The position numbers and the translations under genes are program-made. The notes under the pieces are model-generated. The model made no database searches. It was not told where the DNA came from and saw only the letters and a list, made by a program, of their open reading frames with translations. Shown here piece by piece: positions 1 to 64,000 of a stretch of 64,000 nt of DNA (position 1 is its first letter; every line of letters starts with the position of its first letter). Source of the DNA: an uncultured delta proteobacterium (GTDB lineage: Bacteria > Desulfobacterota > RBG-13-43-22); contig CAWJJC010000020.1 of the NCBI GenBank assembly GCA_963843145.1, forward strand, positions 544,001 to 608,000, given 5' to 3'.

Positions 1-751
1 TCCGGACCTCCCCTTCTTCCCGCACGTCATATTGATCGCCCTTGGTCACTACCAGGTCGCCTTGATCGTTGGCGCGCACATCGAGGCAGGCGACGATCCG
101 CTTGGCCAGTTGGGTCTGCTCCGGGCAGTAAGCCGGCCAGTCCGCTGCTTGGCCCGGTTTAAGGAAATTCTCCAGCAGCCGCAATCCGGCGGCCCCGCTC
201 TTCTCCGGATGGAACTGAGTGGCCACGATGGGGCCCTGCTGCACGGCGCTGACGAACCGCCGGCCGTAATCGGTCACGGTCAGCACAAGGGCTTCGTCCT
301 CGGGAACCACGTGGTAGGAATGGACGAAGTAAAATTTTTCGTCCCCCCGGATTCCCCGGAGAAAAGGCGACGGCTGGCGCACCTGAACGCCGTTCCAGCC
401 GATATGGGGGACCGATCGATCGATGACGAAGCGCCGGACCGCGCCTTTAAAGATCCCCAGGCCGGGAACGCCGGGGGCCTCCTCACTGAACTCAAACAGG
501 GCCTGGAGACCCAGGCAAATACCTAAGAAGGGCCGGCCCGAGGCCAGATAGGCCCGCAGGGGATCCAGCAATTGTTTTTCCCGGAGAATCCACATGAGGT
601 TCCCGAAATGGCCGACCCCCGGGAAAACGAGCTTTTCGGCCTCCTCGATATCTTCCGGGGTTTCCACCAGCCTGACCTTTTCCCCCAGGCTCTCAATGGC
701 GTTGACCACGCTCCGCACGTTTCCCGCGCCGTAATCTAGAAGGGTAATCAT
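1..751 (-). CDS. hisHF: Fused imidazole glycerol phosphate synthase HisH-HisF (runs off the left edge; not in the ORF track)
   Basis: Manual translation from ATG at 751: MITLLDYGAGNVRSVVNAIE...FLGICLGLQ...VPHIGWN...FYFVHSY...TQFHPEKSG (HisH glutaminase), continuing in frame into LAKRIVACLDVRANDQGDLVVTKGDQYDVRE (HisF cyclase). Confidence 0.93.
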   Translation of the reverse strand, partial: MITLLDYGAGNVRSVVNAIESLGEKVRLVETPEDIEEAEKLVFPGVGHFGNLMWILREKQLLDPLRAYLASGRPFLGICLGLQALFEFSEEAPGVPGLGIFKGAVRRFVIDRSVPHIGWNGVQVRQPSPFLRGIRGDEKFYFVHSYHVVPEDEALVLTVTDYGRRFVSAVQQGPIVATQFHPEKSGAAGLRLLENFLKPGQAADWPAYCPEQTQLAKRIVACLDVRANDQGDLVVTKGDQYDVREEGEVR

Positions 752-770
752 GGTTCCTTAGTCCTCATCA

Positions 771-1132
771 AAAACGAACATTGAACATCGAACGTCCAAC
801 ATCCAACATCGAATGAAAAACAAACCGGCATTGCCGAAAAGGGAACACCTATTCACAGCCTCATATTTGTATTTACCCGGGGTGTTCTTTTTATCTCTCG
901 CCCGCTTCGCTCGAGTTCGCCGAGGGCACAGAGAAAAACGAATTTATTCGCTGAGCGGGAGATTTTTTCTGATTGCCGGCCTCTCAGCGGCAATCAGAAA
1001 TTATATTTCTCTGCGATCTTTGTGTGCTCTGTGAGAAATCGTCTTCTTTCTTTGGTTGTGACTGGGCGGCGTTAAAGAATCCAGTCAATACACATTCGAT
1101 GTTGGACGTTCGATGTTCGATGTTCATCTTTT
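771..1132. repeat. Nested inverted-repeat (REP/MITE-like) intergenic element
   Basis: Heptamer array GAACATT-GAACATC-GAACGTC-CAACATC-CAACATC-GAATG (776-815) is mirrored at 1093-1125. Inside lie CACAGAGAAA/TTTCTCTG arms and a perfect 13-bp hairpin (966-978/988-1000). Confidence 0.8.
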
Positions 1133-1171
1133 TAGTCCCCCTCCCCCAGTCCATCCCATGCCTACGCCCGG

Positions 1172-2416
1172 TCAGGCCAGCAACTCCTGGACCGAAAACC
1201 AGAGGAGGCCCAGGCTAAGCAGGATAAGGATGCCCACCGTCGCCCAGGACACTTTATTATAGAGGGGTGAGTTTTTAAAAGCTCCCATCAGCTTCACCCG
1301 ATTGATCAGGAGAAGAATAAAGATCAAAATAAAGGGCAACAGCAGGCCGTTGATCACCTGGGAGAGCAGCATAATCAGAATCAAAGGGGCCTTAGGGATC
1401 AACACCAACCCCCCGCCTAAAATAATCAGCCCGGTGTAGAGCCACATGAATTGAGGGGCTTCCTTAAAATCCTTGTTGATGCCCGCCTCCCAGCCCATCC
1501 CCTCGCAGATCACGTAGGCCGTGCTCAAGGGCAGGATGGAGGCCGCAAACAGCGAGGCATTGGCCAGACCCAGGGCAAAGAGAAGGCTGGCATACTTCCC
1601 GGCCAGGGGCGCCAAGGCCACGGCCGCGTCCTCGGCCGTCCGGATAGGTATGTTATGGACGTGGAGCGTAGCGGCACAGGCCACCACAATAAAGAAGGCC
1701 ACCACCACCGCCATGATACAGCCGATAATTACGTCCCAACGGACATAACGGTAGTCTTTGGTCCGTATCCCTTTTTCCACAATGGAGGATTGCTGATAAA
1801 ACTGCATCCAGGGGGCGATCGTGGTCCCGATCACCCCTACCAGCATTACCAAGTAGTGTTGATCATAATGGAATTCGGGGAAAAACGTATCATGGACCAC
1901 CTGCCCCCACGGCGGATCAGCCATAAACCCGGAAATAATATAAGAGAAATAGATCGTGCAGGCCGCTAGAAAAACCTTTTCCACGAAACGATAATTGCCT
2001 TTGACCACCAAGAACCAGACCAGAAGTCCCCCTACGGGAATCGCTATATATCGGCTCACTCCCAGAATTTCCAGGCTGGCGGCCAGACCGGCAAATTCCG
2101 CCATGATGTTTCCCAGGTTGGTCAACAGCAAAGCCAGCAGGACCAGAAAGGTGGTCTTGACCCCGAACTCCTCCCGAATCAAGTCCGAAAGACCTTTCCC
2201 GGTGACCACTCCCAGACGGGCCACCATTTCCTGCACCATAATCAACAGGACGGTGATCGGGATCAGGGACCACAGCAACCCGTAACCGTATTGCGCCCCG
2301 GCCAGAGAATAGGTAGTGATCCCCCCGGCATCGTTGTCCACATTGGCCGTAATTATCCCGGGTCCCACGATACTGAGAAAAAAAAGGAGGCGCTTCCGGT
2401 CCATGGTCCAACCCAT
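1172..2416 (-). CDS. Nramp-family divalent cation transporter, Nramp-related Mg2+ transporter (NRMT) type
   Basis: Polytopic 414 aa; TM1 motif GPGIITANVDNDAGG (DAGG rather than MntH DPGN) and TM6 GTTIAPWMQFYQQS. Confidence 0.85.
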   Translation of the reverse strand: MGWTMDRKRLLFFLSIVGPGIITANVDNDAGGITTYSLAGAQYGYGLLWSLIPITVLLIMVQEMVARLGVVTGKGLSDLIREEFGVKTTFLVLLALLLTNLGNIMAEFAGLAASLEILGVSRYIAIPVGGLLVWFLVVKGNYRFVEKVFLAACTIYFSYIISGFMADPPWGQVVHDTFFPEFHYDQHYLVMLVGVIGTTIAPWMQFYQQSSIVEKGIRTKDYRYVRWDVIIGCIMAVVVAFFIVVACAATLHVHNIPIRTAEDAAVALAPLAGKYASLLFALGLANASLFAASILPLSTAYVICEGMGWEAGINKDFKEAPQFMWLYTGLIILGGGLVLIPKAPLILIMLLSQVINGLLLPFILIFILLLINRVKLMGAFKNSPLYNKVSWATVGILILLSLGLLWFSVQELLA

Positions 2417-2426
2417 AATCCGGTCC

Positions 2427-3644
2427 CTATCTTCTCCGCCTTAAGGGGGTGGGCAGGAGGATATCGACGATGTCATCCACGGTGATGATCCCCAGCATCT
2501 GGTCTTCCTCATCCACCACCGGCACGGCCATGAGATTGTATTTGGAGACCATTTCCGCCACTTCCCTTTTATCCACCTCGGAATGGACTTTCTTGGGATT
2601 GGTTCGCATCACCTCTCCCAACAGCATCTCCGGGGCAGCCACGATCAGGTCTTTCAGCGAAAGGACCCCTTCCAGACGATCGTCCTTATCCAGGATGTAG
2701 AGGTAATAGATCATCTCCACATCGGGGGCCAAAAGACGGAGGGACTGCATGGCCTCAGCCACGGTGGCCTCCTTGGGGAAGGAAATGTAATCCGTGGTCA
2801 TCAGGCCCCCGGCGGAATCCTCATCATGTTCCAGAAGTTCCTGAACATCGCAGGCCTCTTTCTCCTCCATTAAATTCAAAATCTCTTTGGCCTGGCTTTC
2901 GGGGAGGTCCCCCAGGACGTCGGCGGCCTCATCCGGTTCCATCACCTCCAGGACATCGGCCGCCTCTTCAGGCTCCATCTGCTTGAAGATATTGGCTCGG
3001 GTTTCCTCATCCAGCTCATACAGGGCTTCCCCGGCCTTCTCTTTCCCCACCGCGTCGATCAGGCTGGAACGTTCCTGCATGGAGACTTCGGAGATGATCT
3101 CCGCCAGATCCACGGGATGCATCTGAGTCAGGTTCTTGCGAGTAATGGTCAGGGTCAGGTGATCCAACCCCGGCTCCAGGGGCCTGAGATACTGCCAGGG
3201 GATGGGGGTCCCTTTTTTTGATTTCTTAAACCCCAACCGCCGGACCAGTCCCCCCAGGCCCACGTCGATCGCCAGGAGGCCGAAATCCCCGTTGACCCGG
3301 CCCAACCGGACATCATTGACTCGGACCACCTTGGCCCCGTTGATATCGACCACCTGCTTATCCATGATATGCTCGGCGATCAGGATTTCGTGGTCCTGGG
3401 GCTCAGCGGAAACCAGAGACTCTTCGGAACCCCGGTAAGCGATCACCTTGCGGTTTAACACGTCCACGTCCATCAGGAGGATATGGAACAGCCCCCGGCG
3501 TCCTTTGACGTACAAGCCCTCCACCAGGGGATAGGCCTCTCCCGGCACCACCCGCAGGTCTTTCACCCGCCCGATCTCGTTTCCCCGCTGATCCAGTACG
3601 GGATGATTCAGCAGTTCACTTAAGAATATATCGTCGGTGATCAT
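2427..3644 (-). CDS. Soluble MgtE-like protein: PRC-barrel-like repeats + MgtE N-domain + CBS pair, no membrane domain
   Basis: N-terminal GRVKDL and VRVNDVRL repeats; acidic MgtE_N (DEAADVLGDL); SAGGLMT...YYLYILD...AVPVVDE...GIITVDDIVD CBS pair; protein ends immediately after the CBS pair. Confidence 0.85.
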   Translation of the reverse strand: MITDDIFLSELLNHPVLDQRGNEIGRVKDLRVVPGEAYPLVEGLYVKGRRGLFHILLMDVDVLNRKVIAYRGSEESLVSAEPQDHEILIAEHIMDKQVVDINGAKVVRVNDVRLGRVNGDFGLLAIDVGLGGLVRRLGFKKSKKGTPIPWQYLRPLEPGLDHLTLTITRKNLTQMHPVDLAEIISEVSMQERSSLIDAVGKEKAGEALYELDEETRANIFKQMEPEEAADVLEVMEPDEAADVLGDLPESQAKEILNLMEEKEACDVQELLEHDEDSAGGLMTTDYISFPKEATVAEAMQSLRLLAPDVEMIYYLYILDKDDRLEGVLSLKDLIVAAPEMLLGEVMRTNPKKVHSEVDKREVAEMVSKYNLMAVPVVDEEDQMLGIITVDDIVDILLPTPLRRRR

Positions 3645-3660
3645 CGGAATTCCCTCGATA

Positions 3661-4131
3661 CTAAAATCGAAGCGTGGCCTTTAGCCGTTTGGGATTCAAG
3701 AGCAGATCCAGGCCGTCCTGGGCGCTGCGAACCAGTATGTTCGCCGCCTGGATCGCCTCCACCGCGCAGCCTTCCCCCTCGACGACGGCTATCCCCACCC
3801 GGGCCGCGGAGAGCATCTTCCGGTCGTTGTTACCATTGCCCAGGGCCACCACCTGCTCCGGTCCCAGGTCTTTCACCTGGGCCTCTTTTTGAAGGTCATG
3901 GTCGGCGCCGGTCAGAATAGCAACGGTACAGTTTACTTTTTCCAGGGCTTCCCTGGCCTTGCCAAAGGTATCCGCCGTAAGGATTTGGACCTGCATAAAT
4001 TCACTTATTCGGTTCAATCGATCCTCAACCCCCGGAAGAAGCACTCCATCCACCGACAGGGTTCCGGTAAAATCGGAGACCAGATACTCCACCTTCACTT
4101 CTCCAAAACCCGGGATATCAACAGTAAACAT
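3661..4131 (-). CDS. HAD-family hydrolase (soluble P-type ATPase-like phosphatase)
   Basis: DFTGTLSVDG motif I, ILTADTFG, GNGNNDRKML motif; 156 aa. Confidence 0.85.
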   Translation of the reverse strand: MFTVDIPGFGEVKVEYLVSDFTGTLSVDGVLLPGVEDRLNRISEFMQVQILTADTFGKAREALEKVNCTVAILTGADHDLQKEAQVKDLGPEQVVALGNGNNDRKMLSAARVGIAVVEGEGCAVEAIQAANILVRSAQDGLDLLLNPKRLKATLRF

Positions 4132-4197
4132 AATCTCTCCTCGAGGCTGAGCTTAATAGAGAAGAATAACCCGATAAGGGGGCAATGACAACCCCCT

Positions 4198-4248
4198 TTT
4201 TCATGTAGAACCTCCAGTCCCGGAGCGGGCACGCACGGAGCATGAAAA
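4198..4248. repeat. ~50-bp dispersed element with TTTTCATG...CATGAAAA termini
   Basis: Perfect 8-bp terminal inverted repeat; its reverse complement resembles a diverged copy at 43109-43158. Confidence 0.55.
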
Positions 4249-4340
4249 TGCTCAAAGGGTGATGCCCAGGGTTAAGACCGACTCGGTCTGAGCGCTTCCG
4301 GGCGCGGAAAGCTATTTTCATAAAATTACCCGGATCCCTT

Positions 4341-5534
4341 TTATTTTTCGGCCTTGGGGAAAAACAAAAACCCGCTAAAGAGGATGGCCGCCAGCCAGGA
4401 GGTGGCCATGCCGAAAAGAAAGGTGGCTGACGGCCCGACCCGATCCCAAAGCAGCCCGCCGATCACACTGGCCGGCAGCACGGCCAGACCCACCAGGGTA
4501 TTATAGAGTCCAAACCCGGTGGCCTTGAAATCCCGGGGAATGATGGTGGCTAAATAGGCCTTTTGAACCCCTTCGGTCAGGGCCATAAAAACCCCATAGA
4601 GGATAAAGAGCAGCCAGATATGGACGGGCCGGTCGGCCAGGGAAAAACCAAGATAGATCAGACCAAAAAGGATGAGCCCCAAAAGGATGATCGGCTTGGG
4701 TCCAATACGGTCGGAAAGGAGCCCCGCCGGCAGGGCTCCCAACCCATAAACGACATTAAAAACCATATAAATCAAAGGAATAGCCGCCACTGATATCCCC
4801 AAACTTTGGGCTCTCAGAATCAGGAAGACATCGCTTGAATTGCCCAGGGAAAAAAGGGTCACTACGACAATAAAAAATTTATAGGGGCCGGAAAAACTGG
4901 ACCAGTCCAGTCTGGGTTTCTCGACCTGATCGAGAGGGCAAACCCTGGTTTCTCGAATGAAAATAATTATAGTCAGGACAGCCAATAGTCCCGGGATCAT
5001 GGACAGCCAGAAAACAAGTCGATATTGTCCGTTATAATAAGCCAGCAGCCCGAAAGCCGCCGCCGGACCGACCACGGCTCCCAGGGTATCCATGCCGCGA
5101 TGGAACCCGAAAGAACGCCCTAAGCGCTGCTCCTGGCAGGACTCGACAATCAAGGCGTCCCGGGGGGCATTACGAATCCCTTTCCCGAAACGGTCCATAA
5201 AACGGGAACTCAAAACCTGTCCCCAATTAGGGGCGGTGGCGATCAGCGGACGGCTCAGGGTGGAGATGCCGTAGCCCAGGGCCATGAGCCATTTTCGGTG
5301 GCCCAGGCGATCCGAGAGCCAGCCTGAAAACACTTTCAGCAGGCTGGCCGTGCTCTCGGCTATTCCCTCAATCAGGCCAATGACCGACTTGGGGACCCCG
5401 AGTACGGAAGAAAGAAACAAAGGCACCAGGGGATAGACCATCTCCGAACTGAAATCCATGAAGAAGCTGACGATCCCGGCAAAAAAAATATTTCTCTGGA
5501 GACCTGCTATTTTTCTCGAATCATCTTGCGTCAT
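4341..5534 (-). CDS. MFS transporter
   Basis: Multi-TM protein with MFS motif A (GWLSDRLGHRK, GLLSDRIGPK); DRFGKGIRNAPRDAL...FGFHRGMDTLGA. Confidence 0.9.
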   Translation of the reverse strand: MTQDDSRKIAGLQRNIFFAGIVSFFMDFSSEMVYPLVPLFLSSVLGVPKSVIGLIEGIAESTASLLKVFSGWLSDRLGHRKWLMALGYGISTLSRPLIATAPNWGQVLSSRFMDRFGKGIRNAPRDALIVESCQEQRLGRSFGFHRGMDTLGAVVGPAAAFGLLAYYNGQYRLVFWLSMIPGLLAVLTIIIFIRETRVCPLDQVEKPRLDWSSFSGPYKFFIVVVTLFSLGNSSDVFLILRAQSLGISVAAIPLIYMVFNVVYGLGALPAGLLSDRIGPKPIILLGLILFGLIYLGFSLADRPVHIWLLFILYGVFMALTEGVQKAYLATIIPRDFKATGFGLYNTLVGLAVLPASVIGGLLWDRVGPSATFLFGMATSWLAAILFSGFLFFPKAEK

Positions 5535-5642
5535 GGCGGCTTCTCTCGCTATAATATTTGTGGTTACATTTTAACTTCTATTAGATACTCCAACAACACT
5601 AAAGAACGTCTGGCGGGGAAAGAAGTCCCCCAAGTATTTTGA

Positions 5643-6968
<1,326 letters not shown>

Positions 6969-7066
6969 AGCAAGGTTACCGGGAAATCTCCAGAATGCCG
7001 GTAAAAAAACGAGATAGACTTTTTGCCCTAATTTTCTAAAATAATTGCTGATCAGGGAGATTACCC

Positions 7067-7513
7067 GTGCCGGAAGAAAAGTGCGTCTTTTGCGATATCG
7101 TGGCCGGGCGGGCCCCGGCCCATATCGTCCATGAGGATGCCCTATCCCTCTGCCTTCTGGACATCCATCCCTACACCAAGGGGCATTGCCTGGTCATCTC
7201 CAAACGGCATGTCCCCTGGTGGCATGAGTTATCCGATGAAGAAAACGCCAGCCTGTTCCAAGTGGCCCGGGTCGTCGCCAACCGGATGATGAAAAAACTG
7301 GAACCGGATTTCGTCTGCCTCTACGCCCGGGGCCGCCGGATTCCCCATACCCATCTCTTTCTGGTCCCGACTTACAGCGGCGATGTGTTGGACCGCTTCT
7401 TCAATGCCCTGGAGCACTTTCAGGAATCTCCCCAAGCCCTGGCCCGGCTCAAGGAACCGGAGGCCATGAAAGAAGCCGCGGAATGGCTTAAAATAAAAGA
7501 GGGCGACAGTTGA
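7067..7513 (+). CDS. HIT-family protein
   Basis: CVFCDIV zinc motif, DIHPYTKGHCLVISKRH, degenerate triad IPHTHLF. Confidence 0.85.
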   Translation: MPEEKCVFCDIVAGRAPAHIVHEDALSLCLLDIHPYTKGHCLVISKRHVPWWHELSDEENASLFQVARVVANRMMKKLEPDFVCLYARGRRIPHTHLFLVPTYSGDVLDRFFNALEHFQESPQALARLKEPEAMKEAAEWLKIKEGDS

Positions 7514-7595
7514 AGCTGTTTTTTCTCTTGACTCCGGATTGGTCTCATTTTAAATTATTCGAGCCTTAAAACTGTCTTAAAATAGATTTTAGTGT

Positions 7596-7646
7596 AGCGA
7601 TGGGGTTCGCTTAACCGTCCTGCGGAATCGGGACTGATAACTCCTG
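7596..7646 (+). ncRNA. Fluoride riboswitch (crcB motif)
   Basis: AGCGA-TGGGGT-TCGCT (P1), TAACC linker, GTCCTG/CGGGAC (P2), TGATAACTCCT 3' end; pseudoknot GGGGTT with AACTCC. Fits the known GAUGGxGUUC...CUGAUxACxCCU consensus. Confidence 0.9.
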
Positions 7647-7680
7647 CCGAGAAAATTATTGGCAGGAGTTTTTTATTTTT
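7639..7680 (+). terminator. Intrinsic terminator forming the riboswitch expression platform
   Basis: AACTCCTGCC/GGCAGGAGTT perfect 10-bp stem followed by a T tract; the 5' arm overlaps the pseudoknot strand. Confidence 0.9.
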
Positions 7681-7728
7681 GGTTAATTGGAATAGCGTCA
7701 CCGACAGAAGTCCGACGAGGGAGTCCTA

Positions 7729-9487
7729 ATGGTTCTCGACCGATACGCCTCGCTTAAAGAAGATATCGTAAAGTGCATCGACTCCATCTTGACCATCGAA
7801 AACCTATCCGCCGGCCTCTGTGAGGAACTCAAAGACAAACTCGAAAACAACGTGTTTAACCTCGTGGTCCTGGGCCAGTTTAAACGGGGGAAGACCAGCC
7901 TGATCAATGCGCTCCTGGGAGCAGAAATATTACCTACCGCTATCGTGCCGCTCACCTCTATTGCCACGATTCTCACATACGGCGAAACAATAAATATCAA
8001 AGTCCATTTCACTGACGGCCGGGTGATTGAAATTAAACCGGCAACCCTATCCCAATATGTAACCGAAAAAGGGAATCCCAAAAATGAGAAAGCGGTGCAG
8101 GAAGTCATCATGGCCTATCCCTCGACCTATTTAAAAGACGGGGTCCGGTTAATTGACACCCCCGGCGTCGGATCGGTTTATGAACATAATACCGATGTGG
8201 CTTATCAGTATTTACCCAAGTCGGATGCCGCCTTGTTTCTTCTCTCCGTGGATCAGCCGGTAAGCCAGGCCGAGCTAAATTTTTTAAAGGACGTCAAAGA
8301 ATATTCCCACCGGATATTCTTTCTCCAGAATAAGGCCGATTATGTCGGCCCCGAAGACCTGGCCGAATCCATTTTATTCTCCAAGCAAATTATTGAGGAA
8401 TCCCTGGGCAGCGAAGTCAAGATTTTCCCCCTTTCCGCCAAATGGGCTCTCCAAGGCAAATTGTCCGGAACAAAGGAACTCCTGGAGAAAAGTTTTCTTC
8501 CGGAATTTGAACTTATCCTGAATACCTTTCTGATGCAGGAAAAGGGACAGGTCCTGCTCCTTTCCGTGACGAACAATCTTCTTCGTTTGCTCGCTCAGGC
8601 CCGGTTCAAGCTTGAGCTGGAGATAAAATCGCTCGCCACGCCCCTGGAGGAACTGCACGAGAAGATAAAGATCTTCGAGAAAAAAAAGGAAGAGATCCTG
8701 GTCGAAAAGGAAGACTTCTGCCTTTTGCTGGATGGCGCGACGAAGAATATTATCAAGAACGTATTGGATGAAGACACGAGGACCTTCAGGCAGGGGCTGA
8801 TCCTTAAGGTATCGGAAAACATTGAAAGCAGCTACCAGGCGTATTCGGGCCTGTCCCTGAAGGAGATTCAGCGGCGTCTTGAAGGGCAGATGGTCGTCGG
8901 AAGTCAAACAGGGCTTTATGACCTGGCGCGTCCTGGAGGACGAGAAACTGTCAAAAACCTTCGAGGCGTCCTGCCGGCGGTTTATTACCAAGATCGACGA
9001 GACCGTGGATGCCCTCCTTAGCTTCTCGGCGGAACTCTTTGCGGTTCCCTTCGGTATCGTCAAGGCCGAGGCCCTTTGGTCATCGAAGTCGAGGTTTTAC
9101 TATAAATTCAAGGAGCAGCCGGGGGGGATTGAGATCGTGGCCTCATCGCTGACTTTGTTGCTGCCGAAATTCATCGGCGAAAAGATCATGCTGAAGAAGA
9201 TGAAGGAATACCTCCAGGGAGTGATCGACAGGCAGTCCGCCAGGATTGGTTCTGACTTTGAAGAAAGGCTGGATAAGAGTAAGCTGGCCTTCCGATGGGA
9301 GATGCTCCAAAGGATTGAGGCCACCATGGAAGGGATATCCAAAGCCATCGAAACCGGAATGAGCCGGAAATGGAAAGGCGAAAAGGCGGTGGAGGAACAA
9401 AAGGCCTTTCTCCTGGAAAAGGAAAAGGGAATGAGTGAAATCAAAGAAAAACTGATGCGGATACGGGAAAACTTGTCCATTAAATAG
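7729..9487 (+). CDS. Bacterial dynamin-like GTPase (one frameshift near 8890-8900; ORFs 7729-9021 and 8879-9487)
   Basis: G1 GQFKRGKT, G2 PLT, G3 DTPG, G4 NKAD, then a long helical stalk; the C-terminal helical part continues in another frame. Confidence 0.85.
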
Positions 9488-9508
9488 ACTAAGGAATTTT
9501 AATAATTG

Positions 9509-9736
9509 TCAATTAATTTTTGCCACCCTAATCAATAAAAAATTAAAAACAAAATTAGTAGCGCTGACCGAAGGACTGGTGAAGTTCAAAAAACTTACCT
9601 GAAAGGGGAGGAGTAGAAAAGCCCCCGAAACACCGCCCATCGAGGTAAAAAAAGATACGATAAAAGCCACCACGGGAGGGATAAAAAAATAGGTCTTTAC
9701 CCCCGAAACCGGGAAAAGCCAATACAAGCTTTCCAT
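9509..9736 (-). pseudogene. Truncated TauE/SafE (TSUP) family membrane protein
   Basis: FTSMGGVSGAFLLLPFQVS...SPSVSATN is the TSUP N-terminal signature; only 75 aa. Confidence 0.7.
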
Positions 9737-9869
9737 ATAATTCCTCCCGTTAATTTATATAGTTGCCATTCGGGATTCATTCGATTTCTATCTTCTTAAA
9801 GGGATTTGAAAGGTATTTCTTCACAAAACGGATTAAGAAGTTTCTGGACTTAACCAATGACCGACCAAA

Positions 9870-11255
9870 TCAGCGGAACACTACAAGTGAAATCAGGGCA
9901 CCGCTAAGCACAATCCAGATAGTGTCTATCTTAACAAAGCGCTGCACCAGAAAAGCGGCTATGGCCATGGAAATGGCCGGGATGTCCACCAGGGTATCTC
10001 CGGCCAGCTTGACCAGCACAACGACCAGCGTTCCGATAAAGGCTGCCACGATACCCCCGATTACCTGCTTTACGTATCCCACTTGACCTGCTTTCGCGTA
10101 TGGAACTGCCACTACGGTCGTCATGGCCCAGGCCGGAAAATACATATTCACCATTCCCACCACTGCGCCGATAACACCGGCAACCTTATAGCCGATAAAC
10201 GTGCCGATGATGGTCACAGGTCCGGGGGTGATCAGGCTCAAAGCCAGTGCTACGGCAAATTGTTGATTGGTCAGCCAGTTGAACTGATCGACCACGGTAT
10301 CCTGTATGAAGGGGAGCATGGCGTAGCCGCTGCCGAAAACCAGGGCACCGATCCGGAGGAATTTGTCGCCCATCTGCATCAACTCCGGCCTTAGATGGAT
10401 TAGAAACAGGTCGACGGCCAGAATCAGACATAACCAGACGACCAGCATGGCGAATTTTCGCCAATGCAGAGACAAGGGTGCCCGGCTGCAGGCAGAGACA
10501 TATTCTGAATTATAAACCGGTGCGGCAGGCTGCAGATCGGATTTGCCGGCAGCGGCCCCCGGCTGCATTTTCTGTGTACTTGTGCCCCTGCCGGGATTAG
10601 CGGCCAGAGAAGTGCCTTTCTTCCATAGGCTGTTCCAATTGCCTGTCCAGCGGGACAGCACCGGAAAACAATGCGTGAGCAGAACCATTACCAGACTGGT
10701 GCTCCCGGCAATGAGCAAAATTTTGATCACCCCCATCTTGAACCAGAAGACCATGGCGAAGCCGACGACTGCCATTATCCAGTTGAATATGGTTTTGACA
10801 CTGGTCCTCCAGAGATTGAGAATAGTGTTAGAGACCAGGCCGACCACCAAAGCTCCCAGGCCACGAAAGAGGCCCGAAACAATAGGCATCTCCCCATACT
10901 CAAGATAAAGATGGGAAAGAAACAGCATGAGTAGAAAACATGGAATCAGAAAGAAAATCGTGGCTACCGCCGCCCCTGGCAACCCGCGCAGCCGGAAGCC
11001 CAAATAGGATGAAAGGTTCACCGTAGGCGCGCCTGGCATCAGTTGAGCCAGCCCCAGCCCCTGCATGTACTCATCGTCGCTGAACCATCTCCTCTTCTTT
11101 GTCATCCAATTCTTGGCTTCCCCGAGAGCCGCCAGGCTGAAAGAGGCCAACCCGATGCCAAGAAATGTGCGGGCAATATCCCATAATCTCACCGGCGAAG
11201 AACCATCTGTGATGAGCGCTTTCTGCTTTTCCAAATAGATTTCTCGTTTGTTCAT
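9870..11255 (-). CDS. chrA: Chromate efflux transporter (long-chain CHR)
   Basis: Two CHR halves: GLGLAQLMPGAP and FGSGYAMLPFIQ...ITPGPV; polar linker between them. Confidence 0.88.
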   Translation of the reverse strand: MNKREIYLEKQKALITDGSSPVRLWDIARTFLGIGLASFSLAALGEAKNWMTKKRRWFSDDEYMQGLGLAQLMPGAPTVNLSSYLGFRLRGLPGAAVATIFFLIPCFLLMLFLSHLYLEYGEMPIVSGLFRGLGALVVGLVSNTILNLWRTSVKTIFNWIMAVVGFAMVFWFKMGVIKILLIAGSTSLVMVLLTHCFPVLSRWTGNWNSLWKKGTSLAANPGRGTSTQKMQPGAAAGKSDLQPAAPVYNSEYVSACSRAPLSLHWRKFAMLVVWLCLILAVDLFLIHLRPELMQMGDKFLRIGALVFGSGYAMLPFIQDTVVDQFNWLTNQQFAVALALSLITPGPVTIIGTFIGYKVAGVIGAVVGMVNMYFPAWAMTTVVAVPYAKAGQVGYVKQVIGGIVAAFIGTLVVVLVKLAGDTLVDIPAISMAIAAFLVQRFVKIDTIWIVLSGALISLVVFR

Positions 11256-11307
11256 TTATGGACTTTCATATTTCTCGTCGTTCAAGATCGCGTTTGAAGA
11301 AAGGTTC

Positions 11308-11775
11308 TCATTTTCTCGCCCTCATATCATGAACCCCGAGACCGCCCGAAGCAAACTGCTCTAAGATAATCTCGTAAAACTTTCTTTTTTGTGATGAGGT
11401 AAGCAGTTCCTGTTCTTCGAGGATATGTTCGATTACCTGTCGTTCTAATTCCGACTGGTGGTCGAGGACCTGCTTGGCTGCCTCATAGATTTCATTCCTG
11501 TCGGCGGGCTCGGAGAAAAGAACCCGGGCAAGCTCCGCCCGTTCGCGGCGCAGACTCTGCCTGATCCCCTGAACCCTGGGCAGGAAAGTCTGCCGAATCT
11601 CCTGAACCTTTTCCCGTTGCTTCTTTGAAAGGTCGGGGATAAAGTCCAGATAGCCCTTGATGTCTGAGAGATTGGCTTTATTTCGCCTGGAGACGAAATA
11701 GAGGCCGAACAACACAGCCGCCGCCAGGAACAGGGCCGTTAAGAACCCGGCAAAAAATGCGTAGGATACACTCAT
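11308..11775 (-). CDS. Periplasmic heavy-metal sensor / Spy-CpxP-CnrX-like protein
   Basis: N-terminal anchor; LSKKQREK...LTSSQKRKF (LTxxQ-type repeats); all-helical. Confidence 0.75.
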   Translation of the reverse strand: MSVSYAFFAGFLTALFLAAAVLFGLYFVSRRNKANLSDIKGYLDFIPDLSKKQREKVQEIRQTFLPRVQGIRQSLRRERAELARVLFSEPADRNEIYEAAKQVLDHQSELERQVIEHILEEQELLTSSQKRKFYEIILEQFASGGLGVHDMRARK

Positions 11776-12206
11776 GGCAACATCCTTATTCTTTGCTTCG
11801 GTGGTTCAAGAAGCCTGAAATAAATAAAACTCATGGAAAGGGGCGGATAGTCGCTGAATTCCTCCAGGGTTCGAATGCCTTGACGGGGTCTCGAAGGAAT
11901 GAGGCTGAATATTTCTTCGGAAAGCCGCTCCAGGGCAAATTTAAAACGGGATGCGATCCGGGCAGGTTTCTCATCAGCCATCTTCGAGGCCGCTATCGCG
12001 GCCACCACAACCCTTCGGGAGAAATCCGGACTCGGATCATTTCCCGGCAGCCCATACACTAATTTATCTATTTTCCTGAATTCAAGAAGGCTTTCCCGGC
12101 ATTGGGGACAATCTTCAAGGTGTTTTTCAATAAACCGGAAGGTGGCGCCTTCCATCTCGTTGTCCATAAAGGCAGAGAGTTTTCTTTTGATCTGAGAGCA
12201 GTCCAT
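11772..12206 (-). CDS. Zinc-finger (zf-HC2) anti-sigma factor
   Basis: MDCSQIKRKLSAFMDNE...HLEDCPQC; lies directly downstream of an ECF sigma. Confidence 0.85.
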   Translation of the reverse strand: MDCSQIKRKLSAFMDNEMEGATFRFIEKHLEDCPQCRESLLEFRKIDKLVYGLPGNDPSPDFSRRVVVAAIAASKMADEKPARIASRFKFALERLSEEIFSLIPSRPRQGIRTLEEFSDYPPLSMSFIYFRLLEPPKQRIRMLP

Positions 12207-12215
12207 TTTTTTCCT

Positions 12216-12752
12216 TCACTTTTGATCAAGATATCGTTTGAGAGTCGTCCGGGCCCTGAAGAGCAACGACTCGACACTTTGAACACTGACCCCGAGAACA
12301 GCTCCAATCTCCCGATAGGTCAGCCCTTCGTTGGTGCGGAAGATCAGAGCCGCCCTTTGATTGTCGGGAAGTCGAGCCATGGCCGACATGATCTCTTCGA
12401 TCTCGTAATGGTCGGCGTGTCTGGAAAAAGTTTTTTCGGCACTGTCTTCCCCGTTTTGATACAAGGTCTCGTTCAGATTCCGTTGTCGCTTGCGGCGGCC
12501 TATCTCGGTCAGGGCCTGATTATAAGCGATCTGAAAAATCCAGGTCGAGACCTTCGCCTTGGCCTGAAACCGTGGGGCCGCACGGTATATTCTAAGAAAA
12601 ACCTCCTGGGTAATATCTTCCGCTTTAGACTGAACCCCGAATCTGGCGACGAAGGTCAACAGAGGGCCTTGGTACCGTTTGACCAAGGACTCGAATGCCT
12701 CCTGGTCACCACGTCCTGTGGCCTCAACCAGTTCAAGATCAGGGTCTACCAT
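12216..12752 (-). CDS. ECF RNA polymerase sigma factor
   Basis: AEDITQEVFLRIY...STWIFQIAYN (region 2); LPDNQRAAL...GLTYREIG...VESLLFRAR (region 4). Confidence 0.92.
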   Translation of the reverse strand: MVDPDLELVEATGRGDQEAFESLVKRYQGPLLTFVARFGVQSKAEDITQEVFLRIYRAAPRFQAKAKVSTWIFQIAYNQALTEIGRRKRQRNLNETLYQNGEDSAEKTFSRHADHYEIEEIMSAMARLPDNQRAALIFRTNEGLTYREIGAVLGVSVQSVESLLFRARTTLKRYLDQK

Positions 12753-12950
12753 CGGAATGAGCTTCGTCTCGGGATCAAATTTTTATCCAATTAAACGGTT
12801 AAACCTCCGAAGAAGGAGAAACTTGCGGTCTATATATAAAACTTTTCACTTTTATTTGGATGGTCAACAAGGCTAAAAAAAGGCATCTCAATGCCAAAAA
12901 GGCCTGGGTCTCTAAAGGTGTTGAAGGAGGGTGTTCTTTTTTGCTTTTCC

Positions 12951-14102
12951 CTAAGAAAACAGCCAAATGGAAAGAATACCGCCGATAATCACAATATACA
13001 GGAGGTCTATTTTTTTTATCAGGGCTATTAAGGCCACAACTCCCAGGAGAATCCTGATGATATCCCAGGGGACCGCTACGGCAAATTTGATCAAGACATA
13101 GAGCAACAGACCAACAAAAGAGGCCAGGATACCCTTGGTCGCCTTTAAAAATAGCGGTGAGGACTTTAATCGATCAAAGACAGGGTTTATGATAACCAGC
13201 ATTAAAAAGGAGGGCGTGAAAATGGAGAGCGTAGCCACCAGAGAACCCCAAAAACCATACAATAAATAGCCCACATAAGTAGCCGTAATGACAATGGGGC
13301 CCGGGGTGACCTGACCCAGGGCGATACCGCTCATAAAGGTCTTTTCATCCATCCATCCCCTAACTTCGACTACCTCATGAAGCATCAAAGGCAGCGAAGT
13401 AAAACCGCCGCCAAAGGCAAAAAGATCTATCTTCATCATTAAAGTAGATAAAATGAAGAAATTGAAATTAAAGAAATAAAGAATTATCAACCCCGCCAAA
13501 AGGATTAATAAAAGGAAGATAGTCGGTTTGATTTTCCATTGCTCCCCTTTACGGTCCGCTGCCGGGGAGGGCTGGGTATTTCTATATAAAAAAATACTGG
13601 CTAAACCGGCTCCCGGTATGACCAGAAAGGGACTGATCCCTATTCCCAGGGAGCCGGCTGCTGCAACAGCAATAATAATATTTTGGTAACGATGGGCGAT
13701 GCTTTTTCCAAAGGAATAGGTGGCCTGGGCAATGATGGCCACCACAATGACCTGAAGCCCGGCAAATAAGGAGTGAACAAAGGAGAGTTCATGATAGTTT
13801 TTGTATAAGACCGAAAATGCCAGCATTAAAATAAAAGCCGGCAGGCCGAACCCTACGTAAGAGGCCAGTGCCCCCTTTAGGCCTTTTATTCTTAATCCAA
13901 CATAACCGGCCATTTGCAAGGCCGTGGCCCCGGGTATGGATTGGCAGAGGACCACACCGTCCTTAAAGCGTCCCTCATTCAACCAATGATTCTTTTTTAC
14001 CGAAAGTTCCTTAATGTGGGCGATCATGGCCGGACCGCCGAAGGCGGTCAGGCCCAGCCGGAGAAAAGAAAAAAAGATTTTGGATAGGGAGGGGGAAGAC
14101 AT
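12951..14102 (-). CDS. chrA: Chromate efflux transporter (long-chain CHR), second paralog
   Basis: FLRLGLTAFGGP...QSIPGA and FAFGGG...GQVTPGPI motifs. Confidence 0.92.
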   Translation of the reverse strand: MSSPSLSKIFFSFLRLGLTAFGGPAMIAHIKELSVKKNHWLNEGRFKDGVVLCQSIPGATALQMAGYVGLRIKGLKGALASYVGFGLPAFILMLAFSVLYKNYHELSFVHSLFAGLQVIVVAIIAQATYSFGKSIAHRYQNIIIAVAAAGSLGIGISPFLVIPGAGLASIFLYRNTQPSPAADRKGEQWKIKPTIFLLLILLAGLIILYFFNFNFFILSTLMMKIDLFAFGGGFTSLPLMLHEVVEVRGWMDEKTFMSGIALGQVTPGPIVITATYVGYLLYGFWGSLVATLSIFTPSFLMLVIINPVFDRLKSSPLFLKATKGILASFVGLLLYVLIKFAVAVPWDIIRILLGVVALIALIKKIDLLYIVIIGGILSIWLFS

Positions 14103-14161
14103 TTAGACGTTAGGCCATATCCGGTAATGGAAGAAAATTCTGGTTAGGGAAGGGGAAGACA

Positions 14162-17100
14162 TTAAAGAATATTCAATCTCCCGACGATGGGGCCACTTCT
14201 CCGGCAGCGGCATTTGATCGGCCTCGAGCTTGGCGATGACGTCTTCAGCCAGACGACCGCATCCTCAAAAAGGGTATAAAATATGGGTACATAGAGGAGG
14301 TTAGAAAAGGTCGAAACCATCAGACCGCCTATGGCGACTACGGCCAGGGGAGAAAGGCGCTCCAAGCCGATGGCCGTTCCAGGGCGATGGGAAGCATCCC
14401 CACCGCCGTGCGAAAGCGGTCATGAGAATGGGTCTGGTGCGGACTCTCACACTTTCGCGTACGGCCTCGACTGTCGACAGGCCCCGTTCTTTGGCCTTTT
14501 CGATAAAGTCGATCAAGAGGATGGAGTTCTTTACGACGATGCCGGCTAAGAGTATGAGACCCATATTGGCCGAGATGGACTGCGTTTTGTTGGTGATCAG
14601 CAATGACCAGATGGCGCCTATCATGGCCAGGGGAATGGCCGTCATGATAGTCAGGGGATGGATAAAAGAGCGGAAGGCCGGAATGAGAGAAAAATAAAGG
14701 AGCACCATAGCGATGAGAAGGGCCGAGTTAAAGGCCGCGTGTTTTCGCTACTCTGCTTGGCGTCCCCTCCTGGCTGATGGTATCCGGGAGGGAGCTTGAT
14801 CCCCTTGAGGGACTTTTGCACATTGGCCATAATATGGGAGAGGTCGGCTTTTCCCGAAAGCCGTAAACATCGATGCTGTTCCGCATGGACTGCCGGGTGA
14901 GGAGGGTTGGCACATAGTTCGTAGTGATAGCGCCTAAAAGAGAAAGAGAGGATATCTCCCGAGAGGGGTCTGGACCGGAAAGATTCAAGCGTCGGCGATA
15001 CTTCGTGGACCGTATTTTTCAGCAGCCGGATCCGACCGGAAAACCGTCTTCGCCGGCCACGCGGAAGAGTGACGACACCCCGCCTTGTACGGCAGCCTGC
15101 ACCTGGGCGGCAATCTCCTTGCGGAGAGATGCCATAGTAGCTGCGAACGCTCGCGATTGGCAATAAAAAGGATTTCTTTCTTATCCAAAGCCCATGAAAG
15201 GGAGACGGACTTTAATCCCCGGAAGTCTGCAAAAGGCGTTTTTTACTTCCTCTCCGATCCGGTGAGAACCTTCTTGGATCGGTCCCGCTCACCATTGCGT
15301 CTACATGGAACGGATGCGTCGACATGGGCGTAGCGCCGTAATCGAAGACATCGATCGATTTGAGTCCCGGTGATCTTCAAGAAATTCTCGATTCATGCCT
15401 TTTCGATGTCCCACATGCCCTGCTTCCGATGAAAACGGTCGACCAGATTGACCGTAATGTTTCCCTGCTGTGGGTTCTTGCCGCTTCCAAAGGAGACCAC
15501 GGAGGGCTCGGAGCCGAGGGTGGCGCTGATGGATACCACGCCCTCCTGCGCTTTAATAATATCTTCCATTTTCTTGAGAGAATATCGTTGGACTGAGCCA
15601 AAGAGCGTGTTGGCATCGGCCTCGAAGTTGATTTTGATGATGCCCGTGTCCATGGGGGGCTGACGTTTCGACCTACCAGGGGCTGAACATACTTGCAGCG
15701 GTCACCGAGCAACAGAACAGCGGCCAGGCCGACAAAAAAAGAAGCGGTGCTTAAGCGCGGTATCGAGGCCGCCGCCGAAGAAGTCCCGTATACCGTTGAG
15801 CAGGCCGTCGCTCCCATGGGTAATCCACTGCCTCGAACCTGCTTTTTCCTTGGTTTGCTCCAGGATATAGGGGGCCAAGATGGGGATGATGGTCACCGAA
15901 ACGACATAGGAGGCAACCAGGGCAATCGAAAGGGACAGCGTCAAGGGACGAAGCACGGTCTGGACATACCCGCCAATGAAGATAATGGGCAGGAGCACCA
16001 CAATGGTGGCATAGGTGCCGGAAAATATGGCCAGCATGACCTCTTCGGTTCCCCCGGCAACGAGGTCTTTCAGATTCTTACCTTCGACTGGTAGTGCCGC
16101 TCAATGTTCTCGATCACCACGATGGCGTCATCCAGAAGCATTCCCACGGCCAGGATCACTCCGGTCAGGGTGACCATGTGGAATTCAAAACCAAACAGCC
16201 ACATAACGGCAAAGGTGATCAGATAGGTGAAGGGGATGGACACGGCACAGAGTGCCATAGCCCTTAGGTTTCCTAAAAAGAGGAATATGACGATAACGGT
16301 AACGATGACGGCTTCTCGAAGGGCTCCGAGCATGTCGTCGACGCTCCGGGTTATCAGGTTTTTCTGGGTATAGCTGACCTCGAAGTCGAATAGAGGGGTA
16401 AGGCGGCCTTAAGCGCGGGGAGATTGGCTTCGACGGCCAGAATAGGATCCAGGGTATGGCCGCTTTCGGTTCGAAGGATATTGATTCCTATGGCCTCTTT
16501 ACCGTTACCATGATAGGCGGATTGCGGTTCTTGTTCCGCGGGTTGAATTTTGGCTACATCCCTCAGGTGGACAATACCGCTATCCCGCCGGGCAATCACC
16601 AGATCGGCCAGTTCGCTCCGGGTAGCCGCCCCTTCCGTCTTGAACAGGTATTGGCCCTCTTTCCTAATGATAATCCCTTGAGGGATATTTTGATTCTGGG
16701 CGGATAACGGCGGCCATGACGTCGGTGATACCGATACCGAACCGGCTCAGGCAGTCCGGCTGCACGGAGACTGGGACTTCCGGCTGGTTGTGCGCCGAAC
16801 ACCTCCACATTGCCAACGTCGGGAATCCTGCAGAAGCTCCTCCTTGATCTGGTTGTCGGCCAGCTCCCGTACCTTCCGTAAGTCCAACAGATATCCCGGT
16901 TTCGGGAGTTAAGGCCAGGGTCATAGTCGGCTGGGTGGCCTGACTGATCTTAAATATCTGAGGAGGCCGAATCCCCTGAGGAAGACGGGCCGTAACCTTG
17001 CTTAAGGCATTGGCCACATCGGTGGCCGCCGCTTCCAGACCCTTTTGCGTATTCGAACTCCGCCAGGACCACCGACACCTCATCTTTGGAAGTGGAGGTT

Positions 17101-17343
17101 ACCGTCCGCACCTGGTCAATACTCGAGATTTCCTTCTCGATGACCCTGGTGATGTCCGTCTCCACATCTGGCCGCCGCCGCACCGGGCATGACGGTTACC
17201 ACGCTGATCTGAGGGCGGTCGGTATCAGGGAATAGGTTGAAGGGCATTTTTTGATACCCCATGATCCCCACGACAGAAAGGAGAATAACAAAAGACAGGA
17301 CCAGGTGGGGCTTTTCGATGTACCGCCTGACGAATTTCATCAT
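14162..17343 (-). pseudogene. RND efflux permease (AcrB/CusA family), broken by many frameshifts
   Basis: Collinear fragments: FNLFPDTDRPQISVVT, AVGMLLDDAIVVIENIERH, GLILLAGIVVKNSILLIDF...RTRPILMT, PLAVVAIGGLMVST. The breaks may be sequencing errors. Confidence 0.85.
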
Positions 17344-18479
17344 TTGCCCCCAGCTTTCGACATAGTGATTTTCATACCCTCGGAAAGGTTGAGGAGCTTG
17401 TTCTCCTGGGCGAGAGCCACCTGCGCACCGGCGGCGATATCTCCTTTCACCGCGGCCTGGCCCTTGGCGCTGCCGAGCACCTCAACCGGGCGAATGTGGA
17501 TAACCCCTTGGTTGACCAGGTAAATAAAAGCGCCTTTGGCCGTACGGACAATGGCGTTTTCAGGCACAATGATCCCGGATACACTGGATGTCACTATATC
17601 CACCCCGACCGTCGATCCGGTAGGAAGTCCGAAGGGGCTCTTCGGCAGAATGGCCTCGACGGAATCCAAAAAATTTTTGCCCAGGGCCGGATACACCTTT
17701 GTGACTGTCGCCGGCATAGTGCTCTGCCCGCTGCCGATCACCAGTTTCGTTCCCGGTCTTACCTGCCCGGCCAACTCCTGTGGTATCTGAACCAGAATCT
17801 TGACCGGAGAGGGCTGCTGGATGGTCAAAATGGTCTTACCGGGCAGGGCCAAGTCCCCCGGTTCAGCCGACCGTTTGGTCACCACACCGGAGAAAGGCGC
17901 CGATATCCGGGCATATCCGACCTGGAGCCTGGCGGCCTCCACGTTTCTTTCCAGTCCACGGATGCTGTCTGCATAGGCGTCTACCGCGGATTTTGCACTG
18001 TCGCGGGTCGCTTGGGAGCGTTCCAGGGCCTCTTTGGAGATCGCTCCCGCCTTATAAAGTTGCTCGTCCCGTTCGGTGACCGAACGCTGGGTTTCGTAAA
18101 CGCTTCGCGCCCCTGCCAGCCGCTGCTTACTGGCGAGCACCTCTGCCTGGCTCGATTCGGCCCTCGTTGACAGCTCACGGGCGTCGATGACGGAGACGAC
18201 TTCCCCCTTAGCGACCGTGTCACCCTCCCGCTTGCTGATCGAAACGATATAACCGGTAATGCGGGGGGCGAGATCAGCCAGAACGTATGGCTGGATCTCC
18301 CCAAGCTGCCTGTTCGTAACCTCGATGGTACCTTGAGCGGCCTGGGCGGTCTGGAGGGCCGGCGGCTGAGATGAGGGCTTGGGCAAAATGGCCAAGGCCA
18401 TTTGTTTGTTGATGACGATGGCTAGCCCTCCCAGAATGAGAGCCAGGGCTATTATGACCAGAACGATTTTTTTCTTCAT
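17340..18479 (-). CDS. RND periplasmic adaptor (membrane fusion protein)
   Basis: N-terminal anchor; lipoyl halves (APRITGYIVSISKREGDTV; ISAPFSGVV); IVPENAI. Confidence 0.92.
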   Translation of the reverse strand: MKKKIVLVIIALALILGGLAIVINKQMALAILPKPSSQPPALQTAQAAQGTIEVTNRQLGEIQPYVLADLAPRITGYIVSISKREGDTVAKGEVVSVIDARELSTRAESSQAEVLASKQRLAGARSVYETQRSVTERDEQLYKAGAISKEALERSQATRDSAKSAVDAYADSIRGLERNVEAARLQVGYARISAPFSGVVTKRSAEPGDLALPGKTILTIQQPSPVKILVQIPQELAGQVRPGTKLVIGSGQSTMPATVTKVYPALGKNFLDSVEAILPKSPFGLPTGSTVGVDIVTSSVSGIIVPENAIVRTAKGAFIYLVNQGVIHIRPVEVLGSAKGQAAVKGDIAAGAQVALAQENKLLNLSEGMKITMSKAGGK

Positions 18480-19817
18480 TGTAAATATTCCTCCAAGGTG
18501 CCGGTTGCCTTGCGAAAGGCCACCACGGCGGCGTTGTAATCAAAGAGCGCTTGGGTGTAGTTGGCGAGAGCGTTTATGGATGCCGCCTGGGCCAGAAGAA
18601 GGTCTATCATCGCTCCGGCGCCCGTATTATACCGCTGCTGTTCGATTCTGAAGGTCTCCTCCCCTTGGGCCACCGCCTTTTCTGCAGTGGAGACCCGGTT
18701 TCTGCTCTCATCGGCCGACGTGACGGCGTTGGACACTTCGAGGCCCAGTTGGTTGTCGGCAGCCAGAAGACGTTGGGAGGCCCTTTCCGTCTGCACGCGC
18801 TCTCGCGAAAGGTCGGCATAAAGGGAACGATCGAATAGGGGAAGGCTGAGAGTCACCCCGGCCATCCAGATGGTGTCGTTGTATGAGGGGGTGTAACCGG
18901 TCCAGCGGGTATCACTGGCAAAGAGGTTTATAGTTGGAAGGAGCCGGCCGAGGGCGAGCTTTTGATTCAGTTTCGCCTCTTCCACGGCCTTTTTGGCTGA
19001 AAGATATTCAGGTCTCCGTTCATGGGCTATGGCCAGACCTGATGAGAAATCCGTTTTGAGGTCATTCACAACCAGCCGGTCTCTTAGAGGCGGCAACGGA
19101 GTAACCATTTCCTGCCCATTCCCCATCAGGACCCAAAGGGTCGCGGAGGCATTTTTCCAGGCCTCTTCGGTCGCTAATAATCTTTGTTGTTCGTTGGCCA
19201 GTTGTACCTCCACCTTCAGCAGATCCAACCGGGCGACACGGCCCACATCGAGAAGCAGACGGGTGTTCTTGGTCTGTTCCTCCAGGGCCTGCACCTGGAC
19301 CTTTGAGGCCTTTTGTAACTCTTGAAGCTGGAGGATTTTGTAGTAGGCGTTTACCGTATTGGCAATGAGGTCGTTCTTCGTCTGGCCGGTGGTCAATACC
19401 TGGATGTCGCGCCGAATCTTGGCCAGGGATACCCCGGTTGTTACCTGCCCGCCCTGATAGATGGGCAGTGTCAGGGTCAGCCCCAGTGCGCTGTAAGTAT
19501 CACTGAAATGGGGTGGGATATTGACTGCCTGGGCTTGAATATAAGGAAAAGGCTCCTGACGTCTGGAATAGGAACCGTCCAGAGACAAACGGGGCCAATG
19601 CCTCCCCTCGGCCGACGTCAACCCTTCCTCGGCGCTTTTGATGGCCAGTCCGGCTTCGACAACGATCGGGTTTCTGGCCAGTGCGATCTTAAGGCATTCC
19701 TTCAACGTCAACCCATCACGGTTATCCTGTGCCGCCGCGGGCAACGATGGGTAACAACGACAGTAGCCAGAGGCTGAGCATCATCACGGCGCCGATCGGC
19801 TTCTTTTTTTGTTTCAT
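18476..19817 (-). CDS. TolC-family outer membrane efflux channel (signal-peptide region frameshifted; probable ATG at 19817)
   Basis: LTLKECLKIALARNP, LPIYQGG, DLLKVEVQLA, EQQRYNTGAGAMIDLLLAQ. Confidence 0.88.
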
Positions 19818-19874
19818 TCTAAACCCTCAATCCGATAGAATAAAAAAGTGGTCCAGACTATTAGTAGAAATATT

Positions 19875-21229
19875 TCAAAAATAATATCTGACCCTGAAAT
19901 CGACCCGATAATCATTCGGCTTCTCACCGAATTCGCTTCCCCTTGAACCCGTGATAAAAGCGGTCCTCAGACGCAGTTCCAGATTGGTAAACCCGGTGTA
20001 GACCAATTCAGGGGTTAGGGAAAAGCTCCTGTCGTCGATATTGGCCAGCATGGTTATGGCCGGGGTGAAGTAAAGGATATCCAAAGGTTCTTTCTGGCTT
20101 ACCCTCAGGTAAAGATAATTCGTTTCCGGAGTCTGCTTCCCGTAATTGCCCTGGGACAGGTTGTTGGCCCGGTTCAGCACAGAGGGATTGCCCGTTGTGG
20201 TATAAAGGCTATACCCCTTGTCTATATAGGAAAAGAAATCCTGCATCTCCTGGCTGCTGTACCCCTGGCCGTTCCGGTAATATTCGAGGATATACGTGGT
20301 ATCCCGGGCGGTAAGATACCTAAGGCCCAGCAGGGCATTGAAGGCATTGAAACTGGACTGGGACATATTCCCGTTGGGATCGACGGAGGTCTTGGTAAAA
20401 TTATTGATTAAGGAGAACTCTCCATGCAGTTCAAGGTTGGTGGAGACATTCCTGGAAAAGTCCAGGCCGTAGCGAGCGGTTTTGCTCCCCCCGGTCAGGA
20501 ACATCAAGTCGATATCGGTATCGTAAAGAAGAAAATAGAACTTCGCGGCCCCATTCAGATTTCCGGTCGACCCGAAATCATCATTGACGCCGACGTAGGC
20601 GGGTAGCAGGACCGGCGTAAAGGTAAAGGTCTTCAGGGCCTGCCCCTCCCAACTCTTGGTATAGTCTAACGAGGCGACAATATACCCTTCCCGGGCCAAC
20701 TCGGGATCATCGGGGTTCTTCGGCCGGTCGAGAAAGGCGGCTGGGTTCCAGGCATAGCCTTTGCCCCAATTGAGCGTTTTTTTGCCGAATTCGGTGATAA
20801 AGGTCGGTGAGGGTTTGAATGAGACATTGCCCTCGAAGACCAGAGTATTGCTGGCTGCCGTTTGATAGTTGTTGGTGTAGGATGTATTGGTTTTGATGTA
20901 AAAACGGGAGATGCCCTTCTCCAGGCTCCCTTCCAACTGGAGTGTTCCGTCGTATTCCGGCGTGGTCGCCCCTATCTTCCGGTTGTAAAAATTGAGTTTG
21001 TAAAGGGCGGCATTCTTATCCAGCCCGAAAAGAATGGGCATGGCCTCAAGATACCCCCCGAGATGATAGGGTTTCTTTTCGGTCTCCGAGACATCAAACT
21101 TGTATTCCTCGGCTTTATTTTCCTCTGAAAAGGCAGGAGTCCGAGCGTCATAAGCAGCAGGCAGCAGACAACCGACAACAAATAAAGCCTGCCGAAAATA
21201 CAGCGGATCCCCGTTCCTGATTTCTTCAT
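19875..21229 (-). CDS. Putative outer-membrane beta-barrel protein (frameshifted near the N-terminus)
   Basis: Signal-like N-terminus in ORF 20972-21229; GKKTLNWGKGYAWNP; alternating beta pattern; C-terminal RVRYYF. Confidence 0.7.
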
Positions 21230-21235
21230 TCTGCT

Positions 21236-21982
21236 CTACCTTAATGAGTCCATTTTCGGCATAAAGGTTAAGGTGAAGACCTCATCCTTGAAGTCTTTCT
21301 TTTTGATCTTGGCGAAAATCATGATCGATTTATAACCCTTATAAAGGGGGCTGTCCGTCTCGATGATGGCCGGTCGCACCAAACCCGCACCGAACTCCTT
21401 GATGTCCTTGAAATAAAGGGTCTTGATCAGCATGTTGGCTTCGGTGAGACATTCGATCCTGGTCGGTAGATTTTTGTTCTTGTCCACCCACATTTTGAGC
21501 CGGTCATAGGCCACGGTTTTGGTCTTGGCCTTGAGAAAAAGAAGGGTTTCCTTGGGAGTGGAATCGACTTTTTCCACATCATACTCTACCGAATAATCAA
21601 GTGCCAGAATATCGGCATTATTGAAAACGCCGCCGATGACCGATTGAAGGCTGGTGATGCGGATCGGCTTGCCCACGTTGGGGACATAGAGCCACATATT
21701 ATCTCCCAGTCTGAGCGTACTTCTGCCATTCTCACTGGCCGGCGAAAGAAACAACCCGGCCATTTTATCCGTCCCTTTTTTGGCCGTAAAATAGACGTAT
21801 TCTTTCTTTTTTCCATCCGGTTCGATGTTGATGATCTTCCGATAGGACTCATAAGATTCGGGACTGAGGTTCTTGTCTATCTGGGCAAGCAGTTGTGCCC
21901 CGTCCATTGCATAAAGAGGTACGGCACTACCCAGCAGCATGGCGCACAAGAGTATCCGTAAGAAAACTAAAGATTTGTTCAT
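21236..21982 (-). CDS. LolA-like outer-membrane lipoprotein-sorting protein
   Basis: Signal peptide; FLSPASENGRSTLRLGDNMWLYVPNVGKPIRI; position beside a LolE/LolD-like ABC. Confidence 0.8.
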   Translation of the reverse strand: MNKSLVFLRILLCAMLLGSAVPLYAMDGAQLLAQIDKNLSPESYESYRKIINIEPDGKKKEYVYFTAKKGTDKMAGLFLSPASENGRSTLRLGDNMWLYVPNVGKPIRITSLQSVIGGVFNNADILALDYSVEYDVEKVDSTPKETLLFLKAKTKTVAYDRLKMWVDKNKNLPTRIECLTEANMLIKTLYFKDIKEFGAGLVRPAIIETDSPLYKGYKSIMIFAKIKKKDFKDEVFTLTFMPKMDSLR

Positions 21983-22053
21983 CGATGGATCCTTTCGTTA
22001 AGGATTGAAACAACTATCATCCCAAGAAACTGTACTTTTTTCATTCGATCCTC

Positions 22054-23289
22054 CTATACATGTCTTAAGGCGGTAATCGGCTCCATCCGCGAGGCCTTGA
22101 GGGCCGGCTGGAGACTTCCGAGAATGGCGACCACGACCACGATCACCGAGACGATGATCAGGTCGGAGATTTGCACCGAAGGCGAGAGCACGAAGGTCTG
22201 CCTGGCGAAGTTGAAGCTGATATGGGCTAGACGGAGCACGAAGACAATAACCACGCCGATCACATTTCCGATGACCACCCCGAATATCCCGAGCAGCAGA
22301 CCTTCCATTACGAACATGGAGAGAATCTTGCCCGGCAGCGTGCCAATGGCGGCAATGGTGCCGATTTCCCGTATCCGCTCGTAGACCGCCATGATCATCA
22401 CGTTCATGACGCTCACCAGCACGATAGCGATGAGCATGACCTTAATGAAAATGGTCATGAGGTTGATCATCTGGGCCAGGCTGAAGAACGGGGAAAGGCC
22501 CTCCCAGGTGTGGACCTCGAATATCGGCTTGCCCTGTTTGTTTTTTTCGCCGGAGAGCGCTTGGTCCAGTTGACCATAAATTTTGTGGAGGGCACCGAAG
22601 TCTTTCAGCCTAATGGCTATTTCGCTGATCTCCGGCTCGTCCATCCGAAGGATTTCCTTGGCATCATCGATGTGAACGTAGCCGTCCCTTCCGCCAGGGC
22701 CCGTGGCGCTCTCCAATACCCCGCCGACCTTGAGCTGCTTTCCATTCACCGAGCCGTCCTTGTTCGTGGCGATCACTACCACCATGGAGCCCACTTTTAA
22801 GTTCATGCCGCGCGCCAGGAGTTCGGGGATCATGATTTCCCCCTTCTTGATGACCTTCTCTCCTTCTATGACTCGCGACATCAAAAGCGGAACGGTCCGG
22901 GCCTCTTTCTCGGGATCGACCCCATTGAGCCGGATGGCGGTCGTCTCGGTGAAATTACTGAACATGCCCCCGAACTTGATTCTCGGAGAATAGGCCTCGA
23001 TCCCCGGCGTCCCCTCAAGTAGCTTTTCCACCTTGGCCACGGCCTGGGGCTTCATGTTCATGGTCAGGGGTAGGTTGTCGATGGAGGCCACATATCCCTT
23101 TCGATGGATCTGGATGTGGCCGAGCATCGAGTCGGTGATCTGACTGATAATGAGATTTTTAAACGAGCCCGAAACAGCGGTGAAAACCAGGACAAAGACG
23201 ATGCCAATGGCCACGAGCGAGGAGGTGAGCAAGGTCCTCCGTTTGTAACGTATCAGATTTCTTATGGCGATCTTCAGGACGTTATACAC
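22054..23289 (-). CDS. ABC permease, MacB/LolE (FtsX-like) family
   Basis: IAIRNLIRYKRRTLLT; VYERIREIGTIAAIG; PALKASRMEPITALRHV. GTG start at 23289 inferred. Confidence 0.9.
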   Translation of the reverse strand: MYNVLKIAIRNLIRYKRRTLLTSSLVAIGIVFVLVFTAVSGSFKNLIISQITDSMLGHIQIHRKGYVASIDNLPLTMNMKPQAVAKVEKLLEGTPGIEAYSPRIKFGGMFSNFTETTAIRLNGVDPEKEARTVPLLMSRVIEGEKVIKKGEIMIPELLARGMNLKVGSMVVVIATNKDGSVNGKQLKVGGVLESATGPGGRDGYVHIDDAKEILRMDEPEISEIAIRLKDFGALHKIYGQLDQALSGEKNKQGKPIFEVHTWEGLSPFFSLAQMINLMTIFIKVMLIAIVLVSVMNVMIMAVYERIREIGTIAAIGTLPGKILSMFVMEGLLLGIFGVVIGNVIGVVIVFVLRLAHISFNFARQTFVLSPSVQISDLIIVSVIVVVVAILGSLQPALKASRMEPITALRHV

Positions 23290-23987
23290 GATTACCCTCT
23301 CTTTCCCCTTTCCGGTTCGCAATCCGCCCGTCTTCGAGCGTATAGATTATCTCCGCTTCTCCCACGATCTTCTGGTCGTGCGTCGAGAAGATGAAGGTCG
23401 TCTTGAACTGGTCCCGCATCTTCTTCATTAATTCTATGACCCTATAGGCCGTCTTTTGGTCGAGATTGGCCGTCGGCTCGTCGGCCAGGACGAGTTTGGG
23501 ATTGGTCACCAGGGCCCGGGCTACGGCCACCCGCTGCTTTTGACCGCCTGATATCTGGTCGGGAAACTTATCCTTCTGTTCTCTCATCCCTACTCCCTCA
23601 AGCAGGGAGGTAACCCGCTTTTGCCTTTCCTTCTGGGGAAAACTTTGCACCATCAGGAGAGGATACTCGATGTTCTCATAGACCGTGAGCACCGGGATGA
23701 GGTTGAAGTCCTGGAAGATGAAGCCGATATTCGCCCCTCTAAAAGAGGCGCTTTGCTTACGGTCCAGGGAAAGGACATCTGTCCCGGCGACCGATCAGAC
23801 GGCCTTCCGTAGGTTTGTCGAGACAGCCAACGAGATTTAGGAGCGTGGTTTTGCCACTTCCCGAGGGCCCCACAAAGGATACAAAGGAAGCAGGTTCGAT
23901 CTCGAAGCTCAAACCTCTTAGCGCCTGGACCGTCACCTCCCCCAACCGGTAGTCTTTATGTAAATTCTCTGCCACTACTAACGCCAT
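23282..23987 (-). CDS. ABC ATP-binding protein, LolD/MacB type (frameshifted)
   Basis: GPSGSGKTTLLN in ORF 23757-23987; ISGGQKQRVAVARAL...LADEPT in ORF 23282-23692. Confidence 0.88.
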
Positions 23988-24083
23988 TTTTTCTCCTTAA
24001 ATTTGTCCTAAAAAATAGTGTTTTAAACAGGTTTGACACCTTGAATAATAACCAGTCCTTCACCCCATTTCAATCATTTATAA

Positions 24084-24494
24084 TCATTTTCCCTTTCTTA
24101 TCGGGTCATCCATGAACGAGAGCGGATGGTCAAAAGGGCATAAGGAAAAACCCACAAAGCTTGGATCGGCATTAGGATAGGCCCGGTAATGGAACCAAAG
24201 GACGGTCCGAAAAACGATGAAAAGACTGCCGATGAAGGCCCAGAGCATGCCGGGCCGTACGACCGCAGCAATCCGGTGATTCCCTTGAATTGAATGGGTA
24301 AGGAAATTGAAGACCCCCCCGGCAAGACTGGCATAGACTAAAATGAAGAGGCTCAGACAAATGAATGTCCCAATTACCCAATCCAGGAAATCTGATGTCT
24401 TCCCTGACGTCTGTGCTTTCTCGCAACCAAATTCTTCCCGCAAGGGATCTATATCGGATAATGACTTTGTTAATAATGATTGTGGTCGTGACAT
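24084..24494 (-). pseudogene. Membrane protein fragment, possibly the N-terminus of a family-2 glycosyltransferase
   Basis: Two TM helices ending FRTVLWFHYRAYP, resembling the pre-catalytic part of membrane GT2 enzymes; the sequence then degenerates. Confidence 0.35.
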
Positions 24495-24558
24495 TGATTT
24501 AAACCAGCTCGATTTTCCACCAAGGAAACTATAAAAATTCAGGGTTAAAAACCATCTT

Positions 24559-24597
24559 TCAGGGGAAGGGAGGCGTTATACCGTCCCCTCCCCTGAC
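24559..24597 (-). terminator. GC-rich hairpin after the Spy-like gene
   Basis: TCAGGGGAAGGGA...TCCCCTCCCCTGA imperfect stem immediately after the stop codon at 24604. Confidence 0.55.
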
Positions 24598-24603
24598 CAT
24601 TTT

Positions 24604-25200
24604 TTAGAATACACCCGGCCCCATAAATGGGCCGCCCATTAGGCCCCGCATCCGGCCGAATCCCATGGGAGATCCGCCGAGCTTCTGGATCTGCTCGGGA
24701 GAGAGGATCTTCCGCATCTCGAGAGGAATCTGGGCCATCTTGTCGAAGAGCTGCTCCCGCAAAGCGGACATCTCTTTCTGTTTCGCCTGCAATGTCGCCT
24801 CATCGGTTTTTAAGTTTGTCATGAGCTTCTGCATTTCGAGTTGCTTCTGCGTCAGGTCATTTCTCAAGGCCTCTGTCTCTCCATAGATGCTGTTTCTCAG
24901 TCCGTTCATCTGGTTCAACTGTTCCTCGGAAAGATCCAAATACTGACCGGGACCGAAACCACCTTGGAACCCAGGGCCGAAACCCGGTCTAAACCCCGGG
25001 CCGAAGCCGCCAGGTCCGAACCCGGCTGGAGGACCTGAAAAGCTCTCAGAACCGGTAACGGGACCGCGAAAACCGGCAGGTGGCCCGGCGAAGGGCGGTC
25101 CGCCGTCTCCGAAGGAGAGCCCGTAGCCCCAAGCCACAATCCCCAGGCCCGCAAAACTCAAAGCAAGAACAGTTAAATACCACTTTTTGATCTTTTTCAT
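24604..25200 (-). CDS. Spy/CpxP/ZraP-like periplasmic protein with Gly-Pro-Phe repeats
   Basis: Signal peptide MKKIKKWYL; repeats GFGPGGFGPGFRPGFGPG; LSEEQ and LSPEQ motifs; Met/Gly-rich tail. Confidence 0.8.
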   Translation of the reverse strand: MKKIKKWYLTVLALSFAGLGIVAWGYGLSFGDGGPPFAGPPAGFRGPVTGSESFSGPPAGFGPGGFGPGFRPGFGPGFQGGFGPGQYLDLSEEQLNQMNGLRNSIYGETEALRNDLTQKQLEMQKLMTNLKTDEATLQAKQKEMSALREQLFDKMAQIPLEMRKILSPEQIQKLGGSPMGFGRMRGLMGGPFMGPGVF

Positions 25201-25268
25201 TGTAACATCCTCCTTTTCAAATAAAATATACTTCATTTACCAAAAGGATTGCCCCCCTTTTCCACACG

Positions 25269-25763
25269 CTATGGCCGAGGCGAATTTTTCATAATATGAT
25301 CGACAGCTTCCTGCGCGCTCCCTTTAAAGGCAATGCATTTTATGCCTCTCATTCCCATACCTTTTACGATTTCATCCCCGAACTCCCCGGCAACGACGAC
25401 CCTGATCCCGTTTCTGATGAAGAAGTCGCTGAACCCGGTCCAGGTTCTATCCCTCTCTTCGCGAGAAGGGGTTTGTATTCCGCTTGTCATCACGCCCTTT
25501 TCATCGAAGCCAATGGCGTCAATCGCCGAGGCGCCTCCTACTGCCGGGCCTTTGCCGAAGTTGGGGTTTTCCACCGCCTTTATGAATTTGCCCTCGCGGT
25601 TAAAGAGCAGATAAAAGGGGCTGCGCCCCATCCTGTCGGCTACAGGCGAGCCGGGATTCTTTTCATTCGATGCCACGGCGATGTTTCCTGACTCGCCGGA
25701 AAATCCCGCCCCGGAAACAAACAACAAGGCCGCGAATGCCACGAGACTCAAAATCTTCATCAA
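25269..25763 (-). CDS. NifB/NifX-like (FeMo-cofactor-binding fold) protein with a signal peptide
   Basis: IAVAS...MGRSPFYLLF...VENP...GIRVVVAGEFG...FKGSAQEAV; hydrophobic N-terminus. Confidence 0.7.
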   Translation of the reverse strand: MMKILSLVAFAALLFVSGAGFSGESGNIAVASNEKNPGSPVADRMGRSPFYLLFNREGKFIKAVENPNFGKGPAVGGASAIDAIGFDEKGVMTSGIQTPSREERDRTWTGFSDFFIRNGIRVVVAGEFGDEIVKGMGMRGIKCIAFKGSAQEAVDHIMKNSPRP

Positions 25764-25775
25764 CTTTCCTTCCTT

Positions 25776-26249
25776 CTACCTGCGGCCAGGGCGGAACGAT
25801 GAAACAGGTTCTTGTCGCCCGGGGGTCAGGAGATCTCGGCATTTGAACCGATAATTAAAATTCTTTTCCCGGATTTTTTCCTGGAACTCTTGAATACCTT
25901 TTCTAAGACTGAAGATCCGGATCGCCTCTGTTTTCGAACTTGAGTCGAGCAACCTTAATTCCAATCTTTTAGCTCCAAGCTCTTGCCGAAGAGGGACCAT
26001 TTTCTTCCAGTGGCCCTTGTGTATCTTCTCCATTTTGGCCGATTGCTCAGGCGTCAAACCGTCATTCTCAAAGAACCCCTGCCCAAGCCTCGATCCCATT
26101 CCTCTGCTCCAGGGTTCAGCCAGGGCCTTACCGGTCGACATGAGCATGAAAAGAAAAAAGAGCAGGGCTGCCAGGAGAAACATGATGATCAAGGCCGACA
26201 ATTTATCCTTCCCGTCCGCCTTCTTGACATCTTGAGAATTCCGGCTCAC
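25776..26249 (-). CDS. Spy/CpxP-like periplasmic protein
   Basis: TM/signal segment; GLTPEQSAKM...LRQELGAKRLEL...LLTPG. Confidence 0.7.
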   Translation of the reverse strand: MSRNSQDVKKADGKDKLSALIIMFLLAALLFFLFMLMSTGKALAEPWSRGMGSRLGQGFFENDGLTPEQSAKMEKIHKGHWKKMVPLRQELGAKRLELRLLDSSSKTEAIRIFSLRKGIQEFQEKIREKNFNYRFKCRDLLTPGRQEPVSSFRPGRR

Positions 26250-26391
26250 AAAGCTCCCTCCTTTCGTCCTTTTTTGCTAATTCCAAGGAAAGGGGTCCTC
26301 TTCTCCCTTCCCTTGGTTGAAGGTCATGGAAAAATCAGGATCATTATTACGAGTTTGATCTTGAAAGCAAAAAAGCGAGGTGCAGTTGAAC

Positions 26392-26694
26392 TTAACAGCG
26401 AAGAGGAAAGGTGGTTAAGGCATCGAGGGGAAAGGCCGTCATAACGCCGATAACCTGAATCTGTGGAGAAGCGGGTAAGGTTGAAGAAATGGAGGCCAAA
26501 GACAAATGCATTATGACCAAATCACCGGGGGTTGAATTGGAATTAATAATAGTCGGATTACACCGTTCAATCTTTGGGCCTGGCTTGAATGGGCAACCGG
26601 CCCCCATTTTTAAGGCCAATTTCAGGGGTGTTGCCCCGGCCAACAAAGGAACCAGAAGGATAACCACCACTAAGATGAGGATTTTCGATTTCAT
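26392..26694 (-). CDS. Small secreted/anchored hypothetical protein ending PLRC
   Basis: 100 aa; hydrophobic N-terminus, GCPF and C motif, low-complexity middle, C-terminal FPLRC. Confidence 0.55.
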   Translation of the reverse strand: MKSKILILVVVILLVPLLAGATPLKLALKMGAGCPFKPGPKIERCNPTIINSNSTPGDLVIMHLSLASISSTLPASPQIQVIGVMTAFPLDALTTFPLRC

Positions 26695-26824
26695 GACTTG
26701 TATTTCAAATTTTGTTTTCTTTTATTATCTCTTTGTTTTTACTGATAATCGTCATAAGGACAGCCTTTACTGGATGCTCGACATATTTGTCGTCCAATGA
26801 CCTTACCTGGCCTTTACTGAGCCT

Positions 26825-28067
26825 TTACAGCTTCCTCAGAATATCCACCGGCTTCATCCGCGAGGTGCGCCGGCCCATGAAGAAACTGGCCAGACCGCCA
26901 GCCACGAGCGAAAGCACCAAGGCGCTGGCTGTAAGTCCTGCGGAGAGACTGACCGGTAGCCTCACGGCCGTTGCCGCCTGGGTCACAGTGTCCTTGGCAA
27001 AGGCCGGCATAAGGTTTATCTCCCAGGGTGTTGCGACGGGTATGGAGAGAAACCCGAGGGCGTAGGAGATGGCATAACCGGCCATAAGTCCGACCAGACC
27101 GCCGGCCAATGATTGCAGCAGTGCCTCGCCCATGAGCTGCTTCTGGACATCTTTCTCGGTCCAGCCAACCGCTTTCAGGATACCGATTTCACTGGAGCGG
27201 GCTACGAGATTGGCCAGCATGGTCTTGATGATCAGGAATATGGCCCCACCGAGGGCGATAATGGATACGAGGAGCGAAAACTGGTCGGAAATTTTAGAAA
27301 CGCCTCCCATCAGCTCCAGGAAAGAATCGGAACTGGTAACGGAGACACCGGGTACTTCTTTGGCGATCTGCGTCTTCACCTGGCTTAGAAGCGAGGGGTT
27401 GTTGAGCCGCAGATAGACGATGTTGACCCCCTTGGCCTCATCGGAAAGAAGCTTCTGGGCATCAGCCAAGGGAAGGTAGATATTAGCCGAGGCGATCTGG
27501 GAGCCTTCTTTGATCTCCAGAAGGCCTACCACCGTAAAGGGCCGGCCCTCGATCAGCATCGTGCCGCCAAGGGCCGTGCGATGGAATTTGGCATAGTGTT
27601 TTTCCAGGACGATCTCTCCGTCCTTCTTCGGGAAGCGGCCCTCTTTCAGCCACTCCTTGACCTTGACCGGTCCCAGGCTCGGTTGGGAAAGGTCTACGCC
27701 CATAATAGTCTGAAAACCGCCCCGGTCGAACTCCCAGAGGAGCAAGGAAGAAGCCATGGAACCCACACCGTCTATGGAGGCCAGTTTTCGAACCTCTTCA
27801 GGCCGCAATAATTGGTTCGAGAAGGGCAGGCGGATCCCCCGCATCGATGTAGGCGGTTTGAGTCCCATTAACCGCGCGCTTTTCGGGTTTCTGGACCACG
27901 AGGTCCGCACCCAGGTTTTTAAAAGGCAGGCTTACTGCCTTTTGATAGGCCGTCGAGACGGAGTTGATAGCCACAAAGAGGGCGATCCCTATGGCAATAC
28001 CCAGGACGTTCACCAAGGTCCGGTTATGATGGTGTCGAAGCTCATTCAGTACATATCGATAGTTCAT
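26825..28067 (-). CDS. ABC permease, MacB/FtsX-like (frameshifted near 27850-27910)
   Basis: MNYRYVLNELRHHHNRTLVNVLGIAIG in one frame; RSSEIGILKAVGW...MKPVDILRKL in another. Confidence 0.85.
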
Positions 28068-28074
28068 AGCCCGC

Positions 28075-28482
28075 TCACTTTTTGCCCGTTGCCAGGTTGA
28101 GGGCACCTTTGAGGTCCTCCATTGTCCATTTGCCTTGAAAGAAGGCCGGGCCTGAACCCGTAGGGAAGCCGGTGAAGGCGATGGGCTTCCCGGCAACGGT
28201 CCACTTGGGTTGGCCGTCTATCCAAATAACCAGCGGTATATGCTGTCGTATTCCCATTTTGGCCTTGAACTGCTCTCCCTCTTCCGTGTCGAAGTCATGC
28301 CAGGACACAATAATTTTGTCGCCATAAGTGGAAAAAATACCCTTCATCTTGTTGAGCGTATCCAGGAGGGGGCCGTGGTTCATGTAGAGCACGTCAATCT
28401 TGATCGAGGTGGCCGCCTCGGTTTTGCCCCCCAGGCTAAAAATGGCCAAGGCCAAAAAACACACAAAAATAATTTTTTTCAT
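28075..28482 (-). CDS. Exported hypothetical protein, possibly thioredoxin-like fold
   Basis: Signal peptide (AEA cleavage); KIDVLYMNHGP...HIPLVIWIDG pattern reminiscent of the Trx fold, without CxxC. Confidence 0.6.
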   Translation of the reverse strand: MKKIIFVCFLALAIFSLGGKTEAATSIKIDVLYMNHGPLLDTLNKMKGIFSTYGDKIIVSWHDFDTEEGEQFKAKMGIRQHIPLVIWIDGQPKWTVAGKPIAFTGFPTGSGPAFFQGKWTMEDLKGALNLATGKK

Positions 28483-29147
28483 GAGACCACCTTTCCATCT
28501 TGCATCCGGATCAGACGATCCGCGGTTTTGGCAAGTTCAGCATCGTGGGTCACCATCAGGATGGTGACTCCCTCTTGGCTATGAAGTCTTTCCAGGATCT
28601 CCAGGATGGCCTCACCGGTGGCCGAGTCCAGGTTTCCGGTCGGCTCATCGGCAAAGAGGATCTTGGGGTGGTTGATGAGCGCCCGGGCTATAGCCACCCT
28701 TTGTTTTTCGCCGCCGGAAAGGGCCGAGGGCAAATGGTCCGACCTGGGGAGTAGCTCCATTTTCTCCAGGAGCTCCATGGCCCGCATTTCCCGCTCTTCC
28801 GCCGGCATCTTTATTGGAAAAAGCGGGAGGGCAACATTCTCCCAGGCGGAGAGCGTGGAGATCAGGTTGAAAGACTGAAAGATGAAACCGACGTTATCCC
28901 GACGGAAAAGGGCCAATTCATCCTCGGTAGCGCTGGTAATTTCCTTCCCGTCCAGCATGACCTTTCCCTCCGTCGGGCGCTCCAGTCCCGAAAGCAATGA
29001 CAAGAGTGTCGTCTTTCCGGAGCCTGATTTTCCAGCCAGGCAGACGAATTCCCCGGTGGCTATAGAGAGCGAGACATCCCGCACCACAGTCAGATCACCG
29101 TATTTCTTGGTGAGACCGGCCCCGGTTAAGATCGTTCCGTTATTCAT
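28479..29147 (-). CDS. ABC ATP-binding protein, MacB/LolD type
   Basis: GKSGSGKTT, LSGGEKQRVAIARAL, ADEPTGNLD. Confidence 0.95.
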   Translation of the reverse strand: MNNGTILTGAGLTKKYGDLTVVRDVSLSIATGEFVCLAGKSGSGKTTLLSLLSGLERPTEGKVMLDGKEITSATEDELALFRRDNVGFIFQSFNLISTLSAWENVALPLFPIKMPAEEREMRAMELLEKMELLPRSDHLPSALSGGEKQRVAIARALINHPKILFADEPTGNLDSATGEAILEILERLHSQEGVTILMVTHDAELAKTADRLIRMQDGKVVS

Positions 29148-30396
29148 GTCGTAAAACCTCCGCTGGTTTGATTTTTGAAATACTTCGGCCGAGCAACCCG
29201 CCGGTCACGCCGCCGATCACGACTGAAAGCAGGAGGGCAAAACAGGCCAGAGCCCACGAGACGTGCACGGGGAGAGAAAGCGTCTTGAAGACCTGGTCTC
29301 CGCCCCCCGGCAGAAAATGGGGTTTGGGACTCATTTCCCAGGGAATAGGGATATTGACCTTCATGAAGCTCAACCCAAAGGTGATTACGAGGGCCAGCGC
29401 CAACCCCAGAAGGCCGGCCAGAAAGCACTGGACGATCGACTCCGAGAGGAGTTGCGTCACCACGTTCCGGTTCGTCCAACCCACCGCCTTGAGCACGCCG
29501 ATCTCCCGGGTCCGCTCGGTGATGTTGCCGGCCATGGTCTTAAAGGCAATCAAGACGGCCACGATGACGGCAATCAGGGAGGCGGCCAAGGTGAATTTAT
29601 CCGAGAGGGCAAAGAGGCTGCCTAAGAGCTTCAGGAAGGACTCGGGCGTAGCGATGGTCGCCCCTTTACCGATGAGACCTCGCAAGGCGACGGCCAAAGC
29701 GGGAATCTTTTCCTGGTCGGCTTTGATAAAAAGGAGATTGACATCGGACGGGCTGAAGGGGGAGACGGATTGCACCAGGGGGGAAGAGGCGGCCATTTTT
29801 TGCGCCTCCACCAAAGGCAGATAGACGTTGGCCACGGCGATTTTAGCGGCCCGGGAGGCATCGATCAATCCAACGATCGGGAACGACTTGCTAGCCACCG
29901 ATAGGGTATCCCCCACCTTGAGGCCGAACTGCCGGGCGTAAGACGCTTCAATGAGGGCTTCGGATCGACCTTCCGTAAGAAACCGTCCCTCGGTCACCGC
30001 ACGGGAAAGCGTTGCCGGACCGACCCTATTGTTCTGTTCTATTCCCAGGACGATCCAGGCCTTATGGGGATCAAAGACCCAAAGGAGCACGGCGGTACCT
30101 ACCCCTTTCACCCCCGGCAGGCCTTCGATCTTTTTCACCTGCGCCTCGCGGATGGTCTCGGCCGAACAAGGGAAAACGACCCCGCTAAGTTGCTCCGGCA
30201 CATTTCCCGACCGCTGGACGGTGACATCGGCCCCGATCTCTTCCAGGGGGGCGCGGGCGGCCTGGCGATAGGCGGCGGAAAGGGCGTTGAGGATGATCAG
30301 GAGGGCAATGCCTATGGAAAGACCGATGATCGCCGCCAGCGTCCTCCGCCTCTGGTAATAGAGCTCCTTAGCCAAGTAGTGATAATTCATTACCAT
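29140..30396 (-). CDS. ABC permease, MacB/FtsX-like
   Basis: RRRTLAAIIGLSIG; ERTREIGVLKAVGW; IKPAEVLRHE; paralogous to 26825-28067 (shared PWE motif). Confidence 0.92.
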   Translation of the reverse strand: MVMNYHYLAKELYYQRRRTLAAIIGLSIGIALLIILNALSAAYRQAARAPLEEIGADVTVQRSGNVPEQLSGVVFPCSAETIREAQVKKIEGLPGVKGVGTAVLLWVFDPHKAWIVLGIEQNNRVGPATLSRAVTEGRFLTEGRSEALIEASYARQFGLKVGDTLSVASKSFPIVGLIDASRAAKIAVANVYLPLVEAQKMAASSPLVQSVSPFSPSDVNLLFIKADQEKIPALAVALRGLIGKGATIATPESFLKLLGSLFALSDKFTLAASLIAVIVAVLIAFKTMAGNITERTREIGVLKAVGWTNRNVVTQLLSESIVQCFLAGLLGLALALVITFGLSFMKVNIPIPWEMSPKPHFLPGGGDQVFKTLSLPVHVSWALACFALLLSVVIGGVTGGLLGRSISKIKPAEVLRHE

Positions 30397-30402
30397 CCTC
30401 CC

Positions 30403-30900
30403 TTACGGACATATCTCTCCCCGCCGCTGAGCCATGGCGCTCTCGATCAAATGCAGAAATTTTTTCTGCTGCTCCTGGCCGAGCATGGACTTGAATTCAA
30501 GCATGTGGGAAACGACGGTCTTTTGTATGTCTTCCTGAATCTTATTAATATGGCTTATGGACGCCTCGATGGCCTGATTATCGGGGTGGTCCGCCCCCAT
30601 GAGGACGACCAGAGAAGTCCTCAACCGGCCCACTTCCTGGTTCTTCTTCACCAGGGCGCTATGGAACACTGCCGCCTTTTCCTGGAAGCGCTTAACTTGC
30701 TCGGGTTTCAGGGACAATTCTTCGAAAAGCATCCCCGGGCCAAAGGGGGCGGGCGGACCCGGCAGACCGCTCGATCTTAAAATCGGGGCCCCGCGAAAGG
30801 TGCGAAACTGCTGGTAATGGGTGTAGGCCGCCGTGCCTAGGAGCGAGGCATTCAAGAGGAGCGAGACGATGAGGATATACTTTAAGAGATTATCTTTCAT
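30403..30900 (-). CDS. Periplasmic heavy-metal sensor / CnrX-Spy-like protein (true start MKDNLLK at 30900)
   Basis: SLLLNASLLG anchor; LSLKPEQ...HMLEFKSMLGQEQQKKF. Confidence 0.8.
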   Translation of the reverse strand: MKDNLLKYILIVSLLLNASLLGTAAYTHYQQFRTFRGAPILRSSGLPGPPAPFGPGMLFEELSLKPEQVKRFQEKAAVFHSALVKKNQEVGRLRTSLVVLMGADHPDNQAIEASISHINKIQEDIQKTVVSHMLEFKSMLGQEQQKKFLHLIESAMAQRRGEICP

Positions 30901-31373
30901 CGGTGGCCTCCGACCAAAGCCACATAGATGCCTCCGATCGAATTGGGAGGTGTGGCCTGAAAGAGATCGAGAGAAAATGACTCCTGAACGGTCGTGGGCC
31001 TTTCTGGTGTTTTGCCGGTGACGAGCAGGTTGCCGGAGACCATGCCGATAAAGATAACGACCAGGGCGAAGGCCACTTGGACCGCCCGCAGAAAGACCGG
31101 GTGGAGGGTAAAGAAACTCCAGAAGGAGGGGCGGGTTTCTTTCTCTTCGATCCGGGCCATGACCCTCGTGGCAAACCCATAAGGCGCCTCGAACTTTTCT
31201 GCAGGGCCAAAGAGTTGACGCATGGACTTGGTCTCTTCCAGCGCTTCTTGGCAAGCCGGACATCCTTCAATGTGGGAGATGAATATCTTCGCTTGGTCAG
31301 GACCGAGTTCATCGTCCACAAACGGGGAGATCATTTTTTTTATTTGTGAGCACTTCATTTTTTCTCCCTCCAT
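30897..31373 (-). CDS. zf-HC2 membrane anti-sigma factor
   Basis: MKCSQIKKMISPFVDDEL...HIEGCPAC, one TM helix, C-terminal FSLDLFQATPPNSIGGIY. Confidence 0.88.
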   Translation of the reverse strand: MEGEKMKCSQIKKMISPFVDDELGPDQAKIFISHIEGCPACQEALEETKSMRQLFGPAEKFEAPYGFATRVMARIEEKETRPSFWSFFTLHPVFLRAVQVAFALVVIFIGMVSGNLLVTGKTPERPTTVQESFSLDLFQATPPNSIGGIYVALVGGHR

Positions 31374-31377
31374 ACTG

Positions 31378-31405
31378 TTAAACGACTGAGATTCGATTTT
31401 GTTCC
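31378..31405 (-). promoter_or_regulatory. ECF-type promoter GGAAC-N16-CGTTTAA
   Basis: The same motif with the same 16-nt spacer recurs at 32427-32454, 35040-35067 and 35645-35672. Confidence 0.7.
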
Positions 31406-31422
31406 CAAAATTCTTCTTCGTT

Positions 31423-31968
31423 TCAACCCTTTTTTTGCAGGAGCCTGCGCAACTCCTCCCGCGCCCTTGATAGCCTCGATTTCACGGTTCCGATGGAAGC
31501 CGGTAATGCCTCGGCAATCTCTTCATAGGAAAGTCCCTCGATCTCCTTCAGGACAATCACCGTTCGAAACTTCTTCGAGAGACTACGGAGTGCGGTCTCT
31601 ATCAGCCGGCCGGTTTCCTTTGATTGGACCAACCGTTCAGGAGAAGGTTGGTGGGTGGGTAGGTTGTCGACGGCAGATTCATCTTCGCAAGGCTCGGGGC
31701 GTGACTTTTTTTTATAGTCAAGACAGGTATTGACGGCGATGCGGTAAAGCCAGGTGTAAAAAGCGACGTCCGGCTTAAAATTCTTGAGAGCGACATACGC
31801 CTTGAGAAAACTGTCCTGCGCTGCATCCTGGGCTTCTTCGGCATCCAGAAGCATGTAGCGGCAGAGGTTGTATATCCTGTCTTGATATTTGCGGAGAAGC
31901 TCCTCGAAGGCCGGACGGTCGCCGCCCTTGAAGCGTCGGATCAGGTCTAGGTCGTCGGAAAAGGCCAC
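31423..31968 (-). CDS. ECF RNA polymerase sigma factor (intact)
   Basis: AQDAAQDSFLKAY...FYTWLYRIAVN; EIEGLSYEEIAE...GTVKSRLSRAR. Confidence 0.93.
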   Translation of the reverse strand: MAFSDDLDLIRRFKGGDRPAFEELLRKYQDRIYNLCRYMLLDAEEAQDAAQDSFLKAYVALKNFKPDVAFYTWLYRIAVNTCLDYKKKSRPEPCEDESAVDNLPTHQPSPERLVQSKETGRLIETALRSLSKKFRTVIVLKEIEGLSYEEIAEALPASIGTVKSRLSRAREELRRLLQKKG

Positions 31969-31975
31969 GGGTCCG

Positions 31976-32371
31976 TCACTTTTCGTCCTGCCGGATGGCG
32001 CCTCTCCTCAGGTAGCTCTTCGAAAACAGCCCGGCTCTGGTTCTTATAAAATAGGCATGAAGAACCGCAAATACCGCGAGAGGAGGATAGAGGACAACAG
32101 CGATCTTGAAGATAAAGAAAAAAGCCTCGGCCGTTGAATAATTCCCAAGGAGAGTGAGGAAGGCGTAGATTTTCGGCAAGGTGAAAAGCGGGATACAGAG
32201 AAGGGCGGCGAAGCGCAGGAACCGGAGCGCGGTCTGAGATAGGGCCAGCCAAATTGTGAACGACCTGGATTTATCATAAACCGCGGAAAAAATGATGGTG
32301 GTCAGGAAGACCGCCAAAGCCGGGGCCATATCCTTTGACCAGTCTCCCAGCTTTCTTGCTGTCAAGGGCAT
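31976..32371 (-). CDS. Small membrane protein (hypothetical, possibly internally deleted)
   Basis: AGGAG RBS before ATG at 32371; three hydrophobic segments. Confidence 0.5.
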   Translation of the reverse strand: MPLTARKLGDWSKDMAPALAVFLTTIIFSAVYDKSRSFTIWLALSQTALRFLRFAALLCIPLFTLPKIYAFLTLLGNYSTAEAFFFIFKIAVVLYPPLAVFAVLHAYFIRTRAGLFSKSYLRRGAIRQDEK

Positions 32372-32427
32372 AGCACTCCTCTTTCGAGTCCTTTCGTGCA
32401 AATCTATTCTCATTAACCCCATATTCT

Positions 32428-32990
32428 TTAACGATTGAGATTCGATATTGTTCCAAAAAACTTTCGTTGTTTCGTTTTTTTTTGCAGGAGCTTGAGCAAC
32501 TCTTCTCTCGCTCTTGAGATCCTTGATTTTATTGTCCCATCTGAGGTAGGCAGCACCTTGGCGTTTGCTTCGCAAGAAAGTCCTTCGATATCCCCCAGAA
32601 CGATATTGGCCCTCTAAAGGCCGGGCAATTGGTCCAGGACCATCTGGATGGACTGACAGGTCTTCTTCGATTGGTAGCATTGCTCCGAGGACGCCTCGGT
32701 TGAAGCCAGGTCCTCGGCCTGAGATTCATTTTTGAGGGGTTCGGGGCGAGATTTTCTTTTGTGGTCGAGACAGGTATTCACTCCAATGCGGTATAGCCAG
32801 GAGTAAAGAGAGGATTCAGGTCTGAAATCCATTAACTTCCGGTAGGCTTTAATAAATACCTCTTGGGCGGCATCCTCGGCATCCCGAGGATGGACCAGCA
32901 GGCAGCGGCAGAGGTTATAGATTCTATCTTAATATTTGACGATCCACTCGAAGATCGATTGATCGCCGTCTTTGAATTGCCTAATCAAAA
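32428..32990 (-). pseudogene. Degenerate ECF sigma factor copy
   Basis: Collinear and highly similar at the DNA level to 35040-35610 (e.g. DAEDAAQEVF, WLYRIGVNTCLDHKRK, GTIKSRISRAREEL); no start codon; in-frame TAA and TAG. Confidence 0.85.
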
Positions 32991-33012
32991 AGGAAGCGAT
33001 CCCCTGATGGGT

Positions 33013-33411
33013 TTACCAAAGACTTTGAACATGTCGATAATTCAAAATTCTTTGGTCCTTGGTAAAAATCGTGGCCTTTTCTTCTCGCGCCGTGGCCACG
33101 ATGATCTGATCAGCCGGGTCGTTATGGAATGGCCTTGGCAGTACCGTTGAGCGATAGGCGATCCTGGAGGTAAGCTGGACAAGTCTGAGCTTCGGCATTT
33201 CCAACGCGCCGGCGACCCACTCCTCCGGATTATAAGATATGCCGATCTTCCCTTTTTCTAAAAGCTTACAAAATTCCCAGGGTGAAATGACCGACAAAAG
33301 AAGTTCATCGTATTCGTCTTCATTCTCAATCAGTTTTGTGACTTTCCGCGATAAATTTTGGGGGCGCATATTCCACCAAACCCAGGTATGGGTATCGAGT
33401 AGGTATTTCAT
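33013..33411 (-). CDS. vapC: Type II TA toxin, VapC/PIN domain
   Basis: MKYLLDTHTWVWW...SVISPWE...HNDPADQIIVATA...TKD. Confidence 0.92.
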   Translation of the reverse strand: MKYLLDTHTWVWWNMRPQNLSRKVTKLIENEDEYDELLLSVISPWEFCKLLEKGKIGISYNPEEWVAGALEMPKLRLVQLTSRIAYRSTVLPRPFHNDPADQIIVATAREEKATIFTKDQRILNYRHVQSLW

Positions 33412-33641
33412 TGACCGGCTTCCCACAATTCTTCCCCCAGCGGGGTGACGATATCCTTTTCGAAGACGAAAGCATTGGCGAGTTTGCCTGGCGTTGATTT
33501 CATTTCCGATTTTCGAAAGGCCACCACTTGGGCCAAAGGGCTTCCCCTTTTGGTTATGACGATGGGTTCTTTGGATCTGGCCACCTCGTTTAGTACTTTT
33601 AACGCCTGGGCCTTAAATTTACTTATGGCCATGGTCTTCAT
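33408..33641 (-). CDS. Type II TA antitoxin, Phd/YefM family
   Basis: MAISKFKAQALKVLNEV...PIVITKRGSPLAQV; 4-nt overlap with vapC. Confidence 0.9.
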   Translation of the reverse strand: MKTMAISKFKAQALKVLNEVARSKEPIVITKRGSPLAQVVAFRKSEMKSTPGKLANAFVFEKDIVTPLGEELWEAGQ

Positions 33642-33688
33642 CTGACCACCCCCTTCTTCTCAGAAAATAGTCAATTAAAGTGGTCAAG

Positions 33689-34407
33689 TCAAGAAAAAAT
33701 GCCGCCGGATCTCACCCTTCGGCTCCCGGCGAAATAGATTGCCGCCCCCAGAAAGGCCTGAAAAAATACCAGGGTTTGCCCGGTCGGCAGATCAAAATAG
33801 TACGAAGCCAGGGTACCCCCTAAGTTAATTATTAATCCGTAAAGCCAGGCGATCCAGAGCCGATGCTTATCGAACAGGGTGATGGCCACCAGCGCCGGCC
33901 CCACCAGCAGGGCGAAGACTACCAGGACCCCGGCCAGCTTCACCGAACTGGTAATCGTCAGGGCAAAGAGAAGGAAGAATCCGGTATGGCGCAGGCGGCC
34001 TTCTCCGAGCCGGGTCAGACCCCAGAGGGCCAGACCGATCAGCGCGTATAACCCGGCCGTCAGCCCCACCTGGTCCAGTGAAACATACAAAAGGTCGCTG
34101 ACCAGCAACCGCTGGAATTCTTCCGCCCCGTGGGGCGACTTAGACAACAGCGGGAACACGGCGGAGATACCCAGGGCATACACCAGGCCGATAAAGGCCT
34201 CCGGGAATCTACCTCTCCTGGAAGCCAGGGAAATACACCAAGCCCCCAGCAGGGCGGCCAGGAGAGAACACCCGTAAAGATACCGGCCGCCTGCCCGACA
34301 GCCAGGTCGGTAAAAATGATCCCTCGGCGAATGATCTCCAGGCCGAAGTAGGCATGGATTCCCACCAGTACCAGGGACAGCAGGAAGGCTGAAAATAGAA
34401 TTCCCAT
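33689..34407 (-). pseudogene. Metal ABC transporter permease (ZnuB-like), frameshifted
   Basis: HAYFGLEIIRRGIIFTDLAVGQ in one frame; TSSVKLAGVLVVFALLVGPA...DLPTGQ in another. Confidence 0.78.
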
Positions 34408-34409
34408 CT

Positions 34410-34713
34410 ACCTTCCCAGCCGTTTAACGATTGTTTCAAACAGCATCACCAGATCCGTCGCCTCCGGGACCGCCCCGACATCGTGGGGCAGGGTTGTTAC
34501 CGGGATTCCCGTTTTTTCGGAAAGATAAGAGATCCTGGATCAGGAAAAGTCCAAGCCTTGTTGCTTGGCCTTTTCGGCCAGCCCTTCCAGATGCTTGGCT
34601 GAGGGAGGGATACCAGGTTTAGGCTCTATCGAACCGATCAGATTGAAAGCGTAGCGGGAGAGCAAGTAATAAAAAAGCGGGTGGTATTCGATCGCCCGCT
34701 TCCCTTTCAACGG
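34410..34713 (-). pseudogene. 3' remnant of a metal ABC substrate-binding protein
   Basis: LKGKRAIEYHPLFYYLL...IEPKPGIPPSAKHL, homologous to IELKPGIDPTARHI of the intact SBP at 37455-38387; the 5' part is replaced by an IS remnant. Confidence 0.75.
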
Positions 34714-34981
34714 CGACGCCCTAATCCCACCTCCCAACGTAAACATAAAACTTCTTTGATCTTGCGCATGGATAACCTCCGATTGGCCATTCCCGTTACC
34801 TCCCCTGTTGAGTTGGGAGGCAGGGTAGCACCAGATTTTATCCTGCGCCGCTGTTAACTGCTTCGATTCCGGCCTAGCTGTTTTACTGGTCAGTTTCCCG
34901 CCGGAATCGGTGGTCAGTTTGCTCCGGAATCACTGGTCAGTTTCGATCGGAATGAGTGGTCACTGTGGTCCGGAATACACA
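34714..34981 (-). mobile_element. IS21-family left end with truncated istA transposase start
   Basis: Terminus TGTGTATTCCG followed by four 23-24-bp repeats (ATTCCG...TGACCA; 34887-34981); ATG at 34790 gives MANRRLSMRKIKEVL, typical of the IstA N-terminus, cut after ~25 codons. Confidence 0.85.
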
Positions 34982-35004
34982 TATTAGCGGGATCGTAGAG
35001 AGAT

Positions 35005-35637
35005 TTAGCGTATTCTTCCTTTTTTCTCTCTCCATATTCTTAAACGATTAAGATTCGATATTGTTCCAAATACCTTTCCTTGTTTCGTATTTTTTTGCAG
35101 GAGCTTGAGCAACTCTTCTCTCGCTCTTGAGATCCTTGATTTTATTGTTCCATCTGAGGTATGTGGCACCTCATCCATATCCTCACAGGAAAGCCCTTCC
35201 ATCTCCCGCAGGACGATAACGGCTCTCGAATCCCAGGGCAATCGGTCCAGGGCCGCCTGGATGGCCCGACCGATTTCCTTCGATTGGTACCGCTACTCCG
35301 GAGACGCCTCGGTTGAAGCCAGGACCTCGGCCTGAGATTCATTTTTTAGGGGTTCGGGCCGAAATTTTCTCTTGTGGTCGAGGCAGGTATTGACCCCAAT
35401 ACGGTAAAGCCAGGTATATAGCGAGGATTCGGGTTTAAAATGTTTTAACTTGCGGTAACCTTTAAGGAATACCTCCTGGGCGGCATCTTCCGCGTCTTGA
35501 GGATTTCTAAGGAGATAACGGCAAAGATTATAGATTCTATCTTGATATTTTTTGATGATTATTTCGAAAATCGATAGATCGCCGTCTTGGAAATGCCTAA
35601 TTAAAGCGGGTTCATCTCGCTGGTCTTTGAGGCCCAT
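35005..35637 (-). pseudogene. ECF sigma factor copy with one in-frame TAG (35293-35295) and lost stop codon
   Basis: ORFs 35293-35637 and 35005-35241 are in the same frame; region 4 degenerate (LSCEDMDEVPHTSDGT); reads through into the downstream promoter. Confidence 0.8.
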
Positions 35638-35720
35638 ACACTATAATAACGTATCGGCCAGGATTTTGTTCCATCGAATTTAATAGGAGGTAAAATGGGC
35701 GAACGCGCAAACGGTTCAGT

Positions 35721-36611
35721 CTAAGCCTGGTGAGACCGTCGTGGGCCGCCGGAGAGCAGCTTGGAGATAATTCCGGCTAGGGCGTAGAGCAGGCCCAGGA
35801 GCACCACATCGGTCGGGCCGACCGGTAAATCCCATTGATAGGCGATCCAGAAGCCGAGAAAGGCGGCCGTGCCGCCGATCAAAGAGGCCAGCGTCGTGAA
35901 ATGGCGCATATTCCGGGCGAACAGATGCGCCGTCAGCGCGGGAATCAGCAGAAACCCGAAGGCGATCAGCGGACCGACACTGAGAACGGCCATGGACACG
36001 GTCAGGCCGATCAGTAAATAAAGCAACACGTCCCAGAAAACGACATTTTTGCGAAGGGTAATGGCCAGCACGCGGTCGAACGAGACGAGGAGCAACTCCT
36101 TGTGGAACAGGCCGAGCACGGCGAGAACGAGGGTCAGGGTGGCTAAGGTCAGCCCGAGATCGAAATTGGAGATGGTAATGACCTCTCCCTTCAGCAGGTC
36201 CAGCCAGCCGATTTCGCCGTAGGGGTTTTTTGACAGCAACAGGATGCTCAAGGCGGAGGCCACGACGTAGGTGGTGCCAAGTCGACCCTCGGGCAGACCG
36301 CCCCCGCGTCGTTCCAGAAAGGCCAGTACCAGGATTGCGGTTAAGGAGAAGATCGTCGAGCCAACAAAAGCCAGCACGTGGGCACTTTGCGAGCCGTGAT
36401 CGGTCAGCTTGAATCCGAACCATAAGGGAAACGAGAGGGTGATAGCAATGCCCGTAGAGGAAATCTGCGGCAGGGCTACACCCATGAACACCAACCGGCG
36501 CATCACCAGAAACACACCGACGAGGGGGCAAGCGAACCCGACGAGCACGCTGGCATAAACCGAGTTACGCAGCAGAAAATCGGGTGAGAGCATCTGAAAT
36601 AACGTTTCCAT
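35721..36611 (-). CDS. Metal ABC transporter permease (ZnuB/MntB-like)
   Basis: METLFQ start; GVFLVMRRLVFMGVALPQ; SFDRVLA; DLPVGPT. Confidence 0.9.
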   Translation of the reverse strand: METLFQMLSPDFLLRNSVYASVLVGFACPLVGVFLVMRRLVFMGVALPQISSTGIAITLSFPLWFGFKLTDHGSQSAHVLAFVGSTIFSLTAILVLAFLERRGGGLPEGRLGTTYVVASALSILLLSKNPYGEIGWLDLLKGEVITISNFDLGLTLATLTLVLAVLGLFHKELLLVSFDRVLAITLRKNVVFWDVLLYLLIGLTVSMAVLSVGPLIAFGFLLIPALTAHLFARNMRHFTTLASLIGGTAAFLGFWIAYQWDLPVGPTDVVLLGLLYALAGIISKLLSGGPRRSHQA

Positions 36612-36612
36612 G

Positions 36613-37314
36613 TCAACCGATCTCCATTTTAAACATTTCCGCCATCCTCTCCCGGGTGAGCAGTTCGTCTGTGGGACCGTGGAGCACCCGGCCCTCGTGA
36701 AGCCAGATGACTTGCTCGGCGTGACGGCGCACCACCGTGAAGTCGTGGGTGACGAGCAATATGGTGATCTTCTTTTCCTTACGGATCTGGACAATAAAAT
36801 CCAGCACCGCCTTGGTCGCGGCTTGGTCCACACCCGCGGTGGGTTCGTCGAGCACCAGGACGTCGGGACGCGTCGTCAGGGCTCGGGCGATGAGCACTCG
36901 TTGCTTCTGGCCGCCGGAGAGCTCGGCAAAGCGTTTCTCGGCAAAGGCTTCCGCACCGGCCGCGCCCAGGCATTCCCGCGTGAAGGCCCGTTCGGTCGGC
37001 GGGACAAAATGCCCGGGTCGGACGCGCCCGTAGGCGCCCATCAGGGCTACCTCGAACCCGGTCAACAGATAAACCGGATCGAACTGACTGGCTTGAGGGA
37101 CGTAACCGAAGACGAGCGGTCCGGAGTCCAGGCGGCCCGCGATGGGGGGAAGCAGGCCAAGTATCGTCTTAAGCAGGGTCGATTTACCCGAACCGTTGAT
37201 ACCCAGAATGGCGGTGAAGCTGGCCCGGATAAGGGAGAGCGAAATTCCGGACAATACCGACTGCCCGTTATAGCCTATACTCAAGTTGTCCAGTGTGATC
37301 AGTGTTTCTTCCAT
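36613..37314 (-). CDS. Metal ABC transporter ATP-binding protein (ZnuC-like)
   Basis: GINGSGKST, GYVPQ, LSGGQKQRVLIARAL, LDEPTAGVD. Confidence 0.93.
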   Translation of the reverse strand: MEETLITLDNLSIGYNGQSVLSGISLSLIRASFTAILGINGSGKSTLLKTILGLLPPIAGRLDSGPLVFGYVPQASQFDPVYLLTGFEVALMGAYGRVRPGHFVPPTERAFTRECLGAAGAEAFAEKRFAELSGGQKQRVLIARALTTRPDVLVLDEPTAGVDQAATKAVLDFIVQIRKEKKITILLVTHDFTVVRRHAEQVIWLHEGRVLHGPTDELLTRERMAEMFKMEIG

Positions 37315-37325
37315 GGGTCTTTCAA

Positions 37326-37359
37326 GGGGATCCGCCCGGACCAGGCCCGGTGGATCCCC
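37326..37359. other. Intergenic GC-rich hairpin between the SBP and ATPase genes
   Basis: GGGGATCC...GGATCCCC arms; position is typical of a hairpin that stabilises the SBP mRNA (inference). Confidence 0.5.
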
Positions 37360-37454
37360 CGCTCCTTAGATTCTAACATCCATTGTTCTGAGAATTTGTC
37401 TTTTAAAGTGGTTTTTGTTACAGCCAAAAAAATTTCAAATTTTTTTGGCTAGGT

Positions 37455-38387
37455 TTATTTCCTGCCTTGAATGGCAGTGACCAGGGTGTGAATGATGTAG
37501 TCCATCATCTTGATGTAGGTCTCCGTACCCGGTACGCCGCCCGGCATGATGGGCAAGGTAATCAGGGTTGCCCCGGTCTGTTCGGCGATGCGTTTCGGGA
37601 CCTTTTCGGGAAACTGCGGCTCCCGTACGACGATCGGAACATGCTTGGCTTTCATCTCGGTGATCAATTCCTCGATATGACGGGCCGTCGGATCGATACC
37701 CGGCTTCAGTTCAATCGTGCCGAAATAGTCCAGGCCAAAGCGCTCCGCGAAATAGGGCCAATGCTCGTGGTAGGATACGAACTTGACGCCTTTGAGCGGT
37801 TTGGCTTCTTTCTCCCACTCGGCAATCTTGGCGTTGAGCCTGCCGAGATAGGCGCCGCGATTGCGTATGAATTCTCCTTTATATTGGGGGGCGAAGGTTA
37901 CCAGGGCGTTGGTAATATTCTCGACCGCGGTCTTGGCCAATACCGGGTCGAGCATGTAGTGCGGGTTGCCGTAGGGATGGACGTCGCCCTCGTAGTGCCC
38001 GGTCGACCGGGGTACATCGCGGGGGATGATGCCCTTCGAGCAGTCCACGTAGCCGGGGGTACCGATCTGGATTCGCGGATTCTTGCTGGCTTCCAGCAGC
38101 GCGGGCAGGAAGGCGTGCTCGCAATCGAACCCGATCAGGATCAAGAGGTCCGCCCGGTTCATTACCGGCACGAAGCTGGGTTTCATCGGGACCCCGTGGG
38201 TGTCTTCGATGCCCGTGGCCAGGCTGCGCACCTCGACCAAATCCCCGCCGACGGCTCGCGTCAGATCCGCCAGGTCGGTCAGGGTCGTAACGATACGGAT
38301 TTTAGCTCCCTGAGCAGGCAGGGCCCACCCGGACCCGATCCCGATGAGGACGATGATCGTTATGATAAAGAATAATCTTGATTTCAT
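37455..38387 (-). CDS. Metal ABC substrate-binding protein (ZnuA/TroA family)
   Basis: Signal peptide; EDTHGVPMKP, GDVHPYGNPHYMLDP, YHEHWPYF. Confidence 0.92.
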   Translation of the reverse strand: MKSRLFFIITIIVLIGIGSGWALPAQGAKIRIVTTLTDLADLTRAVGGDLVEVRSLATGIEDTHGVPMKPSFVPVMNRADLLILIGFDCEHAFLPALLEASKNPRIQIGTPGYVDCSKGIIPRDVPRSTGHYEGDVHPYGNPHYMLDPVLAKTAVENITNALVTFAPQYKGEFIRNRGAYLGRLNAKIAEWEKEAKPLKGVKFVSYHEHWPYFAERFGLDYFGTIELKPGIDPTARHIEELITEMKAKHVPIVVREPQFPEKVPKRIAEQTGATLITLPIMPGGVPGTETYIKMMDYIIHTLVTAIQGRK

Positions 38388-38409
38388 GTTGAGGTCCTCC
38401 TTTTCCGGG

Positions 38410-39798
38410 TCAACGTTGTTGCCAGCCATGCGCGTGTGAGCCGATGATCCAGGTCCATTGCAGATAAACGGCATCATCGGGGCGTAGGCCGGTCGCGGCA
38501 TTGTTATCGGTGTGGGTGTATTGAAGGCGCAGTTGATTCCAGTGGCTCAAGGACCAGGTGAGGTAGGGAGAGTAGGCGGAGGTCTTGGCTTCGTTATTCT
38601 GCGCGCTCTCCACCCAGTCATAGGCGAACCCGGCTGTCCATTCCCGATGGAATTTGTAAGCGAGATACGAATACAGACCCCAGGACCCCACGGAGCGGCT
38701 GAAAAGGTCGCCGCCGGCGGCCTGAACGTCATAGCGGTTGTCGCTATAGAGCACTTCCGTTCCCCAAGTGAGGCTCTGGAACTGATTGTTGCGCAACGGC
38801 CGCCAGCTCAGCACGAAGTCTGCTCCGTACAGACGGCGTTCCCGTTCGGAGAGCGTGCTGCCGTCTGGTTGAAGCAGCGGGCCTCCACGGTCATTGGCAC
38901 TCGGATTCCACAGCCCCGAGAGGCCGGGTTCAAAGGAAATGTCGGGGGTCAGGTCAAAATAGGTGGAGGCGCGGCCCCAAAAGTTCAACCCGCTGAAGGC
39001 GCGGAAATCGCCGACATTATTAGGTGCATCACCGAACTGATCACCCGCGCCCACGGTCAGACTCACGTAATGCGGGATCGGCAGCAGGTAATTGACCTGA
39101 ATCCCGTCTGTTTTCGATTCGCCGCCGATGTATCGATCGAGCACCAGCGGACGGTTCACAAAGGGCAGTTCATGATCGTGGATGTATGCCAACCGACCAA
39201 ATTCACCAAAGAATCGTCCCCCCTGCACCGTCAGGTTCCAGGGCAGCGAGGTCGTGACAATGGCCGCCTCCTCCACGGTGGCGGCTGATTCGCCGGTAAT
39301 CGGGTCGGCGGAAGCATTGATCACCGCATAACCGCGAGCAAAGGGATCGACCGAGGCGGCCAGGTTCAGTTCTACCGAACGCTGGAAGACGTCGAACCCG
39401 CCGGGCCGGTCGCTGCCCGTGTCATTCTTTCCCTGGCTCCGGTAGGAGAAAACCGTTTCACCCACGAGCCCGATGGACGGGTTGAACTCGCTGGGCAGGG
39501 TCTTCTTTTGCGCTTCGGCTACCTGATCCACCTTCTCTTTCAACTCCTGTACTTGCTGCTGCATCTGTACGGGCGCTACGGGTTGATTCGTGGCGGTTCC
39601 AGCGGAGGAAGCAGGAGACTGGGTCTGTTTGATGGTCGCTTTTAATTCTTCAATCATCTTTCGTTGCTCAGAAAGGGCTTGTTCCTGTTTTTTGAGAGTC
39701 TCCTCAAGAATTTTTATTCGATCATCCGATGTCTGAGCAAACAGGCTTGTCGAAAACGATAAAAACACCAATACGACAAGTGTAATCATGGTCTTCAT
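38410..39798 (-). CDS. Outer-membrane beta-barrel (porin-like) protein associated with metal ABC importers
   Basis: Signal peptide, N-terminal coiled coil, FNPSIGL...ASVDPF...EEAAI...HDHELPFVNRP, C-terminal IGSHAH. Confidence 0.75.
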   Translation of the reverse strand: MKTMITLVVLVFLSFSTSLFAQTSDDRIKILEETLKKQEQALSEQRKMIEELKATIKQTQSPASSAGTATNQPVAPVQMQQQVQELKEKVDQVAEAQKKTLPSEFNPSIGLVGETVFSYRSQGKNDTGSDRPGGFDVFQRSVELNLAASVDPFARGYAVINASADPITGESAATVEEAAIVTTSLPWNLTVQGGRFFGEFGRLAYIHDHELPFVNRPLVLDRYIGGESKTDGIQVNYLLPIPHYVSLTVGAGDQFGDAPNNVGDFRAFSGLNFWGRASTYFDLTPDISFEPGLSGLWNPSANDRGGPLLQPDGSTLSERERRLYGADFVLSWRPLRNNQFQSLTWGTEVLYSDNRYDVQAAGGDLFSRSVGSWGLYSYLAYKFHREWTAGFAYDWVESAQNNEAKTSAYSPYLTWSLSHWNQLRLQYTHTDNNAATGLRPDDAVYLQWTWIIGSHAHGWQQR

Positions 39799-39877
39799 GA
39801 TGGCACCTCCACTTATTCAGTTTTCTGATGAAAGGTCTCTTGGATTCTTAGAGCAAAGTCGTTTTGGCTTTAGGAAA

Positions 39878-40159
39878 CTACGCGGGGGGAGCTCGATTTG
39901 AATAAAGAGCGTGGGAAAGACCGCGATAGGCGATCGTTTTTTCGCATAAGATAAGGAAAATAACGAAAATTATCAGTGCAATATAAGGAACATCGGCTAA
40001 CGCCACATTGGCTTGGTGGAGGACATTAAAGCAGAGGGAACAATCATCATGGGGGACGCCATCCTGGTGGTGATGAAAGGCGAGTCCCAGAATGGAGAGA
40101 ACAAAACAGAGGAGCAGGAAAAGCGCAAATTTTGATTGGTATTTTTTAACAAGCCGCAT
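39878..40159 (-). CDS. DUF2946-like leader peptide (His-rich, CxxC, C-terminal RAPP)
   Basis: TM helix, HHHQDGVPHDDCSLC, C-terminal SNRAPPA; first gene of the importer operon. Confidence 0.8.
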   Translation of the reverse strand: MRLVKKYQSKFALFLLLCFVLSILGLAFHHHQDGVPHDDCSLCFNVLHQANVALADVPYIALIIFVIFLILCEKTIAYRGLSHALYSNRAPPA

Positions 40160-40373
40160 ATCTTAATGGCAATATAAAGGAAATTGGGAAATTGGGAAAG
40201 GAATTTTTTCATCCCAATTTCTTTTTAGGTTCCAATCCGGCCCCCGTGTATTCAAATCATTTCGGAGGCAGGTCCGGCCCGGGAGGCATCAAAGGCCTCT
40301 ACGTTTGGGCCAGCTATAGATAAAACAGGTAAGTCCAGCCAGGCCAAATACCGATCTTTAATTCTAGGCCAGC

Positions 40374-41153
40374 TCATCTATCTTTAAAACTCGGTTTCCG
40401 TTTATCTATAAACGCCTGGAAGCCCTCTCGGCCGTCTTCGGAAACATAGGCGATGACAAAACAATTATTCTCATAGGTTATCGCCGACTGAAGATCCATA
40501 TTCATTCCAGTATCTATGGTATTCTTAAGGAGACTCAGGGCTACCTTTGGTTTAGAGGCCAGCTTTTTCGCCCAGGCTTTCGCCTCTTCCAGTAGGGCCT
40601 CTTTGCCCACGACCTTATTCACCAGGCCCAGGGAACAAGCTTCCTCGGCATTAACCGTATCCCCCATAAACAAAAGTTCCTTGGCTTTGGCGATGCCGAT
40701 CAACCTGGGGAGCCTCTGGGTACCGCCTGAGCCTGGGATGATGCCCAAATTAATCTCCGGACAGCCTATGGAAGTATCGCCGGCCGCAATCCTCAGATCA
40801 CAGGCCAGGGCCAGCTCACAGCCGCCGCCCAAAACAAAGCCAAAGATTGCGGCGATGGTGGGTTTTTCAATACCGGCGACCTTGTCGAGACACCTTCGGG
40901 AGACATTCCGAAAGGCAAAATAATCCGGTATCGATTTCCCGGCCACTTCCTTTACATCGAGACCCGCCGCAAAGGCTTTATCGCCGGTCCCAGTCAGGAT
41001 AACCGCCTTAACCGATTCGTCTTTTTCGAGATCGTCAAAAACGTCATACAGGTCTTGATACATTTTGACATTGAAGGAATTTACGGGAGGTCGGTTCAGC
41101 TTGACGACCGCAATATTTCCCTCTTTTTCAACCAGCAAGGTTTCATAGTCCAT
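40374..41153 (-). CDS. Enoyl-CoA hydratase/crotonase
   Basis: KAFAAGLDV, LGGGCELALACDLR, PEINLGIIPGSGGTQRLPRLIG. Confidence 0.93.
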   Translation of the reverse strand: MDYETLLVEKEGNIAVVKLNRPPVNSFNVKMYQDLYDVFDDLEKDESVKAVILTGTGDKAFAAGLDVKEVAGKSIPDYFAFRNVSRRCLDKVAGIEKPTIAAIFGFVLGGGCELALACDLRIAAGDTSIGCPEINLGIIPGSGGTQRLPRLIGIAKAKELLFMGDTVNAEEACSLGLVNKVVGKEALLEEAKAWAKKLASKPKVALSLLKNTIDTGMNMDLQSAITYENNCFVIAYVSEDGREGFQAFIDKRKPSFKDR

Positions 41154-41168
41154 CTCCACCTCCAACGT

Positions 41169-41948
41169 TTAAAACACAAACAGATCCAGACCGCCCATCA
41201 GATTCATGATGGATCCCGTCATATAGGCGGCGCTGTCTGAGCATAGGTAGGCGATGGCATCGGCGATTTCCTGGGGATGGGCCGGTCTGCGGAAGACCGT
41301 CTTTTTCTCCACGGCCTGACGGACCGGCTCGGGGAGCAGATCATAGCCATCCGTGGCACAGATGCCGATGAGCACGCTGTTGGCCGTGATATTGAACCGC
41401 GCACCCTCCAGGGCCGCCGACTTGGCCAGGGCAATGAGACCGGCCTTGGCCGCCCCATAGCTCGTCTGCCCCGCGCCGCCCAGAACCCCGGCCACTGAGG
41501 TCATATTGACGATGCGGCCCCACTTCTTGGCGCACATGTCCGCCCAGGCCTCTTTAAGGCAATAGAACGCGGAATTGAGACAGAGCTTCACTTCATAATC
41601 CCATTCTTCCGTGGTGGTCTTGGCAATGCTGATGTTGTGCCCCATCAGGGCGGCATTGTTCACCACAATATCAACGGGCCCAAGCTCCGCCTTAATGGCC
41701 GCAAAGCCTTTGGCCACATCGGCGGCCACACTCGCATCCATCCGGACGGCCATAGCTTTCCGGCCCATAGCCTTAATCTCTTCTGCCAGGGCCTCTGCCC
41801 CTTCCAGGTGATGAAAGCCGGTTACCACTACATCCGCCCCCTGTCTCGCGAGCGTCAGGGCAGCGTGCCTCCCGATGCCTTTGGGCCTGGAAGCGCCTGT
41901 TACCAATGCCAGTTTTCCTTCTAATGACATAACGCCCTCCTTGGTCAT
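41169..41948 (-). CDS. SDR family oxidoreductase (FabG-like)
   Basis: VTGASRPKGIG, NNAA, YGAAK catalytic motif. Confidence 0.92.
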   Translation of the reverse strand: MTKEGVMSLEGKLALVTGASRPKGIGRHAALTLARQGADVVVTGFHHLEGAEALAEEIKAMGRKAMAVRMDASVAADVAKGFAAIKAELGPVDIVVNNAALMGHNISIAKTTTEEWDYEVKLCLNSAFYCLKEAWADMCAKKWGRIVNMTSVAGVLGGAGQTSYGAAKAGLIALAKSAALEGARFNITANSVLIGICATDGYDLLPEPVRQAVEKKTVFRRPAHPQEIADAIAYLCSDSAAYMTGSIMNLMGGLDLFVF

Positions 41949-42121
41949 AATGAATATATTTTCTATGGAGAATTTATTTTTTCATAATAGAACGACTGAT
42001 CATTTGGGTCAAGAAGAAATGAGCCTCCCCTGATGGAACCGTCCCCCCTGAGCCGGTGCTGATAAGGGGAAAACAACAAATTCCCCCAAGTCTTATCTTG
42101 ACTTTAAAGTTGGGAAAAAAC

Positions 42122-42312
42122 TTGACAGTCGGACAGCGTTGAATTAAAAAAGAGATCGTAGGACCAACCGCTTCCGAAGAACGGAAGATTTTCACTAAAT
42201 CCAACCTCTAAAAAAGATTAACCGCCTGGGCAATCGGGTCGGTTATTAGGCCAGGAAAATAGATAGCCATGAAGGCTCCACCAGGAAGGTGGGTTTCCAT
42301 GGCTTTTTTATT
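42122..42312 (+). promoter_or_regulatory. Sigma70-like promoter and structured leader ending in an intrinsic terminator
   Basis: TTGACA-N17-TAAAAA (42122-42150); hairpins; terminator AGCCATG...CCACC AGGAA GGTGG...CATGGCT + T tract just upstream of the methyltransferase ATG. Confidence 0.6.
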
Positions 42313-42327
42313 TCCGGGTTTGAAAGC

Positions 42328-43023
42328 ATGACATCTTGCCCAATTCCGGCAGCGGTTGATTACTGGAACGGGTACGCCCAATGGTATCAGCGCTGGCGGA
42401 CTCACAACAACTATCATCAGCCGATTATTGAAGCGCTGAAGTTCCTGGTCCGACCGGGATGGCGGGTCCTGGATATCGGCGCCGCCGACGGGGTGCTGGC
42501 CCTGCCCCTGAGCCAATGGGGGTGCCGGGTCACCGCCCTCGAACCCGCGGAAAGGCTTCGGGAGGACTTGTTCGCCGAGGTCCGCCGCCTGAGGGTCCCG
42601 GGCCCGCTGGTGTCGAAGAAAACCTGGGAGAAATACAACGGGTCGGACGGTGAGCCGTACGACCTGGTGCTGGCCTGCAACAGCCTCCACCTGACGGCCG
42701 GAGGTTTTCGAAAGGCGCTCGCCAAAATATTCGCCCTGAAGCCGAGGCGGGTGCTGGTGGTGGCTGAGGAAGGGGCCTCGGGACTGTTCAACCTCAATCA
42801 ACCAGGTTACGTTTTGGAATTGTTGCGAAGTTATGAGACCGACAGCCACTTTGGCTACCATGACCTGTCGGAAGTCCCGGCCCATTGGGAAGCCTGTTTC
42901 GGCCGCCCGCCTGGTCCGGAAGAACGACGAAGCCTCTTCCGCCGCCTTTCCTACGAAGAGGGCCATTGGTGGCTGAAAGAACGGGCGGCCGTCCGGATCT
43001 TTTTCTGGACGCTGGGGAGGTGA
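42328..43023 (+). CDS. Class I SAM-dependent methyltransferase
   Basis: VLDIGAADG motif I, VTALEP, YDLVLACNSLH. Confidence 0.85.
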   Translation: MTSCPIPAAVDYWNGYAQWYQRWRTHNNYHQPIIEALKFLVRPGWRVLDIGAADGVLALPLSQWGCRVTALEPAERLREDLFAEVRRLRVPGPLVSKKTWEKYNGSDGEPYDLVLACNSLHLTAGGFRKALAKIFALKPRRVLVVAEEGASGLFNLNQPGYVLELLRSYETDSHFGYHDLSEVPAHWEACFGRPPGPEERRSLFRRLSYEEGHWWLKERAAVRIFFWTLGR

Positions 43024-43057
43024 AGAATCCCCCTAGCAAGCTTTGGGCTCTAAAGAC

Positions 43058-43158
43058 GAGATCCTTCGCTTCACTCAGGATGACGAGTTCGGTAATTTTA
43101 CGGTTGAATTTTCTTGCTTCATGGGTGTCACCCCGGACATGGCGGTTTAATAAGAAAG
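43058..43158. repeat. REP-like half element (GAGATCCTTCGCTTCACTCAGGATGAC) plus a copy of the ~50-bp element
   Basis: CTTCGCT...ATGAC end shared with 46624-46658; 43109-43158 resembles 4198-4248. Confidence 0.55.
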
Positions 43159-43177
43159 GATAATAGCTGTATCGGTT

Positions 43178-43603
43178 ATGCTTAAATGTATCTGCGTTAT
43201 CGACGGTCAGGGTGGGGGTATCGGAGTCGTCCTGATCAAATACCTGCGGGAGGCTTATGGCGATACGGTGCAGTTAATCGCTCTGGGAACCAACGCCGTG
43301 GCCACAGCCCAGATGCTCAAGGCCGGAGCTAATAAAGGCGCCACCGGGGAAAACGCTATCTGCCGGTCAGTCCTCCAGGCCGACTGCATCGTCGGCCCAA
43401 TAGCCGTCACCTGGGCCAACGCTATGCTGGGAGAGGTCACGCCGCGGATAGCCGAGGCCGTTACCTCAGCACCCGCAGTTAAGATCCTGATCCCCTTATC
43501 CCAGGAAAAAGTGGAGGTCGTCGGGGTGGTCAAGGAGCCCCTGCCCCATCTGGTTCAGATGGCGGTGGGAAAAAAGATAAAGGAGGTATTGAACAATGTG
43601 TGA
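43178..43603 (+). CDS. DUF3842 family protein
   Basis: VIDGQGGGIG...ALGTNAVATAQMLKAGANKGATGENAI...MLGEVTP. Confidence 0.85.
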   Translation: MLKCICVIDGQGGGIGVVLIKYLREAYGDTVQLIALGTNAVATAQMLKAGANKGATGENAICRSVLQADCIVGPIAVTWANAMLGEVTPRIAEAVTSAPAVKILIPLSQEKVEVVGVVKEPLPHLVQMAVGKKIKEVLNNV

Positions 43604-43784
43604 AGCCAATGCCTACGTGATTAAGGACGGAGAAGAGCAATTAATCCTGGAGTCCGTTGATCTGGTGGAACCGGAAGAACCGGACGGCTTCCGCCTGGTC
43701 AGCATTTTTGGAGAACAGAAAATCATCCGGGGCCGCCTCAAGGGGATGAACCTGGTCAATCATAAGATTTTTTTTGAGGAATAA
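43596..43784 (+). CDS. cooT: CooT-family nickel-binding protein
   Basis: MCEANAY...SIFGEQK...NLVNHKI; 62 aa with Cys2. Confidence 0.88.
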   Translation: MCEANAYVIKDGEEQLILESVDLVEPEEPDGFRLVSIFGEQKIIRGRLKGMNLVNHKIFFEE

Positions 43785-43851
43785 TTTTCTGCGTCCACCA
43801 CTTGTCCTCCGCCGCTGACAGGTGGAGATTGCACTGAAGAGGAGAAGAAAT

Positions 43852-44247
43852 ATGGTCTCAAAAAAAACGACCGCCTACCATGAACACGGACCTGGGTCCC
43901 ACGTCCACCTAATGACCCCGGCCAAAGGGCCCCCTTCCCGGAAGGAGAAATTGATCATCCGGCTGGAGCGTTATGTTCACCACAATCTGGAACACACGGA
44001 GATGCTGGAGCGTATGGCGGAGGAGGCCGAGCGCTGGAACGGGTTGGAAACGGCCCGGCTGATCCGAACGGCCGAAGATAATATATTTCTCCAGAACCAG
44101 CCCCTCGAAAAGGCGATCATGTTTTTAAAGTCCGACAAAAAAAAGAGGAAGGGCACAGAAAAAGGATTGCCTTCGATCCACGAAACTCCGCCGGACCCGG
44201 CGTCTCGCCGGAAATGCGCTTCCGGGAAAGAAAGGAAGAAGTGTTGA
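43852..44247 (+). CDS. His-containing hypothetical protein (probable Ni/Co-binding)
   Basis: HEHGPGSHVH; KLIIRLERYVHHNLEH helix motif; follows cooT. Confidence 0.55.
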   Translation: MVSKKTTAYHEHGPGSHVHLMTPAKGPPSRKEKLIIRLERYVHHNLEHTEMLERMAEEAERWNGLETARLIRTAEDNIFLQNQPLEKAIMFLKSDKKKRKGTEKGLPSIHETPPDPASRRKCASGKERKKC

Positions 44248-44487
44248 TTTCCGTTTTCTTATCTGGCGCTGGAAAAGAACCCGTGACGACAAGTAGAGTT
44301 CCATTTGACCGAAAGGAGGTGACCGAAGGGGCGCCAAGCTACTGAATGATTGCAATGAAGCGGGCAGGGAGCACCTGGGGAGAGACCCCCCGCCCGGGAG
44401 AAAAAATTCGGCCGATAACCTATTATTTTCCTCCAGGACCATTATAGCCGAACTGGAGGACCAAAAACATCATTTATAGGAGGTCCT

Positions 44488-46524
44488 ATGAAGCTGTTCA
44501 AATGGCTGTTGATAACCGGACTGGCTGCCCTCTGGGCTCTGCCGGTCCAGGCCGATGAAACGGAACTAAAAAAGGAAGATAAAAAGTCCTATACCCTGGA
44601 AGACGTCGTGGTTACCGCCTCCAAGGTCCCGCAAAAAGAGGAAAAAATAACTCAGAAAGTCGACGTGATTACAGACAAACAGATCAATCAGATCCCTTTG
44701 GGAAACGAAAACGTGGCCGAGATATTTCAATACCAACCCGGGACCTTTGTCAACGCCTTGTCGCGCAATGACGCCAATTGGGGTTCCTACGGTGGATTGG
44801 GTCCCAAATACAACGGGTACCTGCTGGATGGTTTGGGAATCGACTCCTTCATGGATACCATGGGCCTGGATCCTTGGGCCTTTGAAAGGGCTGAAGTGCA
44901 CCGGGGACCGGCGGCGGTCATGTATTCCAACTACCTGTCCCAGGATTTCGCCGGTACCCAGTCGCCCCTGTCCGGCATTACCAACCTGATCCTGCGAGAC
45001 ATCATCGATCAGCCTCTGACCCGGATCGCCCTGGGGTACGGGTCCTGGAACACCTATCAGGCACGGGCCTATAGCCAGGGGAAGTCCGGGAATTTTCATT
45101 ATTTCCTGGGCGCCAACTATGAGAAATCCGATTACACCAACTACGGAACCGCCAATTCCTGGCTTAACATGATCGACAATCCCGAATATCAGAAGGCCCG
45201 GCTCTATTTCAAGACCACCTATTTATTCGACCGCGAAGACCACCGGGTTTCCCTGTTCGCTAATCATTACCAGACGACGGGGGATGTGGGCCGCCCGAAT
45301 CGGGACTTCGACCACAACTACGATACGATCAACGCCGCTTACAACAACCAGATCAATGACTGGTTGAATACCCAGTTCAAGGCCGGTTACCGCAGCTATG
45401 ACCGCCGCTGGGGAGAAGATAACTACCCCCCGAACCTGGCCCTGCGCGAGCACGACGGGGTGAAACAACAGATCATCCCCTTGGATCTGACCTTCAACCT
45501 GAAGCACTGGAAGGACAGCCTGTTGACCTTCGGCGCCGACTACCAGAATGCGACCTATGAAACCTATGCCGAGACCAACGGTCTGAAAACCAAGAACAAC
45601 GATTCGAAGGCAGCCGCCACCGGGATCTATGTCCAGGAGGAACTGGGCTGGGAGAAATGGGTATTCCGCCTGGGCGGACGATACAACTATACCCAAAGCA
45701 CGTTTGACCTGATTGGCGGGACCGTACCCCAGGATAAAGAAAAGTCCTGGGACAAATTCCTGTACAGCGCCGGGGTCCGCTTCAACGCGCTATCCGCCCT
45801 CTCGGCTTATGCCAACGTAGGCAGCAGCTTTCAGGCCCCCTCGGCCAAATCGGTCGGCGGGACCCTCTTGGCCTCGGACATAGGGGTGGCGGGCAAGAAC
45901 GGACAGCTTCCCAATCCCAATCTGAAACCGGAGAGCGGCATTGGTTCGGACCTGGGTCTGGATATCCGGCCCCTGAAAAACATGGTCATCGGGGTTCGGG
46001 GCTTCTACAACCAGGTGGATGATGCCATCGTCGATAACCGGGTAAGCGACAACCCCTCCCAGAGCCAATCGGTCAATGCGGGAAAATCCACCTCGTACGG
46101 GTTCGAGCTGGAAATCAAACACCGGTTTGAGAAGTACGCTGAATGGTTTGCCAATTATACCTATACCCAAACCCACATTGAGAACAATGTGGATAAGGAT
46201 CAGGACGGCAGCAATGTGCCTTTCGTCCCGAATTATGTGGCCAACCTGGGCGTCACCGCCTATTTGCCTTATGATATTACCCTGTCGCCGTACCTGCGTC
46301 TGGTAGGCACTTATTATGACAGCACCTCCAAAAGCACTCGACAATCCTTTGGACCCTACCAGATCATCAATCTGAAGGCCAGTATGGGCCTCTGGAAGAC
46401 GGCCAACAACAAGGGTTTACTGAACTTCGACCTTAACAACCTGACCAACAACCAGTATGACATGCCCTGGCAGTTTCAGGACCCGGGCTTCTCGGTCTTG
46501 GGGAATGTAGAGGTACAGTTTTAG
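44488..46524 (+). CDS. TonB-dependent outer membrane receptor
   Basis: Signal peptide, TonB box LEDVVVTA, plug ERAEVHRGPAAVMY, NPNLKPE, C-terminal Phe. Confidence 0.93.
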   Translation: MKLFKWLLITGLAALWALPVQADETELKKEDKKSYTLEDVVVTASKVPQKEEKITQKVDVITDKQINQIPLGNENVAEIFQYQPGTFVNALSRNDANWGSYGGLGPKYNGYLLDGLGIDSFMDTMGLDPWAFERAEVHRGPAAVMYSNYLSQDFAGTQSPLSGITNLILRDIIDQPLTRIALGYGSWNTYQARAYSQGKSGNFHYFLGANYEKSDYTNYGTANSWLNMIDNPEYQKARLYFKTTYLFDREDHRVSLFANHYQTTGDVGRPNRDFDHNYDTINAAYNNQINDWLNTQFKAGYRSYDRRWGEDNYPPNLALREHDGVKQQIIPLDLTFNLKHWKDSLLTFGADYQNATYETYAETNGLKTKNNDSKAAATGIYVQEELGWEKWVFRLGGRYNYTQSTFDLIGGTVPQDKEKSWDKFLYSAGVRFNALSALSAYANVGSSFQAPSAKSVGGTLLASDIGVAGKNGQLPNPNLKPESGIGSDLGLDIRPLKNMVIGVRGFYNQVDDAIVDNRVSDNPSQSQSVNAGKSTSYGFELEIKHRFEKYAEWFANYTYTQTHIENNVDKDQDGSNVPFVPNYVANLGVTAYLPYDITLSPYLRLVGTYYDSTSKSTRQSFGPYQIINLKASMGLWKTANNKGLLNFDLNNLTNNQYDMPWQFQDPGFSVLGNVEVQF

Positions 46525-46549
46525 TATCTAAATAAGCGGAAACGGGAGC

Positions 46550-46658
46550 GTCATTGCGACCCCGGACACGATCCGGGGGAAGCAATCCCCCGGTTCAGTC
46601 TGGGAAAGTTTTTAAGCTGCTTGGGGGATTGCTTCGTCGCTTCGCTCCTCGCAATGAC
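46550..46658. repeat. REP-like palindromic element
   Basis: GTCATTGCG...GAAGCAATCCCC paired with GGGGATTGCTTC...CGCAATGAC. Confidence 0.8.
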
Positions 46659-46721
46659 AGCGTGGTTATTGGTAATTTTCATCTTTCCCGAGTCCCCTCC
46701 GGGTTTGGACATTCAGAGCCG

Positions 46722-47738
46722 ATGAATCAAAAAATGCTTGCCTTCCTGGTCCTGGTCATCGTCTGGGGATCCCTGATGGTTCTCCCGCCGGCCCGGGCGA
46801 CCGAACCGCCCAAACCGATCGTGGTCACCGACTTTCGGGGCAAGACCCTGCGGTTCGAGGCACCGGTCCGGCGCATTGTCTGTCTGATCGAAAGCGCCCT
46901 GAGTGGGATTTTCATGCTGGGGGAGGAGCAGCGGGTGGTCGGCCTTTCCCGGAACATCTATACCGGGAATGTGTTCCCCCATTACGCCGCCCTGGACGCC
47001 CGCATAAAAGAGAAGAAACTCCCGGCACCCGGCAACTGGGATTTCGTTAATCTGGAAAGCGTGGTGGCCCTCAAGCCGGACTTGGTGATTATTTGGTCCC
47101 AGCAGACCGAGGCCATCAATTCTCTGGAAGAAAAAGGCATTCCGGTCTATGGTATCTTTATTCAGAGAAAGGAAGACGTCTATAAAGAAATCGAGGCCCT
47201 GGGGAAATTGACCGGCAACCCCAAGCGGGCCGAGGCGCTGGTTGCCTATACCAGAGATGAGCTGTCCCGCTTCATCTCCCGGACCTCCGGAATCCCGGCA
47301 GATAAACGCCCCGGGGTCTACTACATGTGGGCTCAGGGAAACCTGGAAACCTCCTGCGGCGAAAGCACGGTCAATGACCTGATCCGACTGGCCGGCGGGC
47401 GCAATGTCTGCGCGGCCCTCCCCCAGGAACACCTGGTGGTCAACCTGGAACGGGTCCTTTCCTGGGACCCGGATCTGATCCTCATGTGGTACAATGAAAA
47501 AAAGAATCCCCGGGACATTATCCAGGACCCCCAGTGGAAACGGATCAAAGCGGTTCGGGAAAGGCGGGTCCATGAGTTTCCGGAGGTATTCTGGTGCGAC
47601 CTCTGGACCCTCAAATTCATCTATGCCGTCAAACTAACGGCCAAATGGGTCCATCCGGAATTATTCCGGGATATCGATTTGGACCGGGAAAAACAAAAAA
47701 TGATGGAGTTTTTGTACAGAAAAAAGGCGACCGGCTGA
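46722..47738 (+). CDS. ABC substrate-binding protein (Fe-chelate/BtuF family)
   Basis: VTDFRGK...VRRIVCL, NLESVVALKPDLV, VNLERVLSWDPDLI, IKAVRERRV. Confidence 0.9.
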   Translation: MNQKMLAFLVLVIVWGSLMVLPPARATEPPKPIVVTDFRGKTLRFEAPVRRIVCLIESALSGIFMLGEEQRVVGLSRNIYTGNVFPHYAALDARIKEKKLPAPGNWDFVNLESVVALKPDLVIIWSQQTEAINSLEEKGIPVYGIFIQRKEDVYKEIEALGKLTGNPKRAEALVAYTRDELSRFISRTSGIPADKRPGVYYMWAQGNLETSCGESTVNDLIRLAGGRNVCAALPQEHLVVNLERVLSWDPDLILMWYNEKKNPRDIIQDPQWKRIKAVRERRVHEFPEVFWCDLWTLKFIYAVKLTAKWVHPELFRDIDLDREKQKMMEFLYRKKATG

Positions 47739-47803
47739 CCCTTTCGCTTGTCTGAGCTCTTCGCCTGCCGTCATTCTGGGGGCTTTTTACGAAAACATCT
47801 CGA

Positions 47804-48816
47804 ATGGCAGAAACAAAACATATTCGATCGGTCTGGTTCTATTTTTTGCCTCTGCCTTTGATGGCGGCTTCCCTCTTCGTCGGTCCTTCCGATCAGGTGT
47901 CTTGGAGGCACGTGGCCCAATGGTTTTGGCAGAAGGGCGCCTTCTGGGGAGCCTCCGGTCCGGTTGATCCCCTGGTGGAGGCCGTCCTGCTCGAGGTCCG
48001 CCTGCCGCGGGTAATCCTGACCTTCCTGGTGGGGTCCTCCTTGACGCTGTCCGGCAATGCCCTCCAGGCCCTGTTCCGTAATCCGCTGGTATCCCCCGAC
48101 ATCTTGGGACTTTCTTCCGGGGCGGCCTTCGGTGCGGCCCTGGCCCTGAGCCTGGGGACCCTGCCCCTCCAGGGAAGCGCCTTTTTCTTCGGCCTGTTGG
48201 CCGTGGGGTTGAGTTATTTTATGGCTCTTACCCGGCGGGGGGTTTCCATCGTGGCCCTGATCCTGGCCGGGATCATCGTCTCCGGGATTTTTACCGCCTT
48301 GCTGACGGTAGTCCAGTTCCTGACCGATCCCTTTAAACTGCGACCATCGTTCATTGACCATGGGCAACCTGCACAACGCCAACTGGGCCAAGGTCCGATC
48401 GGCGCTGGGACCCATCCTGGCCGGAAGCCTCTGGCTCTTCATCCTGCGCTGGCGGATGAATGTCCTGGCCTTGGGGGATGAGGAGACCCGAGCCGTAGGC
48501 CTTAATCCGGAACGGGAGAAGCTGCTGATCCTGTTGCCGGCCACCCTGATTGCCTCGGCGGCGGTGGCCGTTGCGGGGGTGATCGGTCTTGGTGGGGCTG
48601 GCCTTTCCCCACATGGTCCGCATGATGGTCGGCCCCGACAATCGGGTAACTACCCCGGTCGCCATGGCTTTTGGGGGTTCATTCCTCCTGCTGGTGGATA
48701 ATTTTTCCAGGACCGCCGCCGTCTTTGAGATCCCGCTGGGAATCTTTACCACCCTCATCGGCGGCCCTTTTTTTATTTATCTGCTGAAAAGAAATCGAAT
48801 GCAGTACGTGGAATAG
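47804..48816 (+). CDS. FecCD/BtuC-family permease (two frameshifts)
   Basis: VRLPRV...QALFRNPLVSPDILGLSSGA; LALGDEETRAVG; EIPLGIFTTLIGGPFF spread over three frames. Confidence 0.85.
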
Positions 48817-48845
48817 TCAGTCTGAAGATTTGATTGGTTTTTGGC

Positions 48846-49535
48846 ATGGCGATAAACGTTCAAAACGTGAGCTTTACTTACGACGGCCTAACCGTATTGA
48901 AGGACATTTCCCTTCAGGTGCCGGCTGGAGGATTCACCGTGCTTCTGGGGAAAAACCGGAGCGGAAAGTCCACCCTGCTGAAGCTGATGGCCGGCCTGCT
49001 TCCCAATAAAGAGGGCCGTGTCGAAATTTTGGGAAAGGACTTAGGCCGCTTAACCTTGTCTGAACGGGGCAAGCTGATCGGCTTTCTTCCTCAGTTCCAC
49101 ACCCCGGTTTTCCCGTTTACCGTCAGGGAGGTGGTCCTTACCGGCCGGGCGGCCTACGTCTTTTCCCAACCAGGCAAACGGGACCGGGAAAAGGCGGATC
49201 AGGCCATCGCCGAGGTGGGGATCGAGGAATTGCGCGACCGCCCCTATACCGAACTTTCCGGCGGGGAGAGGCAACTGGTCATGATCGCCCGGGTCCTGGC
49301 CCAAGAGCCACAAGTAATCCTGCCCGACGAACCCCTCTCCCACCTGGACCTGGCCAACCAAGTCCGGTTTCTGCGGCTGGTAAAAAAACTGACTGCCGGC
49401 GGGCTGACGGTCTTGGCCGTATTGCATGATCCGAATCTGGCTTTTTTAAGTGGAGACCATTTTATTTTTTTGAAAGACGGGAAGGTCCGAAGGACCGCCG
49501 AAACCAACCCCCTGGGAAGCGGCGCTGTTGAGTGA
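48846..49535 (+). CDS. ABC ATP-binding protein (FepC/BtuD-like)
   Basis: GKNRSGKST, LSGGERQLVMIARVLAQ, ILPDEP; single deviations in both Walker regions may be sequence errors. Confidence 0.85.
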   Translation: MAINVQNVSFTYDGLTVLKDISLQVPAGGFTVLLGKNRSGKSTLLKLMAGLLPNKEGRVEILGKDLGRLTLSERGKLIGFLPQFHTPVFPFTVREVVLTGRAAYVFSQPGKRDREKADQAIAEVGIEELRDRPYTELSGGERQLVMIARVLAQEPQVILPDEPLSHLDLANQVRFLRLVKKLTAGGLTVLAVLHDPNLAFLSGDHFIFLKDGKVRRTAETNPLGSGAVE

Positions 49536-49620
49536 GGTTTATGGGACACAGATAGAAACGATTCCCTTTCGGAGCCGATCCCTGGTAATTCCCTTTTAAC
49601 TTGTAGGAGAAAAACGGCTT

Positions 49621-50052
49621 ATGGAATGGCTTAAATATGCGGTAGATTACGGGATCATCGGTTTGTTGATCCTGATGAGCATCATTACTGTCGGGGTAGC
49701 GCTGGATCGCCGGATGGTCTACCGACGCCTTCGCTTGGAGGATTTCACCGACAAGGCGAGCCTGGAAAAGGAGCTGACCCATAAGCTTCACTGGATCGCC
49801 ACCATCGGCAGTAACGCCCCCTATATCGGCTTGCTGGGGACGGTCCTGGGAATTATGTTGACCTTTTACACCATCGGAGCGGAGGGGTTCATGGACACCG
49901 GAAAGATCATGGTCGGATTAGCTTTAGCCCTCAAGGCCACGGCCGTAGGGCTAGTGGTGGCCATCCCCTCGGTGACTTTGTACAACCTGCTGCTCAGGAA
50001 GGTCAAGGTTTTGCTCATGGATTGGGAATACGATGGAAGAAAAAGAGTTTAA
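49621..50052 (+). CDS. exbB: ExbB (short form)
   Basis: IATIGSNAPYIGLLGTVLGIM...ALKATAVGLVVAIP. Confidence 0.92.
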   Translation: MEWLKYAVDYGIIGLLILMSIITVGVALDRRMVYRRLRLEDFTDKASLEKELTHKLHWIATIGSNAPYIGLLGTVLGIMLTFYTIGAEGFMDTGKIMVGLALALKATAVGLVVAIPSVTLYNLLLRKVKVLLMDWEYDGRKRV

Positions 50053-50413
50053 TTATATCAACGTGATCCCGCTGGTCGATGTGATGCTGGTCCTGTCGAC
50101 GATCGTCTTGACGACTTCCTCCTTTATCGCCACCGGGATGATCCCCCTGGACTTACCCAAGGTGGTTAAAAGTCAAGGGGAAATGCTGCGGACCCAAACC
50201 GTGGAAATCGATCGTCAAGGGTCCCTTTTTTTCAATGCCCGCAGGATTTCCTTAGACGAATTGAAAGGGCGTCTGGAAGACCGGAACCGGAACCAGCCGA
50301 TCCTGATCGGAGCGGACCGACAGATTGCGCTGCAGGGTTTTGTGGATGTGCTGGATCTGGTTAAAAAACTGGGATTTAAACGGGTCAGCCTCCAGACCGA
50401 AGAGCGGCCATGA
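50033..50413 (+). CDS. exbD: ExbD
   Basis: INVIPLVDVMLVL...IGADR...FVDVLD. Confidence 0.92.
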   Translation: MEEKEFNYINVIPLVDVMLVLSTIVLTTSSFIATGMIPLDLPKVVKSQGEMLRTQTVEIDRQGSLFFNARRISLDELKGRLEDRNRNQPILIGADRQIALQGFVDVLDLVKKLGFKRVSLQTEERP

Positions 50414-51187
50414 ACACCCAATCAAAAGGGCTGCAATTTTCTTTACTTATCCATGCGGCCGTGATCCTGGCGGTGTTCGGCCTCAGTACGCTGGCTGATC
50501 GTCGTAAGCCGATACTCATTGATTTTAATCTGGAACAACCCGCTCCCTCCGCCGCAAAGGTAGGCCCGGCCACACCTTCCCCCGGGAAAAAAGTTCAAAA
50601 GGTCCTCTCAAAAATAATTTCCAATCCCCCTCGAAAAGAATATATTCCGGCAAATCCTAAGCCCGTTATCCAAGAGGAAGTTAAATCCGTCGCCCCCTTC
50701 GAGACGCCGAAGGTGGCCGATTCGTCCCTCACCGGGGTCCATTCGACCTCGGATTTAACCGTTCCGGTGGACCAGCCGGGAGATCCGCGGGTCACGGGAA
50801 GGTTGGGAAAACCAAACGATTTGACAGGCGGCGCCGGTAAAGCCGATCTACCTGGCCGGGGTCCGGGCGGCGGAGGCGGATCCGTGGACCTCCCCAGCAA
50901 TGAAATGATTAGAAACCGGTACTTGGCCGAACACTTTACCTTCATCCGAGACAAGATCTTGAAACATGTCTATTACCCGGTCTCTGCCCGCCGGCTGGGC
51001 TGGCAGGGGAAAGTGGTAATCTCCTTCATAATCAGTTCAAACGGGTCAATCACAGAGGCGCGAGTAGCCCAGGGTTCGGGGCACAACATTCTGGATCAGA
51101 GCGCCCTAGCGGCCTTAAAGGAAAAGCGCTCCGTTTCCCCGTCCGCCTTTGGAAGCCCAGATTGTACTGCCGGTGGTTTACCGGTAA
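50410..51187 (+). CDS. tonB: TonB energy transducer (C-terminal frameshift)
   Basis: SLLIHA TM helix, Pro-rich linker, YPVSARRLGWQGKV...SGHNILDQSAL. Confidence 0.82.
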
Positions 51188-51211
51188 GAATAAAAGTGAA
51201 GGAGATTCATT

Positions 51212-51920
51212 ATGAAGATCCCTCGATGCGCCTTGGCCGTGGCGGCTCACCCCGACGATCTGGAGTTCAGTTGCGCCGGGACTTTGGCCCTCTGGGCTAA
51301 ACAGGGGACCCAAGCTTGTTTTTCTGATCTGTACCAGCGGGGAAGCGGGTTTCGACCTGCCAAACCTGAGCCGGGAGGAGCGGATGGCTATTCGGGAAGG
51401 GGAGCAGCGGGCCGCGGCCGAGATTCTGGGAGTCCACGAAGTGGTCTTTCTTCGGGAACCGGACGGCCTGCTCCAGCCCACTTTGGAACTGCGCCGAAAG
51501 ATCGTCCGGGAGATCCGGCGATTTCAGCCGGAGGCGGTGGTCTGCTGGGATCCCTCCTTATTGTTGATCAATGCGTCCATGGTAAACCACCCCGATCATC
51601 GTGCGGCCGCCCAGGCGGCCGTCGAGGCTGTTTTCCCTCCTCCGGGTTGCTTTATCTGTATGAGGATTTTTCGGCCGAAGGCCTGAAACCTGGGACCCGG
51701 ATCTCCTTTTCATGGTTAGCTTTGACGGCGGTGACACCTTCACGGATATAGGAGAAACGATAGACCTTAAAATCGCCGCCCTGAAAAAACATCAGAGTCA
51801 GGTGCGGATTGGGACCCGGGGCCATTTCTCCGGCGGGCGGCCGAACGGCAGGGGAAGGCCAGGGGGATAAACTATGCCGAGTCGTTCCAGGTAATTCAGT
51901 TACACAAACCCATGGCTTGA
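51212..51920 (+). pseudogene. PIG-L/LmbE-family deacetylase, multiply frameshifted
   Basis: AAHPDDLEF; REGEQRAAAEILGV; NHPDHRAA; KIAALKKHQSQ in successive frames. Confidence 0.8.
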
Positions 51921-52037
51921 AAGAAGTCCGAATCCGGGAAACCGTCAGGTGAGGTAAGAATCAAATATCCGGAAAAGGGCCTTTGTTTTTTGTTTTTTGT
52001 TGACAAAAAAGGGTTTTCAATATAAACAGATCATAAA

Positions 52038-52200
52038 AATAAAGGTGCCCTTTCGGGCTTAAAAGGGAAGACGGTTTCAGTCCGTCACGGTCCCGCCGCT
52101 GTATCCGGGGACGAATTCCACAACAGCCACTTTCCTCCTCAGGCGGTTGGGAAGGCGTGGAAAGTAGAAAGATCCGGGAGTCAGAAGACCTGCCTTTGTC
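52038..52200 (+). ncRNA. Cobalamin riboswitch
   Basis: AAAGGTGCCC...AAAAGGGAAGACGG...CCCGCCGCTGT...GCCACT...GGGAAGGC...GAGTCAGAAGACCTGCC B12 box. Confidence 0.95.
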
Positions 52201-52261
52201 GAAGAATCCAAAGCCCGTGGACGCAGGGGTTCGACTTTAAGGATCAAGGAAGCTGGGTGCC

Positions 52262-52302
52262 ATCCTTAAGTTCAGAAACTGGACTTAAGGATTTTTTATT
52301 TT
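52262..52302 (+). terminator. Riboswitch-associated intrinsic terminator
   Basis: ATCCTTAAGT/ACTTAAGGAT stem followed by a T tract, just before cobU. Confidence 0.75.
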
Positions 52303-52842
52303 GGAACCGATCAATCAGCAAGCCCGACTAACCCTAATTACCGGCCCGGCCAGGAGCGGCAAAACGCGACTCGCTGTTCAATGGGCCTGCGGCTTCCCTC
52401 CACCCGCGCCTATATCGCCACCGCTCCCGCCATGGACGAAGAGATGGCAGAGCGCATCCATCGTCATCAGCAGGACCGGGGGGAGGCCTTTCAGACTTTG
52501 GAAGAACCCCTGGCCCTTGCTTCACTGCTCCGAAAAATCTCCGGCCAATTCTCTATTCTCATCATCGACTGTTTAACCCTCTGGATGAGCAACCTGTTGG
52601 GCCATGGAGAGGGGGCATCGGCTGACTTCACTGAACAAGTCCACGGGTTTTTACAAATTATTAAAACCTATCCCGATCCCCTGTTGCTTATCGGCAATGA
52701 AGTGGGCTGGGGCATCGTTCCCGAAAACCCCTTGGCCCGCAGGTATCGAGATGAGATCGGCCGCCTGCACCAGGAAATCGGCCGCCTGGCCGATCAGGTG
52801 ATTTTAATGGTGGCCGGCATTCCTCTGGTGATTAAGAAATGA
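52301..52842 (+). CDS. cobU: Adenosylcobinamide kinase/cobinamide-phosphate guanylyltransferase (frameshift near 52400)
   Basis: LITGPARSGKT; YIATA...DEEMAERIHRHQQDR; DCLTLWMSN; NEVGWGIVP. Confidence 0.9.
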
Positions 52843-52907
52843 ACCACCACTTTTTTTAAATAGGACGATTAAGGAGCTGGTGATGAAAAAGTAAACCTCT
52901 ATAAATA

Positions 52908-53053
52908 TTTGCCGGATTCAGGAAGTCTGGATAAGCCAGCACTGCCCCGCAACTGTCGACAGAACGAAATCCCAATAGGCCACTGCCCGCTTCAGGCGGG
53001 TGGGAAGGTGGGGAGAGTAGGGCGCTGTCAGTCAGGAGACTGGTCCGGCAAAA
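52908..53053 (+). ncRNA. Cobalamin riboswitch (second; compact 5' end)
   Basis: P1 TTTGCCGGA/TCCGGCAAA; AGGAAGTCTGG...GCCCCGCAACTGT...GCCACTG...GGGAAGGT...AGTCAGGAGACTGG. Confidence 0.85.
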
Positions 53054-53086
53054 AAACAACATTCTTTCGAGGGAAAGGAGAAAAAG

Positions 53087-55084
53087 ATGAAAAAAAGTTG
53101 GGTTGGATGTTTGGGGGTGGGGATGCTATTTCTTGGCCTGGAAACAGGCTGGGCGGATTCGACACCGGTTCAGATGGAGGAGATCGTGGTTACGGCTACT
53201 CGGACCAGAGAAGAAATAAAATCCGTCCCCAATGCCGTCACGGTGATCGGCCCCCAGGAAATCGCGGCCTCTTCGGCCCGCAACGTGGGGGAACTGCTGA
53301 GCGGCGCGCTGTCGGTTGAGGTTGACGGGTACGGTCCCCTGGGATCCGCCCAATCGGCCAGCATCCGGGGTTCCAGTACCTCCCAAGTTTTGGTCATGGT
53401 CGACGGTCGCCCGACCAATTCCATCACCTTCGGGTCGGCTGATCTCAGTGAAATCCCCATCGAGTGGGTGGAACGGGTGGAAATCGTTAAAGGCCCGACT
53501 TCCCATCTCTACGGCGCCAACGCGCTGGGGGGGGTGATCAATATTATCACCAAAAATCCCCCGGCCAAGCCCTCTCTGCAAGCCGGCCTGTCCTACGGCA
53601 GTTTTAATACTCAGACCTACCAGGCCTCCCACGGCCAGACTCTCGACCGTTTTGGTTATCTATTCACCGGAGCGTACAAAACATCGGATGGTTTTCGGGA
53701 TAATTCCGCCTATGAAGGGAAAGATTTTTCTTCTAAATTATCGTATCAGGCCCTGGATCGGTTGTCTTTAAGTCTGCTGACTACGGTCCACCAGGATGGG
53801 TTGGGCGTTCCCGGACCTAAACCCCAGGCCGGGACGATCCCTGTTTTTGGAAACAGCCAGGTTACCAGCCTCTACGATCATCAGGATAACCATTTGTTTA
53901 ATAATAATTTAAAGCTGAATTGGGAGACCAGCGAGGTTCTGCAGCTAAGCGGACAAATCTACCAGGATTGGCGTGAATTGAAATACCGCCAGCGGTACGC
54001 GATTATGATGTCCTCCTCTGAAGAGCAGGATACCTATAGGGCCAATATCTGGGGCAGCAATTTAATGTTGCTCTGGAGCCTGCCCTACCAAAACAAACTC
54101 ACGCTGGGAGGGGATTACCGCCATGAGGATCTGGAGGGGGAGACGAAGACCACTACCATGGGTACAGGCCTGACGGTCCCCAACCAATGGAAACCGGACA
54201 ACACCCTCTGGGGTTTATTTGCTCAAGACCAGTGGCAGGTCCTACCGATGCTTCGCGTCAGCGGCGGGGTGCGCTATGATAACACCTCGCGCTATGGTTC
54301 TGAAACCAGCCCGGATTTGGGTCTGGTATATTCCCCTTTTAAAGAAACGCAAATTAAGGGCCATTACGGCAAGGCCTTCCGGGCTCCCACCTTCAATGAC
54401 TTGTTCTGGCCCGGTTCGGGGAACAGCAACCTTAAACCGGAGAAAGGGACCTCGTATGAAATAACCTGGGATCAGGGCCTTAAGGATCAAAAAGCCGCAC
54501 TGACCCTCGGGGTTTTTCGCTGGGAGGTCACCGACAAGATCGAGTGGGTCCCCGATGCCGCCGGCAACTGGCAGCCTCAAAATGTGAACGAACAAAATAC
54601 CTGGGGAGGCGAACTGGGGATCCAATGGAATCCAATCCGGGATTGGTCCTTGTCCTTCGGTTATACCTACCTGGAGGCTGCCCAGAAAAACAAGGAAGTT
54701 CAGGACGCCTTGACCAATACGACGGCAACGGTGGAACGACGGGCGTCCAGTGTTCCCCGACACCAGGTTCGCCTGACCCTGGGTACCGAGCTTCCCTGGG
54801 GGACCAAAGCCTTTTTGACGGGGAGATATGTGGGGGATCGGGTATTCTATTATAGCGACTACACTGATTTTCCGCTGGTACGGCAAAAAGAAAAAACATT
54901 GGCGGCTTATTACACGGTAGATTTGAAATTTAGTCATCTTTTTGGCCGGCACTGGAAAGGGACCTTGTCCTTATTAAATCTGACGAACCAAAGTTACGAC
55001 GCTCAACCGGGGACCAGCTTTCTTGACCAGAACTACCCGGCGCCGGGGATATCCGTCACTGCCGGCCTGACGTACAATTTCTAG
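53087..55084 (+). CDS. btuB: TonB-dependent cobalamin receptor (BtuB-like)
   Basis: EEIVVTATR, IRGS...VLVMVDG, ERVEIVKGPTSHLYG, RAPTFNDL; directly downstream of a B12 riboswitch. Confidence 0.85.
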   Translation: MKKSWVGCLGVGMLFLGLETGWADSTPVQMEEIVVTATRTREEIKSVPNAVTVIGPQEIAASSARNVGELLSGALSVEVDGYGPLGSAQSASIRGSSTSQVLVMVDGRPTNSITFGSADLSEIPIEWVERVEIVKGPTSHLYGANALGGVINIITKNPPAKPSLQAGLSYGSFNTQTYQASHGQTLDRFGYLFTGAYKTSDGFRDNSAYEGKDFSSKLSYQALDRLSLSLLTTVHQDGLGVPGPKPQAGTIPVFGNSQVTSLYDHQDNHLFNNNLKLNWETSEVLQLSGQIYQDWRELKYRQRYAIMMSSSEEQDTYRANIWGSNLMLLWSLPYQNKLTLGGDYRHEDLEGETKTTTMGTGLTVPNQWKPDNTLWGLFAQDQWQVLPMLRVSGGVRYDNTSRYGSETSPDLGLVYSPFKETQIKGHYGKAFRAPTFNDLFWPGSGNSNLKPEKGTSYEITWDQGLKDQKAALTLGVFRWEVTDKIEWVPDAAGNWQPQNVNEQNTWGGELGIQWNPIRDWSLSFGYTYLEAAQKNKEVQDALTNTTATVERRASSVPRHQVRLTLGTELPWGTKAFLTGRYVGDRVFYYSDYTDFPLVRQKEKTLAAYYTVDLKFSHLFGRHWKGTLSLLNLTNQSYDAQPGTSFLDQNYPAPGISVTAGLTYNF

Positions 55085-55087
55085 GGG

Positions 55088-56032
55088 ATGGGGCGGTTTC
55101 CTATAGTCCGCCTTCCGGTATCGATGCAACTTCTTCATAGAAAAACAGCAAAAGGGTTATTGATTTTTGGCCTTCTGGGAGGGTTGGTTTTCCCCGGATT
55201 CCTCCAGGCGGAACCCGCGCTGGAGACCTTTAATCAAAAGGTCCTCCCGGCCCATTACCAGCGCATCGTTTCCCTGGCGCCCAGCATTACCGAGATCCTC
55301 TACACCCTGGGCCTAGGCCCTCGAGTAGTCGGGGTAACCCAGCACTGCAATTTTCCCCCCGAGGCCATGTCCAAACCCAGGGTGGGGAGTTATGTGGATC
55401 TCAATCTGGAAAAAATCCTATCCTTAAAACCGGATTTGATCATCGCTACCGCCGATGGAAATGAGCCGGAGGCCGTGACCCGGCTCGTCCGGTTTGGGGT
55501 TCCGGTTTTTTTGACCAACCCCAAAAACTTGGAGGAAGTCTTTGAGACCATCAAGGAAATAGGTCGGATTACCCTGGCCGGAAGGGAGGCCGGGTTGGTA
55601 GTCGACTCGCTTCGTCAAAGAGCGGATCGCCTGATACAGGCCTGTGCCCCTTTAACCCGCCCTAAAGTTTTTTTGCAGATCAACGAACAACCCTTGATGA
55701 CGGTGGGGAAAGACACCTTTCACAACAACCTGATAACACTCGCCGCCGGACGCAACATCAGCGGCGAAGAAACCATCAAGTACCCCACCTACAGCCTGGA
55801 GCAGGTCCTGCAGAAGAAACCGGAGGTCATTTTAATTACCTCCATGGAGCGGGGTGCCGTGGCGGAAAAGAAAAAAGAACGCTGGAGGCAATGGAATCAA
55901 ATCCCGGCGGTTAAACAGGGGAGAATTTTTCTCCTGGATTCCGATTTCCTGGATCGGCCTTCGCCCCGTCTGGTCGACGGGCTGGAGTCTCTGGCCCGGG
56001 CCATTCACCCGGAATTGAAAAATTGGAAGTGA
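55088..56032 (+). CDS. btuF: Cobalamin ABC substrate-binding protein
   Basis: RIVSLAPSITEIL, VGVTQHCNFP, DRPSPRLVDGLE. Confidence 0.85.
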   Translation: MGRFPIVRLPVSMQLLHRKTAKGLLIFGLLGGLVFPGFLQAEPALETFNQKVLPAHYQRIVSLAPSITEILYTLGLGPRVVGVTQHCNFPPEAMSKPRVGSYVDLNLEKILSLKPDLIIATADGNEPEAVTRLVRFGVPVFLTNPKNLEEVFETIKEIGRITLAGREAGLVVDSLRQRADRLIQACAPLTRPKVFLQINEQPLMTVGKDTFHNNLITLAAGRNISGEETIKYPTYSLEQVLQKKPEVILITSMERGAVAEKKKERWRQWNQIPAVKQGRIFLLDSDFLDRPSPRLVDGLESLARAIHPELKNWK

Positions 56033-56041
56033 GGATTTGTT

Positions 56042-57027
56042 TTGTTAACGCTCAAAAAGCTGGTCCTGGTTTTGAGCGCGCTGACCCTCCTGCTCGCCGG
56101 GGCTTTGGGGTTGGGGCTGACCCTCGGCTCGGTCCGGATCTCCCTCGGTGGGTTTGGGTTTGGACAGCGATGGGATCCCACATCCCGGGCTATTCTGATG
56201 GATCTCCGCCTGCCCCGGGTACTGCTGGCCGGGGTAGTGGGTTGGGCCCTATCCCTGGGCGGGGTGGTTTTTCAGGCCCTGATGCGTAATCCGCTGGCTG
56301 AACCTTTTTTACTGGGGATCTCCAGCGGGGCGGCCCTGGGGGCGGTGGCCGGCATTATTCTTGGGGTTGTGTTTTGGGGCGGCTTGCCCATGATGGCCTT
56401 TTTAGGGGCCCTGTTGACCATCACGCTGGTATTGGCCGTGGCCCAGCAGGATCGGACCATTGACTCCAATACCCTGATATTAACCGGCGTGATCGTCAAT
56501 GCCTTTTTTGCGTCCCTGATCATGGTGGCCCTGGCCACCTCGGCCGGCGAAAAGATGCATTCCCTGCTGTACTGGCTGTATGGAGATCTGAGCCGGGGAC
56601 AATTTCGTGATTTGCTTTTTTTGGTCCCGGTGATCGGCGTCTGCTCCGTCCTTCTTTTCGGAGGAGCCCGGGCCTTCAACCTGATCGCCGCCGGGGAAGA
56701 AACGGCCTCGCAATTAGGGGTCAATGTGGAAGGACTGAAGTGGTTTTCGTTGATCCTGGTGTCCTTGATGTGTGGGATTACCGTGGCTTTCAGCGGCATC
56801 ATCGGCTTTGTCGGATTGGTTGTTCCCCACCTGGTGCGGCTGGCCTTTGGTCCGGATCACCGTCTGCTGCTGCCGGCCTCAGGACTTTTCGGGGCCTCCT
56901 TTCTGATCAGCGCCGATCTGCTGGCCCGGACCGTCATTTCGCCCAACGAACTTCCGGTGGGGGTAATTACCTCTTTTCTGGGGCCCCCTTTTTCCTTTAT
57001 TTGCTTTTTTTGCGGAGGAGAAAATGA
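56042..57027 (+). CDS. btuC: Cobalamin ABC permease (C-terminal frameshift)
   Basis: LRLPRV, QALMRNPLAEP, GIIGFVGLVVPH, ELPVGVIT; tail GAPFFLYLL in the next frame ending at 57027. Confidence 0.85.
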
Positions 57028-57821
57028 AGCCTTTAATCCGCTTAAACAATGTAGGTTACCGTTATAATCACCAGTGGGTGGTTCAGGGAGTTGATTTTTC
57101 GTTGTTCCCCGGAGAGCTGGTGGGATTGATCGGCCCCAACGGTTCCGGCAAGACCACCCTGTTGAAGCTCATGGATCATCTCCTGGATCCCAAGGAAGGA
57201 AGCGTGGTCTGGGAAGGGGACCCGCTGGAAAATTTTTCGCGGGCTCAAATCGCCCAGCGCCTGGCGTTGGTTTCCCAGGATCCTTCCTTCGTCTTCTCAC
57301 CAACCGTTTTGGAAGTGGTCCTGATGGGGCGGTCCCCTTACTTGAAACGTTTCCAACTGGAAGGCCCCCGTGACCTGGCCTTGGCCGAAAGGTCCCTGGA
57401 GCAAACCCAGGTTGAACACTTGAAAAAAAGGCGGCTCGAAGCGTTGTCCAGCGGGGAGCGCCAAAGGGTCTTTATCGCTCGCGCGCTCTGCCAGGAGCCC
57501 CGGTTATTGCTCCTGGATGAACCTACGGCTTTTCTGGATATCAAACACCAGGTCAAGATCATGGATCTCCTCCTGGAGCTCAACCAGCGACAGCGGTTGA
57601 CGATTTTAATCGCCTCTCATGATATCAACCTGGCGGCCCAATATTGTCAGCGGCTGATTTTATTGCGCGGCGGGCGGATTCAGGGGATGGGTCATCCCCG
57701 GGAGGTCATTGAAGAGGCCTTGATTCACGAGGTTTTTGATACCCCGGTGACGGTGGACCGGAACCCTTTCACCGGCACGCCGAGAATTACTTTAGTTGGC
57801 GGACGGGAGGCGGAGGTTTAG
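57024..57821 (+). CDS. btuD: Cobalamin ABC ATP-binding protein
   Basis: GPNGSGKTT, LSSGERQRVFIARALCQEP, LLDEPT, HDINLA. Confidence 0.85.
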   Translation: MKPLIRLNNVGYRYNHQWVVQGVDFSLFPGELVGLIGPNGSGKTTLLKLMDHLLDPKEGSVVWEGDPLENFSRAQIAQRLALVSQDPSFVFSPTVLEVVLMGRSPYLKRFQLEGPRDLALAERSLEQTQVEHLKKRRLEALSSGERQRVFIARALCQEPRLLLLDEPTAFLDIKHQVKIMDLLLELNQRQRLTILIASHDINLAAQYCQRLILLRGGRIQGMGHPREVIEEALIHEVFDTPVTVDRNPFTGTPRITLVGGREAEV

Positions 57822-57981
57822 TCGCTTTTTGAAAAACCTATTTTTAGCTGCCGGTCCAGCCAAGAACGAAGATAGGAAAACCACAACCTGGCTTCTCCTC
57901 ACGGGTGAGGGGTTTGGAATTTGTCCGGCCGGGGAAGAAGTTTATCCCCCTGAGGCGCCATTGGACACCCTCCGCGCAGCC

Positions 57982-58791
57982 ATGAAGGATGAAGTTCTAC
58001 TCACGGCAATGGGACCAAGGGGTCATTTTTGTGGGCCCCCCAGGAAATTTTGGATGTCCTTCTTGGGGGCCATCCTGTTCCATGGGGTTCTTTTTGGTCT
58101 CTTTATTTTTACCCGACCCTGGTCGGAGTCAAAGGAAATACAGGTTAATCCACCTCAGATTATTGCGGTTTCCTTAACCACTTGGCTATCCTCCCCCTCC
58201 GACGGTCACCCGGCGCCATTAAAGGCCGCTCCTGAAAAATTCAAAGCCCCCCTAAGGGAAAGGGCTTCCCTTCCAGCCGTGGTTCCTGAACCTGAACCGG
58301 GAGCCCGCGTTGAGGAGCAACCAGCCGCCTCTCTTGAATTCAAAGAGGAAAAACCATCAGCCGGCAGGTCCAGGGCTGTTCAGTTCAATCAGGGGACCAG
58401 TTCGTCCGGCCCATTTATAAACAGCGGGCCGGGAAACCCATCCACGACTCAAGAGGTTGGACAAGGTGGGGAAACCCGGACAAATTCGTGGCCGGGGAAG
58501 AGGACTGAAACCGGGTCGGTGATGGCTATTCCCCGTTATGGGCAAAATCAGTCTCCAGTTTATCCAATCATGGCTCGGGAACAGGGTTGGCAAGGGACCA
58601 GTCTTTTGAGGGTTCTGGTTCTATTAAACGGTTCAGTGGGCAAGGCGGAAATCGTCAAATCCTCCGGGTTTACTATTCTGGATCAGGCCGCCCTTCGCGG
58701 AATAAATGATTGGAAATTTGTTCCCGGGAAAAAAGACGGACAACCCATCGAAATGTGGGTCCAGATTCAAATTTCTTTCCGTTTGGAATGA
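57982..58791 (+). CDS. tonB: TonB energy transducer (start uncertain)
   Basis: AILFHG TM helix; YPIMAREQGWQG...SSGFTILDQAAL...WKFVPG. Confidence 0.85.
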   Translation: MKDEVLLTAMGPRGHFCGPPRKFWMSFLGAILFHGVLFGLFIFTRPWSESKEIQVNPPQIIAVSLTTWLSSPSDGHPAPLKAAPEKFKAPLRERASLPAVVPEPEPGARVEEQPAASLEFKEEKPSAGRSRAVQFNQGTSSSGPFINSGPGNPSTTQEVGQGGETRTNSWPGKRTETGSVMAIPRYGQNQSPVYPIMAREQGWQGTSLLRVLVLLNGSVGKAEIVKSSGFTILDQAALRGINDWKFVPGKKDGQPIEMWVQIQISFRLE

Positions 58792-58957
58792 ATTAAAAGC
58801 GAATTCCGGAGTGATTTTTTTTCAAAAGGAGGCGGGTCCACCTACTGGAGAGAGCCTGGTCCCGCGAACTGCCCCTGGATATCCTTCCGGTCTACCTCCC
58901 AGATACCGACCCCTTAACCGGCGTTACCTAAAAAGGCCCCGGCGTCAGCCAGGCTGA

Positions 58958-59251
58958 CTATCCCCCTGAAAGCGGTATATGGATATCGATAATGTCCTGG
59001 TTTTCCAGGACCTGATCAAATCCGGCCACCTTATGGTTGACAAAGACATGGAGAAAAAGATCGGACCAGTTTTCGGGCGCGCCGATGGAAGGAAGCCCTA
59101 ACAGCACCTCTTGAACGGTTGTCCCGGCTTCCAATTCCAGTATTAAGTCTCCGTTTCGATCAAATTGCGAGTTAAAGGCCTCGGTATTGCCTATCGCGAA
59201 AGTAGTATTGATTTTTACCTTAATGGGATGGTTTTTCATTCGGCTGTCCAT
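58958..59251 (-). CDS. MoaD/ThiS-family sulfur carrier
   Basis: Ubiquitin-like size; FVNHK...LENQDIIDI...SGG C-terminus. Confidence 0.8.
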   Translation of the reverse strand: MDSRMKNHPIKVKINTTFAIGNTEAFNSQFDRNGDLILELEAGTTVQEVLLGLPSIGAPENWSDLFLHVFVNHKVAGFDQVLENQDIIDIHIPLSGG

Positions 59252-59527
59252 TGATAATCGTTTAAAAACGCTCTTTTTCTATAACATGTAATACTCCTTC
59301 CGTTCCAAAGCAAGTTCTTTTAATTCCCCTTGCCCGGGGCGGTCACCCCGAAGCCTGAAAATAAAAGGAGCGATATAATAACCTAATAATCAATTGTTAA
59401 TTCTTAACTATTAATAAATGCCTTGTTGTGCCGGGTTCTATTTTCGTATTAACCAGGGGGATGTCAGCTGAGCCAAGACGAAGATCATCCCGGATAACCC
59501 GGGGATTGCGGAAGGGGGAAAAAACCA

Positions 59528-59569
59528 TTGCTTTGAGGTCGGTCTTCGTCTATATTCACATTATGAATA
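59528..59569 (+). promoter_or_regulatory. Sigma70 promoter for a leaderless transcript with an overlapping palindromic operator
   Basis: TTGCTT-N17-TATATT-N6-ATG; TATTCA-N5-TGAATA palindrome (59553-59569) covers the -10 box and ATG. Confidence 0.65.
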
Positions 59570-60120
59570 GTCACAAAAAAAATATTAAACCGGCCGAACG
59601 GGATCGCAACCCGGCCGAATACCTCATCCTGGGCGTCCTGTCCAGCGGAGAGCAACACGGGTATGATCTGTATCAGCACCTGGAAGAAAATTTAGGCCGG
59701 ATCTGGACCCTGGGCCGCAGCCAAACCTATGCGCTGCTTTCACGGATGGAGCAAGCGGGACTAGTGGCCCATAAACGCCAGGCCCAGGAAAAACGGCCGG
59801 ACCGAAAAAACTTTTCCCTTACCCCGGCAGGAAAAAAACTATACACCCATTGGGTGAAAGCCCCGGTGGATCATATCAGGGACCTGCGCTTGGCGTTCCT
59901 GGCCAAAATTTACTTTTTGGAAAAAAAGGATCGAAAATCGGCGGAAAAACTGATCCAGGCCCAGCAGGCCGTTTGTCGCGACAAACTGTCCCGTTTGGAA
60001 GACAGGGCAAGGTCGGCCGGGTCCGTTATGGAGCAGCTTACCTCTGACTTCCGCCAATCTCAGGCACGGGCGGCTTTGGACTGGCTGGAGGGTCTCCAAA
60101 AGAAAATGGGAAAGGAATGA
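59563..60120 (+). CDS. PadR-family transcriptional regulator
   Basis: ILGVLSSGEQHGYDL...SQTYALLSRMEQAGLV...RPDRKNFSLTPAGK, with a C-terminal helical domain. Confidence 0.88.
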   Translation: MNSHKKNIKPAERDRNPAEYLILGVLSSGEQHGYDLYQHLEENLGRIWTLGRSQTYALLSRMEQAGLVAHKRQAQEKRPDRKNFSLTPAGKKLYTHWVKAPVDHIRDLRLAFLAKIYFLEKKDRKSAEKLIQAQQAVCRDKLSRLEDRARSAGSVMEQLTSDFRQSQARAALDWLEGLQKKMGKE

Positions 60121-60951
60121 AAGGAATGTCGCGAAAAAACCAGGCAGATCATTCTGAGCGAAGGGAAGAATCCCCTATATGGTTAAAGGGGCTTTTCGTA
60201 TTTATGGTGTTTACCCTGACCTTGACCTTTCCGGTCCAAGCCCAGGAGGTCACCGTTTCAGCCGCCATCAGTTTGAAAGATGCCTTTACTGAATTGGGAA
60301 AATCATTTGAAGGCCGGCAAAAAGGGAGCCGGGTGCAATTCAACTTCGGGGCCTCGGGGGACCTGGTTCGGCAGATTATAGGCGGGGCCCCGGTGGATGT
60401 CTTTGCCTCGGCCGGGCTAAAAGAAATGGATGAACTGGAGCGAAAAGGCTTTACGGCTCCCGGGACGCGGGTGAACTTCGCCGGGAATACCGTAGTGCTG
60501 GCTGTCCCGGCGGCAGCACATTTTCCCCTGGAGGAATTTTCCGACCGTCCCGACCGGAAAAGGTCAAAAAAATCGCCATCGGCAACCCGGCAGACCGTCC
60601 CGGCCGGGAGATACGCCGAGCAGGTTTTAAGAAATCTGAAGCTCTGGGAAGCCTCTGAAAGACAAGCTGGTTTTCGCTGAAAATGTCCGCCAGGGCCTGG
60701 ATTATGTGGCGCGGGGCGAGGTCGACGCGGGCTTGGTCTATGCCACCGATGCCGCAACCCGTGCCAGGGACCTGAAGAAGGTCTTTCCGGCCCCCGAGGG
60801 GAGCCACCAACCGGTGGTCTATCCGATTGCCGTTGTCAAGGGTTCTAAAAACGAAGGCCCGGCTCGGGCCTTTATCGCCTGGGTAATTTCCTCCGAGGGG
60901 AAACACATCCTCGAACGGTACGGATTCAAAACCCTGGCGGACAAAAAATAA
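60117..60951 (+). CDS. modA: Molybdate ABC substrate-binding protein (frameshifted)
   Basis: VSAAISLKDA, NFGASGDL, GAPVDVFASA, VPAGRYA, GEVDAGLVYATDA. Confidence 0.9.
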
Positions 60952-60954
60952 ATC

Positions 60955-61620
60955 ATGTCCGGAGAAGTCTGGTTTTCTCTTCGGCTCTCCCTGCAGGTGG
61001 CCTTCCTGGCTACGCTGCTTATTGTGATTGTAGGAGTAGCGGTCGGATACCTGTTGGCCCGGAAAATTTTTTGGGGCCGCGAGTTGGTTGATATCCTGTT
61101 TACTTTGCCGCTGGTCTTGCCCCCCACGGTAACCGGATACTATTTGATCATCTTCTTCGGCCGAAACGGCTGGTTGGGAAAGAGTCTCTATACCTGGACC
61201 GGGTGGAGCATCATGTTCACTTGGTATGCCGCCGTGCTGGCCTCCTTTGTGGTGGCCCTGCCGCTCATGGTGCGGACCACCCGGGCGGCCATCGAGTCGA
61301 TCGACCCCAACCTGATTCTGGCCTCCTACACGTTAGGCCATTCCGAAATGAAGACGGCCTGGAAGGTCGTTTTACCGCTGGCCCGCCGGGGGATCATCGC
61401 GGGGACGGTCCTGTCTTTCGCCCGGGCCATGGGGGAATTCGGGGCCACTTTGATGCTGGCCGGAAACCTTCCCGGGAAAACCAACACCCTGCCCTTGACC
61501 ATCTATACCCTGGCCGGGAGCGGCGAATGGCCGCAGGCCCAGGGGGTGGTACTTATCCTCACGGTCACCTCCGGTGTCTTTCTCTATCTGGCCAACCGTT
61601 TTGGGCGGAAGGCCTGGTGA
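60955..61620 (+). CDS. modB: Molybdate ABC permease
   Basis: LPLVLPPTVTGY, FARAMGEFGAT, GNLPGKTNTLPL. Confidence 0.95.
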   Translation: MSGEVWFSLRLSLQVAFLATLLIVIVGVAVGYLLARKIFWGRELVDILFTLPLVLPPTVTGYYLIIFFGRNGWLGKSLYTWTGWSIMFTWYAAVLASFVVALPLMVRTTRAAIESIDPNLILASYTLGHSEMKTAWKVVLPLARRGIIAGTVLSFARAMGEFGATLMLAGNLPGKTNTLPLTIYTLAGSGEWPQAQGVVLILTVTSGVFLYLANRFGRKAW

Positions 61621-62333
61621 TGGGCCTTTCTCTGCAATTGGTTAAGAAGGTGGATGGGTTTACCCTGGAGGTGGAATGGGCCATCCAAGAGGAATTGGCC
61701 GTCCTTTTCGGATTTTCCGGGGCCGGAAAAACGATGACCCTTCAGATGATTGCCGGTCTGATGAAACCGGATCAGGGAACCATCTGTTTAGGCGGCCAGA
61801 CACTGTTCGACAGCCGGGCCGGAATCGACGTCTGTCCCCAGGATCGATCCATCGGCTACGTCTTTCAGGACTTGGCCCTGTTTCCACACCTGACGGTCCG
61901 GGGCAATATTGTCTACGGGGCGAATGGGCTGGGAAAAAAGGAACGACGGGAAAAAACAGAGGAGATGATCGAAAGTTTTCATCTCCAAGGGCTGGGTGAC
62001 AAGAAACCGGTTGAGATTTCCGGGGGGCAACGGCAGCGGGTAGCCCTGGCCCGAGCGCTCATCCGTCGGCCGAAATTGCTCTTGTTGGATGAACCATTTT
62101 CAGCCCTCGACCATCCCCTCCGCTTGGAGATGCATCAGTACCTGACCAGGGCGGCCGGTGATTATAAGATTCCGGTAATTATGGTTACGCACGATTTGAA
62201 CGAAGCCTATAAGCTGGGTGACAAAATCATTATTTATTCCCAGGGACGGGTCACCCAAGCCGGCACCCCGGAAGAGGTTAGGAATAATCCCGTTATTCGT
62301 GAAGCCAAAAGGTTTTATGATTCTCCCGAATGA
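61620..62333 (+). CDS. modC: Molybdate ABC ATP-binding protein (short; no TOBE domain)
   Basis: ATG overlaps the modB stop; GFSGAGKT, GYVFQDLALFPHL, ISGGQRQRVALARAL. Confidence 0.92.
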   Translation: MGLSLQLVKKVDGFTLEVEWAIQEELAVLFGFSGAGKTMTLQMIAGLMKPDQGTICLGGQTLFDSRAGIDVCPQDRSIGYVFQDLALFPHLTVRGNIVYGANGLGKKERREKTEEMIESFHLQGLGDKKPVEISGGQRQRVALARALIRRPKLLLLDEPFSALDHPLRLEMHQYLTRAAGDYKIPVIMVTHDLNEAYKLGDKIIIYSQGRVTQAGTPEEVRNNPVIREAKRFYDSPE

Positions 62334-62372
62334 AACAACGGCCTGACCTCAGGCGCAAAGAGTTGCCCCGCC
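62333..62372 (-). promoter_or_regulatory. Bacterial SECIS element
   Basis: Minus strand after TGA: GGC-GGGGCAAC-TCTTTGC-GCCTG-AGGT-CAGGC-C-GTTGTTTC (lower and upper stems, G/U-containing apical loop). Confidence 0.75.
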
Positions 62373-63368
62373 TCAGGAAAAGCCACTGCCGGCCGTGCAG
62401 GCGTAGCAGTGGTCTCCTACCCGGATGGGGGTGCCGGCCGGAGGTGGACCTTCCATTTCCGAGACATGGACCTTTCCCTCACCATGAGGTAGGTCCAAGG
62501 CCAGGTTGAAGTCACAATCGTAGAGGATTCCTTCCCAGGAAACCGAAACCAGGGAACGGCACATAACCCCCGCCAAGGTGGCCGGGTTGAAGCCGGAGGC
62601 CAGCTTTTCCTGGTAGCGTAGCAGGTTTCCCGAGCGATCCAGCCAGTCCCGGTAGCGGCCCAGAGGGACATTGGCGAAGACATAGAGATGATTGAACAAC
62701 AGGCCCCACCGGTTTTCCAACTCCTTTCGAAAGCGCTTTTCCGCTTCGGTCTGGGAGGGGGGGAGAAAGGCCCCGCTGGGATTGCTGACCAGGTTCAGCT
62801 CCAGGCCGCTGCCTTCCCGGCCATAGCCCACCGCGTTCAGCCGCTGCAGGGTGGCGAGGGACTGCTGAAAAACGCCGGGACCCCGCTGGGCGTCGGTTTG
62901 GCCGGACTTCAGGGAAGGAAAAGAGGCCACCACCACCACCCGATGATCCTTCAGAATTTCAATCAGGGGAGACTGGGTGTCGCCGCCTAACGCCGTTAGA
63001 TTGGAACGAAGCATGATCCGGGGGCACTGGCGGAAAAGTCCCGTGATTAAACGGGTCAGGTTGGGATTCAACTCCGGGGCACCCCCGGTGATATCCGCCA
63101 CGGTAAACCCACCTCTACCGGCATAATCGATCACCTGATCGACCGTCTCGGCCGTCATAACTTCCTGTCGATGCGGACCGGCATCCAAGTGGCAGTGGCG
63201 GCAGGTCTGGTTGCAGAGCAGCCCCACATTTATCTGCAGGGTAGTAGTCTGATCCCGCACCAGGGACAATCCCTGTTCGGTCAAGGTGGTACTGAAAGGT
63301 TTGCTCCACCCCTGCTCAGGACCGGTGGAAAATTTTTCTGCCGGAAGACGAATAGCCGGTTCCATCAA
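62349..63368 (-). CDS. arsS: ArsS-family radical SAM selenoprotein (Sec at TGA 62373-62375)
   Basis: QINVGLLCNQTCRHCH, DITGGAPE, YDCDFN, HCYACTAGSGFS-TGA-GGA; SECIS-like hairpin follows; next stop at 62349. Confidence 0.85.
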
Positions 63369-63377
63369 ATAACCTAT

Positions 63378-63710
63378 CTACATGGACAGCTTTTCGGCCA
63401 CATTGCGCATCTGGACCCCGTGGACCAGGGAAGCCCCACCCCGAATGGCCACGGCCACATGCACGGCCTCGGTCATCTCGCTCAGGTCCGACCCTTTTTC
63501 CAGACAGGTCTGGGTATAGGCATCTATGCAGTAAGGGCACTGGACCGCATGAGCCACGGCCAGAGCGATCAGGGCTTTTTCCCGTTCGGTCAGGGCCCCT
63601 TCGGCAAAAACGGTCTGGTAATAGTCAAAAAATTTTTGGGCCAGGGTCGGCGCCTCCTTCCCGATCTCGGGAAACTTGGGCAGATCCTGGGGCCGGTAAT
63701 AAGTTTCCAT
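63378..63710 (-). CDS. AhpD/CMD-like peroxidase-related protein associated with ArsS
   Basis: METYYRPQDL...ALTEREKALIALAVAHAVQCPYCIDAY...IRGGASLVHGVQM. Confidence 0.9.
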   Translation of the reverse strand: METYYRPQDLPKFPEIGKEAPTLAQKFFDYYQTVFAEGALTEREKALIALAVAHAVQCPYCIDAYTQTCLEKGSDLSEMTEAVHVAVAIRGGASLVHGVQMRNVAEKLSM

Positions 63711-63796
63711 CAATCCCTCTCCTCCTCTAATCCAAAAATAATACGTCGCCATTTTCTAGTATAGAATATCATAATCAGATCCGAGAATACACCTAT

Positions 63797-64000
63797 TCAG
63801 CACTCCGACTTTAAGGGATTGCCGTCCCAGCCATCTGCAAAGGCTCGATATTCTTCCAAAGTATTTATATTTAAACAGACCTGGGGATCGCTGACCTTCA
63901 CTTTGGCCACCCGCTCCGGGGAAAGGTCTCGGATTTGTTTATCGAGGCGGGCTTCGGCGTTCGCAACGGGCACCGAAAGAAGTTGAACGAGAAAGCGTCG
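63797..64000 (-). CDS. C-terminus of a MocA/MobA-like nucleotidyltransferase (partial; not in the ORF track)
   Basis: Open frame from the window edge: ...ARLDKQIRDL...VKVSDPQVCLNINTLEEY...; NINT-xEEY resembles the NTP-transferase C-terminal motif. Confidence 0.55.
   Translation of the reverse strand, partial: RRFLVQLLSVPVANAEARLDKQIRDLSPERVAKVKVSDPQVCLNINTLEEYRAFADGWDGNPLKSEC

What the first reader, a model, noticed from the sequence alone, without database searches (positions are those of the whole stretch)
7596..9487. Fluoride riboswitch directly switching ON a dynamin-like GTPase
Seen: a complete crcB-type aptamer whose pseudoknot strand (AACTCC) is also the 5' arm of a perfect 10-bp terminator, about 50 nt before a ~585-codon dynamin-like gene. 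The gene stands alone, since the next ORF is convergent. Known: this architecture is a fluoride-induced ON switch; characterised outputs are mainly fluoride exporters (Fluc, CLC-F) and fluoride-inhibited enzymes, whereas bacterial dynamin-like proteins act in membrane repair/fusion and phage protection. Inference: an uncharacterised fluoride response via membrane remodelling, or compensation for a GTPase trapped by GDP-MgFx. I know of no experimental description of this pairing, though it may appear in bioinformatic surveys. One frameshift needs checking.
Basis: partly seen in the sequence, partly recalled or inferred. Interest (0 to 1): 0.85.

Follow-up and report, generated by a model that had tools for sequence, protein, structure and literature searches.

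The report
Fluoride riboswitch controls a bacterial dynamin
A fluoride-sensing RNA switch sits directly in front of a dynamin-like membrane GTPase, and the same pairing recurs in well over a hundred related loci, which points to an undescribed branch of the bacterial fluoride response and gives a bacterial dynamin a defined inducer.

Summary
Rfam RF01734 matches window 7587-7653 at 42.1 bits (cut-off 34). The pseudoknot 3' strand AACTCC is the 5' arm of a terminator at 7639-7670 with a T-run. A 585-codon dynamin-like gene follows at 7729-9487 (Dynamin_N 1e-29). It is broken by one extra G at 8899/8900.

The pairing is not chance. A fluoride riboswitch lies within 300 nt upstream in:
- 36 of 44 assessable homologous genome loci;
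- 51 of 77 metagenome loci, down to 31% identity;
- 13 of 18 loci in a second, distant class.

Some homologues use terminators and some use Shine-Dalgarno sequestration, and both give ON logic. In several genomes this is the only fluoride riboswitch. Neighbouring riboswitch-controlled genes are mainly Na+/H+ exchangers. The window's genome has no CrcB match.

The protein is a BDLP/IniA-type dynamin-like protein. A role in membrane protection under fluoride is inferred, not shown. Whether the window's frameshift is real could not be settled. Seven literature searches found no description of the pairing. Supplements and Baker et al. 2012 could not be read.

The parts
7528..7556 (+). Promoter-like site TTGACT-17-TAAATT in front of the leader
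   Evidence: This is a consensus match only: 3 were found in 3.2 kb and 3.0 were expected in shuffles. Its position between the HIT gene stop (7513) and the aptamer fits a separate transcription unit.
7587..7653 (+). Fluoride riboswitch aptamer (crcB motif, RF01734): P1, P3 and the pseudoknot
   Evidence: 42.1 bits against a gathering score of 34, full model; in 52 aptamers of this gene neighbourhood, 98.1% of cells are paired, 9 of 13 pairs have changes on both sides, and 0 of 500 shuffles reach this.
7639..7680 (+). Intrinsic terminator (stem 7639-7670 plus T-run). Its 5' arm overlaps the pseudoknot 3' strand AACTCC, which makes it the OFF state of an ON switch.
   Evidence: The same arrangement occurs, with compensatory stem changes, in 22 of 39 leaders and as long hairpins in 4 more.
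7717..7723 (+). Shine-Dalgarno-like GAGGGAG, 5 nt before the ATG
   Evidence: Read directly from the sequence.
7729..9487 (+). Dynamin-like GTPase gene of the BDLP/IniA type, 585 codons if read through. The assembly splits it into frames 7729-9021 and 8879-9487.
   Evidence: Intact orthologues of 582-599 aa occur in most related loci.
7861..8331 (+). G domain (Dynamin_N, residues 45-201) with G1 GQFKRGKT, G2 PLT, G3 DTPG and G4 NKAD
   Evidence: These motif residues are invariant or nearly invariant in 36 orthologues.
8899..8900 (+). Frameshift: GG where six homologues have a single G
   Evidence: No read or contig covers it.
9041..9178 (+). Tip loop of the helical stalk, rich in conserved aromatic and lysine residues. 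It is the candidate membrane-binding 'paddle'.
   Evidence: residues 438-483 of the modelled orthologue are non-helical with pLDDT 36-47, between two long helices. W450, F456, Y457, F460 and P464 are nearly invariant; no transmembrane segment. The membrane role is inferred.
5685..6968 (+). Enolase, the genome's only copy, upstream on the same strand and not behind a riboswitch here
   Evidence: Enolase also adjoins the DLP in L009 and L178. Enolase is riboswitch-controlled in 1 of 42 neighbouring genes.
7067..7513 (+). HIT-family protein between the enolase and the riboswitch
   Evidence: A HIT protein also lies next to the DLP in L025 and L006, downstream there.
9870..11255 (-). Convergent ChrA-type chromate transporter, which bounds the unit

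Best explanation
This is a single-gene transcription unit in which a fluoride riboswitch turns on a dynamin-like membrane GTPase.

The switch. Without fluoride, the AACTCC strand pairs into the terminator and transcription stops before the gene. With fluoride bound (with Mg2+), that strand is held in the aptamer pseudoknot, the terminator cannot form, and the gene is transcribed. This logic follows from the architecture and is conserved. It was not measured.

The protein. It is a soluble DLP of about 585 aa of the BDLP/IniA/mitofusin type. It has a complete G domain, a long helical stalk and a conserved aromatic/basic tip loop.

Inferred role. I infer that it binds the cytoplasmic membrane and uses GTP-driven remodelling (tethering, fusion or fission) to keep the membrane intact while fluoride poisons envelope and energy metabolism. 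The precedents are IniA, named 'isoniazid inducible' in its PDB entry, and, from my recall, DynA.

Place in the regulon. It belongs to a fluoride regulon that in these lineages is built around Na+/H+ exchanger-type transporters, USP and sometimes enolase or CrcB. In most carriers examined no CrcB was found.

The window's own copy carries a 1-nt insertion that is either an assembly error or a very recent inactivation.
For: Regulation
- The aptamer is above the Rfam cut-off.
- The terminator shares the pseudoknot strand.
- The same riboswitch lies within 300 nt upstream in 36 of 44 assessable genome loci, with 5 more farther upstream on the same strand and 3 without.
- It does so in 51 of 77 assessable metagenome loci at 31-81% identity, with 10 farther and 16 without, using my model R1. 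Rfam confirmed 16 of the 20 divergent loci re-checked.
- It does so in 26 of 33 profile-picked genomes of the phylum sample.
- It does so in 13 of 18 loci of a second class, with 3 farther and 2 without.
- Riboswitch-linked rows lie on both sides of the midpoint root of a 114-protein tree.
- The ON logic is kept by two different platforms. Terminators begin at AACTCC in 22 of 39 leaders, with compensatory stem changes, plus 4 long hairpins. Shine-Dalgarno sequestration occurs in L032 and L034.
- In G046, G062, G091, G151, G313, G314 and G315 it is the only riboswitch found in the genome.

Protein
- Dynamin_N at 1e-29. G1-G4 residues are invariant or nearly invariant in 36 orthologues.
- The profile matches BDLP (7e-37), Campylobacter DLP1 (2e-24) and IniA (3e-22).
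- The AF2 model has pLDDT 78.9 and pTM 0.74. Foldseek gives BDLP at 2e-18 (TM 0.62-0.67) and IniA at 2e-16.
- dN/dS is 0.13-0.21, which indicates purifying selection.

Fluoride context
- Neighbouring riboswitch-controlled genes are Na_H_Exchanger (14 of 42), MFS 3, NADHdh 3, enolase 1, Usp 1 and CrcB 1.
- In L049 the DLP is in a riboswitch-CrcB-DUF190-zinc-finger-DLP operon.
- In G170 the DLP and CrcB are divergent, each with its own riboswitch.

Effector rather than compensated target
- The terminator design implies low expression without fluoride.
- The window's genome has no close paralogue.
- A riboswitch-less subclade sits beside a lytic transglycosylase, which is an envelope context.
- The abstract start of PMC12700350, seen in a search listing, says fluoride triggers lysis in diverse bacteria.
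Against: - No expression, binding or phenotype data exist. No RNA run was listed.
- Membrane binding is inferred from a low-confidence loop (pLDDT 36-47). There is no transmembrane segment.
- Nothing links the protein chemically to fluoride.
- 16 of 77 metagenome loci and some whole subclades lack the riboswitch, so the protein also works outside fluoride control.
- In the window's own family, 3 of 5 copies are disrupted: the window, L025 with two 1-nt insertions, and L006 with an IS between riboswitch and gene. The gene may therefore be dispensable or decaying there.
- The genome sets overlap, since they draw on the same species collection. Related genomes are not independent. The metagenome loci were picked by two family-specific peptide patterns.
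Confidence: 0.6

Rival explanations
1. Compensation or decoy. Fluoride with Mg2+ or Al3+ forms GDP-metal-fluoride complexes that trap dynamin-type G domains in a transition-like dimer. The cell makes more of the GTPase to replace trapped molecules, as is proposed for enolase and pyrophosphatase, or to soak up the complex.
For: Relatives have been solved in a 'transition-like state': mitofusin-1 5gom and Fzo1 9kff (titles). That these states use metal fluorides is my recall. Known riboswitch-controlled genes include fluoride-inhibited enzymes; the table in PMC11777429 lists enolase and pyrophosphatase (passages read). Enolase adjoins the DLP in the window, L009 and L178.
Against: A strong terminator keeps the gene off without fluoride, so there is no constitutive pool that would need topping up. 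The window's genome has no close paralogue for it to back up. A protein cannot stoichiometrically buffer the amounts of fluoride that a riboswitch of this class senses; a high-micromolar KD is cited in PMC11777429.
Confidence: 0.15
2. Transporter partner. The DLP acts on the co-regulated membrane transporters (Na+/H+ exchanger type, Mrp, MFS, CrcB), for example in their insertion, clustering or turnover, or it acts in shedding vesicles. It is not a general membrane repair factor.
For: The order riboswitch, Na_H_Exchanger, Usp, riboswitch, DLP recurs (L009, L011, L013, L021, L023). L041 has a riboswitch-Na_H_Exchanger-DLP operon. In L035 an Mrp-type subunit abuts the DLP. 14 of 42 neighbouring riboswitch-controlled genes are Na_H_Exchanger. 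The window genome's only other riboswitch precedes such an exchanger.
Against: In the window and in many loci the DLP stands alone, with the exchanger elsewhere (300 kb away in the window's contig). Gene neighbourhood alone is weak evidence for a physical partnership. No known DLP is described as a transporter chaperone, to my recall.
Confidence: 0.12
3. The window's copy is a dead relic. The riboswitch-DLP unit is real as a family, but in this organism the gene is a pseudogene and does nothing.
For: There is a 1-nt insertion at 8899/8900. Two of the four other copies in the same family are also disrupted, one by a transposase. Other broken genes occur in the window and genome: an AcrB-type gene in at least 5 frames at 14304-17481 and a split CLC gene.
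Against: There is only one lesion. The read-through is 585 codons with no stop. dN/dS after the lesion (0.15-0.21) is like that before it and like that of intact pairs. The aptamer and terminator are intact. All three small indels in this family are single extra G's, which could be a base-calling artefact. No reads cover the site.
Confidence: 0.45
4. Anti-phage defence dynamin of the LeoA/LeoBC 'Eleos' type that only happens to lie behind a riboswitch.
For: Weak PADLOC matches to LeoA (62 bits) and LeoBC (52 bits). LeoA is among the Foldseek matches (4aur, 4.6e-8).
Against: The matches are at the level of general DLP homology. There is no second Leo-type gene beside it. Fluoride control is conserved across more than 100 loci, and the neighbours are fluoride-regulon genes.
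Confidence: 0.03
5. Chance juxtaposition of a riboswitch and an unrelated gene.
For: None beyond the single locus.
Against: See the counts, and the platform conservation.
Confidence: 0.01

Closest known systems
Fluoride riboswitch (crcB motif, Rfam RF01734), transcriptional ON type
   Same: It has the full aptamer with P1, P3 and the pseudoknot, and a terminator that overlaps the 3' part of the motif. Weinberg et al. 2010 described this overlap for many crcB RNAs and predicted that ligand raises expression (PMC2864571, crcB section read).
   Different: The controlled gene is a dynamin-like GTPase. The gene classes named in the texts I could read were mutS, K+/Cl- transport, formate hydrogen lyase, CrcB, CLC-F, enolase, pyrophosphatase, phosphate genes and USP.
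Nostoc punctiforme BDLP (PDB 2j68, 2j69, 2w6d)
   Same: It is the best sequence and fold match: profile E 7e-37 over residues 36-429, Foldseek E 2e-18 with TM 0.62-0.67. The P-loop context is the same, VLGQFKRGKT against VLGDMKRGKS. It shares the G domain plus helical neck and trunk with a tip region.
   Different: Identity is 17-19%. The length is 584 aa against 695 aa for the BDLP chain. The tip is a loop of about 45 residues of low model confidence, not a modelled paddle. Expression is under an RNA ligand switch.
Mycobacterial IniA (PDB 6j72, 6j73)
   Same: It is a DLP of about 600 aa whose PDB name says it is drug-inducible ('Isoniazid inducible gene protein IniA'). Profile E 3e-22; Foldseek E 2e-16 with TM about 0.6. 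It is the precedent for a stress-induced bacterial dynamin.
   Different: By my recall IniA is part of the iniBAC operon and responds to cell-wall inhibitors through protein regulators. Here the gene is solitary and the signal is fluoride, read by RNA.
Paired bacterial DLPs (Campylobacter DLP1/DLP2, 5owv), B. subtilis DynA, LeoA
   Same: They share dynamin-superfamily G domains and helical stalks.
   Different: Those are tandem or fused pairs, or part of a three-gene Leo cluster. This family is a single gene. The window's genome does hold a separate, distant tandem pair at C17:42779-44910 without any link to it.
Known fluoride-regulon effectors (Fluc/CrcB, CLC-F, enolase, pyrophosphatase, Na+/H+ antiporters, USP)
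   Same: They share the regulator, and they share neighbourhoods in many loci.
   Different: Those effectors export fluoride, replace inhibited enzymes or move ions. A membrane-remodelling GTPase is a different kind of effector.

Membership tests
Fluoride riboswitch (RF01734) | Score at or above the curated Rfam gathering threshold over the full model | tested here: met
   42.1 bits against 34, model positions 1-64 of 64.
Fluoride riboswitch (RF01734) | P1 and P3 helices and the long-range pseudoknot, supported by covariation | tested here: met
   Measured on 52 aptamers from these loci: 98.1% of cells paired, 9 of 13 pairs with changes on both sides, and the pseudoknot covaries at 3 of 6 pairs. 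0 of 500 shuffles reach this, and slid controls give 35-56% paired. The sequences are related, so the shuffle count is not a probability.
Fluoride riboswitch (RF01734) | Expression platform that competes with the aptamer (ON switch) | tested here: met
   The 5' arm of the terminator is the pseudoknot 3' strand. The arrangement is conserved with compensatory changes.
Fluoride riboswitch (RF01734) | Selective binding of fluoride and fluoride-dependent gene expression | not testable with these tools
   This needs in-line probing, transcription assays or reporters with NaF.
Bacterial dynamin-like protein (BDLP/IniA/mitofusin class) | Dynamin-type G domain with G1-G4 motifs | tested here: met
   Dynamin_N at 104 bits against a cut-off of 27. 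G49, K52-K55, T76, D143-G146, K202 and D204 are invariant, and T56, N201 and A203 nearly invariant, in 36 orthologues. All are present in the window's translation.
Bacterial dynamin-like protein (BDLP/IniA/mitofusin class) | Helical neck and trunk (stalk) following and flanking the G domain | tested here: met
   The AF2 model of the 86%-identical orthologue has helices at 257-303, 306-371, 377-437, 484-549 and 551-583. Full-length Foldseek matches to BDLP and IniA.
Bacterial dynamin-like protein (BDLP/IniA/mitofusin class) | Membrane-binding paddle or lipid-interacting loop at the stalk tip | tested here: inconclusive
   A conserved aromatic/lysine-rich loop lies at residues 438-483, but pLDDT there is only 36-47. 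There is no transmembrane segment.
Bacterial dynamin-like protein (BDLP/IniA/mitofusin class) | GTP hydrolysis stimulated by G-domain dimerisation; membrane tethering, fusion or fission | not testable with these tools
   This needs biochemistry.
LeoA/LeoBC ('Eleos') defence dynamins | LeoA together with a LeoBC-type partner gene in one cluster | tested here: not met
   Only weak PADLOC scores of 62 and 52 bits on the one protein. There is no second DLP gene beside it in the window or in the loci inspected.

The most novel reading that the evidence does not exclude
In Nitrospirota and other anaerobe lineages that mostly lack the Fluc (CrcB) channel, the fluoride response is built on a dedicated dynamin-like GTPase together with CPA-type cation/proton exchangers. 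The DLP is a fluoride-specific membrane-remodelling effector. Its G-domain cycle may itself be gated by metal-fluoride complexes, so that fluoride both induces the protein through RNA and locks it into its tethering-competent state. That would be the first bacterial dynamin with a defined chemical inducer and physiological role, and a new class of fluoride-tolerance mechanism.
Probability: 0.3. Interest if true: 0.9.

Novelty: new variant of a known kind. Interest (0 to 1): 0.8.

Why it matters
It matters for three reasons.

1. Bacterial dynamins. What bacterial dynamin-like proteins are for is a long-standing open question, and most have no known inducing signal. Here a whole family comes with a ligand-specific switch, so adding NaF becomes a direct experimental handle.

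2. Fluoride biology. The textbook response is export (Fluc, CLC-F) plus replacement of inhibited enzymes. A conserved membrane-remodelling effector would say that membrane damage is a primary, selected-against consequence of fluoride. This effector is often the only riboswitch-controlled gene in a genome. It occurs mostly in genomes where no CrcB was found: 6 of the 27 strong carriers have CrcB, against 119 of the 274 other genomes (the genomes are related and not independent).

3. Annotation. Databases name these proteins only 'dynamin family protein' or 'Dynamin N-terminal domain-containing protein' (automatic cluster names). No NCBIfam equivalog reaches its cut-off. The riboswitch link gives them a testable functional label.

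Tried and rejected
Reads at the frameshift. One run search listed 10 DNA runs, all with small shares (0.29 at most), and no RNA holder. Laying X1-X4 gave only short, low-depth contigs, and none covers 8863-9210. The frameshift therefore stays unresolved, and nothing can be said about expression.

Assembly quality. I looked for other broken genes as a proxy. An AcrB-type gene is shattered at 14304-17481 and a CLC gene is split on contig C18. Many long genes in the window are intact. This does not decide between assembly error and real decay.

Literature. Baker et al. 2012 is not held, by PMC id or by PubMed id. Its gene list and supplements, and the additional files of Weinberg et al. 2010, may already list such GTPases. 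The searches gave:
- 'fluoride riboswitch' + dynamin: 0 papers.
- fluoride + riboswitch + dynamin-like: 0 papers.
- 'fluoride riboswitch' + GTPase: 8 papers, none relevant by title and abstract start. One was checked by passages.
- 'crcB motif': 9 papers. Two were read by passages.
- 'fluoride riboswitch' + antiporter + 'universal stress': 2 papers. One was read by passages.
- dynamin + 'fluoride resistance': 1 irrelevant paper.
- dynamin + 'fluoride toxicity' + bacteria: 4 irrelevant papers.

Rejected readings.
- Chance juxtaposition, because of the conservation counts.
- Defence dynamin, because the PADLOC scores are weak and there is no partner gene.
- A hidden riboswitch before the enolase: none found at E up to 1.
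- A second enolase copy: none.

Wasted step. A phylum search centred on the 'Desulfobacterales'-labelled MAG G312 returned the same genomes and coordinates as the window's phylum sample. It adds nothing, except that this MAG is filed in the same phylum by the tool.

Not used.

My simple terminator finder missed long hairpins. Four were checked by folding. L012, L026, L027 and L037 show the matching 3' arm but were not folded. L024, L033, L036, L042, L044, L045 and L046 have no platform assigned.
Full report
WHAT IS AT THE SITE

Rfam's fluoride riboswitch model RF01734 matches window 7587-7653 on the + strand over its full length. The score is 42.1 bits against a gathering score of 34, with E 2.6e-8.

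A terminator-like hairpin spans 7639-7670, with 12 pairs of which the inner 10 are perfect, followed by TTTTATTTTT. It dominates the centroid fold of the leader. Its 5' arm starts with AACTCC, the 3' strand of the aptamer pseudoknot. Aptamer and terminator are therefore mutually exclusive, which is the classic ON design that Weinberg et al. 2010 described for many crcB RNAs (PMC2864571, crcB section).

A promoter-like TTGACT-17-TAAATT lies at 7528-7556. It is a consensus match only and no more frequent than in shuffles. GAGGGAG lies 5 nt before the ATG at 7729.

The ORF from 7729 encodes a Dynamin_N G domain at residues 45-201 (E 1e-29) with the G1-G4 motifs. It leaves its frame near 8900, and the C-terminal 200 residues continue in the next frame to 9487. 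Alignment with six homologues shows one extra G at 8899/8900.

The next gene is a convergent ChrA-type transporter at 9870-11255. Upstream on the same strand lie the genome's only enolase (5685-6968) and a HIT protein (7067-7513). No second riboswitch is found in the window, even at E up to 1.

THE PAIRING IS CONSERVED

A pattern scan of one genome per species returned 46 loci that encode a relative at 37-89% identity. Most carry Nitrospirota labels. Rfam at gathering threshold gave the following:
- a fluoride riboswitch on the gene's strand within 300 nt upstream in 36 loci;
- one farther upstream on the same strand in 5 (L006, L033, L041, L046, L049);
- none in 3 (L035, L039, L043);
- 2 loci that could not be judged (L047 is cut at the gene, and L048 has only 157 nt upstream).

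A profile scan of metagenome contigs returned 80 more loci at 31-81% identity. I built a covariance model from 52 Rfam-verified aptamers. It found a riboswitch within 300 nt upstream in 51 loci, farther upstream in 10 and none in 16, and 3 loci had too little upstream sequence. Rfam itself confirmed the proximal site in 16 of the 20 most divergent loci re-checked. It did not confirm L112, L118, L120 and L123.

In an evenly drawn sample of 301 genomes of the window's phylum, 34 have a profile match at E <= 1e-60. I scanned the 33 other than the window's genome whole with RF01734:
- a riboswitch within about 300 nt upstream in 26 (22 of the 26 strong matches and 4 of the 7 weaker ones);
- farther upstream in 2 (G018, G049);
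- none adjacent in 5 (G098, G131, G295, G302, G305).

These genomes hold only 61 riboswitches over the cut-off in all. In G046, G062, G091 and G151 the only one found is the one before this gene. This sample comes from the same species collection as the first set, so it overlaps that set. Its value is that the genes were picked by profile score and that whole genomes were scanned.

In a second class, reached through the Ignavibacteriaceae-labelled MAG, 17 of 251 genomes carry the gene at 18 loci. Rfam finds the riboswitch within about 100 nt upstream in 13, at 350-1090 nt upstream in 3 and none in 2.

On a FastTree of 114 of these proteins, riboswitch-linked rows occupy both sides of the midpoint root. 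Riboswitch-less rows form a few clades, and at least 8 changes of state are needed. The largest riboswitch-less clade has 9 rows. In the four of its loci that I scanned, the gene sits beside a divergent SLT_2 lytic transglycosylase.

THE SWITCH LOGIC IS CONSERVED THROUGH CHANGE

In the 52-aptamer alignment, P1, P3 and the pseudoknot are 98.1% paired. Nine of 13 pairs have changes on both sides, and controls slid by 1-3 columns give 35-56% paired.

In 22 of 39 leaders a hairpin of 11-14 pairs followed by a T-run starts at the AACTCC strand, and the stems differ by compensatory changes. Four more leaders (L007, L008, L010, L019) have long, strongly stable hairpins that start at the same place and end in the T-run. 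L032 and L034 have no terminator. There the same strand pairs with the Shine-Dalgarno sequence a few bases before the start codon.

Two different platforms that give the same ON logic before the same gene family argue that fluoride induction is what is selected.

WHAT THE PROTEIN IS

Most homologues are intact ORFs of 582-599 aa. Thirty-six were aligned, with a mean column identity of 67%.

A profile of them matches:
- Nostoc BDLP (7e-37);
- Campylobacter DLP1 (2e-24) and DLP2 (3e-15);
- IniA (3e-22);
- SynDLP and the mitofusins, more weakly.

AlphaFold2 on the orthologue from L004 (86% identical over the 388 aligned residues) gave pLDDT 78.9 and pTM 0.74. The model has:
- a G domain;
- three long helices (257-437);
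- a low-confidence loop (438-483);
- two more long helices.

Foldseek's best matches are BDLP (2e-18) and IniA (2e-16), followed by other DLPs and the mitofusins. The tip loop keeps nearly invariant aromatic residues and lysines. There is no transmembrane segment.

No NCBIfam equivalog reaches its cut-off. PADLOC gives only weak LeoA and LeoBC scores. Atlas clusters carry only generic dynamin names.

The wider library holds 4723 representatives at E <= 1e-30, and the top 150 are all full-length-type matches of at least 438 bits. The family is therefore large.

FLUORIDE CONTEXT

Additional riboswitches in the same loci precede the following, out of 42 genes scanned:
- Na_H_Exchanger proteins (14);
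- MFS (3);
- NADHdh-type subunits (3);
- prenyltransferase-like proteins (3);
- enolase (1), Usp (1) and CrcB (1).

The rest have no Pfam match at 1e-5.

Recurrent arrangements are:
- riboswitch, exchanger, Usp, riboswitch, DLP;
- riboswitch, exchanger, DLP;
- riboswitch, CrcB, DUF190, zinc-finger protein, DLP.

In G170 the DLP and CrcB are divergent, each with its own riboswitch.

The window's genome (97.9% complete, 6.9% contaminated) has one other fluoride riboswitch, before a Na+/H+ exchanger-type gene. It has no CrcB match. CrcB was found in 10 of the 34 DLP-bearing genomes of the phylum sample, and in 6 of the 27 strong ones. It was found in 115 of the 267 genomes without the DLP. The genomes are related, so this is only a hint.

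HOW IT MOST LIKELY WORKS

Shown by sequence analysis: a fluoride aptamer, a competing terminator, a competent-looking BDLP/IniA-type GTPase under purifying selection (dN/dS 0.13-0.21), and a conserved link between them.

Inferred:
- Fluoride switches the gene on.
- The protein binds the cytoplasmic membrane through its tip loop.
- GTP-driven remodelling protects or repairs the membrane during fluoride stress, in analogy to the drug-inducible IniA.

I prefer this to 'compensation for a poisoned GTPase' for two reasons. The terminator design keeps the gene off without fluoride, and the genome has no close paralogue. The compensation or decoy idea, a role with the co-regulated exchangers, and direct gating of the G domain by metal fluorides all remain open.

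THE WINDOW'S OWN COPY

The single extra G is the only lesion. Read through, the gene has 585 codons and no stop. dN/dS after the lesion is like that before it.

Yet in the window's small class (21 genomes, one family) only 5 genomes have the gene, and 3 of those copies are disrupted:
- the window, by one extra G;
- L025, by two single-G insertions;
- L006, by an ISAZ013-type transposase inserted between the riboswitch and the gene, with the first codons lost.

Other broken genes exist in this assembly. No reads cover the site. I put an assembly error and a real recent inactivation at about even odds.

NOVELTY

The riboswitch class and the protein class are both known. Their conserved pairing was not found in seven full-text searches or in the passages I read. 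A 2024 review's table of fluoride-resistance functions lists no GTPase (PMC11777429, passages). Baker et al. 2012 and all supplementary gene lists could not be read, so a bare listing there cannot be excluded.

I rate this a new variant of a known kind, with high interest, because it gives a bacterial dynamin family a specific inducer and adds a new kind of effector to the fluoride response.

Noticed in passing
window 14304-17481 (-): An AcrB/RND-type transporter gene is shattered over at least five reading frames. The Pfam ACR_tran profile positions recovered are 3-55, 97-144, 207-311, 315-415 and 866-979, on separate ORFs. It is either a decayed pseudogene or a stretch of poor consensus.
   Followed up: partly
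window 52026-52211 and 52897-53062 (+): Two cobalamin riboswitches (RF00174, 111.7 and 73.8 bits) lie 0.9 kb apart on the same strand.
   Followed up: no
G000:C20:244657-244720 (-), locus L002: The genome's only other fluoride riboswitch (37.1 bits) has a terminator and precedes a Na+/H+ exchanger-like membrane protein. No CrcB match was found in the genome or in the 9 other sampled genomes of its family. This raises the question of what exports fluoride there.
   Followed up: partly
window 7067-7513; L025:4848-5285; L006:4824-5279: A HIT-family protein lies next to the dynamin-like gene in the window (upstream) and in two close relatives (downstream). Enolase adjoins the gene in the window, in L009 (downstream) and in L178 (directly upstream on the same strand). 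The linkage is loose but recurrent.
   Followed up: partly
L006:1740-2723 (-): A DDE_Tnp_ISAZ013 transposase (E 1e-137) is inserted between the riboswitch (L006:1541-1607) and the dynamin-like gene. It displaces the switch by 1.4 kb and replaces the first codons of the gene.
   Followed up: yes
L025:6781-6845 and 6922-6986 (-): Two fluoride riboswitches in tandem, 77 nt apart, precede one Na_H_Exchanger gene. This is a possible tandem (digital) switch.
   Followed up: no
L081, L082, L085, L090 (upstream, - strand): The largest riboswitch-less subclade of the family (9 rows on the tree) sits beside a divergently transcribed SLT_2 lytic transglycosylase in the four loci scanned. This is a cell-envelope context.
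   Followed up: partly
L168, L170, L174, L176, L185; L049, L179, L182: In the second class, DUF6062 proteins recur just downstream of the dynamin-like gene. In L176 one lies behind its own fluoriboswitch; the riboswitch-fronted 201-aa ORFs of L174 and L185 had no DUF6062 match, but a DUF6062 ORF follows in L174. A small C2H2 zinc-finger protein of 91-117 aa recurs between the riboswitch and the gene. Both are candidate new members of the fluoride regulon.
   Followed up: partly
G000:C18:534-1563 (-): A CLC-type channel gene is split into two overlapping frames (Pfam positions 1-166 and 162-344). It is another frameshifted gene in this assembly.
   Followed up: no
window 9870-12203 (-): A metal-stress cluster is convergent with the dynamin-like gene: a ChrA-type chromate transporter, a Metal_resist (LTXXQ-like) protein and a zf-HC2 anti-sigma-like protein.
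   Followed up: no
L026:4810-5156; L116:881-1360; L122:1926-2405; L063:4527-5025: Several fluoride riboswitches precede small ORFs of 93-135 aa. The L026 ORF had no Pfam match when scanned alone. In the pooled scan no per-member table was returned, so the status of the others is not known.
   Followed up: no
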